From the NCBI GenBank assembly GCA_965153285.1, contig OZ229119.1: DNA of 64,000 nucleotides; one strand, written 5' to 3'. The notes beneath the pieces were generated by a model. The model saw only the letters and a program-made list of their open reading frames with translations. It was not told the origin of the DNA and did not search any database. The translations under genes were made by a program, and so were the position numbers. Below are positions 1 through 64,000 of this stretch, in pieces (position 1 is the first letter of the stretch; every line of letters begins with the position of its first letter). This DNA is from Podarcis tiliguerta. Taxonomy: Eukaryota.

Positions 1-3000
1 CTTGTTTTGTAATAAGGGGATTTTCAATTTAAAAGCGAGAGAGGGCCTGTTGTGTGAAGTATGGTTATTACATTCATTGTATTCTATCTCACCCACCAGG
101 AGGCTAATAATGAAGGAGTCAGTAAAGGAGGCCAGTGCCATGGGGGTTATCTCACAGTCCCAGATGATGGCTAAGTTGAAGAAGGCAGAATCGCTTTTGG
201 ATGACATTCAGGTCTGAATGATGATTTAGAGAAGAAAAGGCTATTCTTCCCAAGGTAAACAGTCCATTTCATCTGTCGGCTGTATATATTGGTCTAAAAT
301 ATGTTTATATAGATATCTGTAAAATTTACTTTTATCGCTTTCAGGTTTTTTTCTTTCCGTGTGACAGTGAGCTTTCCGCAATGTATTTCTGAGACAAAAG
401 ATGCACTACGGACTCAGCCACACCTAAAGGGAAGCTTTGAAAGAATTGCCAGGTTCACTTTTAATAATGAGATAAAAAATTGCCCACATGGAGTCAGCAG
501 AAAATGAAACAGTGGCAGGCCTGCTGCAAATAATTCCAGCAAGGGCCAAGAGACTAGTTGAAAAATGACTTCATGAGGTGAATATCCTTAGTTCTTACTT
601 ACGGTTTTGTAACCATGCAATCATTTTCTCTTTTAGGAGCCATGAATGAAAGCGTATTTCAGCACAAGCGCATCTCCACGCTAAATGGCCCTCTGAACAT
701 TTGTCATTTGTGTTGAGTCCGCTGACAGACCAGCTATCCTTATTGCTGTTATTTATGACAACTAGTTTAATATATGTAAATAGGCACAAATAGCCGTCAA
801 AAGGCTCCCAGAGTGGGAGACGTAATAAATGTGTGTGTCTGAAGCATCTATGTGAATGTGTGTCCGTGTCTTTGTTTGTCTCCTTGCTTCCTTGTGGCAA
901 TTTTGTCATCCTTCGTAGCTTACATTTTTCAAAGGGAGATGCTTAGAGATGCACATTGTGGTTTAAATTCTTCCCAAAACAAGTTAAATATATGAACATA
1001 TTTAACTTGGGTTCTGTAACTAAACTTTAATTTCCAATACATGTATGCTTAAGACGACACAACTGGCATACATGGTGATATGTTAAGCATTACTCTCTGG
1101 GCCCCTCCAATGAATGAATAATCAGTTTTCAGTGCAAACTAAGCTTGAGAAATCAATCTATCATTGGGTCGTAGCCACTTTTGCTTTATTTTGCCCCATA
1201 AACAAACACATAATCAAAACAAGTTTTCTGAAATATCTAACCCCAAACCTTTTTGTCAGTGCTATTCATTTTTTTCTTTTATCAGACATGCAGCCTTCCC
1301 TTTTAAAAAATGGAAAAATTGGAGTCTGGGCTTCCTCCCTGCTGAACGTCCTGTAGCTCTTTGCTTCCTCCTTTTCATTTCAGGCTGTCAGCCAACAAGG
1401 GAGTGCAGCTGAGACAAACAATTTCCTTCTTCCACAAATAAAGGCTGCCATGCAATGCAAAAAGCACTGAAAGAAAACTTTCAACCCAAGGCTGTGTTTC
1501 TTAAGAAGACTCCCAAGAATGAAAGGATTGATCTGGCCCCAAGCCAATTTTGTTACGTGAATTTTGTTTGGCTAAGCAACAGCACAATAGTGGGGGGAGG
1601 AAAAAACCCGCTCTACTCCTCTCCTTCCTACCTTGCCAAAAAAAAAAGTTTCATGACTCTGTTTCCCACATATCGGAGCCATGTGATATCACCATGCCAA
1701 CCTAGCATTAATCTTCCCCAAAATGACTGTTTCAAAAGAAACAAGGCCGCAGCTTAACTTGCAATGCCCTGAAATTCAAAGCTGAATTAGGAACAGTGGG
1801 CATAATTAGGCCAAACTTTAACCATGTCCTGCTGAGTTCGATGAAAAAGTTAATTATGAGCTTCTGTTTCTCCTGTTTATATCAAAGGGTTTAGAAGTAC
1901 TTAACTTGGACTGGATTTGGCCCATTTTTCCTCTTATTTTCAAAAGAATGGTTGTCAAAAGAAGATAGGCAAGAAATTTTTTTAAAGCACAGGGACTCCT
2001 ATCATCTGTAGTCTCATAGAACTAGCCATGTGCAACAACCACTGGGCATAAGGCAGTTGCATATCATAAAAAAAGACACATCCATCCAATTGACTGGGTT
2101 ACAGATGAACATCACAATAAAGGTGCAGATGTATAGGCAGATGGGCATTGCAATCCTCATAGAGTGAGCACAATGAGGGTTATTTCCTGTTGGATTGAGT
2201 CAGCTATGAAAGGGAGAGATGATTAAGGCTGCTTGAGTTGTGTATGTCAACATACATGAAGCGGCATATAACATAATTGAACATGCTTGTTTTGTATTGA
2301 TATTAGTATTATAGTATATTTTTATCCCAATATGATATTGTATTTGTTGCCATTGCCCCCACAACCTGAGAGATAAAAAGGGAAACGAGTAGCTATTTAC
2401 ATTTTAATATATGTCATTTAAAACTCACCTAAAACACACTGGAAGGTTTGGGAGTGCATTAATCTGGACCCAATTAGCGCCTTTTTGTCCCTCAAAAGTG
2501 CAACCTGAGATTAATGAATATAAACAAGAGTTTCATATACAGTTTTTAAATCATTTGCATGTTTTATGCATGATAATTTAATTTATTTATGCACCTCCTT
2601 TCATTTATGGGTTTCACTTATGCTAAGCATAGGGTGTTAGACAAGAATAGGTTTGATAGGCAGCCAGAGAATAGTAATAGGTAAATAAAATAGAGGAGGC
2701 TTTCAGTGGTAATCATTAGCTGCAAATTAAAATTAATCCTAATATCAGGTGGGTTTTTTTTGTTAAGGTTCACGTAAGCTATTTTCTTTTATCATATTGA
2801 TTTTAGCCTTGTGTGGCGTATCAGATATTCTTTAGTTTATGAACAAATGTGGAAGCAAATTTATTTTCAAAAGGCTTTGAATTTGTGATAGGTTCTCTTA
2901 TTGACAATTCAATGACCCTAGAGACTTGTGTTTCAATTTGGCCAATTAGTGGGAATATGAAGACTAGTAATTTCATCTATGTAATACTGTACTGCATTAG

Positions 3001-6000
3001 TCCCAGGTCCTATGGATTCCTAGCTTGATTTGGAAATAACAGTACACGATCATTTCTTCACTGGCTGATAGAAATGTGACTGTGGGTAGGTGGTAGATTA
3101 AGTCTGGTTTGGGATATATTTAGATCCAGAGAAAGGTTTGCCTTTCAGTTTGTGGCCTTGAGTTTTGCAGCACTGGTACTGACATCACCATATTACCAGC
3201 TCCCTGTTAATCTGAGATGCTTTACTGTGCCTTTAGTGATGTTGTCTGTTCTCACCCCAACCCTGAAAGCAAATGGCAACACCAGGGAAATACATTGGGG
3301 AAGGCTGAAAGGATTCTTAAAAGTTTCCAAGGCAATGTTCATAGTTCCCTTGTCTTTTGTACGTGTTCAAAGATGTCTGTTCCAGTGCTCTTTTCTGTGG
3401 TGTCCTGTCTATTCAGTGGATTCAATGGCTGTGTGTTGTGACTGTCCCCCCAATCTGTTTAGCTAGCAACCTCTCCGAAGTCTAAATTGCTGTTAATTTG
3501 TGATGTAACCATTGTGGAGTGTGTGTTTTTTAATCATTGAAATGCAGTTTTAAAATGTTGAGCAATGTAGCATGAAATTCTCAGTTAGTTTGGAAATGGT
3601 TGTGAAATCATGTGAAGAAAATCAGTATTGCTTCTGATCAAGATAAATTCACTTTAGTGTTTTATGGCTTTTTATTCCTATGTGATAGTAATAAAGTCTC
3701 ATGTAGGGATGGAAGCCATGAAATACATTGTGAAAAATCATCAACTAAGATGAGCCATCAGAATAGAATTGTAGTAGCAGAGCTGCTAACGATTATTGGA
3801 AAATGATGGAGTATGTTGTGTTGTTGACTTCCACGCTTGCACTGTTTCTTCATTGCCTCACCCTTAGAGTTTGAAGGATAAGGGAGCTAGTTTCGCACAA
3901 GATAATTCATCTTTTGAGCCAGCATCCAAGTCTTATCTTTTAATACATTTTTTAATTTTTTGGTTATTAAATACAACACTGTGCATGAAACACTGAATTA
4001 TGTGAGCTATAAAATAAGCAAAACAAATTAAATTCTATTGCTTTATGAGGAGGTCCAGGTTTCTTTGCTCCCATACTCAGGAAATGATCCTCTAAACCAG
4101 AAGACAAGCTTTAGTCTTAATATTGTGCGCTGGAATGTTTTTTTTCTCAAAGCGTGTGCTGTTCCTTTTCCTTTCCTGACATGAATTCTGGGAAACTTGC
4201 AGGCTGATCCATTAGGGCAGATGGGGAACTGTCCAACCAACCTCAGTCTGCCCATAACCATCCCTCACCTGCCACTGGCTGTCAGCTTCCTCCCCTTTAA
4301 TCTCAGCGTTCCTCTTGTAGAACTCTGTCCATAATAGGCTCTGATTCCACCTACTGTTGACCTCCCTGCCTTCTGCTCTGTTAGACCCAGTGTGCATGAG
4401 TCACCACTGTGGACTAGTATAGTTGTGGGACAGGGGAGCAGTGCCATGGGAAGCAGATGACAACCACATTCCTGTGCTGGTATTGCTGGTATATATGGTG
4501 CTCCTTTACAAACATGATTGCAGTGATATGGTACCTCAGCCATGCCACCGGGGCTTCTACACTCCCAAGAGTCTGCCTGGATACACTCTATTTACTCAGC
4601 ATCATCAGCCTTGTGTATATCATTTTCTTTTTTTGTTGGTTATTCTGATCATGATGTATTTGGGGGACTATTAAGCAACGGTGTTACAGTGCTATCATTT
4701 ATTTTATTTTATTTTTGCATCTATTATTTCTCTGTCTTTCCTCCCCCAAAGTTAAATTTAATAAAACTCACTTTTATCGTTTTCTGTTCCTCTTAAAAAC
4801 AACAAATCTGACTTTCTCTTTTATCTCCACATCTCTTTCCCTAGTTGACTGTTCTGATGATGCAGCCCCAACAAGAGAAATAAGGGTTTTCCACTGCATG
4901 GCACACACAATTTAGGATGAAGTTAAATGACATGCTGAATGTATGATTACGATGGCATGTCATGGAGAGGTCCTAATCTGCATCAGAACTGGGGCATGGG
5001 AGAGAAACTGCCAAGGACATAAATAATAGCTCCCTTCTTTTTTGGGGGGGGGGGGGAAGCTAAGAATCAGGACAATGACATGGGAGGAAATAACACCACA
5101 GTCTCAACTCAGATAAGGGCTTCCTATAACTTCAGTCACATGTGTTGCCTAAGGTTTGTCCCTTAGATTAATTTTAAAGTATCACTTGTTTGAATAAAAC
5201 AATTCACAAGATTAAAAGTAAACTGAACCACAGTTTGAGGTTGATCACTGTATGAATGACACCTTGTTTTACACATTTATTGGGTGACATTTGATGATAG
5301 CAAAGTACTCTGGGGGGATCATGATTGCAATGGCCATAAAAATGTCTTAGGAGTATGATCATGAGTCCTTTAGAGTTGCAGGGTTGATTTGAGTCCTATG
5401 AAATGCAATGGCATGGTTGAGATTCTTCATATGTAAGATTCCCCATGCCTGAGGAGGCACTGGCTGTTTCTACTTAGAGACAGAAGCTCCTTCTGCAATC
5501 AGTTTTTCCACTCCCATCCCACAGTGGTGAATGTTAAACAATGACTATCTTTTCCATGTCTGCAACTGCAGAGGGGCCCAGAGCTGTGGAAAGTTTTGGA
5601 GGAATGAAGATACTTCCATAAGAGTGGATTAGAAGATTTCATCCCTTTCTACTTACCTTTGTGAAAGTCGAATGTGGAGATTCTCAAGCTGTTTCTTTCT
5701 TAATTTAGGGCTACTGGGTCTCAATCAAAAGCTGAGAAGAATTGTTCCTGTTCAGTGGATTGGGTTTTATTTGCAGATGAATGGATGATCTACCACAAAC
5801 TCAGTACCCAAGATGCAGTCAAGAGTCTCATCTACTCAAACATTTTGCTGCTCATCTGTGAAGTAGCCTATGTCCATAACAACTAAAACATAATGTTCCT
5901 TTGCAACTAGTACACCAACTAATTTGCACTTGGACTTTGTGGCAGAAAATCTACATGTAACAACACCTGTCCCTTAACTAGTACATGGCATTTTTGTGTG

Positions 6001-6101
6001 TGTTAAATAATGGGCATTAATACACTAGGTGGACTGACCAGTGTGCAGGTGGGGAAGGGCAGGTAAGGATGGGGAAATGTGAGAAATCACATACACTAAT
6101 G

Positions 6102-6111
6102 TATTATTCTG

Positions 6112-6143
<32 letters not shown>

Positions 6144-6240
6144 AATTTTCTATGCCACCTTTCATCCAAAGCTCACAGCATGGTTTACAACATAAAACCA
6201 CAAAAAAACATACCATAACAACACAATACGCCACACACCT
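6102..6240 (-). mobile_element. Old L2-type LINE 3' tail with (ATT)n microsatellite
   Basis: (ATT)n run at 6112-6142, followed by sequence resembling the reverse complement of squamate L2 3' ends (compare 12120-12203). Confidence 0.5.
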
Positions 6241-6379
6241 CCTCACATCCCATCGGTCACTAAAAGGGATCTATCAAGTTGGTGAGGTTGAATTCTGACT
6301 GTAATAGCTGTGCAACAGTGTTTTCTGCTTTGATACTTTATTGGGGAGATTAAGCTGAATGGTGGGAGATGCAGTGCAC

Positions 6380-6671
6380 AACTTCACAGTAGTACAACGT
6401 TACAGTGGAATTCATTTCCACATCATGGGAGTGATGGGCACAAACTTAAAGGGGGTTAATTCATGGACAATAAGCTTATCTATCTATGGCTAGTAGTCAT
6501 GATGGCTATAGACTATGTCCTGTATATGGCAGTATGCTGCTGAATACCAGTTTCTGGGGAGCACAAATGCTACTGTATTCATGTCTTTCTTGTGGGTCTC
6601 CCATAATCTAGTTCACTGTGGGAAAGTAGATGCTGGACTAGATAGGTCTTTGGTCTGATATTATGTTCTTA
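6380..6671 (+). mobile_element. Degraded CR1 LINE 3' fragment
   Basis: CR1-like 3' UTR (gatgctggactagataggtctttggtctgat) ending in a ttatgttctta tail; related to 24420-24710. Confidence 0.6.
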
Positions 6672-9057
6672 GGACTCAGCACATATTTGGATGAAATATT
6701 ATTGAAAGAGGTTCAACTTTCAACACTCTACTACAAGCGCAACCTAAAAGGTCCTGCAGATGTATAAAAACACCAAAACCAGAAATAGCATGGCAATGCA
6801 TACTAGTTGAATCAGTAGCACTGCTCCCCATATCATGACGTTAAAAATGTTTGTTTCACATAATATCAACTTGGCATCGTGGAGAATGAAAAACATTTAT
6901 GCCACTGAACTTGGTCCCACTCATACCTGAAAGTAACTTTTTTTGCAAATGTTATGGAGTACCTGCATTTTTTAAAAAAAAGTTTTGGAAAATGAATCCT
7001 GTATAATAATAAATCACTGGGTTTTTATTGACAAGCAGGATGATGTAACAAAACTTTGTGAAGTGCTGTAAATTTCTAGAAAAGCAATTTTACATATACC
7101 CCCAAAGCACAAAAAAATTCTCAGTATGACAGAAGCTGCTGAAAATTACCTTGCTTATCTCGTCTAATAAATTCTGCCTGTTCACTACATAATAGAGTTG
7201 TGTGTTTTTGTTTTTGTTGTTTAAACTGGTCACATCCATAAAACATCTGCTCATCACCAGTCAGAAAGTGAAGTTCAGGAATCCTAGCAAAGTCAGATTC
7301 TATTTTAAATATGATTGCTTAATTTTCTAGCAAAACATTTCTTACCCTTCTAAAAACCGGATGGTTCTTAATTATTTAAATGAATGAGTAAATATACAGA
7401 AATCCACTGTTGACCTTTTGTATCTTAAATAGGTCTACCTATTAATTAGTAAAAATGTCCTCAAAATGAATCTATTCTTCGTATGTTGAAACCAGGTAAT
7501 AGATTTTGAAAAACATCCGGCACGAACCCTTAAACAAAACTTTATCTGTGGTGGTGGTGGTTGAGGTTGAGGGGAGTCACAGGACTATAAAGTCATATCC
7601 TCAGATTTATGACTTTTGCACCAGGTACACTGAAATACTTAGCTGTTAACTTGACTCAAAGGGCCTTCTGCAAGGCTTTTGTGCTTGAACACTAAGTATG
7701 GATGGTCTTAGCCTAATTACATGCATTTCAGCTTCAATACTGTTCAATCATAGCTTCATTCCATCCTGTTTTAGTGGATGCTTTTTTTAGTGTGCACAAA
7801 AGTCCACATTTAATTGTATTTTGTGCACCATTGTTATATAAAATACGCACTTTTTAAAAACAAACAAACCACAAGGTACGCTTTTTGTTTAAAAATGACT
7901 CTTTAATCATTCTAGTATGAGACAGGGACAGAACTTGTGATTTCAGATGGTCAAAGCATAAACTTGGCAAATAACAGATCTATTCCATTGTAATTTTACT
8001 ATCAAGTTCTATAAGGTTGCATCTAGAGCACAGCTTCTTCCATGCCTGTTTAACAGTGGTAGTACTATAACAAATAGAAGAGCAATAGCCTAGGATTTTG
8101 CTAGAAAGATCACTCTTTTGAACTGTGCTCATTACACTGATCATTCTCTAGCCGAGACTGCTACATGAACGAGTGCTCTTGACACTTGGAAAACCCTTGG
8201 TCTGGGAACACCTTAAGAAGTGATGCTGCACACTACAATTACATTAGGAGCAGGCTACAGGTGGTGTGAGGAATACCACATGCTTCTCTACAGGTAGTCC
8301 AATTTCACTAGCATGTACAGCTATGCTTTTTTAACAGCACATATAAATGGTGACTGATGCTACAGGATCTTGAATCTTTTGTTCAGTGACTATGGTCCAC
8401 ATTTGCCATGCCTTTCCTGTTTTTCCCCTGTTGCATGGCTATTTGCTGAAAATTAGAGCAATAAATTCATGCAAATGAAATGCATAACTTAGAACAAAAC
8501 ACTTGCAAGTCTCATCAAGTTCAGTGTTGGAGGGTATGGATACTACCTAAACAGTGTCATTTGAGGGATAACACATTCCTCCGCCTGGTCTGAATTCCTG
8601 GTGTAACATTATAGCAGCATGCACTTTTCTACTCTATCCTATGCTCTGTCTGAAGTGAGGGCAACTCATTTCCCCTGCAGGGAAGTACAGAAGTTTCAAA
8701 TGAAAGAGGAGCTTGCATCATTCTCCGTTCAAATATTTCGCAGGAAGCACAAACAGAAACACTTCCCTTGCCCTTTCAACACACTGGCCTTAATCTGGAG
8801 AAAATTAATTGCCCTTAAATCTCACGGAAATCATTCAGACTGAAGTTAATGATGATTAACTATATCCCACTGATTTAAAATGAGCTTCGGCGTGCCCATT
8901 CCCCCCCCCCCCCGATGGAGATCTGTATGCAATATTCAAATGCACTAAATGCCCATCTAGTCCAGCATCCTGTGGCCAAGGAGGTGCTTATGGGAGGCTT
9001 TCAAGCAGGACCTGAGTGCTGTGCAACATCACTCTCCCCACTTAAGATTCCCAGTAA

Positions 9058-9408
9058 AAAGGTAAAGGGACCCCTGACCATTAGGTCCAGTCATGACTGA
9101 CTCTGGGGTTGCGGCGCTCATCTTGCTTTATTGGCCAAGGCAGCTGGCATACAGCTTCCGGGTCATGTGGCCAGCATGACTAAGCCGCTTCTGGAGAACC
9201 AGAGCAGCGCACAGAAACACCATTTACCTTCCCGCCAGAATGGTACCTATTTATCTACTTGCACTTTGACATGCTTTTGAACTGCTAGGTTGGCAGGAGC
9301 TGGGACCGAGCAACAGGAGCTCACCCTGTCGCGGGGATTCGAACTGCCAACCTTCTGATCGGCAAGTCCTAGGCTTTGTGGTTTAACCCACAGCGCTACC
9401 CGCATCCC
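9058..9408 (-). mobile_element. Sauria SINE, full length
   Basis: Minus strand starts gggatgcgggtagcgctgtgggttaaacc, has B-box gttcgaatcc and ends in an accttt tail; 14-bp TSD aagattcccagtaa at 9044-9057 and 9413-9426. Confidence 0.95.
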
Positions 9409-9669
9409 TTGAAAGATTCCCAGTAATTCCCAGCAATTAGTGGAGGTAGAACACCGTCATCATGGCTAGGATTCAGTCATAACCTTCTCCTCTTTCCATT
9501 TGTCTTACCTTCTTTGGAAGCCATCCAAGCTGATGGCCACCACAACTTTATTCTCTGTAGTGTTCTTTGCTCAGACTTCCCTTAAATTGTAGGTCTTGTT
9601 CCACTTTTTTCTTTCTGCAGCAACACAATTATAATAACCAAGTGACAGAAGTAGAGCGGAAGGGGGCTT

Positions 9670-9723
9670 GCATGCCATCAAGTCCACAGCATCCCCACAA
9701 TCCACTAAAACAGTTAATCCAGT

Positions 9724-9757
<34 letters not shown>

Positions 9758-9830
9758 CAATTTCTCTGGGAGCATTTATCCCTGACAAATCCACACCGGC
9801 TTCTACTCATCAATATGTTGCTAATGAATA
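9670..9830 (-). mobile_element. Old CR1 RT fragment interrupted by (AG)n
   Basis: Translation SRSRCGFVRDKCSQRNCIS...LVDCGDAVDL resembles the CR1 RT stretch SQHGF.KNKSCQTNLISF...LVD.GNAVD; (AG)n at about 9727-9755. Confidence 0.6.
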
Positions 9831-9917
9831 CTTTTAAAAGCCCACCAGGATGGGAGGCAGTGGTTTCAGTGGAGATCTTGGGGTCTTTACAAGGCCCCGG
9901 TGGTAAAGGTGGTTCTG

Positions 9918-11198
9918 TTAAATTGCGAACCACCTGAAAGAGTCTCCTGCTACTATTTTCTGCAGATGCAATAGAGGCGAAGTCTTCTTCGCCGTCGCTA
10001 TCGCCACTTGGTAGGCTCGACGTTGAGCTCTAACCTGTGTCCGGTCAGATTCGGAGTGAGTTTTCTGCCACCGACGCTCTAACCGTCTCAACGATTGTTT
10101 CATCGCCCTCAGCTCCGAAGAAAACCACGGGGCTGTTCGGGCTCCATGCAATCGGAGAGGGCGCTTCAGAGCCAGACAGTCGATAGCCCTGGTTAACTCC
10201 GCATTCCAGCGGGCCACCAGGGAATCAGCTGAAAGGCCATCAACATGGGCTAAAGCATCCCCTACCACTCTCTGGAAACCATTTGGATCCATTAAGTGCC
10301 GGGGGCGGACCATCCGAATTGGTCCCACCTCCCTGCAGAGGGGAAGGGTCGCGGAGAAGTCCAGTTGCACCAGGAAGTGATCTGACCATGGCACTTCTTT
10401 TGTTTCACTTTTACTTAGTGTCAGATCACCCACGTCACTAGAGGTGAACACCAGGTCTAAGGCATGTCCATGACTATGAGTTGGGCCAAACTTATTCAGG
10501 GACAGCCCCATGGAGGCCATGCTTTCCACGAAGTCCCGAGCAGCCCCTTGTAAGGTCGTGTCGGCATGGATGTTAAAATCCCCTAGGACAACCAAACTAG
10601 GTGTCTCCAGGAGAAAATCCGCCACGACCTGAAGCAGCTCGGACAGGGAATCCTTGGTGCAGCGGGGAGGTCGGTACACCAAAAGGAATCCTGTACTGCC
10701 CCTATTGCCCAACTTCCAGAACATGCACTCAGAGAGCTGGATCTTCCCAGTAGGACGCCTGGTGCAAGCTAGTGACTTCCTAAAAATCACTGCAACCCCC
10801 CCTCCCCGCCCACATGACCTGGGTTGCTGTGCGTAAGAGAAACCTGGTGGGCAAGCAGCGGCAAGGACAGGCCCATCTGCTTCCTCCAGCCAGGTCTCCG
10901 TCACACATGCCAGGTCAAATCCTCCATCCACAATCAAGTCGTGGATGGCAGTGGTTTTATTCATCATTGACCTGGCATTGCACAGCAACACTTTCAGGTC
11001 ATGTGGGTTTCCCCTGTTGATTCCAGTATCCATCCGGTCAAGGCCAGACCCGGAGGCAGGGATAGTCCTCAGACAACGACTAAACCTGCCTCCTCGGTAA
11101 TGACATGGTCTGGTCTTAGCGTAACTCCGCCTCCTGCCCATGATCACCGAGATCGGATGTCCCAGTGCTTTCCCCCCTGTGAAACTTGTCCCAGCCAT
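9918..11198 (-). CDS. L2 ORF2 N-terminal apurinic-like endonuclease (truncated, no RT)
   Basis: First ATG at 11198 in ATAATGG context. Catalytic motifs CNARS, VTETW, VYRPP, LGDFN, LDLVF and WSDH are all present. A small frameshift near 9980 ends homology in this frame; homology continues in another frame (ASIASAENSSRRLFQVVRNLTEPP). Confidence 0.85.
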   Translation of the reverse strand: MAGTSFTGGKALGHPISVIMGRRRSYAKTRPCHYRGGRFSRCLRTIPASGSGLDRMDTGINRGNPHDLKVLLCNARSMMNKTTAIHDLIVDGGFDLACVTETWLEEADGPVLAAACPPGFSYAQQPRSCGRGGGVAVIFRKSLACTRRPTGKIQLSECMFWKLGNRGSTGFLLVYRPPRCTKDSLSELLQVVADFLLETPSLVVLGDFNIHADTTLQGAARDFVESMASMGLSLNKFGPTHSHGHALDLVFTSSDVGDLTLSKSETKEVPWSDHFLVQLDFSATLPLCREVGPIRMVRPRHLMDPNGFQRVVGDALAHVDGLSADSLVARWNAELTRAIDCLALKRPLRLHGARTAPWFSSELRAMKQSLRRLERRWQKTHSESDRTQVRAQRRAYQVAIATAKKTSPLLHLQKIVAGDSFRWFAI

Positions 11199-11496
11199 TA
11201 TGTTGGCTGGGGAGCCACTCCCAGGCAGCCCTGATCCCACCCCTTAAAAACAAAACACAAACTATACAGAACCAATAAAACAACAACAAAAGGAATAGAA
11301 CAATTGTACTAAAATTAATCCCCAACCAACTATCCATCCCACCCACCCACCCCCAACAAAGGAAAAAAGAAAAAAAGGAATAAAAACCTAAATTGCCACC
11401 GACTGCTTGAGGACATTTTAAAGCACAATGACCACCTGGAACAGGGAAGCAATGGCAGAACACTTCCCACACTTCCCCAAAAGTTTGTTCCAGATA

Positions 11497-11833
11497 AGGG
11501 CCTGGGCCACGCCCCCTGGGCCAGTTGGAAAAGGCCCTGGAAGGGAGCAGGCCCTGCAGTCCTCACCCAGCCGATGGTCCGAGGCCTCACTGCAGCAGGA
11601 GTCCCTTTATAGCCGGGAGAGAGGGCCTGGGCCACGCCCCCTGGGCCAGTTGGAGAAGGCCCTGGAAGGGAGCAGGCCCTGCAGTCCTCACCCAGCCGAT
11701 GGTCCGAGGCTTTCCTGCAGCAGGAGTCCCTTTATAGCCGGGAGAGAGGGCCTGGGCCACGCCCCCTGGGCCAGTTGGAGAAGGCCCTGGAAGGGAGCAG
11801 GCCCTGCAGTCCTCACCCAGCCGATGGTCCGAG
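11497..11833 (-). promoter_or_regulatory. Tandem 125-bp monomer array (2.7 copies) at the L2 5' end, with GC-boxes and TATA boxes
   Basis: Near-identical units start at 11497, 11622 and 11747. Minus-strand GGGGCGTGG at 11515-11507, 11640-11632 and 11765-11757; TATAAA at 11611-11606 and 11736-11731. Confidence 0.8.
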
Positions 11834-13194
11834 CCCTAAACGGCCTCGGCCCAGTATACCTGAAGGAGCGTCTCCACCCCCATCGTTCTGCCCGGACACT
11901 GAGGTCCAGCTCCGAGGGCCTCCTGGCGGTTCCCTCATTGCGAGAAGTAAAGCTACAGGGAACCAGGCAGAGGGCCTTCTCGGTAGTGGCGCCCGCCCTG
12001 TGGAACGCCCTCCCAGCAGATGTCAAAGCGATAAATAACTACCTGACATTCAGAAGACATCTTAAGGCAGTCCTGTTCAGGGAAGTTTTTAATCTGTGAT
12101 ATTTTATTGTATTTTTTGTTTCTATGGAAGCCGCCCAGAGTGGCTGGGGAAACCCAGCCAGATGGGCGGGGTACAAATAATAAATTATTATTATTATTAT
12201 TATAAATTGAGGTCTGCAAATGGTACCCGGTCCTTAGTCTATGGGATCAAGGGCTCTATTCATCTTGATCCTGCTTGCGAGCATTCTAACAGGTGTTCTC
12301 ACTTTTGTAAGCGCCCCTGTCAGAATAGCTTACAATGTCCCTTCTAGAGGCTTGCTTTTCAAAATGAAAGCTGAGCATTCAGGGACATGGGGCTGAAATA
12401 TCCCTGAGAGGGTAATTCTCATCAAAATTTCATCTAGTTTGTGTGCCAAAAAAATAAACAAATCTGCGTGTGAAAGATCCAGAAAAGGGAAGGTATTTTT
12501 TAAGACACTGCTGAAAGTGTGTGAAAACCTGTGAGTAATTTCATCTCAGCGTTACTACTGAGGGAAAGGGAAATATGTCTGAGCTGCTCACAGCCCCAGG
12601 AGGAAAAGGAATGTGCTGAGAAATTACACTATGCCCACAGTTTATGTTTGGATTTAAGAACTTTTCTCTGGCACCCAATAAAGCATTGACATAACCACAG
12701 CGCCTATAATCAAAAGCCGCTTTGGAGATCTTTTGATTGAAAGGTAGTGGACATAAACCTTTCCAATGTATAAATAAATCACACCCATTCGGTTTGAGAA
12801 GTGACCTGGATGGATGTTTATAACCTCACGCTTTGCTTCCTCTATTCCACCATGAATACTTCAGTTTCAGGGTTGCTTCTGTAACTGTAGGAAGGCTTGA
12901 AGGAGTGGTGTAAAGGGATCAGAGCTCAGCAGATGGTAAAGAGATAAAGTCAGTAGAAACTACACAGAGATTGTCTCCACAGGTAACATATTGCCTCTCA
13001 TTACTGCTACTCCTTTTCCTGGAGATTCTGGAGAAGAAAATTGGTTGAGGAAATGGGCTACATCCAACTGCTATCAAAGCCAGGAAGTGGCCTAATTATG
13101 TAAATTCTGAGTATGTGCAACTGCATCCTTTTTCCAGTTCCCGGGAAAGGTTCGGATATTAAGACAAGTTCTCGTAATGAATACTCAGCTTGAA

Positions 13195-13860
13195 CAATAA
13201 ACAATTACTGTTGTTTTATTAATCACTTTCTAAACAATAATCTCAAGGCAATTTACATATGAGGTAGTTAAAAACACAAAAACAACAAGTATATTTAAAA
13301 CAAGGCTAAAACCTCAACAAATAGACCCATTTATTCAGCTGGGAAAGCCTGTCAGAACAAAGATCTTTTCAATTGTTTCCAGAAAGTGCAGTTTAGTGGG
13401 CACCTGTCATACCGTGACTGGGATGATGTTCCACAAAACAAGAGCAGGCACCCTGAAGCCCTGCTCTGAGATTCTGCAGAGCAGATCTTAGGCTTCTGAG
13501 ATATTTGGAACTTGCAGGAGACACACCTCCATACCCCCCACACACAGACCAAAGCAATCTACTGGCTGTATACAGGATAGGGTGGTCTCTCAAATAACCT
13601 GCTCCTGAGCTGTGTAGGGCCTTATATGCTAGTACCAACACTTTGAACTTGACCTGGTAGCAGATTCACAGTCAGTGCACATCCTGCAAGCAGGGCGGTT
13701 ATGTGCTGGTGGTAGTTTGCCCTGGCAAGGAATCTTCTGCATTCTACACTAGCTTCAACCTCCAAACAAACCCACAAATGGCAGCCCCACAAATAGTGTG
13801 CATTGCAGTAATCCAGCTGTCAGGTCATGAATACCCGGACATGAGTGGTCAAGCTATTTC
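13195..13860 (-). mobile_element. Degraded L2 3' fragment
   Basis: Translation VLAYKALHSSGAGYLRDH resembles the L2 motif VL.YKAL.G.GP.YL; AT-rich tail at the left end. Confidence 0.7.
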
Positions 13861-16800
13861 ACATCAAGATATTTCACCTGGATAGCAGACTGGACAGGCA
13901 CACAGTAACCTAGTCTAAGTCTTTTCCACCATGGTGAGATGCAATGGGTTTAGGGTCTTAATTATTACTAAGTTTGCACCCAGAGGTGTCAGGTTGTCCC
14001 CAAGATTGAGGACACATGCGTTGCATGTGTGTGACATCACACAGATGTCAAGTGTGTGATGTTGTGTTGTCTGAAGGAGGCCATGCACCCTGGAGGAGCT
14101 AGGTGCTGGAGCTGTGACATGCCATGCATGTCACATGCACCATGTGCCAGGCCCCCTCAATATTAAGGGGCCCAGACCCCCTTTCCACAAATATCAAAGG
14201 TGCTGAAGACACCTCAGCTCCCTAAAATTAGCACACCTGATGATGCCTAGGTGGCCACCCTTGGAAGCTAATAGAAGGATGGTTTGTCTAACAAGTTCAT
14301 GGCAGAGGCTTCCTGGTTCATAGATCAGATATCTTGGCCACTATGCTACACCTGCATATGTAAGTACATGTTGAATGTATACATAATAAATAACATGTAT
14401 GAAGCATCTTATATTTTTGGTCTGCCTTTGGCATTCTGAGTTGTGTGAGAATCCAGGTCCCTTACCTCCTGTCACATTCCTTCAACAAGCCTAGCCAGTT
14501 GAAGTACATGGGCCCCGGTTTTGTCTGCTACGGTTGTGGAATGAATAAGCATTTGAGCCCTAGTGTGGGGAGAGACAGAGAGTAATGGAATGGGTCAGCA
14601 CCACCTCCTGCCTGACAAATGTGCCTCTGAAGCCTAATTATGGCTCTCTGATCAGCCCCACCACAGTGACAGCCGACTCTGCTCTGAGGCAAAGCGTCTC
14701 CGCAGATGAAACTCGTGTGATGCACAGCATATGCCTTCTACCTCTAGTCTTTTTCAGTTTAGCTAATGGATGGTGCCTACAGCTCCGAACAGCACGAAAG
14801 CAGGATGGCAACCTGGGTAACAGAGCAAAACTAAGACAAGGAGAAAACAAATTAATTTAAAAGCAACAGAAACAAAGAGCAAGAAGAACACAGGGGAGAG
14901 AGGATGAAATGGTTGTGAAAGTGCTTAGGTACTGCTGGAGAGAAGGAGGCAGTCAGTGGAGAAGTTAGACAATAAAGTAAAAGGAAGGCATTATTCTGCA
15001 GTTACTGTGTACTTTCATGGCAAGGAGCCCAAGAACAGAGCATCATTTCTGCTCAGGTCTACTTAAGAGCCCTTTCTAAAGTATGGAGAGGTCGGCAACT
15101 GCCCATATCACATCAAACATGTGCATAACAAGTGTTGTGTCCATGTTTGTCTTTATCCGTATTGACTTGATCTCATTTTTCACAGAATACACTCTGATTT
15201 TATTTGTTCAGGGAAATCATTCCTGCTGCTGAAAGCAAGTTGCTGAATGATATGCCCTCTGGAGATGAGGTAGGAAACAGCCATACACAAAATGCTATGA
15301 AACACTAGTTCTCAACAATAAAGTCTGGATAGACAACTTGCACTACCCTTCCTGTGGTTTGGAAGACAACTTCATACATACCTATGGGTTACTCTAAAAT
15401 CAACAGTTCATACAGCCATACACATATACAGTGGATGTGAATTTGCCACCCTAGCACAGGTTCACACTAGCGCATATGGGCACATGCACATTATGTACAC
15501 CTGGAATAAATGTGTATACATCTGTAGTAGTGACTGCTACCTTTGTCAGATGCTCTCTGAAAAACAGTTCTATAGTTAACTACAAAAGACTAAATTAGTC
15601 AAATGCTGCATGTTGTAAGGGCATCAGCTGAGGAGATCTTTTGCCCTGTGAACATTATGTATCATTAATTCTGTCTCATTGCATTCTTACCTCACCTTTC
15701 CTTCATGATGAAACTCAAGGTGATATACATGATGCCAAGTTTCCTGCAGTGTAGCCCATCAAGGAGGCATAAGTCTGAAGTCTTTTGTTCTACACAGAAT
15801 TGGTGCTGTTCCATTCCAACCAAAGTCAAGGACTATTGAAGTCTCACTAAGGTCATTGAGACAGACATGCGTTTTTTAAATTTGCATACCCTACTGAAAT
15901 CAATGTGACTTCAAATTCTCAAAGTGATAGCCAGATGCTATAAACTCTTTCACAGAATTGTGTCTTGGTATATTTGTTTTCAGTCTTCAGTTTCAATAAG
16001 CAAGTAAACGTACTGAGAAACCAGCTTTTCCTGCAAAGGGCTGCTGCCTCTATCATATGTTGTGATATATTTGGGTTCATTCTCTTGCATTTTTGGCTTC
16101 TTTACCGGAAATCTCCACAGATCTCCCTCTGCAAAAATGGATGCAAAATAAGATTGCCATATGGAATGAAAACTTTGCAGTTGCTGAGGTGTTAGGTCAA
16201 TACTGCATAGTAGTACTGAATACTATGAATACTGAAATAACTTTGACAGAGGAACCATTTGATATCTTAAGAGTTACTTTCTGTTTCTGGAAGTTGTGTA
16301 TTTGGGTCTGCAGTTTGGCTGTTAATTTTTTGTGTGCAACTTTGAGGGTCATAGGAGGCGGAGATGTAATATATATTCAGGGACTTGGAGAGGGAAGAAT
16401 GCACTTTTCTTTGTATTCTCTCCCCCCCCCCCCCCCAGTTCTTTGCCACAGTGGTGGCTGTAGTTTTTCCACAATGTCTTCTTGAATGGCACAGCATGCA
16501 ATGACATAACACAATGGTGCAGTGCAGTTTCAGGTGCAATGTTGGGGGTGGGGGGTGGGAATGATGGGCAAGAGAGGCTTCTATGTTTCCCTACAACATT
16601 TCACCTTGAATGATGATACATTGAAAGGCATTGTAGAGAAGTCATGGCCACGGGGCTCTTTGCAAGAGCTCTACTGCTGCCACAGTGGCAAAAAATAAGA
16701 GAAGAAAACTACAGGTGAAGCTCTCCACCTTTCCAAAACTGGCAGAAAAAATACCCCCCCCCCCTTTTGTGACCTGTGAGTGGGCCCATGGAAGTAGAAG

Positions 16801-17608
16801 AGGATTTTGTTTTTGTTTCTGCACTGCACTAGTATGGGTTCATATAAAGAATATATTTCGGAACAATGGTTGAAGCAACTGTGCAAAAGTTTCCATAGTT
16901 TGTTTCTAGATGAAATCACAGCTGCAAATAATTTGAAAACTAAATTGCATTTTTACATCAACACTTAGACAGAAAATGAATCATTAAGTAATTGCTATTG
17001 TGACACAAGCTTCCTGCTTTAGTTGAATTTTTTGGCAATGTTTTAACCTCTTGCTACTCTGAGATCTACCGCATTCTTTAATTTTCTGATTGATTAAATG
17101 GATGATTTGACAGTTTGGCAGATCTTTGAAATCAATTTGAAAGGCTTCCCCCTCCCCATTTTTTTGCTATATCCAGGTTTGGTTGAGCTGCTTCTACAAG
17201 CAGAGCTTTCGGATTCCATGAGCAAATGTGGGATTTGCTTCACACACTTATTTGCAATGTTACATTGTCTGCAAATGCTGCCCCACCCCCATTTACTGTC
17301 ACATTGGCTAAAATGCAATTTCCTGTTGTTACAGCAAGAGGTACGGAGGAGATTACCTTCAAAAGGCAAGCCTTTCATATTTGCATCACTTAGTGCTGGT
17401 GGAAGAATTGAGCTGTATGAAAACTTGTCACTAGGAATGTTCTTAACACTTGACTGCTGGCATTTTCTAAGCAAATGAATGCCTGAGTGGATGTCCGTGT
17501 GTGTGCCTGCAATATCCAGGGGGCTAATGACAATCTTTAGCTTCAATTTTATGTTGTCCACTGTTGTCAGTGAGAGAAGCGGATGACTTAATGCTAAGTA
17601 TTTATGTA

Positions 17609-17711
17609 GACAACTTAATGGGCACAGCCGAGATGCTGCCAGCTGGGTTTGGAGGTCATTGGTTTTCACCATCTTGACAACGATGCGTCACCAGAATATA
17701 TACAACATCAG
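17609..17711 (+). other. Candidate ~102-nt internal exon of an unidentified host gene
   Basis: Acceptor tatttatgtag, donor CAG|gtaacg; one open frame QLNGHSRDAASWVWRSLVFTILTTMRHQNIYNI; CpG-retaining unique sequence. No recognised homology. Confidence 0.25.
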
Positions 17712-18289
17712 GTAACGAGAAGCAGCTGCGGCAGAGAGTGCGGGCTCGAAATATGACTGCAGAGGCCTGGCCTATTAAAAACTTGCAAGCAGTGGATGAG
17801 ACCTCAATGTGCAACCTGTTCCACGGTGTGGTCCTTATGAGAGACACAAACAGACTGCAGCTGTGTAGTGCAGGAACAGATCGTCTCAGAAGCATTAAGG
17901 AAAGGAAATGGTGTTAGGGCAAGCAGCCATCTCCTCTTGCTGTTTACGGCTCTGCTGAACCTTTTTGTGTGTAGGTGTGTGGTACCAATAAAGCAGAAGG
18001 ATGTAATCAAAGCAGTAAGTTCAGAGCAGGCAAGTTCCTGACAGTTTCCAAGCCATGTTCCCCATTTTCCCTCTCCATTTGCCACAGACGTTTCAGAGAT
18101 GGACAACACAGAGAAAGAAAAGGGTTGGCAGATATAATGGGGCTTACCTAATTCTCCCTGTCTGCATTCTTTGTCTCTGTTTCCCTTACTTCATCTCCTA
18201 AATAGATGCAAACATACTTCTCCTCCCCCCCTTTTCCTGCGGGCTGAAGCAAATATTTCTGGCAAGTGAAGGAGTGGAGTGAAGAGCTA

Positions 18290-18700
18290 TGGGAAAATCA
18301 GAGCATTTGCTAGGCATTTACCTCATACAATTTCCCACCTTGTCATAAGAAATGGAAGGAGGCAGAAGTCTCCTTGGAATATCTTAAAGATTGATTCGCT
18401 CTGTTTGTACCAGGGAATGAAGTTTACTATGTATCCTGGATTCAAGGTGTTTAGGAATTGAAACGTCAACAACAAAACCGCGAATTTGACACAGTAGCTA
18501 ATAGGCTTCCAGTGATAATACTTCAATACCAACGTAACGTCTGTAATGCTGGTCAACCCATAAGGCATTCCAGAGGCTACATTTTGCACTTAGCTGCATC
18601 TTCTGAACCAGGTGCAGTACGTAAATATTTAAAATTCACACAGGTGCAGTAAATCTGGGTGGCAGTGCCCAGCCATGGGAGTAACCTGGAGAGGTGGCGG
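18290..18700 (-). mobile_element. Degraded L2 ORF2 C-terminal fragment
   Basis: QNVASG...DVTLVLKYYHWKPISYCVKFAVLLLTF resembles L2 QNAAAR...HITPVL..LHWLPI..R..FKVLLLTF. Confidence 0.65.
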
Positions 18701-21700
18701 AGTGTTCCAAGGTAGCATGAAAGGAGAATGAAGTTAGACTGCTCAAGGTAGAAAGAAAGGGATACTGAATGATCACAGAATTGGGTCAAGTGGTGGTAGG
18801 GCGCGAGATGCTAAAATGTAGAGAGGGGGAAGCAGACTATAGTGAGTTATTAAAACACTCATCTGGGACCAATGCACAAGCAGCTGGCCTTCAATGTTCA
18901 CACTTACCCTATTTTTGTGATAGGAGCACCACAGCGACAATGAATGTTGTCAGAGAAAAGTGCACTCAAGAATACTTATAGCAGTGAAAAACATGTACAA
19001 AAGTGTGTTATATTAGGGGAAATGCCTTGCCATTAAAAACTGTTAGGTGCACATAGGTGAAATACACATGGAAATATGTATGGATTTCATGCAGACCTAC
19101 CCCCCTTATCTTTTAAATGCAATCTGATGTGGAACTGGGAAGTACTGATTTTAGGATTAGGAAAATGGAAAATGAAGAAAACCCAAAATTCATCTGGCCT
19201 GGTGGTGAGTAAACCAGTGCATAGAGAAGGATTAGCTAGTGGAGCTAGATGAGAGCTGAAATCTAAAAGAAACCAAATAATGCTCAGAGAATAAAAATTC
19301 AAAGTCAAAGCAGACATAAAACAATTCTGCATCAGTGTGGTGTTCTTCTTTTTGGAGCTGTAAGTTCATCTGTGTTTCTGTGGATAATGTAAAGACTGGT
19401 GTCAGAGCTGCTAGATCTCAGCTGAAGTACAGGAATTTCCAGTATACATATTGGGGGACAATGGATGGAGAAGAGGGGAGAAGGAGCACATAATTGGAGG
19501 CATCTTAAACAAGGCTTGCAAATATGTGGTAACCTTGAAGCAAGCTGATATGCATGGTAGGGATGCTAGTCCAATATTGCATGTAAGTTCTGTTTTTAAA
19601 GGTAATAGCATTAGCATTGCAAATTTGAGTTTGTAGCGCAGGACTCTTAAGACACCAAAGCCCCTGAGGTTAGGCATCTCCAGTATAAAGAGTAGTACAT
19701 GAAATCTGTTATTAACAAAGCTGAGGAAATTACCTGAGCAATTTTAGTAACAAATAATCCAGCAATTCTCAATGATTTATCATGCATATAATGATGCTTT
19801 ATATCATTTGAAGTACAGCCTAACTTGTTAATTATAGGCACTCAAGAGATTTGAAAAGAAGTTGTTATAATGATGATGTGTCATTAATTCTACAGAAATA
19901 CTGCTTTTCCAGCAGAGCACCTGCAGAGAGAAATTTAAAAGTCAAGTCAATAAACAATATCTATATTTAAATGTTGTTCACTTTCAAATTAAACAGTTAT
20001 GACCTTGAAGCCCTTGCCAGTGTATTATTTCTCAAATTCTGATATCCATTGGTTGCCCATGGCGATAAACAGTTGCTAGATCAATCATGGCATTGGGTAA
20101 TGCTGTAAGAGGTGTCATACAGCTCATTCAGAGCAGAGCAATTCTGTCATTAAAAGGATAATGGCATTTCAGGAGAGGACCAAAAGTCACCTTGTCCAAT
20201 TCCACACCTACTAGAAGCCCACCAAATGCTAAACCCAGGCCACAGTTTATTACCAAAAATGACATGCACTGAAAGGAAAGATAAAAGTAGAGATGGGGAA
20301 TAATTCAATTCATTATTTAAAGGCTAACATACCAAATGTGCACTTCATCAAACAAATACATGAACCAAAACACAACCATCCTTCAAAATTCTCCAAATTT
20401 TGCAATGTGGTTCTCCAACCAAGCAATATGTACAAAAACATATAAACGAGGGAAAATTCCAAACTTTCCCCCCTTCCCTAGTTTCATTTGACAAACTACT
20501 ACTGAAACGGAGAGAGGCCCATGCCAACCCCTTATGTGAGTCTAAACAGGACTGGATCCACCTCTAGCCTTCCATAGTTCATACAACATTAACCATTCTC
20601 CATGTTCCTCCTTCTCCCTGATTTGACTTTAGACTTTTCTTCCCAGGCTGAAATGGCAAAAGTGGGAAGTGGTTGGAAGTTGATCAAAGCATTTCAATAT
20701 CACCACTTGATCTGTAGTCCGAGCGCTGTTCCAGCTATCAAATCTATTAAGTTCAGTTCCATATGTTTCAGAAATTAGAAGTCAGTCATGTATCTCCTCA
20801 GAGGCTCTAATTTTCTTCTTCATTCCTCTCCAGCATCACTGTCTGAGATCAATTTGGCCATTTCACAAAGTTATTAATGTACAAACTTTTTCTGCTTAAT
20901 TAGAAAGCATCTCCTGATTTACTGGCCCACCTCATTTATGAGCGTTTGTCTTAACTTAATCAGTTACACCCTCTCTGCAGGATTTTTCAGAATGACTATG
21001 ATAAATGAACTTACTCCAGGAATAGCCTCATATGAGGCTGCAAGGTTTGCCCCACCCTGAAATGGAGGGATTCGGCATTAAATATCTTATTCAGTAGCAT
21101 TTGATTACTGTGCCGAATCAATAATTCATGTTAAGGATTATTTATTTGTATGTTCTGCTAAAACTGTAGGGTTGAATCCAATAGTGTCTCTCAGCTGATG
21201 GCAAGGCTTCTGTCAGCAGGATGGAGGAGGAAACCATTTCCAGCAGTTTCCTTCCTTTCTGAAGCTCCTGCTAAATATGCTCTGGAGGGCCACACAACCC
21301 TCTAGAGCAGATTTTGGAGGGTGTAGGGAGCTGCAGAGGGAGGGGAATCACCAACAAAATGGTTTTTCTTTCCTATTCCTTTGCTTGTAGCTTTGCCATC
21401 TGCTGAGCCACACTGTTAAGATACAACCTATTGCACTCAGGACAGCTGGCAACACTTTCTTAAAAACATAATAGAAAAAGGAATTTCCATGTGTGAAAGC
21501 TGAATAGAAATTGCAAGTATTCAGTTCTGTGGTAAAATAATATGCACTGAAGCGTTGTTGTTTTTTTATAACGAGGAGAAAGACAGTATGTGATGATAAA
21601 TGGTGCTGCTTCTTTATTTATTTTGCCAGTGACAAAATATTGCAGTTTAATTGGAAGGCCAGCCAACTTATTTTGGCACTTGAGGCAGAAAATCCCCACA

Positions 21701-21741
21701 AGAGCTTCCTCCCACCTCCCTGTTGGTAAGAATACAACAAG

Positions 21742-21746
<5 letters not shown>

Positions 21747-21790
<44 letters not shown>
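21747..21790. repeat. (AT)n microsatellite
   Basis: Perfect TA dinucleotide run. Confidence 0.95.
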
Positions 21791-21794
<4 letters not shown>

Positions 21795-24419
21795 CATGTT
21801 TTCTACCCTTTCATGACACACAAAATAATTCGCCTGAGGTGGCTGCCTCGGTATGCCTTACAGGAGGGCTTGAACAAGATTTTGTGAGGTGGAATTAACC
21901 TCAAACCCTAAGAAGCAAATGAGAACTCTGTTTCAACTTTCAGTGGGGAGGAGGATCCAAAGTTTAAAATCACTGGTTACTAACAGTAATATATGTGTAT
22001 ATAACATTTGCTGCAAGTATGGAGAACCACACTTTCATCTTTAGAAACTTCAGCAGGAAAAACTAGATTTGCTTAGCCTTTGCACACAGTTTTTCCAATG
22101 CGATTTGGGGTCTCTCATCCCACAACAATCTGGACCTTTCTTCTCATGAGTTGAGTAATGTCATTTTTTATTTTTTATTTTGGTAACTGTTGCAAAACTT
22201 TGCCTGTTTCCTCTCTGGGCCACCCTTCAGGCCTGATTCCCTGTATGTAGCGGTATAACAGCTGAACAATTCACACCAGGTAACCCAATTTCCTGCTGCT
22301 TTTAGGATTTTCCATATAACTCAGAGGATACTGCTTAGCTAGAGAGAGTTCCTCCTTTAAGGAGACTTTCTGAGGGTTCTTTGCTCCACTGGGAAAGGAA
22401 GTCAGAGGCACACCAGATGAAGGAAACCAGCATTTGCCTATGAAAAGGTAGTTTAGGATTTTGAACATGGGTTGTGGCATCAAAAAAGAGAGGCTGACAC
22501 CAGAATTTAGATGAAATAGAACACAACTATGTTTACGTCTCTCAAAGAGATAATTTTTGACAATCCACAGAGCTGACGTGTAACCAATGTGGTGTCCACT
22601 GAATGTTGTTGCACTCCAACTGCCATCAGCCTCAGTCAGAAAAGCCAATGGTCATGGATGGTGAGAGCTAAAGTCCATTTGAAAGGCTTCATGTTGGAAG
22701 CATCTGGCATAGAATAGTCCCTGCCCAGCAGCCATGTGGTACTGGTGCAAGGAGAAGGTCCAGAGCTTCTCCAACTAAGCAGCTCCTCTTCCACACACTG
22801 GCCTTTCCACCACAAGCAGAGGCTAGCTCTCCTTTGCTCCCTCCACTCTCCCACTGACCATGGGACAAAAACTCAACACTCAAAGAGCACTCTATACTAC
22901 GTATTCAAAGCATTGCATTTTTATTTTTCTTCAGCTGTTAAGCAGGCTATTATTATCCCCATATAACAAATTAGTAGTGGGGGGTGGGAGGCCTAGAGAT
23001 GATATCTTGCCTAAGGCCAGTCAGTAAATTCATGGCTCAGTTGAGATTGTTGACTCCAAAGGGTTTTGGGTTGGTTGGTTGGTTTTGGAAGGGTGGTTGG
23101 CTATGGCACCCTCAGTGGGTGCCTCTAAACAGAAAGAGGCAGAACATACAAAACTGAGAATTCTCTTTGGATTCTTCTGCTCTTCTGGATTCTCTGTGAT
23201 CAGTGAAACTGGTAACCTGGCTAGGTTTGTGGCCTCCCTGCTGGTTTGGAGCCATCTTCACCTTGCTATCCCATGGAGCTGCTCCTGCTTGAATCAGGGA
23301 CTTATCGTTTATGTTTTGGAAATGCTATTCCAGATCACTTTAAACACGTATTTCCCTATTTCTTCTGAGAGCACATAAAATGTATGCTGGATTAAATAAT
23401 TTAAAAATGTCTGGAAAAAACCAGCTATGCTCATAAAAATACTATAAGTGCTGCTGTTACTGTGATTGCAAAGTTGTCCATCATAAAATTAGATTGCTTA
23501 ATATTCAATAAATATATGGAATGAACATGTTTTTTCTCTTACGCTGCATTTTCATGAAAGTTCATATTTAAGGTCCCATTGTGGTAAATGTAACTGACAT
23601 AAGTACATTTGAAATGTTGTTTGAGATGGTTTCAATAATTTTAAATTAAACCAGACTCTGGAGAATCTTAAATTAAATTGAATTGAATTAAATGAGCTGA
23701 AACAGAAGATTCAGATCTAAGAAAGTCATATGGAGAATCCAAATAAATGCACACTTCCTAAACTAGAGAAAATAACTAAACATTGAAAGTTGCTTGCAAA
23801 CTTGGAAACCCATGGAAAATACTATCCAAAAAGTAATCCAATATCGGGGGAGTTCCACTTGTGCAAAGTTATTTTCATTTCCTCTCCGCTCATCCAAAAT
23901 CTGCTGCAGAGATCTTCCCAGCCCTCTGGACATGAAAAAGCAAAGCTAGGGGAGACAAGAGAGGAGGAGAAAGCTCCCGTTCTCCACATATAAATTTGTT
24001 TTGCAAATGGAATCGCAGCCCTGGATGCAGGCCATTGTCCATTTATGTATGTTTTGCCTTAGCAGCCAATAGTATGTTTTAAGCTCTATTAAACAGTATT
24101 CCTCCTCATAGTTTCAATGAATTATGAAACTCAAAGTTTTGGATGCTTGGTCAGTCTTTTATATTTTGACTACAGGCTCTAGGGTTTGAAAACAAACCCC
24201 AAGGCATCATGTAGTGCGTAATTTGTAGTTTCACACATCGTAGCTGCTAAGGTATATTTAGAACTGTTGGTGACATATTGTAGGAGAAATCTGTTTTTCT
24301 AGTATTTTCTAGTTGTTGTTTTTTACTCAAATGTTGTCTTGGCTTTTAAACCAGTGTTTGACTGTATCTCTAAGTAAATAACAAGGGAAGCACCCATGCA
24401 ACAGAATACGGGGAGATTC

Positions 24420-24710
24420 AGGGCTGACAAAAGGAGCTGCTTCACATGGCATGCCGTTAAGATAAGGAATTCATACCTGCAAGCTGCAGTGATGGCCACC
24501 AATATCAATGGCTTTAAGTCAAATTCATGAGGATAAAGCTATCAGTGACTCCTAGGATGATGCTCTGTCTCCACGGCTGGAAGCTCTGAAGCCTCTGGAG
24601 TTTGGAATCACAAGTGGGGAAAGGGATGTCACAGTCGGGTGCTGCCTCTGGGCTTCCCATAGCATCTGCAGTTGGCCACTAACTTGGATGGCTTTGAAAG
24701 AGAATTAGTG
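24420..24710 (+). mobile_element. Degraded CR1 3' fragment
   Basis: gtgatggccaccaa...atggcttta and gggcttcccatagcatctg...ggccact are typical of squamate CR1 3' regions. Confidence 0.55.
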
Positions 24711-25794
24711 CCCTGGCTCCCACCCAAACACAGAGACTTGTAAGTGAGGATGAGGTCTTTATTATGGCAAGTAACAGTGCAGGTTGGGCAGCAGATTAGT
24801 GCTTAGGAGCCACGATTCAGGAGTTCTAGAGTGTGGCAAGAAGTTCAGAACCCAGATGGAAGCAACAAAGATGTCCCAACAAGGTTACCCACCCTTTCTG
24901 CCAGCTTTTGAAAATGAGACAGGGTGGGACAATTTCTCACCTTGTGGGAATGCCAGGGTTGCAAGTGCACTCTCATCTGGGATGTTTTCTTTATCTACTC
25001 TCAACGTCAGTGGTGAATAACACATGGAAACCATTCAGACATTCCTTTAGTCATGGGAACTATGCTCCCTTAGGTTGCTGTGTGTGAACACAGTGAAAAG
25101 TTGGTTATAGGAATAGCTGTTAGACTTTTTAACCAACTGGCAACAGATAGTCCAAGAGACAATAGAAATGGCGAGACTTATTGTGCTCCAGTACCTCTTA
25201 ACATACATATAATTTTGAACCACTTTGAAAGTCTCATGAGGCTGTTATCGACAGCTGTAGTATGCAATACACCTATTGAATTTTGAAGGCTACTGAAGTA
25301 TTGCCTGAAGAAAGACTTCAGCTTAAGATGCTGCATTGGTTTTTCATTTGCTGTAGAAATATGGATGTTTAATAAGCCGTAATAACTTCAGGAGCTATAC
25401 TTAGAACTTATAAAGATATGGCTTGGCTTCAAAAATCACATGTAGATATGATAATAATTTCATTACTGGAGTGATTTAGAAGATTAAAATATCATTCTTT
25501 GGCAAAGATTTATGAGCATGGATCCCATAATTAATCTTTTTTTTTTTTTTAACTCCATTACTAAGAGCTGTTTGGAAGATAAGGATGAGTGTGTGTTTCA
25601 GCATAATGTAAAATGAACTAGATTGTTTCAATCCAAATGAACTTTTTTCTAATCAGATGCTTAATTGTTTTTCATTAAGGATAATTTGCTGTAATCCACA
25701 ATGCTATATACAGACTAGAAAACACTATCACCACAATTCAACACATACATGAATTTGAGTCTACTGAAATCAACGGCTTCAGCACACTGAAACC

Positions 25795-26530
25795 TGTGGC
25801 CAAGAGATGCAGAGGAATGGTGGGAGGCACCAGCTGGGGAACCCCCAAGGGAAGAAGGATCAGAGCCAGGTGATTGGTGATGGAACCATGATGAGTGGTC
25901 AGAGGGAGAAGAGGGAACCGATTGGGAGGAGGTGTTGGAAGCTGAAGAAGAAGCAGGATTTAGTGAGCAGGAAGAATCTGTGTCAGAGAGCAGTCCAGAA
26001 TCAGAGCTAGAAGAGGAGGCAGAAGAGGAGGCAGTGGCGTAGCGTGGGTTGTCAGCACCCGGGACAAGGCAAGTAATTTGCGCCCCCTAACCCGTGGATT
26101 TGTGCCCCCTAACCCGTGGATTTGCACCCCCTAACCCTAACCCCCAGATGTTGCGCCCGGTGCAGCCGGCACCCCCTGCACCCCCCACGCTACGCCACTG
26201 AGAGGAGGTGGCAAGATGCAGTGCTGAGTCAGGCTGGTGAGGAAGCCAGTCTGTCTTCCACTCCTGATGCAGCCAGCTCCCCAACCCCCTGGTCTCCCAG
26301 AAACTGAAGAGGTATGAAGAAGGTGGAGCAAAGACAGACAAGATGATGGAAACTCAGATTGCTTGGAAAGGAACTTGTGGTAGAGGCGACTTAGGGAGTT
26401 GTGAGAAGGTGGGGACCTTCAGTCCCCACAACTGCCTCTTAGGGACAAGTTCTACTGGGAAGAGGAGCTGTGCTGTCTAGGCCTGGCCTCCTGAGCTGTC
26501 CTTTGAATAAAGCCATGCCTGCATTCATAT
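25795..26530 (+). mobile_element. LTR-like element (probable solo LTR) interrupted by a hAT MITE
   Basis: Starts TGT; purine-rich body with gggaggcaccagctggggaacccccaaggg; AATAAA near 26506. Right boundary uncertain. Confidence 0.5.
26032..26200. mobile_element. hAT-type MITE, 169 bp
   Basis: 17-bp TIRs CAGTGGCGTAGCGTGGG / CCCACGCTACGCCACTG; perfect 8-bp TSD agaggagg at 26024-26031 and 26201-26208. Confidence 0.92.
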
Positions 26531-27021
26531 TTACTTCAGATATTGCCTTCCAAGTTTTGAGTTAGTCTGCCCCCCCGCCACCTTATCATGCAGTCAATTT
26601 TCTATGTGCAAAAGCATACTAGATATCTGATCAGCTGGAAAGCTGGATTAATGAGCTGTGTTAGGCATAGTAGTACAGTGTCCACCATAGTCTGTTCACA
26701 TTAGAAATGGCATCAATAGATTATAAACCAATAGATTTGATATTGCAGTGGCAGTATGAGGAACCACGAATGAAACAGTATGGAATTAGTTTGTTTCTCT
26801 ACAGATGTCTTTAAGATTAAACAGAAAATACATTTTTTTTATTTACCTCCCTCAACTTACAAATGGATTTCTGAATGAACATATGCAAAACTAATGGGAA
26901 CAAGAAAGAGATAGTTTTGTCCAACCCTGCTTCAAAGATCATCCCATACTTAGGGTCTGAGAACCCATGTGCTCAATTCACGGCAAGATGAACATCAGGA
27001 GAACACTTGGGTCATCAAGAG

Positions 27022-27264
27022 TTTGGATTTGGATTTGATATCCCACTTTATCACTACCCTTGGGAGTCTCAAAGCGGCTAACATTCTCCTTTCCCTTCCT
27101 CCCCCACAACAAACACTATGTGAGGTGAGTGGGGCTGAGAGACTTCAGAGAAGTGTGACTGACCCAAGTTCACCCAGCAGCTGCAAGTGGAGGAGCGGGG
27201 AATCGACCCCTGTTCATCAGATTACGAGTCCACCGTTCTTAACCACTATACCACACTGGCTCTC
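27022..27264 (-). mobile_element. tRNA-derived CORE/MIR-like squamate SINE
   Basis: Minus strand starts gagagccagtgtggtatagtggttaag (A-box), has a B-box-like gtcgattcccc, and ends in a (tccaaa)n tail. Confidence 0.85.
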
Positions 27265-28191
27265 AACAGCAAGGAGTGTCTGGAAACACATCAGTGGGCT
27301 ATAATGAACATTGTACTGTATATCATTTCACGCACTTGTTGAGAACAGTCACCTTTTCCCTTCTCTTTCTCCACAAAATGTTCTGAAAGTAGGCTAGACA
27401 CTTCTGCCAAGTGTACAAAGCTTTAATCAGAGCAACAGACTTTTATGGAAAGGCTTGAAGGCACTCATTCAAATGTCATGGAATTATTGTTAGAACAAAG
27501 TGACGCTCCTTTCCCCCCATTAAGCATAACTACAAGGGGAGGTGACCGGTTCTATCTCTTTCTTTTTGACTTGGAAATCTTGAATAGCACTCAAGCACAC
27601 AGTCACTTTTTAAATAGCGCACTAAAAAACCATATTCTTTTGCACCATGCTCTTCAAAAATCAGTTGCATTTCCCACTTAGCATCATGTCTTTGTGCACA
27701 GTGCTTGAAGAAAATTGGATTATTAACTATGGTAATCCAAAAGATTTTATTATTCCATTTTCCTCTGAAGAGCTCTTCTTTAAGGGACTCTAATTCCATC
27801 CTCCCACTAATTTCCTATTGTAATCAGTGATTTGTTGTGTCTCTACCACAACAGAAACAGACTGTGGGGATGTTTTTGACAGCCTCCCTCCTCCCCTTTT
27901 TCACAGTTACATTCTTTACACAGTTTTTATTTAAGGGTGATTAATGGTGCAACCTACAAAAGTAAGCCCTACTAACCTCAAGGGGGTTTCCCTCCTGGAA
28001 AGTGAGAGTAAGCAGGAACACGGTAGAGATGTATAGGACTATATTTAGTGTGCAGAAAGTGGACAGAGAGGTGTTTTTCTTCTCTGATACTAGAACTTGT
28101 GGCCGTCCAATGAAGCTGAATGTTGGAAGATTCCAGATGGACAAACGAAACATAACATTGCATTGTTAAATTATGGGATTTGTTCCCACAA

Positions 28192-28369
28192 GGGAGCCTG
28201 TGGCACAAGGGGTCAGTGTGTCTGGCTCGAAACCAGAAGGTTGGTGATTCGAGCCCACACAGGGATGGCTGTGGGTAGGATTTCTACAATATGGGGGTAG
28301 GGCTAGATGATCATCGGGGTCCCTTCCAACTCTACAATTTTATGATACAGTTATTCTATGATTCTATGA
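28192..28369 (+). mobile_element. tRNA-derived SINE with CR1-type 3' tail
   Basis: B-box-like gattcgagccc; 3' ggtcccttccaactcta followed by (attctatg)n. Confidence 0.75.
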
Positions 28370-28552
28370 GCAATGACAAACCTAGACAGCATCTTAAAAA
28401 GCAGAGACATCACCTTGCCAACATAGGTAGTTAAAACTATGGTTTTCCCAGTAGTGATGTATGGAAGTGAGAGCTGGACCATAAAGAAGTCTGATCATTG
28501 AGGAATTGATGCTTTTGAATTATGGCGCTGGAGGAGACTCTTGAGAGTCCCC
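28370..28552 (+). mobile_element. BovB (RTE) ORF fragment
   Basis: Encodes AMTNLDSILKSRDITLPT...MYGSESWTIKK...FELWRWRRLLRVP with disruptions. Confidence 0.9.
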
Positions 28553-28698
28553 CGCAAGAGAAGGGAGCTGGTCCCTCATCCCCATGCCATCCCGACCCAG
28601 CCATAGGACCTCTTTCTTCGAAGGATTTAGTTTCAATCGGCTCCCACGAAACCATCCAGCCACAGCTTCCAAGCATCTGGTCAGTGTGTTTGGGGCTG
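28553..28698 (-). mobile_element. Internal L2 ORF2 fragment (post-RT region)
   Basis: Minus strand encodes CLEAVAGWFRGSRLKLNPSKKEVLWLGRDGMGMRDQLPSLAG, matching the L2 motif W...RLKLNP.KTE.L. Confidence 0.8.
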
Positions 28699-29495
28699 AG
28701 TCTTAAGAGTCTCCTCCAGCACCATAATCCAAAAGCATCAGTCCTTCGGCGATCAGCCTTCTTTATGGTCCAGCTCTCACTTCCATATATCATTACTGGG
28801 AAAATCATAGCTTTAACTATACAGACCTTTGTTGGCAAGGAAATGTCTCTGCTTTTTAAGATGCTGTCTAGGTTTGTCATTGCTTTTCTCCCAAGAAGCA
28901 GGCGTCTTTTAATTTCATGGCTGCTGTCACCATCTGCAGTGATCATGGAGCCCAAGAAAGTAAAATCTCTCACTGCCTCGATTTCTTCCCCTTCTATTTG
29001 CCAGGAGGTGATTGGACCAGTGGCCATCATCTTTGTTTTTTTGTTGCTGAGCTTCAAACCATATTTTGCGCTCTCCTCTTTCACCCTCATTAAAAGGTTC
29101 TTTAATTCCTCCTCACTTTCTGCCATCAAGGTTGTGTCATCTGCATAACTGAGGTTGTTGATATTTCTTCCAGCAATCTTAATTCTGGCTAGGGATTCAT
29201 CCAGTGCAGCCTTTCGCATGATGAATTTTGCATATAAGTTAAATAAGCAGGGAGACAATATACAGCCTTGCCGTACTCCTTTCCCAATTTTGAACCAGTC
29301 AGTTGTTCCATATCCAGTTCTAACTGTAGCTTCTTGTCCCACATAGAGATTTCTCAGGAGACAGATGAGGTGATCAGGCACTCCCATTTCTTTAAGAACT
29401 TGCCATAGTTTGCTGTGGTCGACATAGTCAAAGGCTTTTGCATAGTCAATGAAGCAGAAGTAGATGTCTTTCTGGAACTCTCTAGCTTTCTCCAT
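28699..29495 (-). mobile_element. BovB (RTE-clade LINE) reverse transcriptase fragment
   Basis: Open frame with FIDYAKAFD, GVRQGCILSP, YADD and DFTFLGS; truncated at both ends. Confidence 0.95.
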
Positions 29496-30031
29496 AGGTG
29501 CAAAGATAAGACAGTGAAGTCATGGACATGCACAGTGTGTTATGTGTGTGTGACTAAGAGAAAGTTTTGGTTTTGATCTGCTGAGAGGATGCAAGCAGAT
29601 CTGCTGCTGTGGGGATCCACAGCAGTCTGTAAATAGCAACCGTTAAGCTTAATGACAGGCAATAAAGTAATCTGCCTAGAACAATCGTGTGTTGCTCATC
29701 AATCAAGACTCAGGGCTGATTTTCTTACGCTTCGCTGCGGACTGTATTTCAACTCTGCTAAAAGCCTGGTCGGAAGTGTGCCGGGCGAATCTATTTATAG
29801 CAGCTTTCACGCCATAAAAAGCAACGCATATACCATGCCCACTGAGATACCCAGTCTTCACTCGTCTCTTTTTGTGGTTTCCTGTGCACAGCGTTTTCCT
29901 TTAAAGATTCCTTTTATATTTCTGGAAAAGTTGTGGGTTCCCCAAGCCAGCTGATTTTCTCACTCTTGCCAGTGTGGTCCCATTTTGGCTAACACTGAGG
30001 ATCCATACTTGGAGAATGTGTTTAGTATAAA

Positions 30032-30336
30032 CGTAAGGGACCCCTGACCGTTAAGTCCAATCGTGGATGATTCTGGGGTTGCGGCACTCATCTCGCTTTA
30101 CTGGCCGAGGGAGCCAGCATACAGCTTCCGGGTCATGTGGCCAGCATGACTAAGCCGCTTCTGGTGAACCAGAGCAGTGCACAGAAATGCCATTTACCTT
30201 CCCGTTGGAGTGGTACCTATTTATCTACTTGCACTTTGACGTGCTTTCGAACTGCTAGGTTGGCAGGAGCAGGGGCCGACCTTCTGATCGGCAAGCCCTA
30301 GGCTCTGTGGTTTAGACCACAGCGTCACCCGTGTCC
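30032..30336 (-). mobile_element. Sauria SINE with an internal deletion removing the B-box
   Basis: Matches 9058-9408 except for about 40 bp missing near 30278; TSD gtgtt(t/a)agtataaa at 30018-30031 and 30337-30350. Confidence 0.93.
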
Positions 30337-33198
30337 GTGTTAAGTATAAAGGATGATAAATGTGGTATTTCCATCTCACTCACATCACAGCAGTCATGTT
30401 AAAGAAGTACCACTCAGCATTCAGTGCAATCCCCCCCCCCCCCCCGGAACACCTCACAGATGGTATTCAGCCCACCTGGGCTTTGGCATGATCGCTGCTG
30501 AAGTGACCATTTAGAGCTGGATTATAGTTTTACATTTTCAGCTTTCCATTTTAAAGGCTATTTAGAGTGTTACATGTTAGGCTATAAAAACCTAACCTGA
30601 AAGGCAATGTTGCCTGCAATCATCTAACCTGGCAAAATAACAGGTTTTTCCTGTTCCCTAATAGGTAAAGCTACTTCTCCTGAATGATGAAAATGGTGAT
30701 TGAAGACTTCTTGGTGCTCTTAGAACTCTGAGCTTTTGCTACCAGCTGGAGATTTGACGTTGGCTTCCATCATTTTCTCCTGATAACATTACAGTAGTAG
30801 CCTAGTGGGGGCTGTGTGAATATCAGAACACTCATCTTTTAAAACTTCTGTATAATGCAAGATATTGAAATTAAGCCTGATGTTTACTGTTCAGTTCTTA
30901 TACACATATTCACACTCTCACCCACAGCTAGATATTATTTCCCTTGGAAATGCTGGCTGTCTATCGCTAGTTACCAAATGCAATCAGATAGCTCTGCGTG
31001 GGCTGGCATACCAATTAAGGGCTATGTCTGGGTTCTCTGCTATTTCTTCCCTCAGAAACTCAATAGTTTATCTTCAGATAAACAGAATCTAATGATAAGA
31101 AGAAGAAAACCCTTCTCACACAGTAGAAGAAGAATATCTTTCTTTCTTTAAAAATGTTTTTTATGGGATGTGCTGAAGGAGCAAAGAGTGAAATGGTCAA
31201 AAGAGCTAGGCAGAATGAAAAGAAGATTAATGGCAAGAAGGATCAAGGGGGGGAGATATTCAATTAGGATTTTGCTGCTGTGCTGTAGATTACTCAGTAT
31301 TACTGTGTCTCTTACCATTCCCTAAATCTGTTAAGACTGTTGGCGTTTGTCTTTGTTATACATTAAAAGAGAATAATCAAGAGGTAACTCAAATAATGGT
31401 ATAAATGTCCTGACGCTATCAGTATGAAGGAGAGTTGGCGGAGGAGAGAAAAACACCTTAATTTAAATGACTGGTCTGTGGAATCTGTTACAAGCATTAG
31501 TTTCCCAATAGAAGACCTTGCTTCATTTTTCCAAGTTTGTGCTTTCCTTTCAAAAAGACTACTTTGCAGAAATGTGCACATTAGCCAAACTTGCACACAA
31601 AACACTTGTATGTATTAGAAGAAAGTCACACTAAAATACTGATGAGACCTTTTCTATATAAAAAAATCACAAACTGATGTGATAATCTGAAAACCAAACA
31701 TAAGTTTGGAAAAATGAGAATCCAGAACTGACAGATTCATCCATGGGTCAAGGAGGGCGTGTTGGTAATCTCTGAAGCTGACTGTCTTCTGTTACCCTCA
31801 TAGGCCCAAACTGAAAGGTGAAAATGATGGTGAGTGAATCTTGATAAAAGACAATGTTTAAAACTTTCACACTGTGAGGAGAATGCTACTCTGAGACCAA
31901 CCTTTGCAACCTGGGGTCCTCTAGATGTTTTGGTCAACAACTCCCATCAGGAGGAAGGCACCAGGCTGGCAAAGGCTGTCTTAAACACACCACAAAAAAG
32001 ATCTCAGTCTTGAATCAAAGCTGGTACATCAAAGCACCTGTACAATGATAAACCAAATCGTCTTTAGAAATTGACATCTAGTGGTTTACCTGTCTTTTCA
32101 GTCACACCAGAGACCCCTGCTCCCCAGCTTACACTTATAGATATTTTAATTAAAATATTATTTGAGACATAGTGCTGTTCAAGAAGCCTATTAACAGTAA
32201 TCTATGTTAGCCACTTCTCAGTGAGCCTGGTTAACAGCTTGATATTGAACAGCTATGTGGACTTTCAGATTTCTTTGATTAGAGGTTGGAGACTTGGTCT
32301 GAATGCTCCAGGATGCTGTCTTCATCTTTCTTACTCATAGTACCTTTGGGTCTCTTCAAAGTGTAATCAGTGTTCATTCACTGAATTAAAAAAAAAGGCT
32401 CTCTTAGCAGAATAAACTTAAGCACTTGTCCTTTTTGTGTCTTCCATTGTCGGTGCTTTTAATGAAAATTGTGTTGAAAAAAGCATTCCCCCCCATGTAT
32501 ACTTAGTCTTTTCTTACACAAACTTGTTTCCTATAAATTCTACCTAGCATGCGTTTGTTCCTCTGAAAACTAACATAATGCAAAATGTACTGTGACCTTT
32601 TCATTTATATAATAGGTATTCAAAAACTAAAAATATAATGGCATTGAATGCAGAGAGGTGACCACTATCATAATCCCACTCCCACACTGAGCAGCTGTGG
32701 AGGAAGAAGAAACCTGAGGTAATTCCTCCAAGAGTCTTACATTTTGCAGAGCCTTGGAAAATTCAGCAAAATTACAGCTCTGATTTCAAAACATTTCTCA
32801 TGATACCAATATTCTATAGCTCTGTCCACATACACTGGTTAGTAAGACTGGAAATGAGGAAGAAATTGGACAGAACTGGAATATAAAGCAGGAATTTGTG
32901 GGTGTGAGTGACTTTAAGAACAGTTCCTCCTATGTAGCTACATTTTCTTCAAATTTGGACACTCATTTCAGAAAGGAAGTTATCTGTCTGGTAAATATGG
33001 AGGCTTTGCACTGTTTTTCCATCATCTACTGCAGTGTTGCCCCAGCCAAAAGCATGAAGTAAGATAATGCTGTGCAACAGAATGGAGTTGGTTCACACAT
33101 TTGGTGACCTCTTGTTAAGCATGCAATAATCAAGAATGAAGAAATCAAGTGATTAAAATGTAGCTGAGAATTAGACATGTATTAATTGCGCACATCTA

Positions 33199-33546
33199 GG
33201 GTGGCGCTGTGGGTTAAACCACAGAGCCTAGGACCTGCTGATCAGAAGGTTGGTGGTTCGAATCCCCATGACGGGATGAGCTCCCGTTGCTCGGTCCCTG
33301 CTTCTGCCAACCTAGCAGTTCGAAAACACGTCAAAGTGCAAGTAGATAAATAGGTACTGCTCCAGCGGGAAGGTAAACGGCATTTCTGTGTGCTGCTCTG
33401 ATTCGCCAGAAGCAGCTTAGTCATGCTGGCCATGTGACCTGGAAGCTGTACGCCGGCTCCCTCGGCCAATAAAGCGAGATGAGCACCGCAACCCCAGAGT
33501 CGATCACGACTGGACCTAATGGTCAGGGGTCCCTTTACCTTTACCT
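33199..33546 (+). mobile_element. Sauria SINE
   Basis: gggtggcgctgtgggttaaacc head, B-box ggttcgaatcc, (accttt)n tail. Confidence 0.95.
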
Positions 33547-33575
33547 AGGGAAGAATACCTTTTATATAGGTATGT

Positions 33576-33742
33576 AAATAAAAGCTACAAACATGAATCT
33601 GACCAAACTGCGGGTGGCAGAAATAAAAGCTACAGACATGAATCTGACCAAACTGCGGGTGGCAGTGGAAGACAGAAGTGCCTGGCGTGCTCTGGTCCAT
33701 GGGGTCACGAAGAGTCGGACACGACTGAACGACTAAACAACA
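33576..33742 (+). mobile_element. 5'-truncated BovB 3' end with a 45-bp tandem duplication at its 5' junction
   Basis: BovB terminus ggtccatggggtcacgaagagtcggacacgactgaacgactaaacaac; units 33576-33620 and 33621-33665 differ by one base. Confidence 0.9.
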
Positions 33743-33784
33743 TTAGAAATAAAGTTATGTTCCTTTCCTATTTCATGGTTTCAG

Positions 33785-34550
33785 TTGTCTCTATACTAAT
33801 GCCCATAGCATGCAAAACAAGCAAGAGAAGTTTAAGCTCTTAATACAGGATGACAAATATTACCCAGCGGCTATTACTGAAACCTGGGCACTCATGGCTG
33901 GAATGTAGAAATTGGGGGGTATAACACATTAAAAAGGAATAGACAAAACAGGAAAAGAGGAGGAGTAGCATTATATGAAAAGGATGTGTACTGTCAGGCA
34001 TCAGGGAATCTGACCCCCCCCCCCCACGGTAGGCTGCCAGTGTCTCTTACCAATGTCTTTTACCATTGTCTTTTATTCAGTATTCACAGAGAGAGGCTTA
34101 GAAATGAAGCCTCTTAGAGTAATGGTGTTGCTCCAAGTAATCTCCACCCCCTTTCTCTCCTCAATTGCCAACCGCACCACCCACCTTATGGTGGCGCTTA
34201 GGGCCATTTGTCTCTGAGCCCTTTGCTCGCCTACTTTCAATGCTTGGGAGAAGGGGGCCCTGGAATGCTTTCTAGTGGTAACATGTCAGCCAGCTGCTCC
34301 GGTTCTGCCTCCCACCCCTCCTCTCCGATAATTTCCCAACTTTGCCCCTCATCTACCTCTGAGCTGTGACTTCCCACAAACCACTGTTGAACATCTATAC
34401 TGTCTTCCTCTTCTCCGGAAGGTTCAGGCTGGGGAGGCGGCCTCCATCATTCCTCCTCTGTCCAGTGCCTGACATGTACGCTTGTGAACCCTGATCTGGA
34501 GCATGGAAGGAAGACTGAGAGCACATGGGTGAAAAATGTAGGAGAGGGAA
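33785..34550 (+). mobile_element. Degraded CR1 endonuclease region split by a solo LTR
   Basis: Translates roughly to LYTNA.S..NKQE...ITETW...RKRGGVALY.KDVY, then resumes after the LTR as ...TESTWVK. Confidence 0.7.
33992..34474 (-). mobile_element. Solo LTR (483 bp)
   Basis: TGTCAGGCA...TGCCTGACA termini; perfect 5-bp TSD tgtac at 33987-33991 and 34475-34479; AATAAA on the minus strand near 34072. Confidence 0.88.
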
Positions 34551-36773
34551 CATTTGAGTACCATGAAATTATAAGGTTTGATTGAACCTCAAACTTTTTG
34601 AACTTTTGGAATGTCCTTAGTTTTGAGAGAATGGCCATTTTGTGAGAATTCTAGCAGCCTGCTTAGATACAAAGAGGGCTCATATGCTCAAAGAAAAAAG
34701 GACTTAAGTAAAATGTTACGGATTGAAACTTCTATAGCCACCCACTCACTTACAGGGCCACAATCAGTTTCAGTCAAAAGATATCCCATTCCAAAAGCAT
34801 GTACTGCAAAAGGTTATAATGATGAATAATACACAAAAGATAAAACCCAAAAGATCAAGGAAGAGTTGAGTGTAAGAAAACTGTGGGTCAAAGAAAGTTT
34901 AATATAGATTTCTCAGTAGAAGGAGTTGGGTGACTCACCAGAATGGCAAAGTCTGGCTTTCTTACATTCATGTTTCGTGCTAACTTACGAAAGATGACTT
35001 TTACAAATTGGATATAAACCATTTATTCTACTTCTATATATCTCCATTTCTAACATACATTTTCCAACGTGAAGCTGTGAAGCATGTTTGCATAAGTCTG
35101 CAAAATGAATCAAGTATGAAAAGAAATGTTTTGCTTTAAATGAATTACTTTGTGCTTCACCAAACCTCTGTCCTGGCCCATTTGTTACCCTATTTTTATT
35201 GAGATTTACCTTTAAGCGTTTTTAGCTGTACATTCTGCATATGAACTGTGTGAACCTGGTATATCACTAGAACTAAAATCAGGCAAAAGTTGTTTATGTT
35301 TCCAGAATGCTGACAACAGTATGGAACTGACATGATTGCCTGTGGTGTTAACTCTCTGGTTAGCAGGATTTGTAGTCTTTCAAACAACAGGGATTGTATG
35401 GTTCAAAAGAAATGTATGTACAGCATGGAAACCAAGTCTTTGTTATACCACCGCTGAGATTCCTGTAACCACTTTTTCATCTAGACATGTCATTGACTAC
35501 CCTACTTTATGCATTTTGCACATAACTTGACTGGAGAACTGCATTGCAGAATTCAGAGAATTGAGAATTTAAAATAATGGCTGGGTTTTGGGTTGCATAT
35601 TGTTTTGAAAGGTATGTCTTTTGTGAGATTATCTTTAAATGTGAACTGAAATAATTCCCCCCCTAATCCCTGGCCACTGGTGCCAATATCTCTCACATGG
35701 CCCACCTCTGCCCCTATATGTCATGTCTATAATTCATTCTAAAAGTATATTTTAGTTCCTGATGTCACTCATTGCTTGTGTGTATGTTTCAAGCCATGAG
35801 TTTATGTTTGGCGTGATCAAGAAGGACAATTTACACATAAACAACTGTTCTGCAGCTTCTACTAACCCTCCAACATAGTTACTTTTACACTTTACTGAGT
35901 TTGTCCTTTTCCCACTGATCCAAAAAGGAACTGGCAGAGAAAAGTTGGGATATAAATTTGAGGTTTAGTGAAAATCGTAGTAAAAGCTAAGTATCCATTC
36001 AATCTCTCTAGGGTCAGAAGAGACAAATCAATGGGAAAATATGACACTAAACCCTCATAGAAATGAGGTGAAGAGGGCAACAGTGAAACCAATTTCAAAA
36101 TCGAATTGCTGCGGCACCAAGACACACAGATAACCTGTTAATATTTCAGTAAGAGAAAAGCAGGCAGGCAGGGCCACCTTTAGTCCATGGATTTATTTAT
36201 GTCACCTTGTAAACAAAGAAATGTATATCAGTAGCTGGGCAATATTTCTTTATTTGACTGAACATATTAAATACTAAAAAGACACTCAGTCGAGAGGCAA
36301 TGACAAAAAGGGGGTTGCAAATGCGGCAATGATAAAGGACCAGGAAAGATGAGATATTAGCCGGGCGGTGGTGGTTGTGCAAATGGTGGTTTTAAAAGTC
36401 CTCCCAGCTGGTATTTCTAAGTTTAGAAATTCCATTGATCAGTCAGTGTTAATATCAGTCAGTGTTATTGTATAATGACACCCTGTGAGTGTGAGATCTA
36501 TTTAGAAAGCATGCGTTTCTGACAACAGATCTAAAAAGCGTACTGGATGTTGTTCTTTTAAATACTGCAGCCCATTATTGCTTCCAGCTTCCATGTAAAA
36601 GGCAAGGATGCACGGGGACTTACCTGCATGTGTACCTCAGCCACAGTTCTTAATTTTTTATGAGACTGCCGTCCATCCTCATAGTGCTCAGACCCACTTA
36701 AACATTATGTTTCCTGCCTTTCATTTCCCCCAAACAATGGCCAATTTGTTTTATGGTCTTGGCTTCTTTCTGG

Positions 36774-36802
36774 AGAGAGAGAAAGAAAGAAAGAAAAAGA
36801 AA

Positions 36803-36843
<41 letters not shown>
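36774..36843. repeat. (GA)n/(GAAA)n microsatellite
   Basis: Direct inspection. Confidence 0.95.
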
Positions 36844-36847
<4 letters not shown>

Positions 36848-38064
36848 ACTAGAGACTTTGAATGCCTTTCTGTAATAATTCCTAATCTGAACAGGAAATC
36901 ACATAGAGGGAATGTACGAGCTCAGGGTTGTTCAAATAGTTTGAATTCTGTGTTGATACATTTCTCTTTTGGGAGATTCTGGTGAAAATGTGGGAAAGGG
37001 ATTGTCCAGACTCTCTACTTGTGAGAGCAACTTCTCCTGTATGGTTCGATGCTGCTCTCTGCATACTGTTGCTAATGAAGAACTCAACCCTTCTGGTTGC
37101 TAATTTGTAAACCCTTGTTCCTTTCTCTTGCCTCTCTGAGAATCACATGGGCAGCTGTCTGAATGTTTCCCCAAGATTCCCAAAGGTGGGGTTTGAAAGG
37201 TGCAACCTGGAGCAGATGTTCTGCTGGGGAAGAGAGCAAGGAAGAGGGAGTGGGGAACTTAACTCTTCCCTTGTATGACATATTTTGTTACTGAAATCCT
37301 TTACCCAATCCTCACTGCTTTTTTGGCCCTGGGTCAAAATACAAAAGTCTTTATTGTACTCTGGTGTAGTAAACACATTAACACATTGTGGAGTTTCGAG
37401 GGAATATTTAAGACCTTTTGCAGAGGCCACAGGAGGCACCAGAGGGCACTATGTGGGCAACCCCCGTCTTACTGGCATTGTCAGCCATGGAAAGGACCAT
37501 TTCCTCAATTCCCTCATTTCCTCACATTGTCCCTGCATGCAGGTCAAATTGTATCTCTTCCCTTCTATTGTGTAGCGCAAAGAAGCATTTTCTTCATCAA
37601 CTGGTTTCATTCTCTTTTCTCATCTGTTACTTAGCTTCTGTTTCTTTGCACCTCATCACCTGAAACACTGTTGCTCACAAAGAACAGCTCATCCATTTTT
37701 CATGGCTTCCAACGCTAATATAATTTTATTGAACAAAAATGCACAGTTGTCTGTCTTACCTCACAACCTCACTGTTCCTTTCAAGTTTTCATTTCTGGCC
37801 TATGAAGGCTGCCTTATCTTAAAGTGGCAGGCACACTTCATATAGTACACTAAACCCTGTCTGACTTGTAGCGCGCACACACACACGGTTCTGGGGTTTT
37901 TTGTGCTAATATGTTATGCGAAATGCAATCTTAGTTGTAGGAAACAAAAAGATGTTCCACATCCTTTTCTCTCATCTTTCCAGGAACATTTTAAGTGTGT
38001 AGTACATCCGCTACAGACCCTGGTCAGTCTATGAACTATTTTTAACAAATATGCAGCAATAACT

Positions 38065-38228
38065 TCCTTACACCAAGTCAGAACATTGGTCCATTGTCTT
38101 CACTGTCTGCCACTGGCTCTCCAGGGTTCCAGACAGAAGGCTCTCCCATTCCTACCTAGAGATGTAGGAACGGAACCTGGAACCTTTTGCATGCAGTGCA
38201 AGTGTTCAACCACTTTGCTATGGCCCTT
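38065..38228 (-). mobile_element. Old tRNA-derived SINE
   Basis: Minus strand agggccatagcaaagtggttgaacac...ccaggttcc tRNA-like head; related to 59265-59460 and 44843-44945. Confidence 0.65.
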
Positions 38229-41200
38229 CCAGCCTTCACATTCACCAGGTCCTTAGCCTTGTGAAAACCCATACGGCTGGCATACACTTTAACAAGTGCA
38301 TGAACAAAATGGCTGGGTGGTGGGTTCATGTTTCTCATTCCTTATGAGTCTCCATGCCTGGAAATGTTACAGTTGTTGGGCTTCTGTTTATTATGTTTCT
38401 ATTAAACACGCAGAGTATCCATCAGCAAACAGGGTGGCAATTATAACAAGGGAGTGATGGATAATGCATCTAGAAGAGAAAGTGTTGAGTGAATTCCTTT
38501 TTCTCCTTGAAATGCTAACAAAGAAACATCACATGGAAGCCAAATTACTGGAGGTTGAGTGCCTAGTTTTAGTCAGACTTCCAGGGTTTAAATTCTAGTT
38601 TTCCATTTCAAGGAAATGTAGAGTGGGGTTTAAGTCACTCTTGACAATGTTACTCTGAGGCCCTTGAAAGTAGTATGTTAACCGAATAGGTTATATTCAA
38701 CAATGTGAAATGCTTATTCTGAAATAGGCATGTCACCATCATAACACGGGAAGAAATAATTATGAAGAGAAACCATTAAAAACCTACTCCCCCTATTCAC
38801 TTATAATTACCTAGCCTTGCAATTCGAAAATCTTTCCCTCTGACTTTCTCCTTTTCTTCTGTTTTTGAATATTTATTTTCAGCTTTTGGCGCCTTGATTT
38901 GGTTTTCACAGAAAAGCTTGCTGGTATCTGTCTACCAGGCCTTTCTTTAGGTTATAGAATACTGTTAAAAATCCTTTCTTCTTGCTTCCTTTCTCTCTTG
39001 CCTGACACCTCTTCCCTCTGCTCTTTCTATTCCTTCCTTTCCTTCTGTTCATTAGCACACATTAATAAGGTTCTCTGAAATGAATAAAAGCAGGAGGAGG
39101 GAGCAGAACTTTGGAGAAGAAGCAATTAAACATTGCTGTAGGTTTCCAGTGCATTTCACAGCCAGTAGTTGCTTATTGACCCAGATTTCCTTGGCATGTT
39201 ATGTTCAGGAAAATTAATTTTTTTTATCTTGGAAGCATGGGCCAGTTCATTTATTTTGTTAGGTATTTTTTTAAAAAACATACACTCTCTCACACACCAT
39301 GTTAATTTTCTAGTGACTCCCTCAGACCTAATTTGCACCTTCATGGATTGTGTATAGGTTATGGCTACTCCAAGCATGGTTTGTGGAATAATCTTCAGGT
39401 GTCTGACTAGGGCTGCCATATTTTGAAGAGCAAAAAAGAGGACACATTTGCCAGCTTCTACTTTTAACTATGGATCTCTATGACGACTCTCATTTTACAT
39501 ACTCATGAAAAAGAGGACATGTCCTGGAAATAGAGGGCAACTGCAGAAACAATCCCACACCAGCTGTGCCTGAAGCAGCAGTGGCAGTGAGTGGCTTTTG
39601 TAGCCACTCTAAGGATGGAGTGGCCCTGGCAAGTGGCTTCAATATGCAGATGCACCATGTGCTGACACTGGAGAGGGAGTGGGGCTGGTGTGTGGGCTAT
39701 TTATGCTTGCCCCTCCTCTCTGCTGGACTCTTCATTCACTGGGCTACCCACCCTGCTGGCAGTTCAGGAAGTGGCTGGTTGCCTTTATTGTAGATATTAA
39801 TATTGTGCAGCTTGAAGCAACCGGATGCGTAAAAACTGTCTCCTTTTGGCTTCAAACATTGTCCAGACCCATTAGATAGTTCAAAACTTCACTTGCAGAA
39901 ATAAATGATACATCCAAACAGTTGTTCGATATCTTGTGCAAGTCCAGCACAGGCTCAACATCTTAAAAATGACTTTAAACAGGATTGGGATCAAAACTCC
40001 ATATCTCCCCCATTCCAGCCTCCATTACAATCCTTACACCCACAGAGTCTGGGAACAAAGACATAGCCCCCACCCTTCAAAAATAGCTGATTCTGGTCTT
40101 ATTCACAGATAATTGGGGATATCCAAACTATTCCAGAGTTCAGAGTTCTCATCCGAACCCCACAAAAGCTCATTGAGGCGCCTGTGCCATAAGACCTCTT
40201 ACTGATAACAACCACACCACAATTTGTTAGAGTGCAGCATATTACAAATCTAAAAGATTACACGTAAATGCTTTTCTGCCTCTGCTTTGTGCGCTCATAG
40301 TCATTAAGGAGATTAGCAGCTTGTTTACATACTGTTGGGTATGTTGCTCCTTTTTCTTTGGATTCCCACTTTGTAGGACAATCTTTGATTATAATGATCT
40401 GACATGCTTTTTTATTTTTAAACAAACCGTTTATGGACGATGCCAAATGTGTGAGGCTATAATTTTAGCAGATTTACAGGTTGCCATGTTTGTGATACAG
40501 GCCAAGTGAGAAGCATTCAGCTCAGCAGAGCTTTCAGTCTACATGACACAACCTATAATTCAGCCCAAGTACTGCCAGGAACCTTTTATTATACATGTTA
40601 TAACAAAATTCTCTGATTTGTGCTGGCAGGAAGTCTCTATAAACTGTAATGAAACTTCCACTAAGCTTCCATTTGATAGAGAAGACCAAAATAACTTTTG
40701 TAGTCCTGTTATGTGTGTGGATAAGCTCAGTGGAACCATATCCTAGTCCTCAAAGTGAAGTCAAATAAATACCATAAATAAACATCTGGTTATATATCAA
40801 CCTTCCCCAGCCTGGTGCCCCCCAAATGTTTTGGAACTCAGGAGCGTCAGTGAGCACCATGCTGGCCAGGCTGATGGGATTTGTAGTTTGTTTGTGTATT
40901 TGCTTGTTGTTGTTTTGTTAAAAAGGAAGGTATCAGGATGATCTATAGACACTATTTCCCCCACTCCTACCTATACAATTCAAATGTTTAATCTTCTCTT
41001 TTTTGCATAATAGTGGAATAATGGAGGGTTACCAGACGTCCCCAGTTCCCGGGGACAGTCCCTGGATTTGCAAATCTGTCCCCGGACAAATATTTCTCAT
41101 ATGGGAGTATAACTATTTTTTTTTTAAGAACTTACATTTGTGTCACACATCCTCTTAGCAGACAGTAATTACCAGATCAACATGCATCTGAATTTTATTT

Positions 41201-42804
41201 AAAATATTTGGTCACCCTATCCCACTTAAATAACCACTTACCAGGTGCTCTTGTACAGAAAGTTGGATCCACCCAGAGTATTCTGCATCTCACTGGGCCT
41301 AAGTCTCCTTTATTTGAATAGCCACCCAAGGAAGAAATGGTGTTTCTCATTTTCTAGCTTCTGATAGAGCATACACCTGAAATGGTATGGAATGGTAAAA
41401 ATGTTCAAGAGCCTCTAAATTGTTCAATTAATGAGTACACAAATCACAATACGTAGATGATTCCACAAATGCCACAAGATGCTTAGCCATGAGGCCGACA
41501 TGACGTCTGAAAGATGTGACCAGATGTGCATTAGAATATTTATAAGCCCCTAGTTCACCATGCAATTTCCACCAATAGATTTGAAACCGCTGCAAAGGTT
41601 AGCTAATTTGAATATTAATTCCTTTTTTATTTTAAAATCCATTGTTTCCCAACATGTCACATGCCCTTGTCTTCATCCAGGATTAACTGCATGACAAGTT
41701 TGAACTTTTAAGAGCAAGCCACTTTTGGAATTATGAAAGAGCACAAAAAGGTCACCCTGCTTATTACAAAACAGATACAAGAGATGTGTGCGATGTCTCT
41801 AGCTCTGTAACATAAAAATGGCCCACGCCGCCACTTTCAACTTTCCAAAAAATAACGAAGTTAAATGGGAGATCCTAGATTGGAAGGGAGAAATTAATTT
41901 ATGTTCTGAGACAGTCTTAATGGCATGGAACCGAGGCAGGTTTAGGTTAGCGTGACTGGTGTGGCCACACTGGGCCCCGCAATTCAGGGGGCACTACCAC
42001 AGTGCTGTAGAATGGAGTGCAAGAGGCAGAGGTGCCAAATTTTAGTGCCGCACAGGGAGCTGCTGAAATTTGAGAGCCCAAACTCCACCACTGCATGGAA
42101 ATTAAACTAGGGATGCTCACTTCCCTGGGAGAAAGCTGCACTGAACCTAGTAGGTCTTGCTTCCAAGAATGGATGTACAAGGTTGTACTTCTATGCATCT
42201 CCTTCAACCAAACCTGGGCAAAGTTACAAAATAAGGTCTTTAGCACCTTTTCCCATTTCTTTTTCTTTTTTTTTTTCATTATAAGAATTCCAAGGCTTCT
42301 ACACTACTTCTCAGTTTGCTTGAGGCTTGGAGATTTTTTTTTGTCCAGAACTGCAAGGCATACTGCTAGCTGGTGCTGTGGCTGAAAGTGAAGGATATTC
42401 CAGGAAGTCTTCCCTGTCTCATGTTATGTAAATCCCACTCCTGATGTGGGCAATGTATTATTTTGCTTAGATGTCAAAAATGGAAGAATTCTAGCTCAAA
42501 GCCATATTGACTACTGAGAATTTGATCAGTTTAGGGGGGGGGGGGACTGTTCCTTTGGTAGCCCTGCAGACATAGCAAATTGCCTCTTCCTGAGGACTCA
42601 GGTAGATTGGTAAAGAAAAAGTGTTTTATATGCTTTGTATGTGTGATATAACCCTGTGACAACAGATAGTGCTGTGCAGTCTGTCTTTCCTTACTGGATT
42701 CCCCTGTATGAGTTAGCAATGTGTTTAACTGAATTGCTTCTTTGACGTGTCTAGATGCAGCCTGAGTCAGATCGCTGTTCCATCTAGCACAGAATTGTCT
42801 ACAC

Positions 42805-44834
42805 CAGGCATGTCCAAAGTCCGGCCCAGAGTTCAGAGTACAGACTCAAGAACTTGTTATGGAAATAAAGGGGGGCACTTATTGGAAGTCAGTTTTGTCA
42901 CCTCTTCCCCCCCCCCCCAAACTCAGAGACAATGACCCAGCCACCTTTTATTCACAGTCGCATAAGCACTACCCTACATCATGGCCATAAACCTGTATGT
43001 TCAACCGCTGAAACATACACCCAATATGTAGCAGTGGAGATTTATATTACTGCTTTGTGAACACTGCTTTAGCTTTATGAACACTGTGTTTTATGAATAG
43101 ACTCTGTGTTTTGTGAATTACCTAAGAGCCACCAATAGGGAGCTCTAGAATCTGACAGCTAACCAATTGAGTACTACCAAACAGTGATCCCTATTGCTGA
43201 AAGCAGGTAACCAGCAGGGAACACTTCAGCTCAGCCTTTGCACTGTTGACTGAACAGCCCCTGCTGTGCAGATAATAAAGAAAGCTCATAAATTGTATCC
43301 CTTCTGGCATCCTGGCCAACTCTATTATGCTGGTGTAAACCCTTGTGACCAGAAGCCCAGAATAGCAGCAAATAAAATCCGCTCATACGTCAGTGACTGA
43401 TAAGACTTGTCAACCAGTTCTTCCAAAGTCTTCCTAAATTATAAAGCTCCAAAATACAGGCCAAAAGAGAGCAGGTGTGGGAAGAGCAAGGCATACAATG
43501 GGTACCACCTGTGAAAAGGCCCTGCTCTGTGCAGCTCCTGCCCTGTCATTTGATAGGGTGCCCACTTGCCCTCCTTCTTAACATGGAATGCCCTCTATTG
43601 GAGTCTCCAAGTCCAGTACAAAGACCATAAGAAGGCAAAGCAGGGACCTTGAAGTTCTCAACTGCTGTTAATCAAGCAAGCAAGCACACACACAGGTCAC
43701 ATTTGTCATAGTCAGGGCACCTATGTCCTGGCCAGGCCTGTACCCAATCTTGTTTTTGTACAATCTTGTTTGTCCTCAGTAACCAAAATTATATTATCAA
43801 CATATACAAGAAGAAAAGTTGTTTTCCTTCATTTGCAAGAAATCATGCAAAACAAAGTGGCACTAATAAAGTAAAGTTCCAGGGTGGCAACAGAAAGAAA
43901 ACTAAAAATGCTTTTGCATTTTTATCCAGCAATATCAAGTTATAAGAAAACTGGTGCTATTAACAGTAATCTTTCTAGTTGGTTAATTGGTTTGGCAACT
44001 TCCATGCACATGACATGTGATGCTAATTATTTCCCCCAAGAGTTAAATGATAACTAATTAGAGGCAGCTACAGTTGCAAATGGCAACAAAATATCTGTGA
44101 AAGGAAAAGGAGCAGGTTTGCTTAAGTGTGTTGCAGGTAGAAATACTGTTTGTAATGAAGAGAGAGCAGTAGTTTACTTGCTTGAATTAACAAATAAGAA
44201 AGTTTTGAGAATTTAAATTCTAGATTAAAATTGATTACTTAATTAAGAAGGGGATTGTAACAAAAACACTGGGGCCTAATTTGAATAGTAGAGCGCCTGG
44301 TATCTGGTGGGCAGACCAAAGCACTCATCAGGAGAGCTATGAGATTCAGGTGAGGGTCAGATGCCTTGTCAATCTCACCAGGTATATAAGAGGAAGACCT
44401 GGCCTGCCCAGGCCTCTCCTTACTTGCATGCAAGCAAGAGGGGTTGGGATCCCTCAGCTGTAGGTCAGAAGATCTCAATTTCATCCTTCACATTAGTGCA
44501 GGCATGTTCACTTCATCAAATCATGCCACAGCTCTTATGCTGTCTGTTGCTGTCACTGCTGCTGCATGTTGTAGTCTCCATCATCTGGGGCAACTGGTTG
44601 ACAAAGGCTGCTGTAGAGTCTCAGGAGTTGAAGCAGCCCAGGAAAGGAGATGCCAGTAATAACGGAGAGCTTGTTTCTTTGAGTTTGACCACAGTCACTG
44701 CTCTCTTTTGTCTCCTCAAAACCTAAGTGTAAATGTAAGTTAAACCCAACAAACAACTTCAATCCTAAAAAAAGCTCACACATGTTTACTCCATCAAATC
44801 TGGCCCTCTTTGAAAAAAACTTTGGACACCACTG
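42805..44834. mobile_element. Non-autonomous hAT (Charlie-like) element with ~1.9 kb of non-transposase interior
   Basis: TIRs CAGGCATGTCCAAAGT / ACTTTGGACACCACTG; perfect 8-bp TSD gtctacac at 42797-42804 and 44835-44842, close to the NTCTAGAN target consensus. Confidence 0.8.
44235..44416 (+). repeat. 182-bp TATA-containing repeat module, copy 1
   Basis: Reverse complement of 46988-47169 (about 90% identical by eye); TATATAA at 44383-44389. Confidence 0.85.
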
Positions 44835-46955
44835 GTCTACACTGAGTGGAACCTGCTCTCCGGGATTTTAGGCTTACCTGGAGATGTCAGGCATTGAACT
44901 TCGGACCTTATGCATGCAAAGCAGATGCCCTAGTACTATAGCACAGGCTAAGAGGAAGTACAAATATTTATACATTTTACCACAATGTAAGTTTTGATGC
45001 CATGAAACACTCTCCAAAAACATATTTCCCTAAAATGCTTTCTTATTTAGGTTTGTGTCCTTCTCTAATTCCCTGTCACTTCCTTTCTCCGTACTTTCTG
45101 GTTTTAGGCACCAAGCAAGACATTTTTATTCACTTAGGCTCTTGGACCTTAATGTTCTGTTTAATTTTTTTCAGAGGGACAAGTTGAATTGTGTCTGCTC
45201 TTTTATACATTTTGTCCATGAACATTTTAGGTTATTTTTACTCTTGGTTTTTATTCTTGCTTTTAATGTTTGCTTCTGTAAATTGTTTGGAATTCCCCTT
45301 TATGATAAAAATGGCTAAATAACAATAATAATCTTTTATAAAAAAAAAAATTGTTTATGGAACAAGGTAAGTTGTTGACAGTCCATTTTGGAAAGACAGG
45401 TTTATTTTGCCATTTTTTGTAATCTCATAGTATTTCTCATTAAAGTTGTTTGCTTTGAGAGCAGCCAAGAGTTATAGTATTGAAGGATACTCTGCACCAT
45501 TATTTCCTGCTCTCTTTAACATTTTCCATTGAAAATAAGCAGTTTTATCCATTGCAGTGCACTTAGTCTCTATCTGTTATCCGTTTTGTCGAATTCTTCA
45601 GTAAAATTGTGCATTCTTTGTTGAGAATAGCACAGTAATACTAAAAGAGACAGCAAGATTGCAAATGTTTTGTTTGCTAAGCAAAGCAGACAGTGGTGTT
45701 TTGCACTGAGATTCCCCCTGAACAATGTCTGGGTTTTGTTTTACCCTTATGAATGCATTCCTGTGTATGGGACGTTTTGTGTATAGCACCCCCTGCTTGT
45801 TGGCACACATCACAGTCTGGTGCTGTTGGGAGGCTTCTTAAAGGAGAGGCAGCGATGTCCATCCAAGTTGCCTTAGATGATATCTTGCAGTCCCCAGACA
45901 CTGCCTGCAAAGTTGTTTCTGCTGAGTCAAGAGACTTCTTCTCGGAAAAAAATCCAGTGTTGTCATTGTGATTAAGTTCACTTGGTAATAATTTGGGTAA
46001 CATTTCAGCTATTCTTCTTTAAACAAAGGTTGTTTGAGAAATGTAAGGAATGCTAACACTGATCAGAAATGCAAATGTGGCATTTGTTCAGCTTCACCGG
46101 AAGGCTGCTCCCCCCCCCCCACTAGGCAACACCAACAGAACTGCCAATTACAATGCAACCTGGGTTCCAAAAAAACCCATCCTTTGTTTCAGTTCATGTG
46201 GCATTTACTCTCTTTTTCAAGTGGCTTTGCTTTGGCAACCGGCACTGAAATGCCAACACTGGGCAGACTTTGTTTTAGGTAGAATTTACTATTTCTTCCC
46301 CCTCTATTTGACTCTTAAGGAATGCTGTGCTCCTTTTCTCCATTGTGACTAGATTTGAAAATAAATAAATAAAATCCCCATGTAGGTTTATCAGCACAAG
46401 AGTTATCACTCACTAGATATTATTCTGTAGAGGGTTGAGCTAAGCAATAATGTTTAGACATCATATTTTGGGTTTTTTATACTATCATTTAGCAGATGAA
46501 TGAAATGACTCTCTTAATAAATGGCACATTTAGAAGCAGAAAGTGATTATCATAGGTTTTTAGAGTGCACAAAATGTTTGCAGTCACGGAATGATATGAG
46601 AGATTCCATTATATAAGTTTCATGTCCATAAATATCTTGGGTTGAGAATGGAATCAGATTGTTTGGGTGGCATGAAATAATGCGCCAAACCACACTTCTC
46701 AAATAATTCTTTAATGATATTCCTTTTCTTTTCATTATAATGCATGAAGTAGGAAAATAATGAATAAAAGAAAAGCCTGTAATATGTATATTATTAATAT
46801 ATCACTGCAGAGGCATCCTAGACATGTCTATTCAGAAGCAATGAAACTTAATCCAAGTAAGAGAGTATAGGATTGTAGCCTTAATATGCATGCATATAAA
46901 AAAAATGAAATGAGATTGAGAATGGGTTAGTTAATAGCAGCTATAGTATATTCAT

Positions 46956-46990
46956 GGGACACGGGTGGCGCTGTGGTCTAAACCACTGAG
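46956..46990 (+). mobile_element. Sauria SINE 5' head only
   Basis: gggacacgggtggcgctgtggtctaaaccactgag, cut off by the adjacent element. Confidence 0.85.
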
Positions 46991-47740
46991 GCCTGGGCAG
47001 GCGGGGTCGTCCTCTTATATACCTGCTGGGATTGGCAAGGCATCTGACCCTCAGCTGAATCTCATAGCTCTCCTGACGAGTGCTTTGGTCTGCCCACCAG
47101 ATACCAGGCACTTTACTATTCAAATTAGGCCCCAGTGTTTTTGTTACAATCCCCTTCTTAATTAAGTAAGGCCCTAACCCCTTGACAGGGTTTGGACAAA
47201 AGCAAGAAGAGCCCCTGGATTCCTTTAACGGAATTCCCAAGCAGCAGTGATGGAGGGGCAGGCACAGCCAACCACTTCCCCTCCACAAAACATTGAACCA
47301 ATGCCTAACCACCAACCTCACGAAGCTGTGACGATGTGCTACACGGTAGGCAAAAACCAAGTGGCACCAGCCAAATAGCCAAATGGCAAAATTCCTACCA
47401 GGCCCCTGCTCCAAAACAGACCACCCCTAGACAGGCATAGCAAGGCCAAAGAACAGCCCTAAATATAGGGTGGGAGGGCGGTTGATCCGATGCACGTCGC
47501 GATAAAGAGAAAGCTCCACAAGACATGCAACTGCTTAAATAGCCCCTCGGTTGCCAATCACAATCCCCAAACAGCCAAATTCTACCCCAGCAACCAAGGG
47601 GCCACCAATGGGGTGTTGTGGCTATCCAAACGGTCCCGCCCTAACAACAAGGAGGCAGTTTTAGGTGATCTCACCGCAACACGTGCCCTCCATGGTGGAG
47701 GACACGATTAAGAAAACATGTCGGCCTCTCAGGACACTCT
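46988..47740 (-). mobile_element. Non-coding retroelement terminal region (possibly DIRS/Ngaro- or LTR-type), including copy 2 of the 182-bp module
   Basis: GC- and CpG-rich. On the minus strand an ATTGG/TATTTAA promoter-like block (TATA at 47541-47535) is followed by the CCAAT/TATATAA module (47169-46988). Family assignment is from memory only. Confidence 0.5.
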
Positions 47741-48003
47741 GTAACTGACCTTAAGGTGGACATCCTTGAACAAAGGAGCTTGAAAGGGGCACTTCAGGGT
47801 GAAACCTCTAAATTACAATTCTATCATCTGTGTCTTGAATTGAGATGAAGCGTGTGTGTTTTTTAAATCTCAGCTCATGTGTTAATTAGTTTACCAATGC
47901 CAAGTTGCTTGTGTTATCACCAACACTGCCTTAATTAGATTGTTTGACCTCTCTCCCCTCCATATATACAGTATGTATGCTTGCCAGTTTAGAATGAATT
48001 CAT

Positions 48004-48085
48004 TTGATGAAGAGGCCTGTGGTCCATGAAAGCTTACACCCAAATAAACACATTGGTCTTTAAAGTGCTACAGGGCTCTGTTGCT
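48004..48085 (+). mobile_element. Penelope-like element terminal repeat remnant
   Basis: tgatgaagaggcctgtggtccatgaaagcttacacccaaataaa...ggtctttaaagtgctacag resembles reptile PLE ends. Confidence 0.6.
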
Positions 48086-48820
48086 TTCCTTTTATGCAGG
48101 ATTCTTCATCCTTATATGCTGTTCTTACGGAAGTGTGTGTAATCACTGAGTCACTGTTTGTATGCAATGGGCAAATATTAATTGAGTTGATGTGAATCGT
48201 TAAGGCACACACTAAATATGTAAATCTAGGCAGGCATTTACAACATCATTAAGTGGGTGGGAGAGGAAAACACTAGGATTCATGCAGCACCTGCTATATG
48301 CAGGGCTGCATTTTCAGGTGTGAAGAGTTTTGCATGCCTATTCACTAAAAATGTCAGCACTTAGTTAATTATGACTTTGGCACCTGCTTTTTTCTTATTA
48401 CAAACAAAACTGTTTTCTTTTTTAAGAATTTCATTTCATTTCTAGCTATAATAGTGAATCTTCCTCTCCACCGCCCCCCCCCCAACATAGTTTTATCCTG
48501 GAAAGTAAATAGGAAGTGTAAGAAAATATATAGAAGAGTAATTGTATATTGTGGCCTAAATTTGGAAGCCCTACAGGAGTGCCTGTCCTCCAAGTTAGGA
48601 TGGAAACAATATTTCCAACAGTCGAAGGAGAAAAATGAGCTTCTGTCCTTGAGTTTATTTATTCAATTTCCTGGACTGTAATTGATGTGGCCTCTCAGTC
48701 TTTTTTTGTTCTTCATACTTGACCAGTTCTTCTTTACTCTGCATCTCTTATTGTTTTTAATCTTTTTCTCTGTTTACCTCCACTCTGTGGACCTATTTTA
48801 TAATCCTCCTTGACTACCAG

Positions 48821-48840
48821 TTCTTGAAAACTGTTGTCAG
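48821..48840 (+). other. Candidate 20-nt microexon
   Basis: About 92-nt AG-free, pyrimidine-rich tract (48727-48818), ccag acceptor, consensus CAG|GTAAGT donor. Confidence 0.25.
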
Positions 48841-49571
48841 GTAAGTCTGCACTGCAGTCAATGCCAGAAATTAGGATCAGAAATTTCCATGGTTAAGTTT
48901 CCTCTTGAAACTAAAACGCTCTATGGAGTGCAGTTCCTCTGGGTTTCGCAATATCACCCATGTCAGTAACAGAAGTTCCTGACCTCACAGCATGTCAATC
49001 TGATGGGGGCTGCTTATAATAACAATGATAGCCATGATAATCATATGATGTCAAGAGGAGAATGAGAAATGCTCTTTTAGAATGAGTGTGTGTAACTTTC
49101 CTATCAAGTGGGCTTCAAGATTGTAATCTTGCCTAAGAGAGATGCATGGTGCAAATCCCTGCATTTGGAGTACACAAGCTTTGTCTTACTAATTCTAATG
49201 TGCCATACATTATATCTGGGCTGGCAGCAAGTATCTGTTTGGAGGAGACATGTTCCCTGAGACGACTTATTGGTTAGTGAGTCTTTCCTGATCATGTTCC
49301 TGGTTTATAAATGATGGTCAATACTTGCCTCTTATTAATTTCTGCCACTCGAAAGTCTGATCTTTCATTCTGTTCACAAGCAGGAATAAATGTCATGGAA
49401 AGGCTGTTCCCACAATGCAGTGGTTGACTGATAAGAACTAGGTCAAGCATTTTCCAGTTACAGTGCTGCCATCACATATCTGAGCACCTCTCTAATATGG
49501 GGTGAAATTCATAGGGGCTGTGGGTTCTCTCATACATGCAAACACACAAACCACACAATAGTGTGAGCCAC

Positions 49572-49600
<29 letters not shown>
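49572..49600. repeat. (CA)n microsatellite
   Basis: Direct inspection. Confidence 0.95.
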
Positions 49601-49603
<3 letters not shown>

Positions 49604-51058
49604 TTGTTATATAGTGTTGTGAATTTGGCCATCTGGGTCCCAAGAGGATCCAAATTCTCCTTTAGTGACTTGGGGATGTTGTATGTGGTAGCCAAATCCA
49701 TCCCCCAGGGAGTTACAATTCTCATAGCCAGAGGTTTGGGATCAGGGCCCTCCATTCTGCAGTGGAGAAATCAGATTTTGCAGATTGAATTTGTAAGAGA
49801 GATACTAGAGAGTTTATTGGGAGCTAGCATTTTAAAAATCTCAAATAACTGAGAAGCATAATATTTTTTTCTTGTAACATTCAAAAATGTTCCATGCATT
49901 GCTAGAATGATATCTTGCTTAACCCAGGAGATTAAATAAACTAATTTGTAAACTGTAAGTATCTCACACAATTAAACAGTTGGATTATTCACCCATCAGT
50001 CATTGTCAAAATATATTGAATCAAAATGATAAACTTATCTCTCTCTCCCCTTACTTCAATGCACTTTTTTCTGAACTGATAACAAATGTTCTGAAAACTT
50101 AAGAACTGACTTAACTTTGTGCATTCATGTGTTTTTTCTTTCATTAACAAAGTGGAATTGTGCTGAGTTAGTACTTGAAATTGTGAGACAGAAGTGTTGT
50201 TGCTGAAAGCAGCAAGGTTATTCACCTTGGCATAAAATTAGTGGTACTAGAATACAATAGATTAAATAAACTAGCCATATTTGAGTGAGGGCCAGAGCCA
50301 AGTCACATAACTACTTACTTGTGCTGCACTGCAGTCCAGGTGAAGTGCTTGTATAACAGAAATCTATCCCAGCCAGCTCACAGCACATCACACACTCTTA
50401 AGAAACCCACAATACCCCCTCTTTAGAAGTTTTATGGTGGGACCTTGAGGATAAGTTAAGTGCATGTACACTGCAAAGCAAGTCCCACTAATTTCAATGG
50501 GTTATATTTTCTTGCAAGTGGATGTAGAAAGTATCTTTGGTGTCAGGTGAGCCGCAGTCTGACTACTCTTCATCCTCAGCAGGAGGTTCTTGAGGAAATA
50601 GCAGCACTATTAAAATATTCAATTTTGCCTACTAAAACTCAATAAATACCATCTATGACAGTATAGCGTGTTTATTAAGGCTAGGGTTTTGCAAATCTTG
50701 AAATACCTATCTTCATATTCCCAATTGTGTGATATTCATACGGTGCCCCACAAATGGAACGATGGGTATATTCATGAAAATATAGCAAGGAAGATTTGTG
50801 GTAACTGAAGCAGGAGTGTGGGAAGGCATAACCTGTGCTAGCAGGCAGAAAATCTACCTCCTGCTACTAAGGGCTAACCCCCTCACTCTCAAGTAACTCT
50901 CCTACCCAAACTGCCATGGAGGGGATGTAAAACCATCTTCCTATCAAGGGATGCCTGATAGGTGCCAACCTGTTGCTCAGAGTTCAGCAGGTTTGTGTGT
51001 TCACACATACAGAATAAACCATTTGGTGTCTTGTGCATAAACTGGGAATTTTGCCATT

Positions 51059-51571
51059 TGTCAGGCCTGGGGGATTCTCTCCTCCCCCGGAAGCATCAAG
51101 GAACAAGGAAGAAGCAAGAAAGTTCGTATTTATGGTTTTATTCCATTATATTGGTGCTAGAAAAAGAACCCAGTCCTTAACTCCATAGTGACATTGCTCA
51201 CTCTGAGCTCCTCCCCTTCTTTCCCCAGTAACAGCCTTGTGGCCCTACAGGTAGCCTCAGGAGTCAAACGTCTTTGAGCTCTTTGCTCTTGAATTCTCAG
51301 TGAGCAGCGCACTCGTGGGGATGGTGGCTTTCCTATGCTTTCCAAGGACGTCTCTGCTGGCAATTCTCCCCCTCCCCCTCCTTCTCCTAACATCTCATAA
51401 CTTGGGAGCTCTGAGTTCTGCTGCAATTCAATCCTGTCTCCTTCTTGTCTTGAAACTACTGGGGAAGGACGGGGCAACCCCCCCCCCCACTCCCTCTCCT
51501 CCTCTGAGGGAAGCAAAGGAGACGGAAAGTGCACTTCCCAGCCTCCCCCCCCTTCAGTCCAGTCCCTGACA
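51059..51571 (-). mobile_element. Solo LTR (513 bp)
   Basis: TGTCAGG...CCTGACA termini; 5-bp TSD ccatt/ccagt (one mismatch); same layout as 33992-34474. Confidence 0.8.
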
Positions 51572-51622
51572 CCAGTGTCATGATAAATGCTGCACTTAAG
51601 TCAATGTAGGGCTGCCCCAATT

Positions 51623-51865
51623 CAGCGGTACCTCTGGTTGCGAAAAGGATCCGTTCCGGAGTCCCATTCGCAACATGAGCAGAACGCAACCCGCGTCTGC
51701 GGGTCATGATTCGCCGCTTCTACTCATGCGCGTGACGTCGTTTTGTGCGTCTGCACATGTGTGAGTGGTGAAACCCGGAAGTAACCCTTTCTGGTACTTC
51801 CACGTCGCCGTAGGACGCAACCTGAAATGCTCAACCTGAAGCAAACGTAACATGAGGCATGACTG
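51623..51865. mobile_element. Tc1/mariner (Tigger/pogo-like) MITE
   Basis: Termini CAGCGGTACCTC / GAGGCATGACTG, TA on the right; inverted relative of 61819-62070. Confidence 0.8.
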
Positions 51866-53474
51866 TATCTTTTTCTTCATGAGGCAAAGAACATAACGGC
51901 TCCCCTTCCACATAACAGAAGCTGGTTGCACTAGAATCTGACTTCAGCACTGGCCATAGATAGAGCAGTGTCCCTCAGCACACATGAAGATAGCACACTC
52001 TGGACAGGCTGCTTGGTACACACAGCTCGGCCTTCTAACAGACAGGAATAAGTAACTCGGTAGAATCAGCCTGGAAGGGCTGCTTCAGCTGTCCTCCAGC
52101 CACACCCTGGCATCTGTTGCCTGAGGAAGCTGCCTCACTCGGCTAAATAGCAAGGCTGGCCCTGGGAACACTTGATGTCTAATGCAACGGTTTGCTCATT
52201 TTATGGCAACAATATGCTCAGTTTCACCATGCCACATCGAAAATTTAATTTGGAGCATGCCTTACAGCTCAATCTTGAATATGTCCACTCAGAAGCAAGT
52301 TCTGTTGAGTTAAAGTGTGTCTAGAATTGCAGCCTTAGTGCAATGCAATAAAACTCAATGGAAATGTGAATTTCAGAACTCAAAACAAAGAGATGGGCTA
52401 GCAGTAGCACTGACTGCCAGGACAATGGACCTGATAGAGACAGGTGGATCCATCAGCAACCACACTGGATTGATTTCTGAGTCCAGTGGATAAGAGGAAA
52501 AACAACAATGGGAACAAATATTACAGACAAAAGCTACAAACTCCAGTGTAGTGTGACAGCTTAAGAGAATGTGCCTTGTGATAAAAAGGATGTCTCTTTA
52601 TCAGAGTTCCGTGGAAAGTCACTAAAACATAATCCCAATTCTTTTTGGACACATCCAAAGAATAGCAAACATATCAGTTACTTGCAACTCGTAGACTGCA
52701 GAAGATGTTTCACAATCTCTGGTTGTTGTTAGCCATCAGAAATGGCAGCCAATTTCCCAACACAATTAACATGCAAATCAGAAATTATGCAAAAAAAGTG
52801 GGAAACAGCTTGAGAGCTTTATTCTGTTTCTTACTATGCTGTTAAAACTCAACTGCCTCAACCTCTCCCACTCAGCAAACACTTTTATCTCCAGCACTCC
52901 ATGGCAGCAGAGCCAGATGTGCGCTGAGCTGACGGCACAGACAATGGAGAACGTGCAGCAGCAATTTCCAGGCAGATAATGGCAGCGACGGTATTGCCAT
53001 CCCATACTGCCACAAAGGTTGGATACCTTTAATTGTTGCATGCAGTCAAAAGAATAATTCAACAGGTGCAGCTTTCCACGCCGTGACACTTTCCTGCTGA
53101 AAATACTTCGCATGTTGTATTGCTGCCTGGCAGACAGCTAGTAAACGTACAGAGCCACCATCGTGATAACAAGCCATGCCCCAATGAACAAATCCTGGCC
53201 TCTGCCATCAAGAGGAAATGAATTAATGCTGGCTTAAAACAGGGATGGCAAACCTTTCAACCTGTCTTATGCACCATTATGTTAACAGTTGTTGTTGTTG
53301 TGTGTGTGTGTGTGTGTGTATACGTACCCTTTATTAATGCAAATAGAAGGATGGGACACAGAACATAAAACAAAAACAAACTACCGAATCATAAACAAAA
53401 ACACATGCTCAAAGCTGTGTAAAAGATGCCAAAATTCCCTCAGCCACACAATTATTAAAAGGAAGCACAGAAAG

Positions 53475-53505
53475 AATAGAATAGAATAGAATAGAATAGA
53501 ATAGG
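53475..53505. repeat. (ATAGA)n microsatellite
   Basis: Direct inspection. Confidence 0.9.
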
Positions 53506-55704
53506 AATAGCCAATGTCGTCCCTCCAAATGTTGTTGGATCACACATGCCTTTTTTAGAGAAGTTTGCCTGGCTCAGAAGCTTTCATTTGCCTTTCATTT
53601 GCCCAGGCTTTCAAGCACATCATCCAGCTGGTCTTAACTGCTGATTTTTCTTAATTTATTCTGTTTTTTACTGTTTTTATTGCCATCATCTGGCCAGGTA
53701 CTGGGCTGCAGAGAGCAAAACCCGCCAAGAACTGATCCCAGACACTCTGTAATTTTCCTCTTCACAGTTTGTGAAAGGATTACATCTTTGAAGTTGTTGA
53801 TGTCCGTTTCATTTTACTCTGTGCTTTAAAAATATATATCTACCTTATTCTATATTATTTTATACTTTTGTATAATGTGTTTTATATGCTTCCTGTTTTG
53901 TTTTCTTGGTGCTGGTTATTAACCGCAGCAATAAATATTTGCTTTGACTGTCATCATCAGTTTGTTGCTGTTTTGCTGTTTGAAATAGGTGGCCTTATTC
54001 TGTGAATTGTATTTTTTGTTTCCAAGCCACCCAATGAAGTCTGCAAATTAATAGATGGTATTTTGTGTTTGTTTTTAAATAATCAATCAATCAATCAAAT
54101 CGGTCTTCTCCTATCTGACCCATTAGAAATGTGGTGGGCTCCTATCTTGTGTACAAATTGCACACCATGGGGAAAAGGTGATGGAAGGGAAGAAGGAAGA
54201 AGAAGACCCCAAGTAAGTAAATGAAAGGGAGCGAAACTTTTCCTCTGTGCCAGATAAATTATCTTCTAACCAAGCTTTAATTCAGATTTTCACAATTAAT
54301 TAACCATCAACCTAATCATTATACACATAAGGCATTTAAATTGATCTATGGAGAATGATGGGGGAAGAATAATGCTTTGAAGATCCATTTCAAATTAGTT
54401 ATTAGATTAATGAATATTCCACAAGGGCATTTGTGTGATGACCTCTGCTGATGACTTAAGGAAAGGCATGTCTGTTTAGATAATGAGGAGACAAAGGGAG
54501 GGTGACTTATCACAGGGAAAATGCTGTAGAGAATTACAAGGATTAATCCACACACAATGTATTCCTTTTCTTCAAGCCTGTTTAAGATAGCATAGACTTG
54601 TAAGATCGATAAATAAAGACTGGCATTTTAAATGATTCTGCTAATGATAAAACGTTGCCATTGGTTGGGCATGCCAGTTAGCTCTCTGTGAGTAGGCAAG
54701 CCACGTAGGCAGTTGGTAAAATCTTTTCAGAATAAAGTTGATTGTGGTGCTTGTTTGTTTATTCCCCAGTCCTTAAACCTTCACCGCCATCTGGCATTTG
54801 GACTTCTGAAGCATGAAAACAAAAACATTTAATTCTGTGCAATCAATATTTAGATTACTCATATCACAGTGATTCCCCCCCTCTTTGGATTCCATTTCCC
54901 CTTTATGTTAACGCTGTAGAAAACCATGTTTCAACGCTAAGCTACTTTTTAATTTTAGTCACTCTAGGTACTTCATTTATCTCCTGCTCTTCTGTTAATA
55001 TCAAATAGCAACAACCAACACAGCCACAACCTGGCATCTAAAAAGCCACCTGCTCCCATATAAAATGGTTTGATTGGTATGATCATCTTTAATTATCCAG
55101 GTCTTTGTAGGACTGGAAGACCTAATGTATTCTTATAGTGCTTCTGTTCCCACTGGAACTGTAGCAGATTGCCCAAGAGATGGCAAATATCTTCCTCATA
55201 TGAGCCATTCATTCACTTGGTGATAACCTTCCTCCAGATCAATCTTGGTTCTTGTGATAGTTACTGTCTGCAAGGTATGACCTTATGTCACAATGCGCAT
55301 AAGGAAAGCTTTAAATAGTTTGTGGCCGTTGTCACCATTATCCATGCTCATTTGATCTTCTGACTTCATTGGTTTTATAAATATTCATTTCAATGCTTTT
55401 CATGCAGTATTCCAAGGACCCTGCTAGCTCATCCCTGCTAATGCATCCCAATCTCTTTATGCTCATGACAACACTGTTAGGTAAGTCAGCCAGACAGAGC
55501 AAAAACCATGTGCTGTACCCAACAAAGTCATATCATTCCTGTAAGGACTTCTTGCTGCATAATGGGATTTCCTCTCCCTGCTCTAGGGCTTTCCACAACC
55601 CTCTGGAGCAGACTGGGGAGGCACATGAGGTAAGGAGAGGGAAAGGAGTGTGTAGGCTGAAGTTCTTGTGCTAACTGGATGACTTTACTGAAGACAGCCC
55701 AATG

Positions 55705-55735
<31 letters not shown>

Positions 55736-55925
55736 CATTTATATCCAAGGAGCTCAAGATGGCAAACATGGTTCTCCTCCCTCCTCATTTAATCCTCACA
55801 ACTATCCTGTGAGATATGTTAGGCTGAAAGCAGTGACTGGCCCAAGGTCGCTCAGTGAGTGGGGATTTGAACCCTGATCTGCCAGGTCCTAGTCTGACAC
55901 TCTAACCCTTATACAACACTGCCTC
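55705..55925 (-). mobile_element. MIR-like CORE SINE with (GATT)n tail
   Basis: tttaatcctcacaactatcctgtgag...gtgactggcccaaggtc...ggatttgaaccc MIR-like core. Confidence 0.75.
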
Positions 55926-56100
55926 AATTGGTTTGAGTGTGTATAGTCTAGTGTTTCTTTAAAAGTGAATGACATTCTGTTCCATTTGATTTATTTTTAG
56001 ATGTTTAATTCAGAATGTCTAGCTTGGTTTTCTACCAAAAAAACAAACACACTTTACTAAAGGTGGTAATTGTAGGCATGCTGCTTTGAAGATTTGACGC

Positions 56101-56221
56101 CCAGGATGGGGAATCTATGGTCCTCTGACATTGTTGGAGTCCAAGTCCCACAATCCCTGACCTGAAACTGATGGAAACTCAGAGCCCAACATCTGGAGGG
56201 CCAAAGGTCACCCTTCCCTGG
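56101..56221. mobile_element. Small hAT-like MITE
   Basis: Imperfect inverted termini ccaggatggggaatct / aggtcacccttccctgg with a palindromic interior; related fragments near 31900, 40800 and 53510. Confidence 0.6.
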
Positions 56222-57214
56222 TATAAATGTTTTAAGGACTTCCAGTGAACTCCTTGGTTGAACTGGAAGTAAGGTGTAGTGCCCACCTTCAAAGCCAACA
56301 CTCTGTGCATTGTACCATACCATGACAACCTTTTAAGGCATCACCTTGGCATGACATCTACTGATCCATGGAATGTTAACACAATATCAAAGAAGGAAGG
56401 AGCCAAAGAATGAATGAAGACTTTTCTCCCCAACTGTTTGCCAGGCTTGTATATTTAACATTAGCAGTATTGCCATTCCCATGCTTTCACAGTTCATTGA
56501 TCTAGGTTTCAAAGACAGATTTTAAAAGACTGTATTATGCATTATGTATTATCTGGCTCTGGGTTATACCTGTATCATGTTGAGTGGTATATTTAGAATA
56601 GCAACATATTGCATACTGATAAAATCTCAACATCCCACCAGGTTGTATTACTGAGCAGCAGCCCTAATAAAACAGGCTAGTTACTCAGTATTTCTTATCA
56701 GGAAGCTGTATATTCTGCATTTTGACTGAAGCAAATTTAATAAATAATACTTTTTATTATTTGCCTTGTTTGAGACCAGTATCTTAATTTGTATCACTAC
56801 AAGGTCTCAAGCAGGGCAAATCCATCAGAATTTCCTAAGGTTTTGTAGCAGTATAGACCCATTGTTTGAGAATGGAATCAGGCCAATGCGTTTGAAGATT
56901 TTCCTTGCAGTAGTGATACGTTTGTTCCAACTGACAGAACATTGAAATAAAATAACAATTTTCTCTAAGGTATTTTATACCTTTACAGTTACTGATTGTC
57001 TTTGTACTTACTGCTGAATGATGAGCCCGCACATACTAAGAGTGATAGCCAATCTTAGTCAAACTAAGGCTGATTGAAATCAGTGGCTAACATTGTATGG
57101 CTAACCCTGCTGATCATTCAAACTATATATTTATGTGTCATTGACTGAGGCAGCAATCTTGTTCACTTTTTCAGAGTAAGCAAGAACAAAGACAATGGGA
57201 TTTACTTATGAGGA

Positions 57215-57960
57215 ACCATATCTATATATTTTATTGCACCCTTCCACTACCAATGTACCACCCAGAGCAGCTTACAAATATACTGAAAACACAAAATATA
57301 TTTATTTTTAAAAGAAGTGTCAGAAAAATACATACTGTACACATTTTAGAAGCAGCTATAGGAAACATCACAGTTAAAAATTACCTTTACAAAGGCCCTG
57401 CCACTTGTCCCTACTCTACATGGGGCACAGATAAGGGTTTCGCCTTCTGATCTGCAGGAACAGGCAGGATGATATGTGACTAAACATTCCCTTAGGTATC
57501 CTGGATCCAAGACATTTAGGACCTTAAAGGTAAACACCAACTTTTTTGGTGCTCAGAAGCAAATTGGCAGCTGGTGCAGAACAGGTATAACGTGATCCTA
57601 TGACCCATTAATATGTTAGTTCCTGTGTTGGACCAACTGCATATTCTTTAAAGGCAGCCCCATGTCAAATGAAGTACAGTAATCCAATCTTGATATAACC
57701 AAGGCATTGTTGCCATAGTCAGGTATGACTTCCTCAGGAATGGGCACAACTAGCATGCCATCCTAAGCTGAGCAGAGGCACTGCTGCCACCTGGCCATCT
57801 AGATGTAAAGCTGTATCTAGGAGGACACCTGAATTGTGAGCCAGATTTTGCAACGGGAATACAATCTCCCCCAAAACAGGCTGAGTCCCTGTTCCAGAGT
57901 TTGACCCTCTCCTAATCAGGAACACATCTCTCTTGACTGGATTGAGCTTCAGTTTGTTAG
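57215..57960 (-). mobile_element. Degraded L2 3' fragment
   Basis: VFTFKVLNVLDPGYLRECL and KLKLNP-like motifs on the minus strand. Confidence 0.7.
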
Positions 57961-59264
57961 TCTACATTACCACTTCTGTGTTCAGAATCCCCAATGGCAT
58001 ATGATTGCACTGTTAAGTATTTTGGTTGATACAGGTGACAAAGTGGGATTCTCAAAATTAGAACACCATTGTTAGCAGTTTGCACAATTCACACACTGAA
58101 TAATGTGGTCGATCCATGGGCGCAAATGACAATACATTGACATGCTGCAGTCAGCTGTGCCCAGATGTTTGTTTAAAAAGCTGACGGCAGAAAAATAGAA
58201 AAGTTTCAGTAATTGTACTATAATAAATTATTCCATCCTAATTCTCATTTTGTAATCATTAAAGTCTAATGAGAACCTATCAAGAGAATCAAAAAGGACA
58301 GTATATCACGGATGCTAGAAAATGTGATTTCAATAACACCCTTGAGTATGTAAGTGTTAGGCAAGAAAAATGCCACTTTTTGATTTATTGGAAAGCTTTG
58401 CTTTGCTAAGTGCCTAATATTGCATTTATTATAACGTATGTCCTGTCACGCATTATTGATTAAATTAAAAGTTCATCATAAATTAAATATAATATTTTAA
58501 GAAACAAATTGAACAATTAGTTTGTTTCTATTTATTGTCAATAGCAGCTGGTGCAAAATGGCATGGATCTCAAGCGCACAAACAAAAACATCAGGCCAGT
58601 TCTATCTTTTTATTCATTACTCACATCATGCCACACATAAGAAGAGGCGACCAAGGGGGAATTTCATCATGCAAACAACATCATTGCATTTGGGAACGGA
58701 GCAGAAGATTTCTAAACCCACCGACATTATTTTATTGTAGAAGGTAGTAGATTGTCAATGAAATGTATAAAAGCAAGTCCCAGTCTGTATTAATGAATGG
58801 CTCCTTAGAAAATTGCCAAATGGGAGCCAAAAGAAGGTAAAGTAAGCATGTTAACTCTAAGGCTGCAGTCCTATAATCTCCCAGGGGGCACAGGGTTGCA
58901 TCCAATCCTATTCCTACTCGGAGTAGACCCAATGAAATGAAGTCTAACATCAATCCATTAATTTCAACAGGTCTGCTCTGCCTATAACTTAGTTGGATAC
59001 AACCAATAGAATACTTTGGACCTCCTTCTCCAAGGATGTCCTGACTTCTTATGCCTCCTCCATGAAGCTGTGGCAAGGTCTGCAGATGGTGCCTCTCCAG
59101 TACTGGAATAGCAGTGTTGGTGAGAACGTGGGGAAGAGCTGTCCTGCAATCATGTTGGAAGAGATTGTGGATCCGCATGGGCCAAAGCCCTTTGATTTCC
59201 CCAAAACACACACAGAGAGAATTAAGCTAGCCCTAGAGCTGGTGTATTTATTTCCCTCCCGTTG

Positions 59265-59460
59265 GATTTATTGGGAAAGGCTCATACTTCAGTGGCACAG
59301 CACCACCTTTGTGTGCAGAAGGTGCCAGGTTCATGTGCAGGTAGGGCTGGGAGAAGCCCTTTCCTGAAAACCTGGACAGCCACTGCCAGTCAGTGAAGGC
59401 AATACTGAACACAATGAACCAATGGACTGACTTGGTATAAGGCAGATTCCCTATGTTCCT
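59265..59460 (+). mobile_element. Old tRNA-derived SINE
   Basis: gtgcagaaggtgccaggttca head; ends gtataaggcagattccctatgttcct. Confidence 0.7.
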
Positions 59461-60708
59461 CATTGAAGGGAACTTGTTTGTTTGTTCGTTTTCCTTTTAT
59501 GAATGAAACAGTGGGGAAAACAAATGGCAAACTTAGCCACAACTACCCCAAAAGTGTTCTGCCCAGCAGGACATCAAAAAAGACATTTCATGTACCTTCA
59601 GCATTCCTTCTTCCCCCACAAAGGCCGATCTCAATATAAATTGTATCATACTTCTCTGAAGAAAAATCCTGAGGGTTGAATTTTGGATGATTGGGCATTC
59701 CTGAGCTAGCAACATGTTTCACATTGAAGCTTCAGCTCCCAAAAAACTTAACTGTGCATCTTTCGGCTGTGGGTACACAGCATTAGCACAGTGGATGGAA
59801 TGAGACCTTCCCTTTGCCAGATGTGGAGACCATACAAATGATGTTGATAGAAGGAGGAAGACAGATAGAGGGGCTGAATGAGAGAATCTGAGACTGGAGT
59901 GGCCCAGAGATACAGAAATATTGTGAAAGGCAGAAAACAGACAGGAGATTACTGAGGAAAAGAGCAATGAAGAAAGGGAATTTAGGGTGTTGATTTAAGA
60001 TGTTTCATTCATTCATCCTTTCCATCACATTTCCACATTTATCTATGAGAGTTCTAAAAAAAAAAACCATCACAAATTGCTATTTAAATACATATCTACA
60101 CAGTTGTAAATAATTTTAATCTAAAATATGCATGTTAACACATTCTGATACATTCTTGAGCCTTTTATTGCAAATGCAGACATGTGTGAAATCCAAAGAA
60201 TAATGGTGTTCTGATCCACACATGAACTGAGGTGGTGTGGATCAAGTAAGTTTGCCTCTGAAGTCCCAGAAATCAATCTTCTCCTGCATCCCTAGCCTGG
60301 TGAGAAGCACTGGTCCAAGCCATGAGAAAGGCTGGGTGTTGGTGGCATGAATATGAAGAGATAAAGACGAAGTGCTGTGCAGTCAAGGAGAATGAGAGCT
60401 AGAAAATTAAGTGGAAAAAGAATGGAGAGGCCAATTGGCTAAATGGAGCAGGGCAGTATTCTGAAAAGCAGGGACCTGGGGAAATGAGAGGTGGAGGCAG
60501 AAGAATGAGAAAAAGTTGAATTGAAGTAGTAGGGAAATAAAAATCTGGAGAGCCGCTGGGACAGAAGGGGCCATGTTTTATTATTGCTGAAGTGAGCATG
60601 CATAATAAATAGCACATTACTAGAGGACTAGTTCATATTAGTTCCTACAATTTAACTCTCCTGATCAGCAAATACATTCATTCCTCAATTTGCACAACTT
60701 TTGCACAG

Positions 60709-60797
60709 GATCCGCAAGATACCATCCTTTCTTCTTTGGCGATCACTCGTAGCTGAGTAAGATTGTCTTCCATAAACATGGTTTTAACAATGAGTCC
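60709..60797 (+). other. Candidate 89-nt exon (non-coding, ATG-containing or poison-type)
   Basis: Strong acceptor aacttttgcacag and donor CC|gtaagt; CpG-retaining; stops in all three frames; ATG GTT TTA ACA ATG AGT CC is open to the donor. Confidence 0.35.
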
Positions 60798-60830
60798 GTA
60801 AGTGACTATGGAGGCCAATTCTGGACCTAC

Positions 60831-60903
60831 GCATTTATCGACCTGTCTAAGGCTTTCGACACTGTAAATCATAATGCCCTGTGTACTGTCCTTCTGAAAA
60901 TTG
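60831..60903 (+). mobile_element. Isolated 73-bp LINE RT snippet (RTE-like)
   Basis: Encodes AFIDLSKAFDTVNHNALCTVLLKI, the FIDL.KAFD motif of non-LTR RT. Confidence 0.75.
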
Positions 60904-61818
60904 TAAATCTGTAAACTACCCTTATCAAAATGTTGTTTCATATTATTGCCCCATTAAACCTGGCTTTACTGCTCCCATAGAAAATCTGATAAGTTTAAAA
61001 TGTGGACGCAACACATCTGGATTAAATTGATGTGGGGTGCAGGACTTGGGATGGCATTTTGATCAGAGTTATGCCATGTATACGTGAGCCCAGAATAAAC
61101 CGCCATGTGGAAGTGCCCTGTTTTGTTCATTGCTAAATGAACTGAACGACTTCAGTACACTCAATGAAGATATTTAATGAATTTCGAGATAAATAGTTAC
61201 ACAGCTTGGTTGTCATAGTTTTGTGTGATACCTAGTTTATTCTGTGACCCAGAATAATAATTGTTTTTCTCTTCAAGTAAAGGTATTATTCTCAAATAGG
61301 AAATGCCTGATTTAGGTCAACAGATGAGTTTTACATTGGCCTGGCCAAGTGGTTTTGACAAGCTGCTTTTGTGTGTTATGGCGAGGAATAAACAAGTTAA
61401 TGAAGCTTTAAAGCAAAAGCAAAACTATCATTTTATGATTAAGAAAAGAAGCAAAGCCTCAGTTGAAGGGATCAATGATAATCAAATAGACTGCTGACAC
61501 TCATGATAATAAATACAGCTCGTAAAGTTTCCAAAAGGCACCTTATCTCTTTAAGTGCATTAGTCAAATGTGAATGTATATAAGCAATCATGATGCGTCA
61601 AAGCACTTGCGGCGTAACTCGCAAAACTACCTGGCATCCCACAGCTTAAATATGGCTGAAAGTAGCACTTGGTCACTGCCAAGTGGACTCATCACCACTG
61701 TGCTCCTGCAGAAGCCTGCCCACCTGGTGTAAGAAGAATGCCCTGCTGTCACCATCAAGCTAGTCTCAGCTTTGCAAAATAGCAGTGAGCTGATCATTCC
61801 AGCGATGGAGCCAACATA

Positions 61819-62070
61819 CAGTCATACCTCTGGTTACAGAAGCTTCAGGTTGCACATTTTCAGGTTACGGATGCGCCGATACCCAGAAGTACCAGAACGG
61901 GTTACTTCCGGGTTTCGGTGCGCGAGCATGCGCAGAAGCGCTAAATCATGCTTTGCGCATGCGCAGAAGCACTGAATCACATGTGTAGACACGGCGTTGT
62001 GGGTTGCGGACCCTGCAGGTTGCAAACATGCCTCCCATGCGAATCACGTTCACAACCCGAGCGTCCACTG
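61819..62070. mobile_element. Tc1/mariner (Tigger/pogo-like) MITE
   Basis: TA TSD on both sides (61817-61818 and 62071-62072); termini CAGTCATACCTC / GAGCGTCCACTG. Confidence 0.85.
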
Positions 62071-64000
62071 TAATGGCTGAACAAGGCTAGGCTGAACGAG
62101 AAGCTACATTTGTGTAACGTTGGAGGTGCTGCTTTCCACAGATAGGAATGGATGCGTATGTCAATTTCAATTTCTTGTTTGTCGTAGGTTTAGTTAGTTC
62201 CATTTTCGCATCAAATTGTGATTTGTCTTTTTAAAAAGTCCACACAAAAGTTCAAACACATGTTCATGCACACTTCTCCTTGCTTGCTTAGCTGCAACTT
62301 GTGACTGTGGGAAGCCAGGTCAGGATTGCAACACCATACCCTCCAACATTCTGCTGAAGAAAATCTGAACATGCATCTCTTGGTGCCATGCTATCATAGG
62401 AGCCAGCTGGAAGTCCCAGTGCCAGCTGCAAGCTCATCCTTCTCCCCAAGCTTGGCAGCAGCAGTGCTGGAGGGAGCAAACAGGACGTTCTGGAATTCAA
62501 TCAGAAGCCAGGATGGCTTTTGTAATTCCAGGATGTCCCAGGAAAATCGGGATGGTTGAAGAGTATGCAACCCTGATCACACCACGCCACAGGCTCCTAT
62601 TGGCTGAACGCTTCTTGTCTACATATGGAGCCTGAAGGTGAGAGAAAGAGGCAGCTACACCCCACACTTTTACTCTTAATATCTAAAAGGAAATGACACA
62701 GGAATCTAACAGCCATCAAAATATTATATCAAGGGCCTTTATCAATTCCACCTCCCAGCAGAGCAACACCACAAAAGAAGGTTGGTGCAGCATCGGTGCT
62801 CTGCCAGCACTAAGCTCAAGATTAAATCCTAGCAGTGACTGGCACACAGATGCTAGATGTGTCCTTGCACAAGCTCAAGAAATCAGTATGGGGCATTTTC
62901 CTGTGCCCCTATGTTGCCCCCTAACTTCAGGGCCACCTTCCTGTCACTTGCAGCATGTTTTGGACGGAACTCTGGATTCCAGTCACAGACCACCTGATGT
63001 CAAAACAACATGTGGAGATAAAGATTGGGACTGCAGTGAGAGGGCTGGGGGCCCCCAGCCCCCATGCTGTAGCCCCAACAAAAATCTCCTCCCCATGACG
63101 CTGCTTTCAGGATCATCGGAGCCTGTCCTGGTGTGTCCTGTCCTGTTGTAACTATTCCTATTTCTTGAAACCCAGGCATATGGATTGCTTTCACACAGTT
63201 AATGTCACATCTGAGTTGGCCCTGAGGCAGATTTCTTAAAAATATCAGAATGTGAGGCAAAAAAGTAACAATTTGCCAAAGAACAGGATTCTATATCTTT
63301 GTACGGAAAACATTGCATAAACACCTTGAATTCTTGTGTGGGATTCCGTTGACACGAGCAATGGATTTAGGCACCAGAGTTTTATTTTCAATGGCTTATC
63401 AAATGTGTTTCACATTGGACATGCAACCTTTCCCGTGGCTGCATTTCCTCAGCCCTTTGAATGATTTAGTAATAGCAGTTAATGATGCAAAATGGGTTTC
63501 AATAGTGATTTTACTAGCCAAATGAATCACAGGCTGATAAGGGAAATCAGCAGCCTTCTGACGCACACTAAATTGCTAAATGGCCAATTCAACATATCTC
63601 AAAGGAGAAGTTAACAGTAGGAGGCAGTCAGAGTAGAAAAATAGAGCAACATGTCTCCTTTACAGTCGAAAAGGTTTTTAAATGCATTAAAATATGACCT
63701 CTGCTTTTCTTTAGAGTTTCCCCTCCACTGAATCAATTGCAGCTTTCTTTAAAACAAGTTGACCTTTTTTTTATTCTATGCCAATATTCAGTTTTGACAT
63801 TGCTTATTTTTGCCCTTTTGTGTAAGATAACTTACCTTTCCTACAATTGGGGGGGAATTATTTGAGAGTAGGACCCCTGACTGAGCTGGTGCTCTATAAT
63901 TAGCAAGATGGTTAATCTGGCCCAGTTTTTGACCACTGTCTGAAAGAGTTATTTGTAAAAAAAAACAGATCTTAAACTAAACTGAACTCAATATCTTGTC

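What the first reader, a model, noticed from the sequence alone, without database searches (positions are those of the whole stretch)
11497..11833. L2 LINE with a tandem TATA-box monomer promoter; the element starts at the predicted transcription start
Seen: the 5' end of this L2 is 2.7 copies of a 125-bp monomer. On the element strand a GC/KLF box (GGGGCGTGG) lies about 21 bp upstream of TATAAA. The outermost monomer is cut at 11831-11833, equivalent to 11706-11708 in the middle unit, which is 29-31 nt downstream of the first T of that unit's TATA (11736). Established: Pol II initiates about 30 nt after TATA; non-LTR elements usually rely on internal TATA-less promoters, and mouse L1 uses tandem monomers. 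Inference: the parent RNA was started by a further upstream monomer. Each retrotransposition would then lose one TATA while downstream monomers keep the copy active, with tandem duplication renewing the array. I do not know of this being described for L2.
Basis: partly seen in the sequence, partly recalled or inferred. Interest (0 to 1): 0.78.

Follow-up and report, generated by a model that had tools for sequence, protein, structure and literature searches.

The report
Lizard-type L2 LINE with TATA monomer array
The 5' end of an L2-type jumping gene carries a short tandem array of 125-bp units, each with a GC box and a TATA box, and the copy begins about where an upstream unit's TATA box would start transcription, but this rests on one copy that is joined to another L2 piece and no transcription start was seen.

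Summary
A 125-bp unit repeats 2.7 times at 11497-11837 with 97% identity. On the minus strand the array reads A(87)-B(38)-A-B-A. Each A carries GGGGCGTGG and each B carries TATAAA 20 nt further on.

The array sits upstream of a 298-nt non-repeated tether and an ORF with an APE endonuclease. The first retained base (11833-11831) lies 28-30 nt after where an upstream TATA would stand.

- The "start" is not a junction with host DNA. It is a head-to-head junction, with a 2-nt overlap, to a 5'-truncated plus-strand L2 3' end. The reverse transcriptase (RT) half is missing, so the structure looks like twin priming or template switching. The scan noted this separately (s1-827971).
- No other copy could be read, and RNA reads gave no start site (table 6: none).

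Word depth in DNA runs of two organism labels shows that the monomer, including the B-to-A joins, is a repeated feature of the family. Another note (s1-827683, untested) reports an L2 headed by GC-box monomers elsewhere in this genome.

Verdict: the anatomy is real. The promoter-ratchet reading is plausible (about 0.45), parallels mouse L1 monomers (PMC6454616), and remains untested. It would be a new variant of a known kind and is of moderate interest.

The parts
11747..11833 (-). Outermost unit, part A only (87 nt). Its first base is the 5' end of the L2 piece. It carries a GC box at 11765-11757.
11709..11746 (-). Part B (38 nt) with TATAAA at 11736-11731. Three of the 4 differences between units lie in its last 6 nt.
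11622..11708 (-). Second A (87 nt), GC box at 11640-11632. It starts 28 nt after T11736, which is the predicted start site of the first TATA.
11584..11621 (-). Second B (38 nt) with TATAAA at 11611-11606.
11497..11583 (-). Third, innermost A (87 nt), GC box at 11515-11507. It runs straight into the tether and no TATA follows it.
11199..11496 (-). Non-repeated, T-rich 'tether' of the 5'UTR (298 nt, 42.6% GC, 1 CpG). It shows no similarity to B.
9918..11198 (-). Single L2 ORF from the first ATG (11198) to a stop at 9920-9918. The APE endonuclease domain is at about 10979-10425. Homology to relatives holds to about 9981.
9883..9999 (-). Continuation of the L2 ORF in another frame (frameshift). 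The last recognisable L2 residues are near 9883. There is no RT domain beyond it.
11832..11833 (.). Two-base overlap (microhomology) at the head-to-head junction between the inverted L2 5' piece and the direct L2 3' piece.
   Evidence: table 7
11834..12099 (+). 5'-truncated C-terminal end of an L2 ORF2 (stop 12097-12099), 43% identical to the last 85 residues of full-length relative P0036. It is 50-100 times more abundant in reads than the 5' piece.
12131..12169 (+). 3'UTR hairpin. The 104-nt stretch folds at -37.7 kcal/mol, z -4.77, and 0 of 200 shuffles folded as well.
12184..12203 (+). (ATT)6.7 microsatellite tail that ends the plus-strand L2 piece.

Best explanation
This is the 5' part (about 1.95 kb) of a young L2-clade LINE on the minus strand. 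It has a 635-nt 5'UTR made of a monomer array (A-BA-BA, 337 nt) and a 298-nt tether, followed by the start of a single ORF with an APE endonuclease. It is joined head-to-head, through a 2-nt overlap, to a 370-bp plus-strand L2 3' end with ORF2 tail, hairpin and (ATT)n. The most likely origin is one reverse-transcription event, either twin priming or a template switch, so that 11833-11831 marks the 3' end of a cDNA (inferred). Each B-A join forms a compact upstream-type Pol II promoter: GC box, 20 nt, TATAAA, then the next A starting 28 nt after the first T. I infer that RNA starts at the first bases of an A unit. A transcript therefore carries only the units downstream of the TATA that fired. 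This copy, with 2 TATAs, came from a parent with at least 3. Arrays shrink at each round and must be re-extended by duplication, as proposed for mouse L1 monomers. Shown: the anatomy, the motif geometry, and that the monomer is repeated in the family in two organism labels. Inferred: promoter activity, the start site, the ratchet, and the single-event origin.
For: - Array and motifs.
- TATAAA in the sense orientation in 0.11% of 200000 shuffles of a 68% GC unit, and first base 28-30 nt after the T.
- Array ends in phase with the tether, and the outermost unit lacks exactly B.
- Endonuclease ORF with 9512 relatives at E<=1e-3. Full-length relatives P0036 and P0041 match both the endonuclease piece and the plus-strand tail.
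- No plus-strand L2 sequence left of 9883, so the 3' piece is truncated exactly at the junction.
- All 4 runs show other copies of the 3' piece continuing as ORF2 upstream of 11832 (table 7).
- Monomer bins, including both B-to-A joins, have word depth 62k-278k in X1 against 25k-45k for the tether and 145k-243k for the endonuclease. In X7 the figures are 0.5k-4.2k against 0.2k-1.5k and 10k-21k (table 2).
- 20 runs under 7 organism labels hold 33-78% of the words.
Against: - This is one copy only, and its 5' end is an inversion junction, not a host flank with a target-site duplication.
- The chance that a random cut falls in a 3-nt slot of a 125-nt unit is 2.4%, or about 6-9% for a looser -26 to -35 window. 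That is my arithmetic, done after the fact.
- RNA runs X23 and X24 show 8 reads or fewer per strand on the array, none on most of the tether, and no pile-up of starts (tables 2 and 6). RNA depth roughly follows DNA abundance.
- CpG o/e is 0.28, unlike CpG-rich L1 monomers.
- The first retained bases are C, T, C, where Pol II usually starts at a purine. There is no YYANWYY on the minus strand in 11400-11900.
- Twin priming normally leaves the two segments nearly contiguous. Here the whole RT region is missing, and no target-site duplication was found (one search found only a 7-mer that lies inside L2 coding sequence).
Confidence: 0.45

Rival explanations
1. Coincidence of the breakpoint. The inverted L2 cDNA stopped, or the DNA later broke, at an arbitrary place in the array and was joined through AG microhomology. 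The array may still be a promoter, but this copy's end says nothing about the start site.
For: The end is an inversion junction with 2-nt microhomology. This is typical of joins at truncated cDNA ends (PMC2912911, passages read: microhomology at inversion junctions resembles that at 5'-truncated junctions). LINE cDNAs are often incomplete: depth falls about 5-fold from the endonuclease to the tether in X1. The first bases are pyrimidines.
Against: The chance of landing in the 3-nt slot is about 2.4% (my arithmetic). The outermost unit lacks exactly B, the TATA-bearing part.
Confidence: 0.3
2. Inert tandem duplication. The 125-bp repeat is a slippage or unequal-exchange product in the 5'UTR with no promoter role. 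The real promoter is internal and lies elsewhere, or the family depends on read-through.
For: No TSS or enriched sense RNA over the array. CpG-poor. No Inr. The RNA fold of the array is unremarkable (z -1.31).
Against: TATAAA in the sense orientation is rare by chance in this composition (0.11%) and has a GC box at a classical distance. The B-to-A joins are abundant in two organism labels, so the array is inherited through retrotransposition.
Confidence: 0.17
3. Foreign origin. The units belong to a satellite, an LTR or a host promoter that only happens to lie next to this L2 piece.
For: No second copy in the 64-kb window. The direct link of array to tether in other copies was not seen: the one long contig shown reaches only 4 nt into the array (table 8, record 8).
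Against: Monomer depth is of the order of the L2 5' end, not of a major satellite. The array ends exactly in phase on the tether that leads into the L2 ORF. Note s1-827683 reports another L2 headed by GC-box monomers in this genome (untested).
Confidence: 0.05

Closest known systems
Mouse L1 (L1Md A, Gf, Tf) monomeric 5'UTR promoters
   Same: Head-to-tail monomers, then a non-repeated tether, then the ORF. The outermost monomer is truncated, and its truncation site is read as the parent's TSS. Monomer duplication is invoked to offset loss during retrotransposition (PMC6454616, abstract and passages; PMC5381506, passages).
   Different: L2 clade, not L1. Units are 125 bp against about 200 bp. 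Each unit has a canonical TATAAA plus GC box (the term TATA has 0 occurrences in PMC6454616; YY1 and AP-1 sites are discussed there). CpG o/e is 0.28 here. There is a single ORF with no ORF1.
Tandemly duplicated 70-100-bp motifs in L1 5'UTRs of rat, hyrax, horse, elephant and opossum
   Same: Short motifs duplicated 2-3 times at the 5' end of a LINE (PMC5381506, passage in 'Evolution of the 5'UTR').
   Different: All are L1. The same paper states that none of the lizard L1 5'UTRs shows tandem duplication. No TATA geometry is described.
5'-inverted L1 copies made by twin priming
   Same: An inverted 5' segment joined to a direct 3' segment that carries the tail, with microhomology at the inversion junction (PMC2912911, passages).
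   Different: Here the two segments are about 2.5-3 kb apart in element coordinates (my estimate), with the RT missing. No target-site duplication was found, and the element is L2.
Stringent-type L2 LINEs (eel UnaL2, zebrafish ZfL2)
   Same: One or two ORFs. The RT recognises its own 3'UTR (PMC3880073, passage), and that 3' tail carries a stem (PMC1636434, abstract in a search listing). The plus-strand piece has a strong hairpin and a microsatellite tail.
   Different: No Rfam family, including any for such 3' tails, matched 9200-12400. I found no account of their 5'UTRs as monomer arrays.
Drosophila HeT-A telomeric arrays and LTR U3 promoters (recalled, from no call)
   Same: An upstream-type promoter survives because a tandem arrangement puts a promoter copy ahead of the transcribed unit.
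   Different: In HeT-A the promoter lies in the 3' end of the neighbouring element. LTR elements rebuild U3 during reverse transcription. Here the repeat is inside one element's 5'UTR.

Membership tests
L2-clade LINE | APE-type endonuclease at the N-terminus of the main ORF | tested here: met
   PF03372 E 2.6e-15 and PF14529 E 7.2e-09; 9512 relatives at E<=1e-3
L2-clade LINE | Reverse transcriptase domain, and RT-based placement in the L2 clade | tested here: not met
   No RT in this copy: no ORF or tblastn match left of 9981 on the minus strand. The clade cannot be placed by RT, and no labelled references were on hand.
L2-clade LINE | Conserved ORF2 C-terminal tail, 3'UTR hairpin and microsatellite tail | tested here: met
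   The plus-strand piece is 43% identical to the last 85 residues of P0036, which also matches the endonuclease piece. Hairpin z -4.77. (ATT)6.7 tail. That this tail motif marks L2 is recalled, not tested.
L2-clade LINE | Match to a curated RNA family for an L2 3' element | tested here: not met
   0 Rfam matches at E<=1 in 9200-12400
Monomeric LINE promoter (mouse L1 type) | Two or more head-to-tail monomers at the 5' end, followed by a non-repeated tether and the ORF | tested here: met
Monomeric LINE promoter (mouse L1 type) | The array is a feature of the family, with varying unit number among copies | tested here: inconclusive
   Monomer and B-to-A join depth is 2-6 times the tether in X1 and present in X7. 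Unit numbers of other copies were not seen.
Monomeric LINE promoter (mouse L1 type) | Common truncation site of the outermost monomer across copies | not tested
   No other copy was reachable. Loose ends inside the array were crowded out (1154 rows not shown). Searches gave nothing.
Monomeric LINE promoter (mouse L1 type) | Transcription starts inside the monomers | tested here: inconclusive
   table 6: none. Depth on the array was 8 reads or fewer, about 12% of each RNA run was read, and the tissue is unknown.
Monomeric LINE promoter (mouse L1 type) | CpG-rich monomers | tested here: not met
   11 CpG in 337 nt, o/e 0.28
TATA-box Pol II core promoter | TATAAA with a start about 28-33 nt downstream | tested here: inconclusive
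   The motif is present and unlikely by chance. The start is inferred only from this copy's first base.
Twin-priming 5' inversion | Inverted 5' segment plus direct tailed 3' segment, with microhomology at the junction | tested here: met
Twin-priming 5' inversion | Segments nearly contiguous in element coordinates, and a target-site duplication around the whole | tested here: not met
   The RT region is absent. The only shared 7-mer lies inside L2 coding sequence.

The most novel reading that the evidence does not exclude
A squamate L2 lineage has swapped the usual internal, TATA-less LINE promoter for an upstream-type GC-box/TATA promoter. It keeps that promoter heritable only by carrying it as tandem monomers. 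Every transcript starts at the first base of a unit and loses the unit that fired, so the family runs a promoter ratchet. The ratchet has to be reset by monomer re-duplication, possibly by reverse-transcriptase template jumping at the RNA 5' end. The clustering of 3 of the 4 inter-unit differences in the 6 nt just upstream of the unit start would fit that idea. This would be convergent with mouse L1 but use a different core-promoter logic.
Probability: 0.4. Interest if true: 0.6.

Novelty: new variant of a known kind. Interest (0 to 1): 0.45.

Why it matters
How non-LTR elements keep a promoter, when their RNA cannot include sequence upstream of its own start, is an old question. It has been answered mainly for L1 (internal promoter or monomers). 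A TATA-driven monomer array in L2 would show that the monomer solution arose independently in another clade and works with a classical upstream promoter. It makes a sharp, testable prediction: 5' ends and CAGE peaks at one phase of a 125-bp unit, and array length falling by whole units between parent and progeny. It would also scatter compact GC-box/TATA promoters through squamate genomes. If the coincidence is chance, the locus is simply a rearranged L2 fragment with a duplicated 5'UTR.

Tried and rejected
- **Other copies in the window:** none found.
- **Other copies in public collections:** a 21-letter core of the unit gave 3 metagenome stretches and 1 viral stretch. All were 21-27-nt chance matches with no further similarity and were dropped.
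- **Other copies through predicted proteins:** the plus-strand translation of the array (all three frames open) gave 12 word-sharing candidates and 0 hits.
- **B as a diverged copy of the tether start:** rejected. 1734 of 2000 shuffles scored as well.
- **Target-site duplication:** only 7-mers are shared. The one next to the tail lies inside L2 coding sequence.
- **Rfam:** 0 matches. **ARAGORN:** 0 genes in 9000-12500.
- **The 45-bp repeat at 33576-33665 as a second LINE 5' array:** rejected. It lies inside what looks like a different LINE's 3' end.
- **TSS from RNA reads:** no signal.
- **Poor choice of stretch for the one read-laying run:** I included the very abundant plus-strand 3' piece. 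It filled the loose-end table (1154 rows not shown) and hid any loose ends inside the array.
- **Literature:** 8 counted searches. The six aimed at this question listed no paper describing monomer arrays or TATA promoters in L2.
  - Read as passages: PMC5381506, PMC6454616, PMC3880073, PMC2912911.
  - Seen only as an abstract in a listing: PMC1636434.
  - Novick et al. 2009 on Anolis LINEs was not held.
  - I could not see Repbase or Dfam entries, or the supplementary repeat libraries of squamate genome papers. They may already hold an L2 consensus with a repeated 5' end.

Full report
**What is there**

Tandem Repeats Finder gives one array at 11497-11837: period 125, 2.7 copies, 97% matches, no indels, score 647. 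It is the only long-period array of that strength in the 64-kb window. A 32-letter stretch of the unit occurs exactly three times, 125 bp apart, and none of 100 shuffles gave a match.

Read on the minus strand, the array is A(87 nt)-B(38 nt)-A-B-A:
- A occupies 11833-11747, 11708-11622 and 11583-11497.
- B occupies 11746-11709 and 11621-11584.
- Each A carries GGGGCGTGG, starting at 11765, 11640 and 11515.
- Each B carries TATAAA, starting at 11736 and 11611, 20 nt after the GC box.

The innermost A runs straight into a non-repeated, T-rich tether (11496-11199). The tether has no detectable similarity to B: 1734 of 2000 shuffles scored as well. In the phase "BA", therefore, the array ends in register on the tether and the outermost unit lacks exactly B.

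The units differ at 4 positions in 212 aligned. Three of these fall in the last 6 nt of B, just before the start of the next A.

**What it belongs to**

Downstream on the minus strand, the first ATG (11198) opens an ORF that runs to 9918.
- It carries an APE-type endonuclease: PF03372, E 2.6e-15.
- A search of 1.84 billion representatives gave 9512 relatives at E<=1e-3 and 132 at E<=1e-30. The best is 52% identical over residues 8-406.
- After about 9981 the reading frame shifts. L2-like residues continue to about 9883.
- Beyond that there is no reverse transcriptase on that strand.
- There is no ORF1 between the array and this ORF.

Two full-length relatives (P0036, 952 aa; P0041, 1047 aa) match the endonuclease piece at 32-34% identity. 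They also match, at 43% and 33%, the plus-strand stretch immediately to the right of the array.

That stretch, 11834-12099, encodes the C-terminal end of an ORF2. A 3'UTR hairpin follows (z -4.77; 0 of 200 shuffles folded as well), then an (ATT)6.7 tail ending at 12203.

I call both pieces L2-type on this basis. That the tail motif is diagnostic of L2 is my recollection and was not tested. No RT is present to place the clade, and Rfam gave no match.

**The "start" is a junction between two L2 pieces**

In all four runs laid on 10900-12250, hundreds of reads or contigs match from 11832 rightwards. To the left they carry a different sequence, which continues the ORF2 frame (table 7). Other copies of the plus-strand piece therefore run on upstream, and this one is truncated at 11832.

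Monomer identity runs up to 11833, so the two pieces overlap by two bases.

No plus-strand L2 coding sequence lies left of the minus-strand piece. This argues against a simple nested insertion.

The layout is an inverted 5' segment, with the most 5' base at the junction, next to a direct tailed 3' segment, with microhomology at the join. This is the layout of twin priming as described for L1 (PMC2912911, passages). The scan holds a separate note to that effect (s1-827971).

It departs from the classical picture in two ways. The whole RT region, which I estimate at 2.5-3 kb, is missing between the segments. I also found no target-site duplication: the only 7-mer shared with the right flank lies inside L2 coding sequence.

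A template switch of the RT onto the 3' end of a finished cDNA would give the same layout. In either model 11833-11831 is the 3' end of a cDNA. This is inference. It is what allows the position to be read as an RNA 5' end at all.

**Is the geometry more than chance?**

- The unit is 68% GC. TATAAA in the sense orientation arose in 0.11% of 200000 shuffles of the unit, and in 0.32% on either strand.
- The first retained base corresponds to 11708-11706 in the next unit, 28-30 nt after T11736. This is within the range usually given for TATA-directed starts (textbook knowledge).
- A random cut would hit that 3-nt slot in 2.4% of cases, or about 6-9% with a looser window. This is my arithmetic, done after the fact on one copy.

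Three points count against the reading. The first bases are C, T, C, not a purine. No YYANWYY occurs on that strand in 11400-11900. The array is CpG-poor, with o/e 0.28 against 0.23 for the window.

**Is the array a family feature?**

Twenty runs under seven coded organism labels hold 33-78% of the sampled words of 10000-11840. Summed word depths, table 2, are:

| Run | Array bins (including both B-to-A joins) | Tether | Endonuclease |
|---|---|---|---|
| X1 (organism A contigs) | 62k-278k | 25k-45k | 145k-243k |
| X7 (organism C) | 0.5k-4.2k | 0.2k-1.5k | 10k-21k |

The unit is therefore repeated at about the abundance expected for several units per surviving 5' end. It is not a major satellite. 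The B-to-A join is inherited, which argues against a duplication private to this locus.

I could not see how many units other copies have or where they begin. The loose-end table was filled by the plus-strand 3' piece, which is 50-100 times more abundant (1154 rows not shown). That was a poor choice of stretch on my part, and the tool's single call is spent.

Three other routes to further copies failed: pattern scans of metagenome and viral contigs (chance matches only), a protein search with the array's open plus-strand frame (0 hits), and the window itself.

A first-reader note (s1-827683) reports another L2 in this genome headed by GC-box monomers with no ORF1. I could not test it.

**RNA**

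Two RNA runs of organism C were laid, with about 12% of each run read and the tissue unknown.
- Depth on the endonuclease was 7-34 with the first mate on plus and 9-21 with the first mate on minus.
- Depth on most of the tether was 0-3.
- Depth on the array was 0-8 (table 2).
- No place met the criterion for many molecules beginning or ending (table 6: none).

RNA depth roughly tracks DNA abundance and both orientations occur, so this looks like background transcription. It neither supports nor refutes a start in the array.

**Mechanism I think most likely (confidence about 0.45)**

Each GC box-TATA pair drives initiation at the first bases of the following A. A transcript carries only the units downstream of the TATA that fired. 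This copy, with two TATAs, had a parent with at least three. Its own progeny would carry one or none. Arrays must be re-extended by duplication.

This is the same logic published for mouse L1. [quoted passage not shown]

**Rivals**
- The breakpoint is a coincidence (0.30).
- The duplication is inert (0.17).
- The units are foreign to L2 (0.05).

**Novelty**

Tandem motifs in LINE 5'UTRs are described for L1 of mouse, rat, hyrax, horse, elephant and opossum. They are explicitly not found in lizard L1 (PMC5381506, passages). L2 elements are described as having one or two ORFs and an RT specific for their own 3'UTR (PMC3880073, passage).

The six searches aimed at this question listed no paper on monomer arrays or TATA promoters in L2. 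Repbase, Dfam and the closed supplements of squamate genome papers could hold such a consensus, and I could not see them.

If confirmed, this is a new variant of a known kind. As it stands, it is a well-formed hypothesis resting on one rearranged copy.

Noticed in passing
window 11428-12099 (+): A 223-aa ORF runs antisense through the whole array, with all three frames of the unit open on the plus strand, and fuses in frame to the L2 ORF2 tail. A gene caller could mistake it for a protein.
   Followed up: partly
window 33576-33665 (+), context 33590-33740: A 45-bp unit repeated twice (97%). It lies inside an ORF ending in a motif that I recall from BovB/RTE-type LINE 3' ends. A short endonuclease-like fragment follows at 33774-33887.
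   Followed up: partly
window about 9300-9405 (-): By eye, this looks like the tRNA-like head of a SINE just left of the L2 piece. ARAGORN called no tRNA there.
   Followed up: partly
window 18407-18589, 29016-29459, 57382-58006 (all -): Weak tblastn matches (24-37% identity) to the RT or C-terminal parts of full-length L2-type relatives. These are old LINE fragments.
   Followed up: no
window 11460-11477: A 9-bp unit repeated twice inside the tether. One X1 contig joins 11588 to 11460 and skips the innermost A, at under 1% of the tether depth (table 5).
   Followed up: no
window 11832-12187 (+): The L2 3' end is 50-100 times more abundant in DNA and RNA reads than the 5' part. It has many internal-deletion variants in X1 (tables 2 and 5). 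This is as expected for heavy 5' truncation or for a SINE that shares this tail.
   Followed up: no
window 10000-11840: Runs under seven different coded organism labels hold 33-78% of this stretch's sampled words, so near-identical L2 copies exist in several related species.
   Followed up: no
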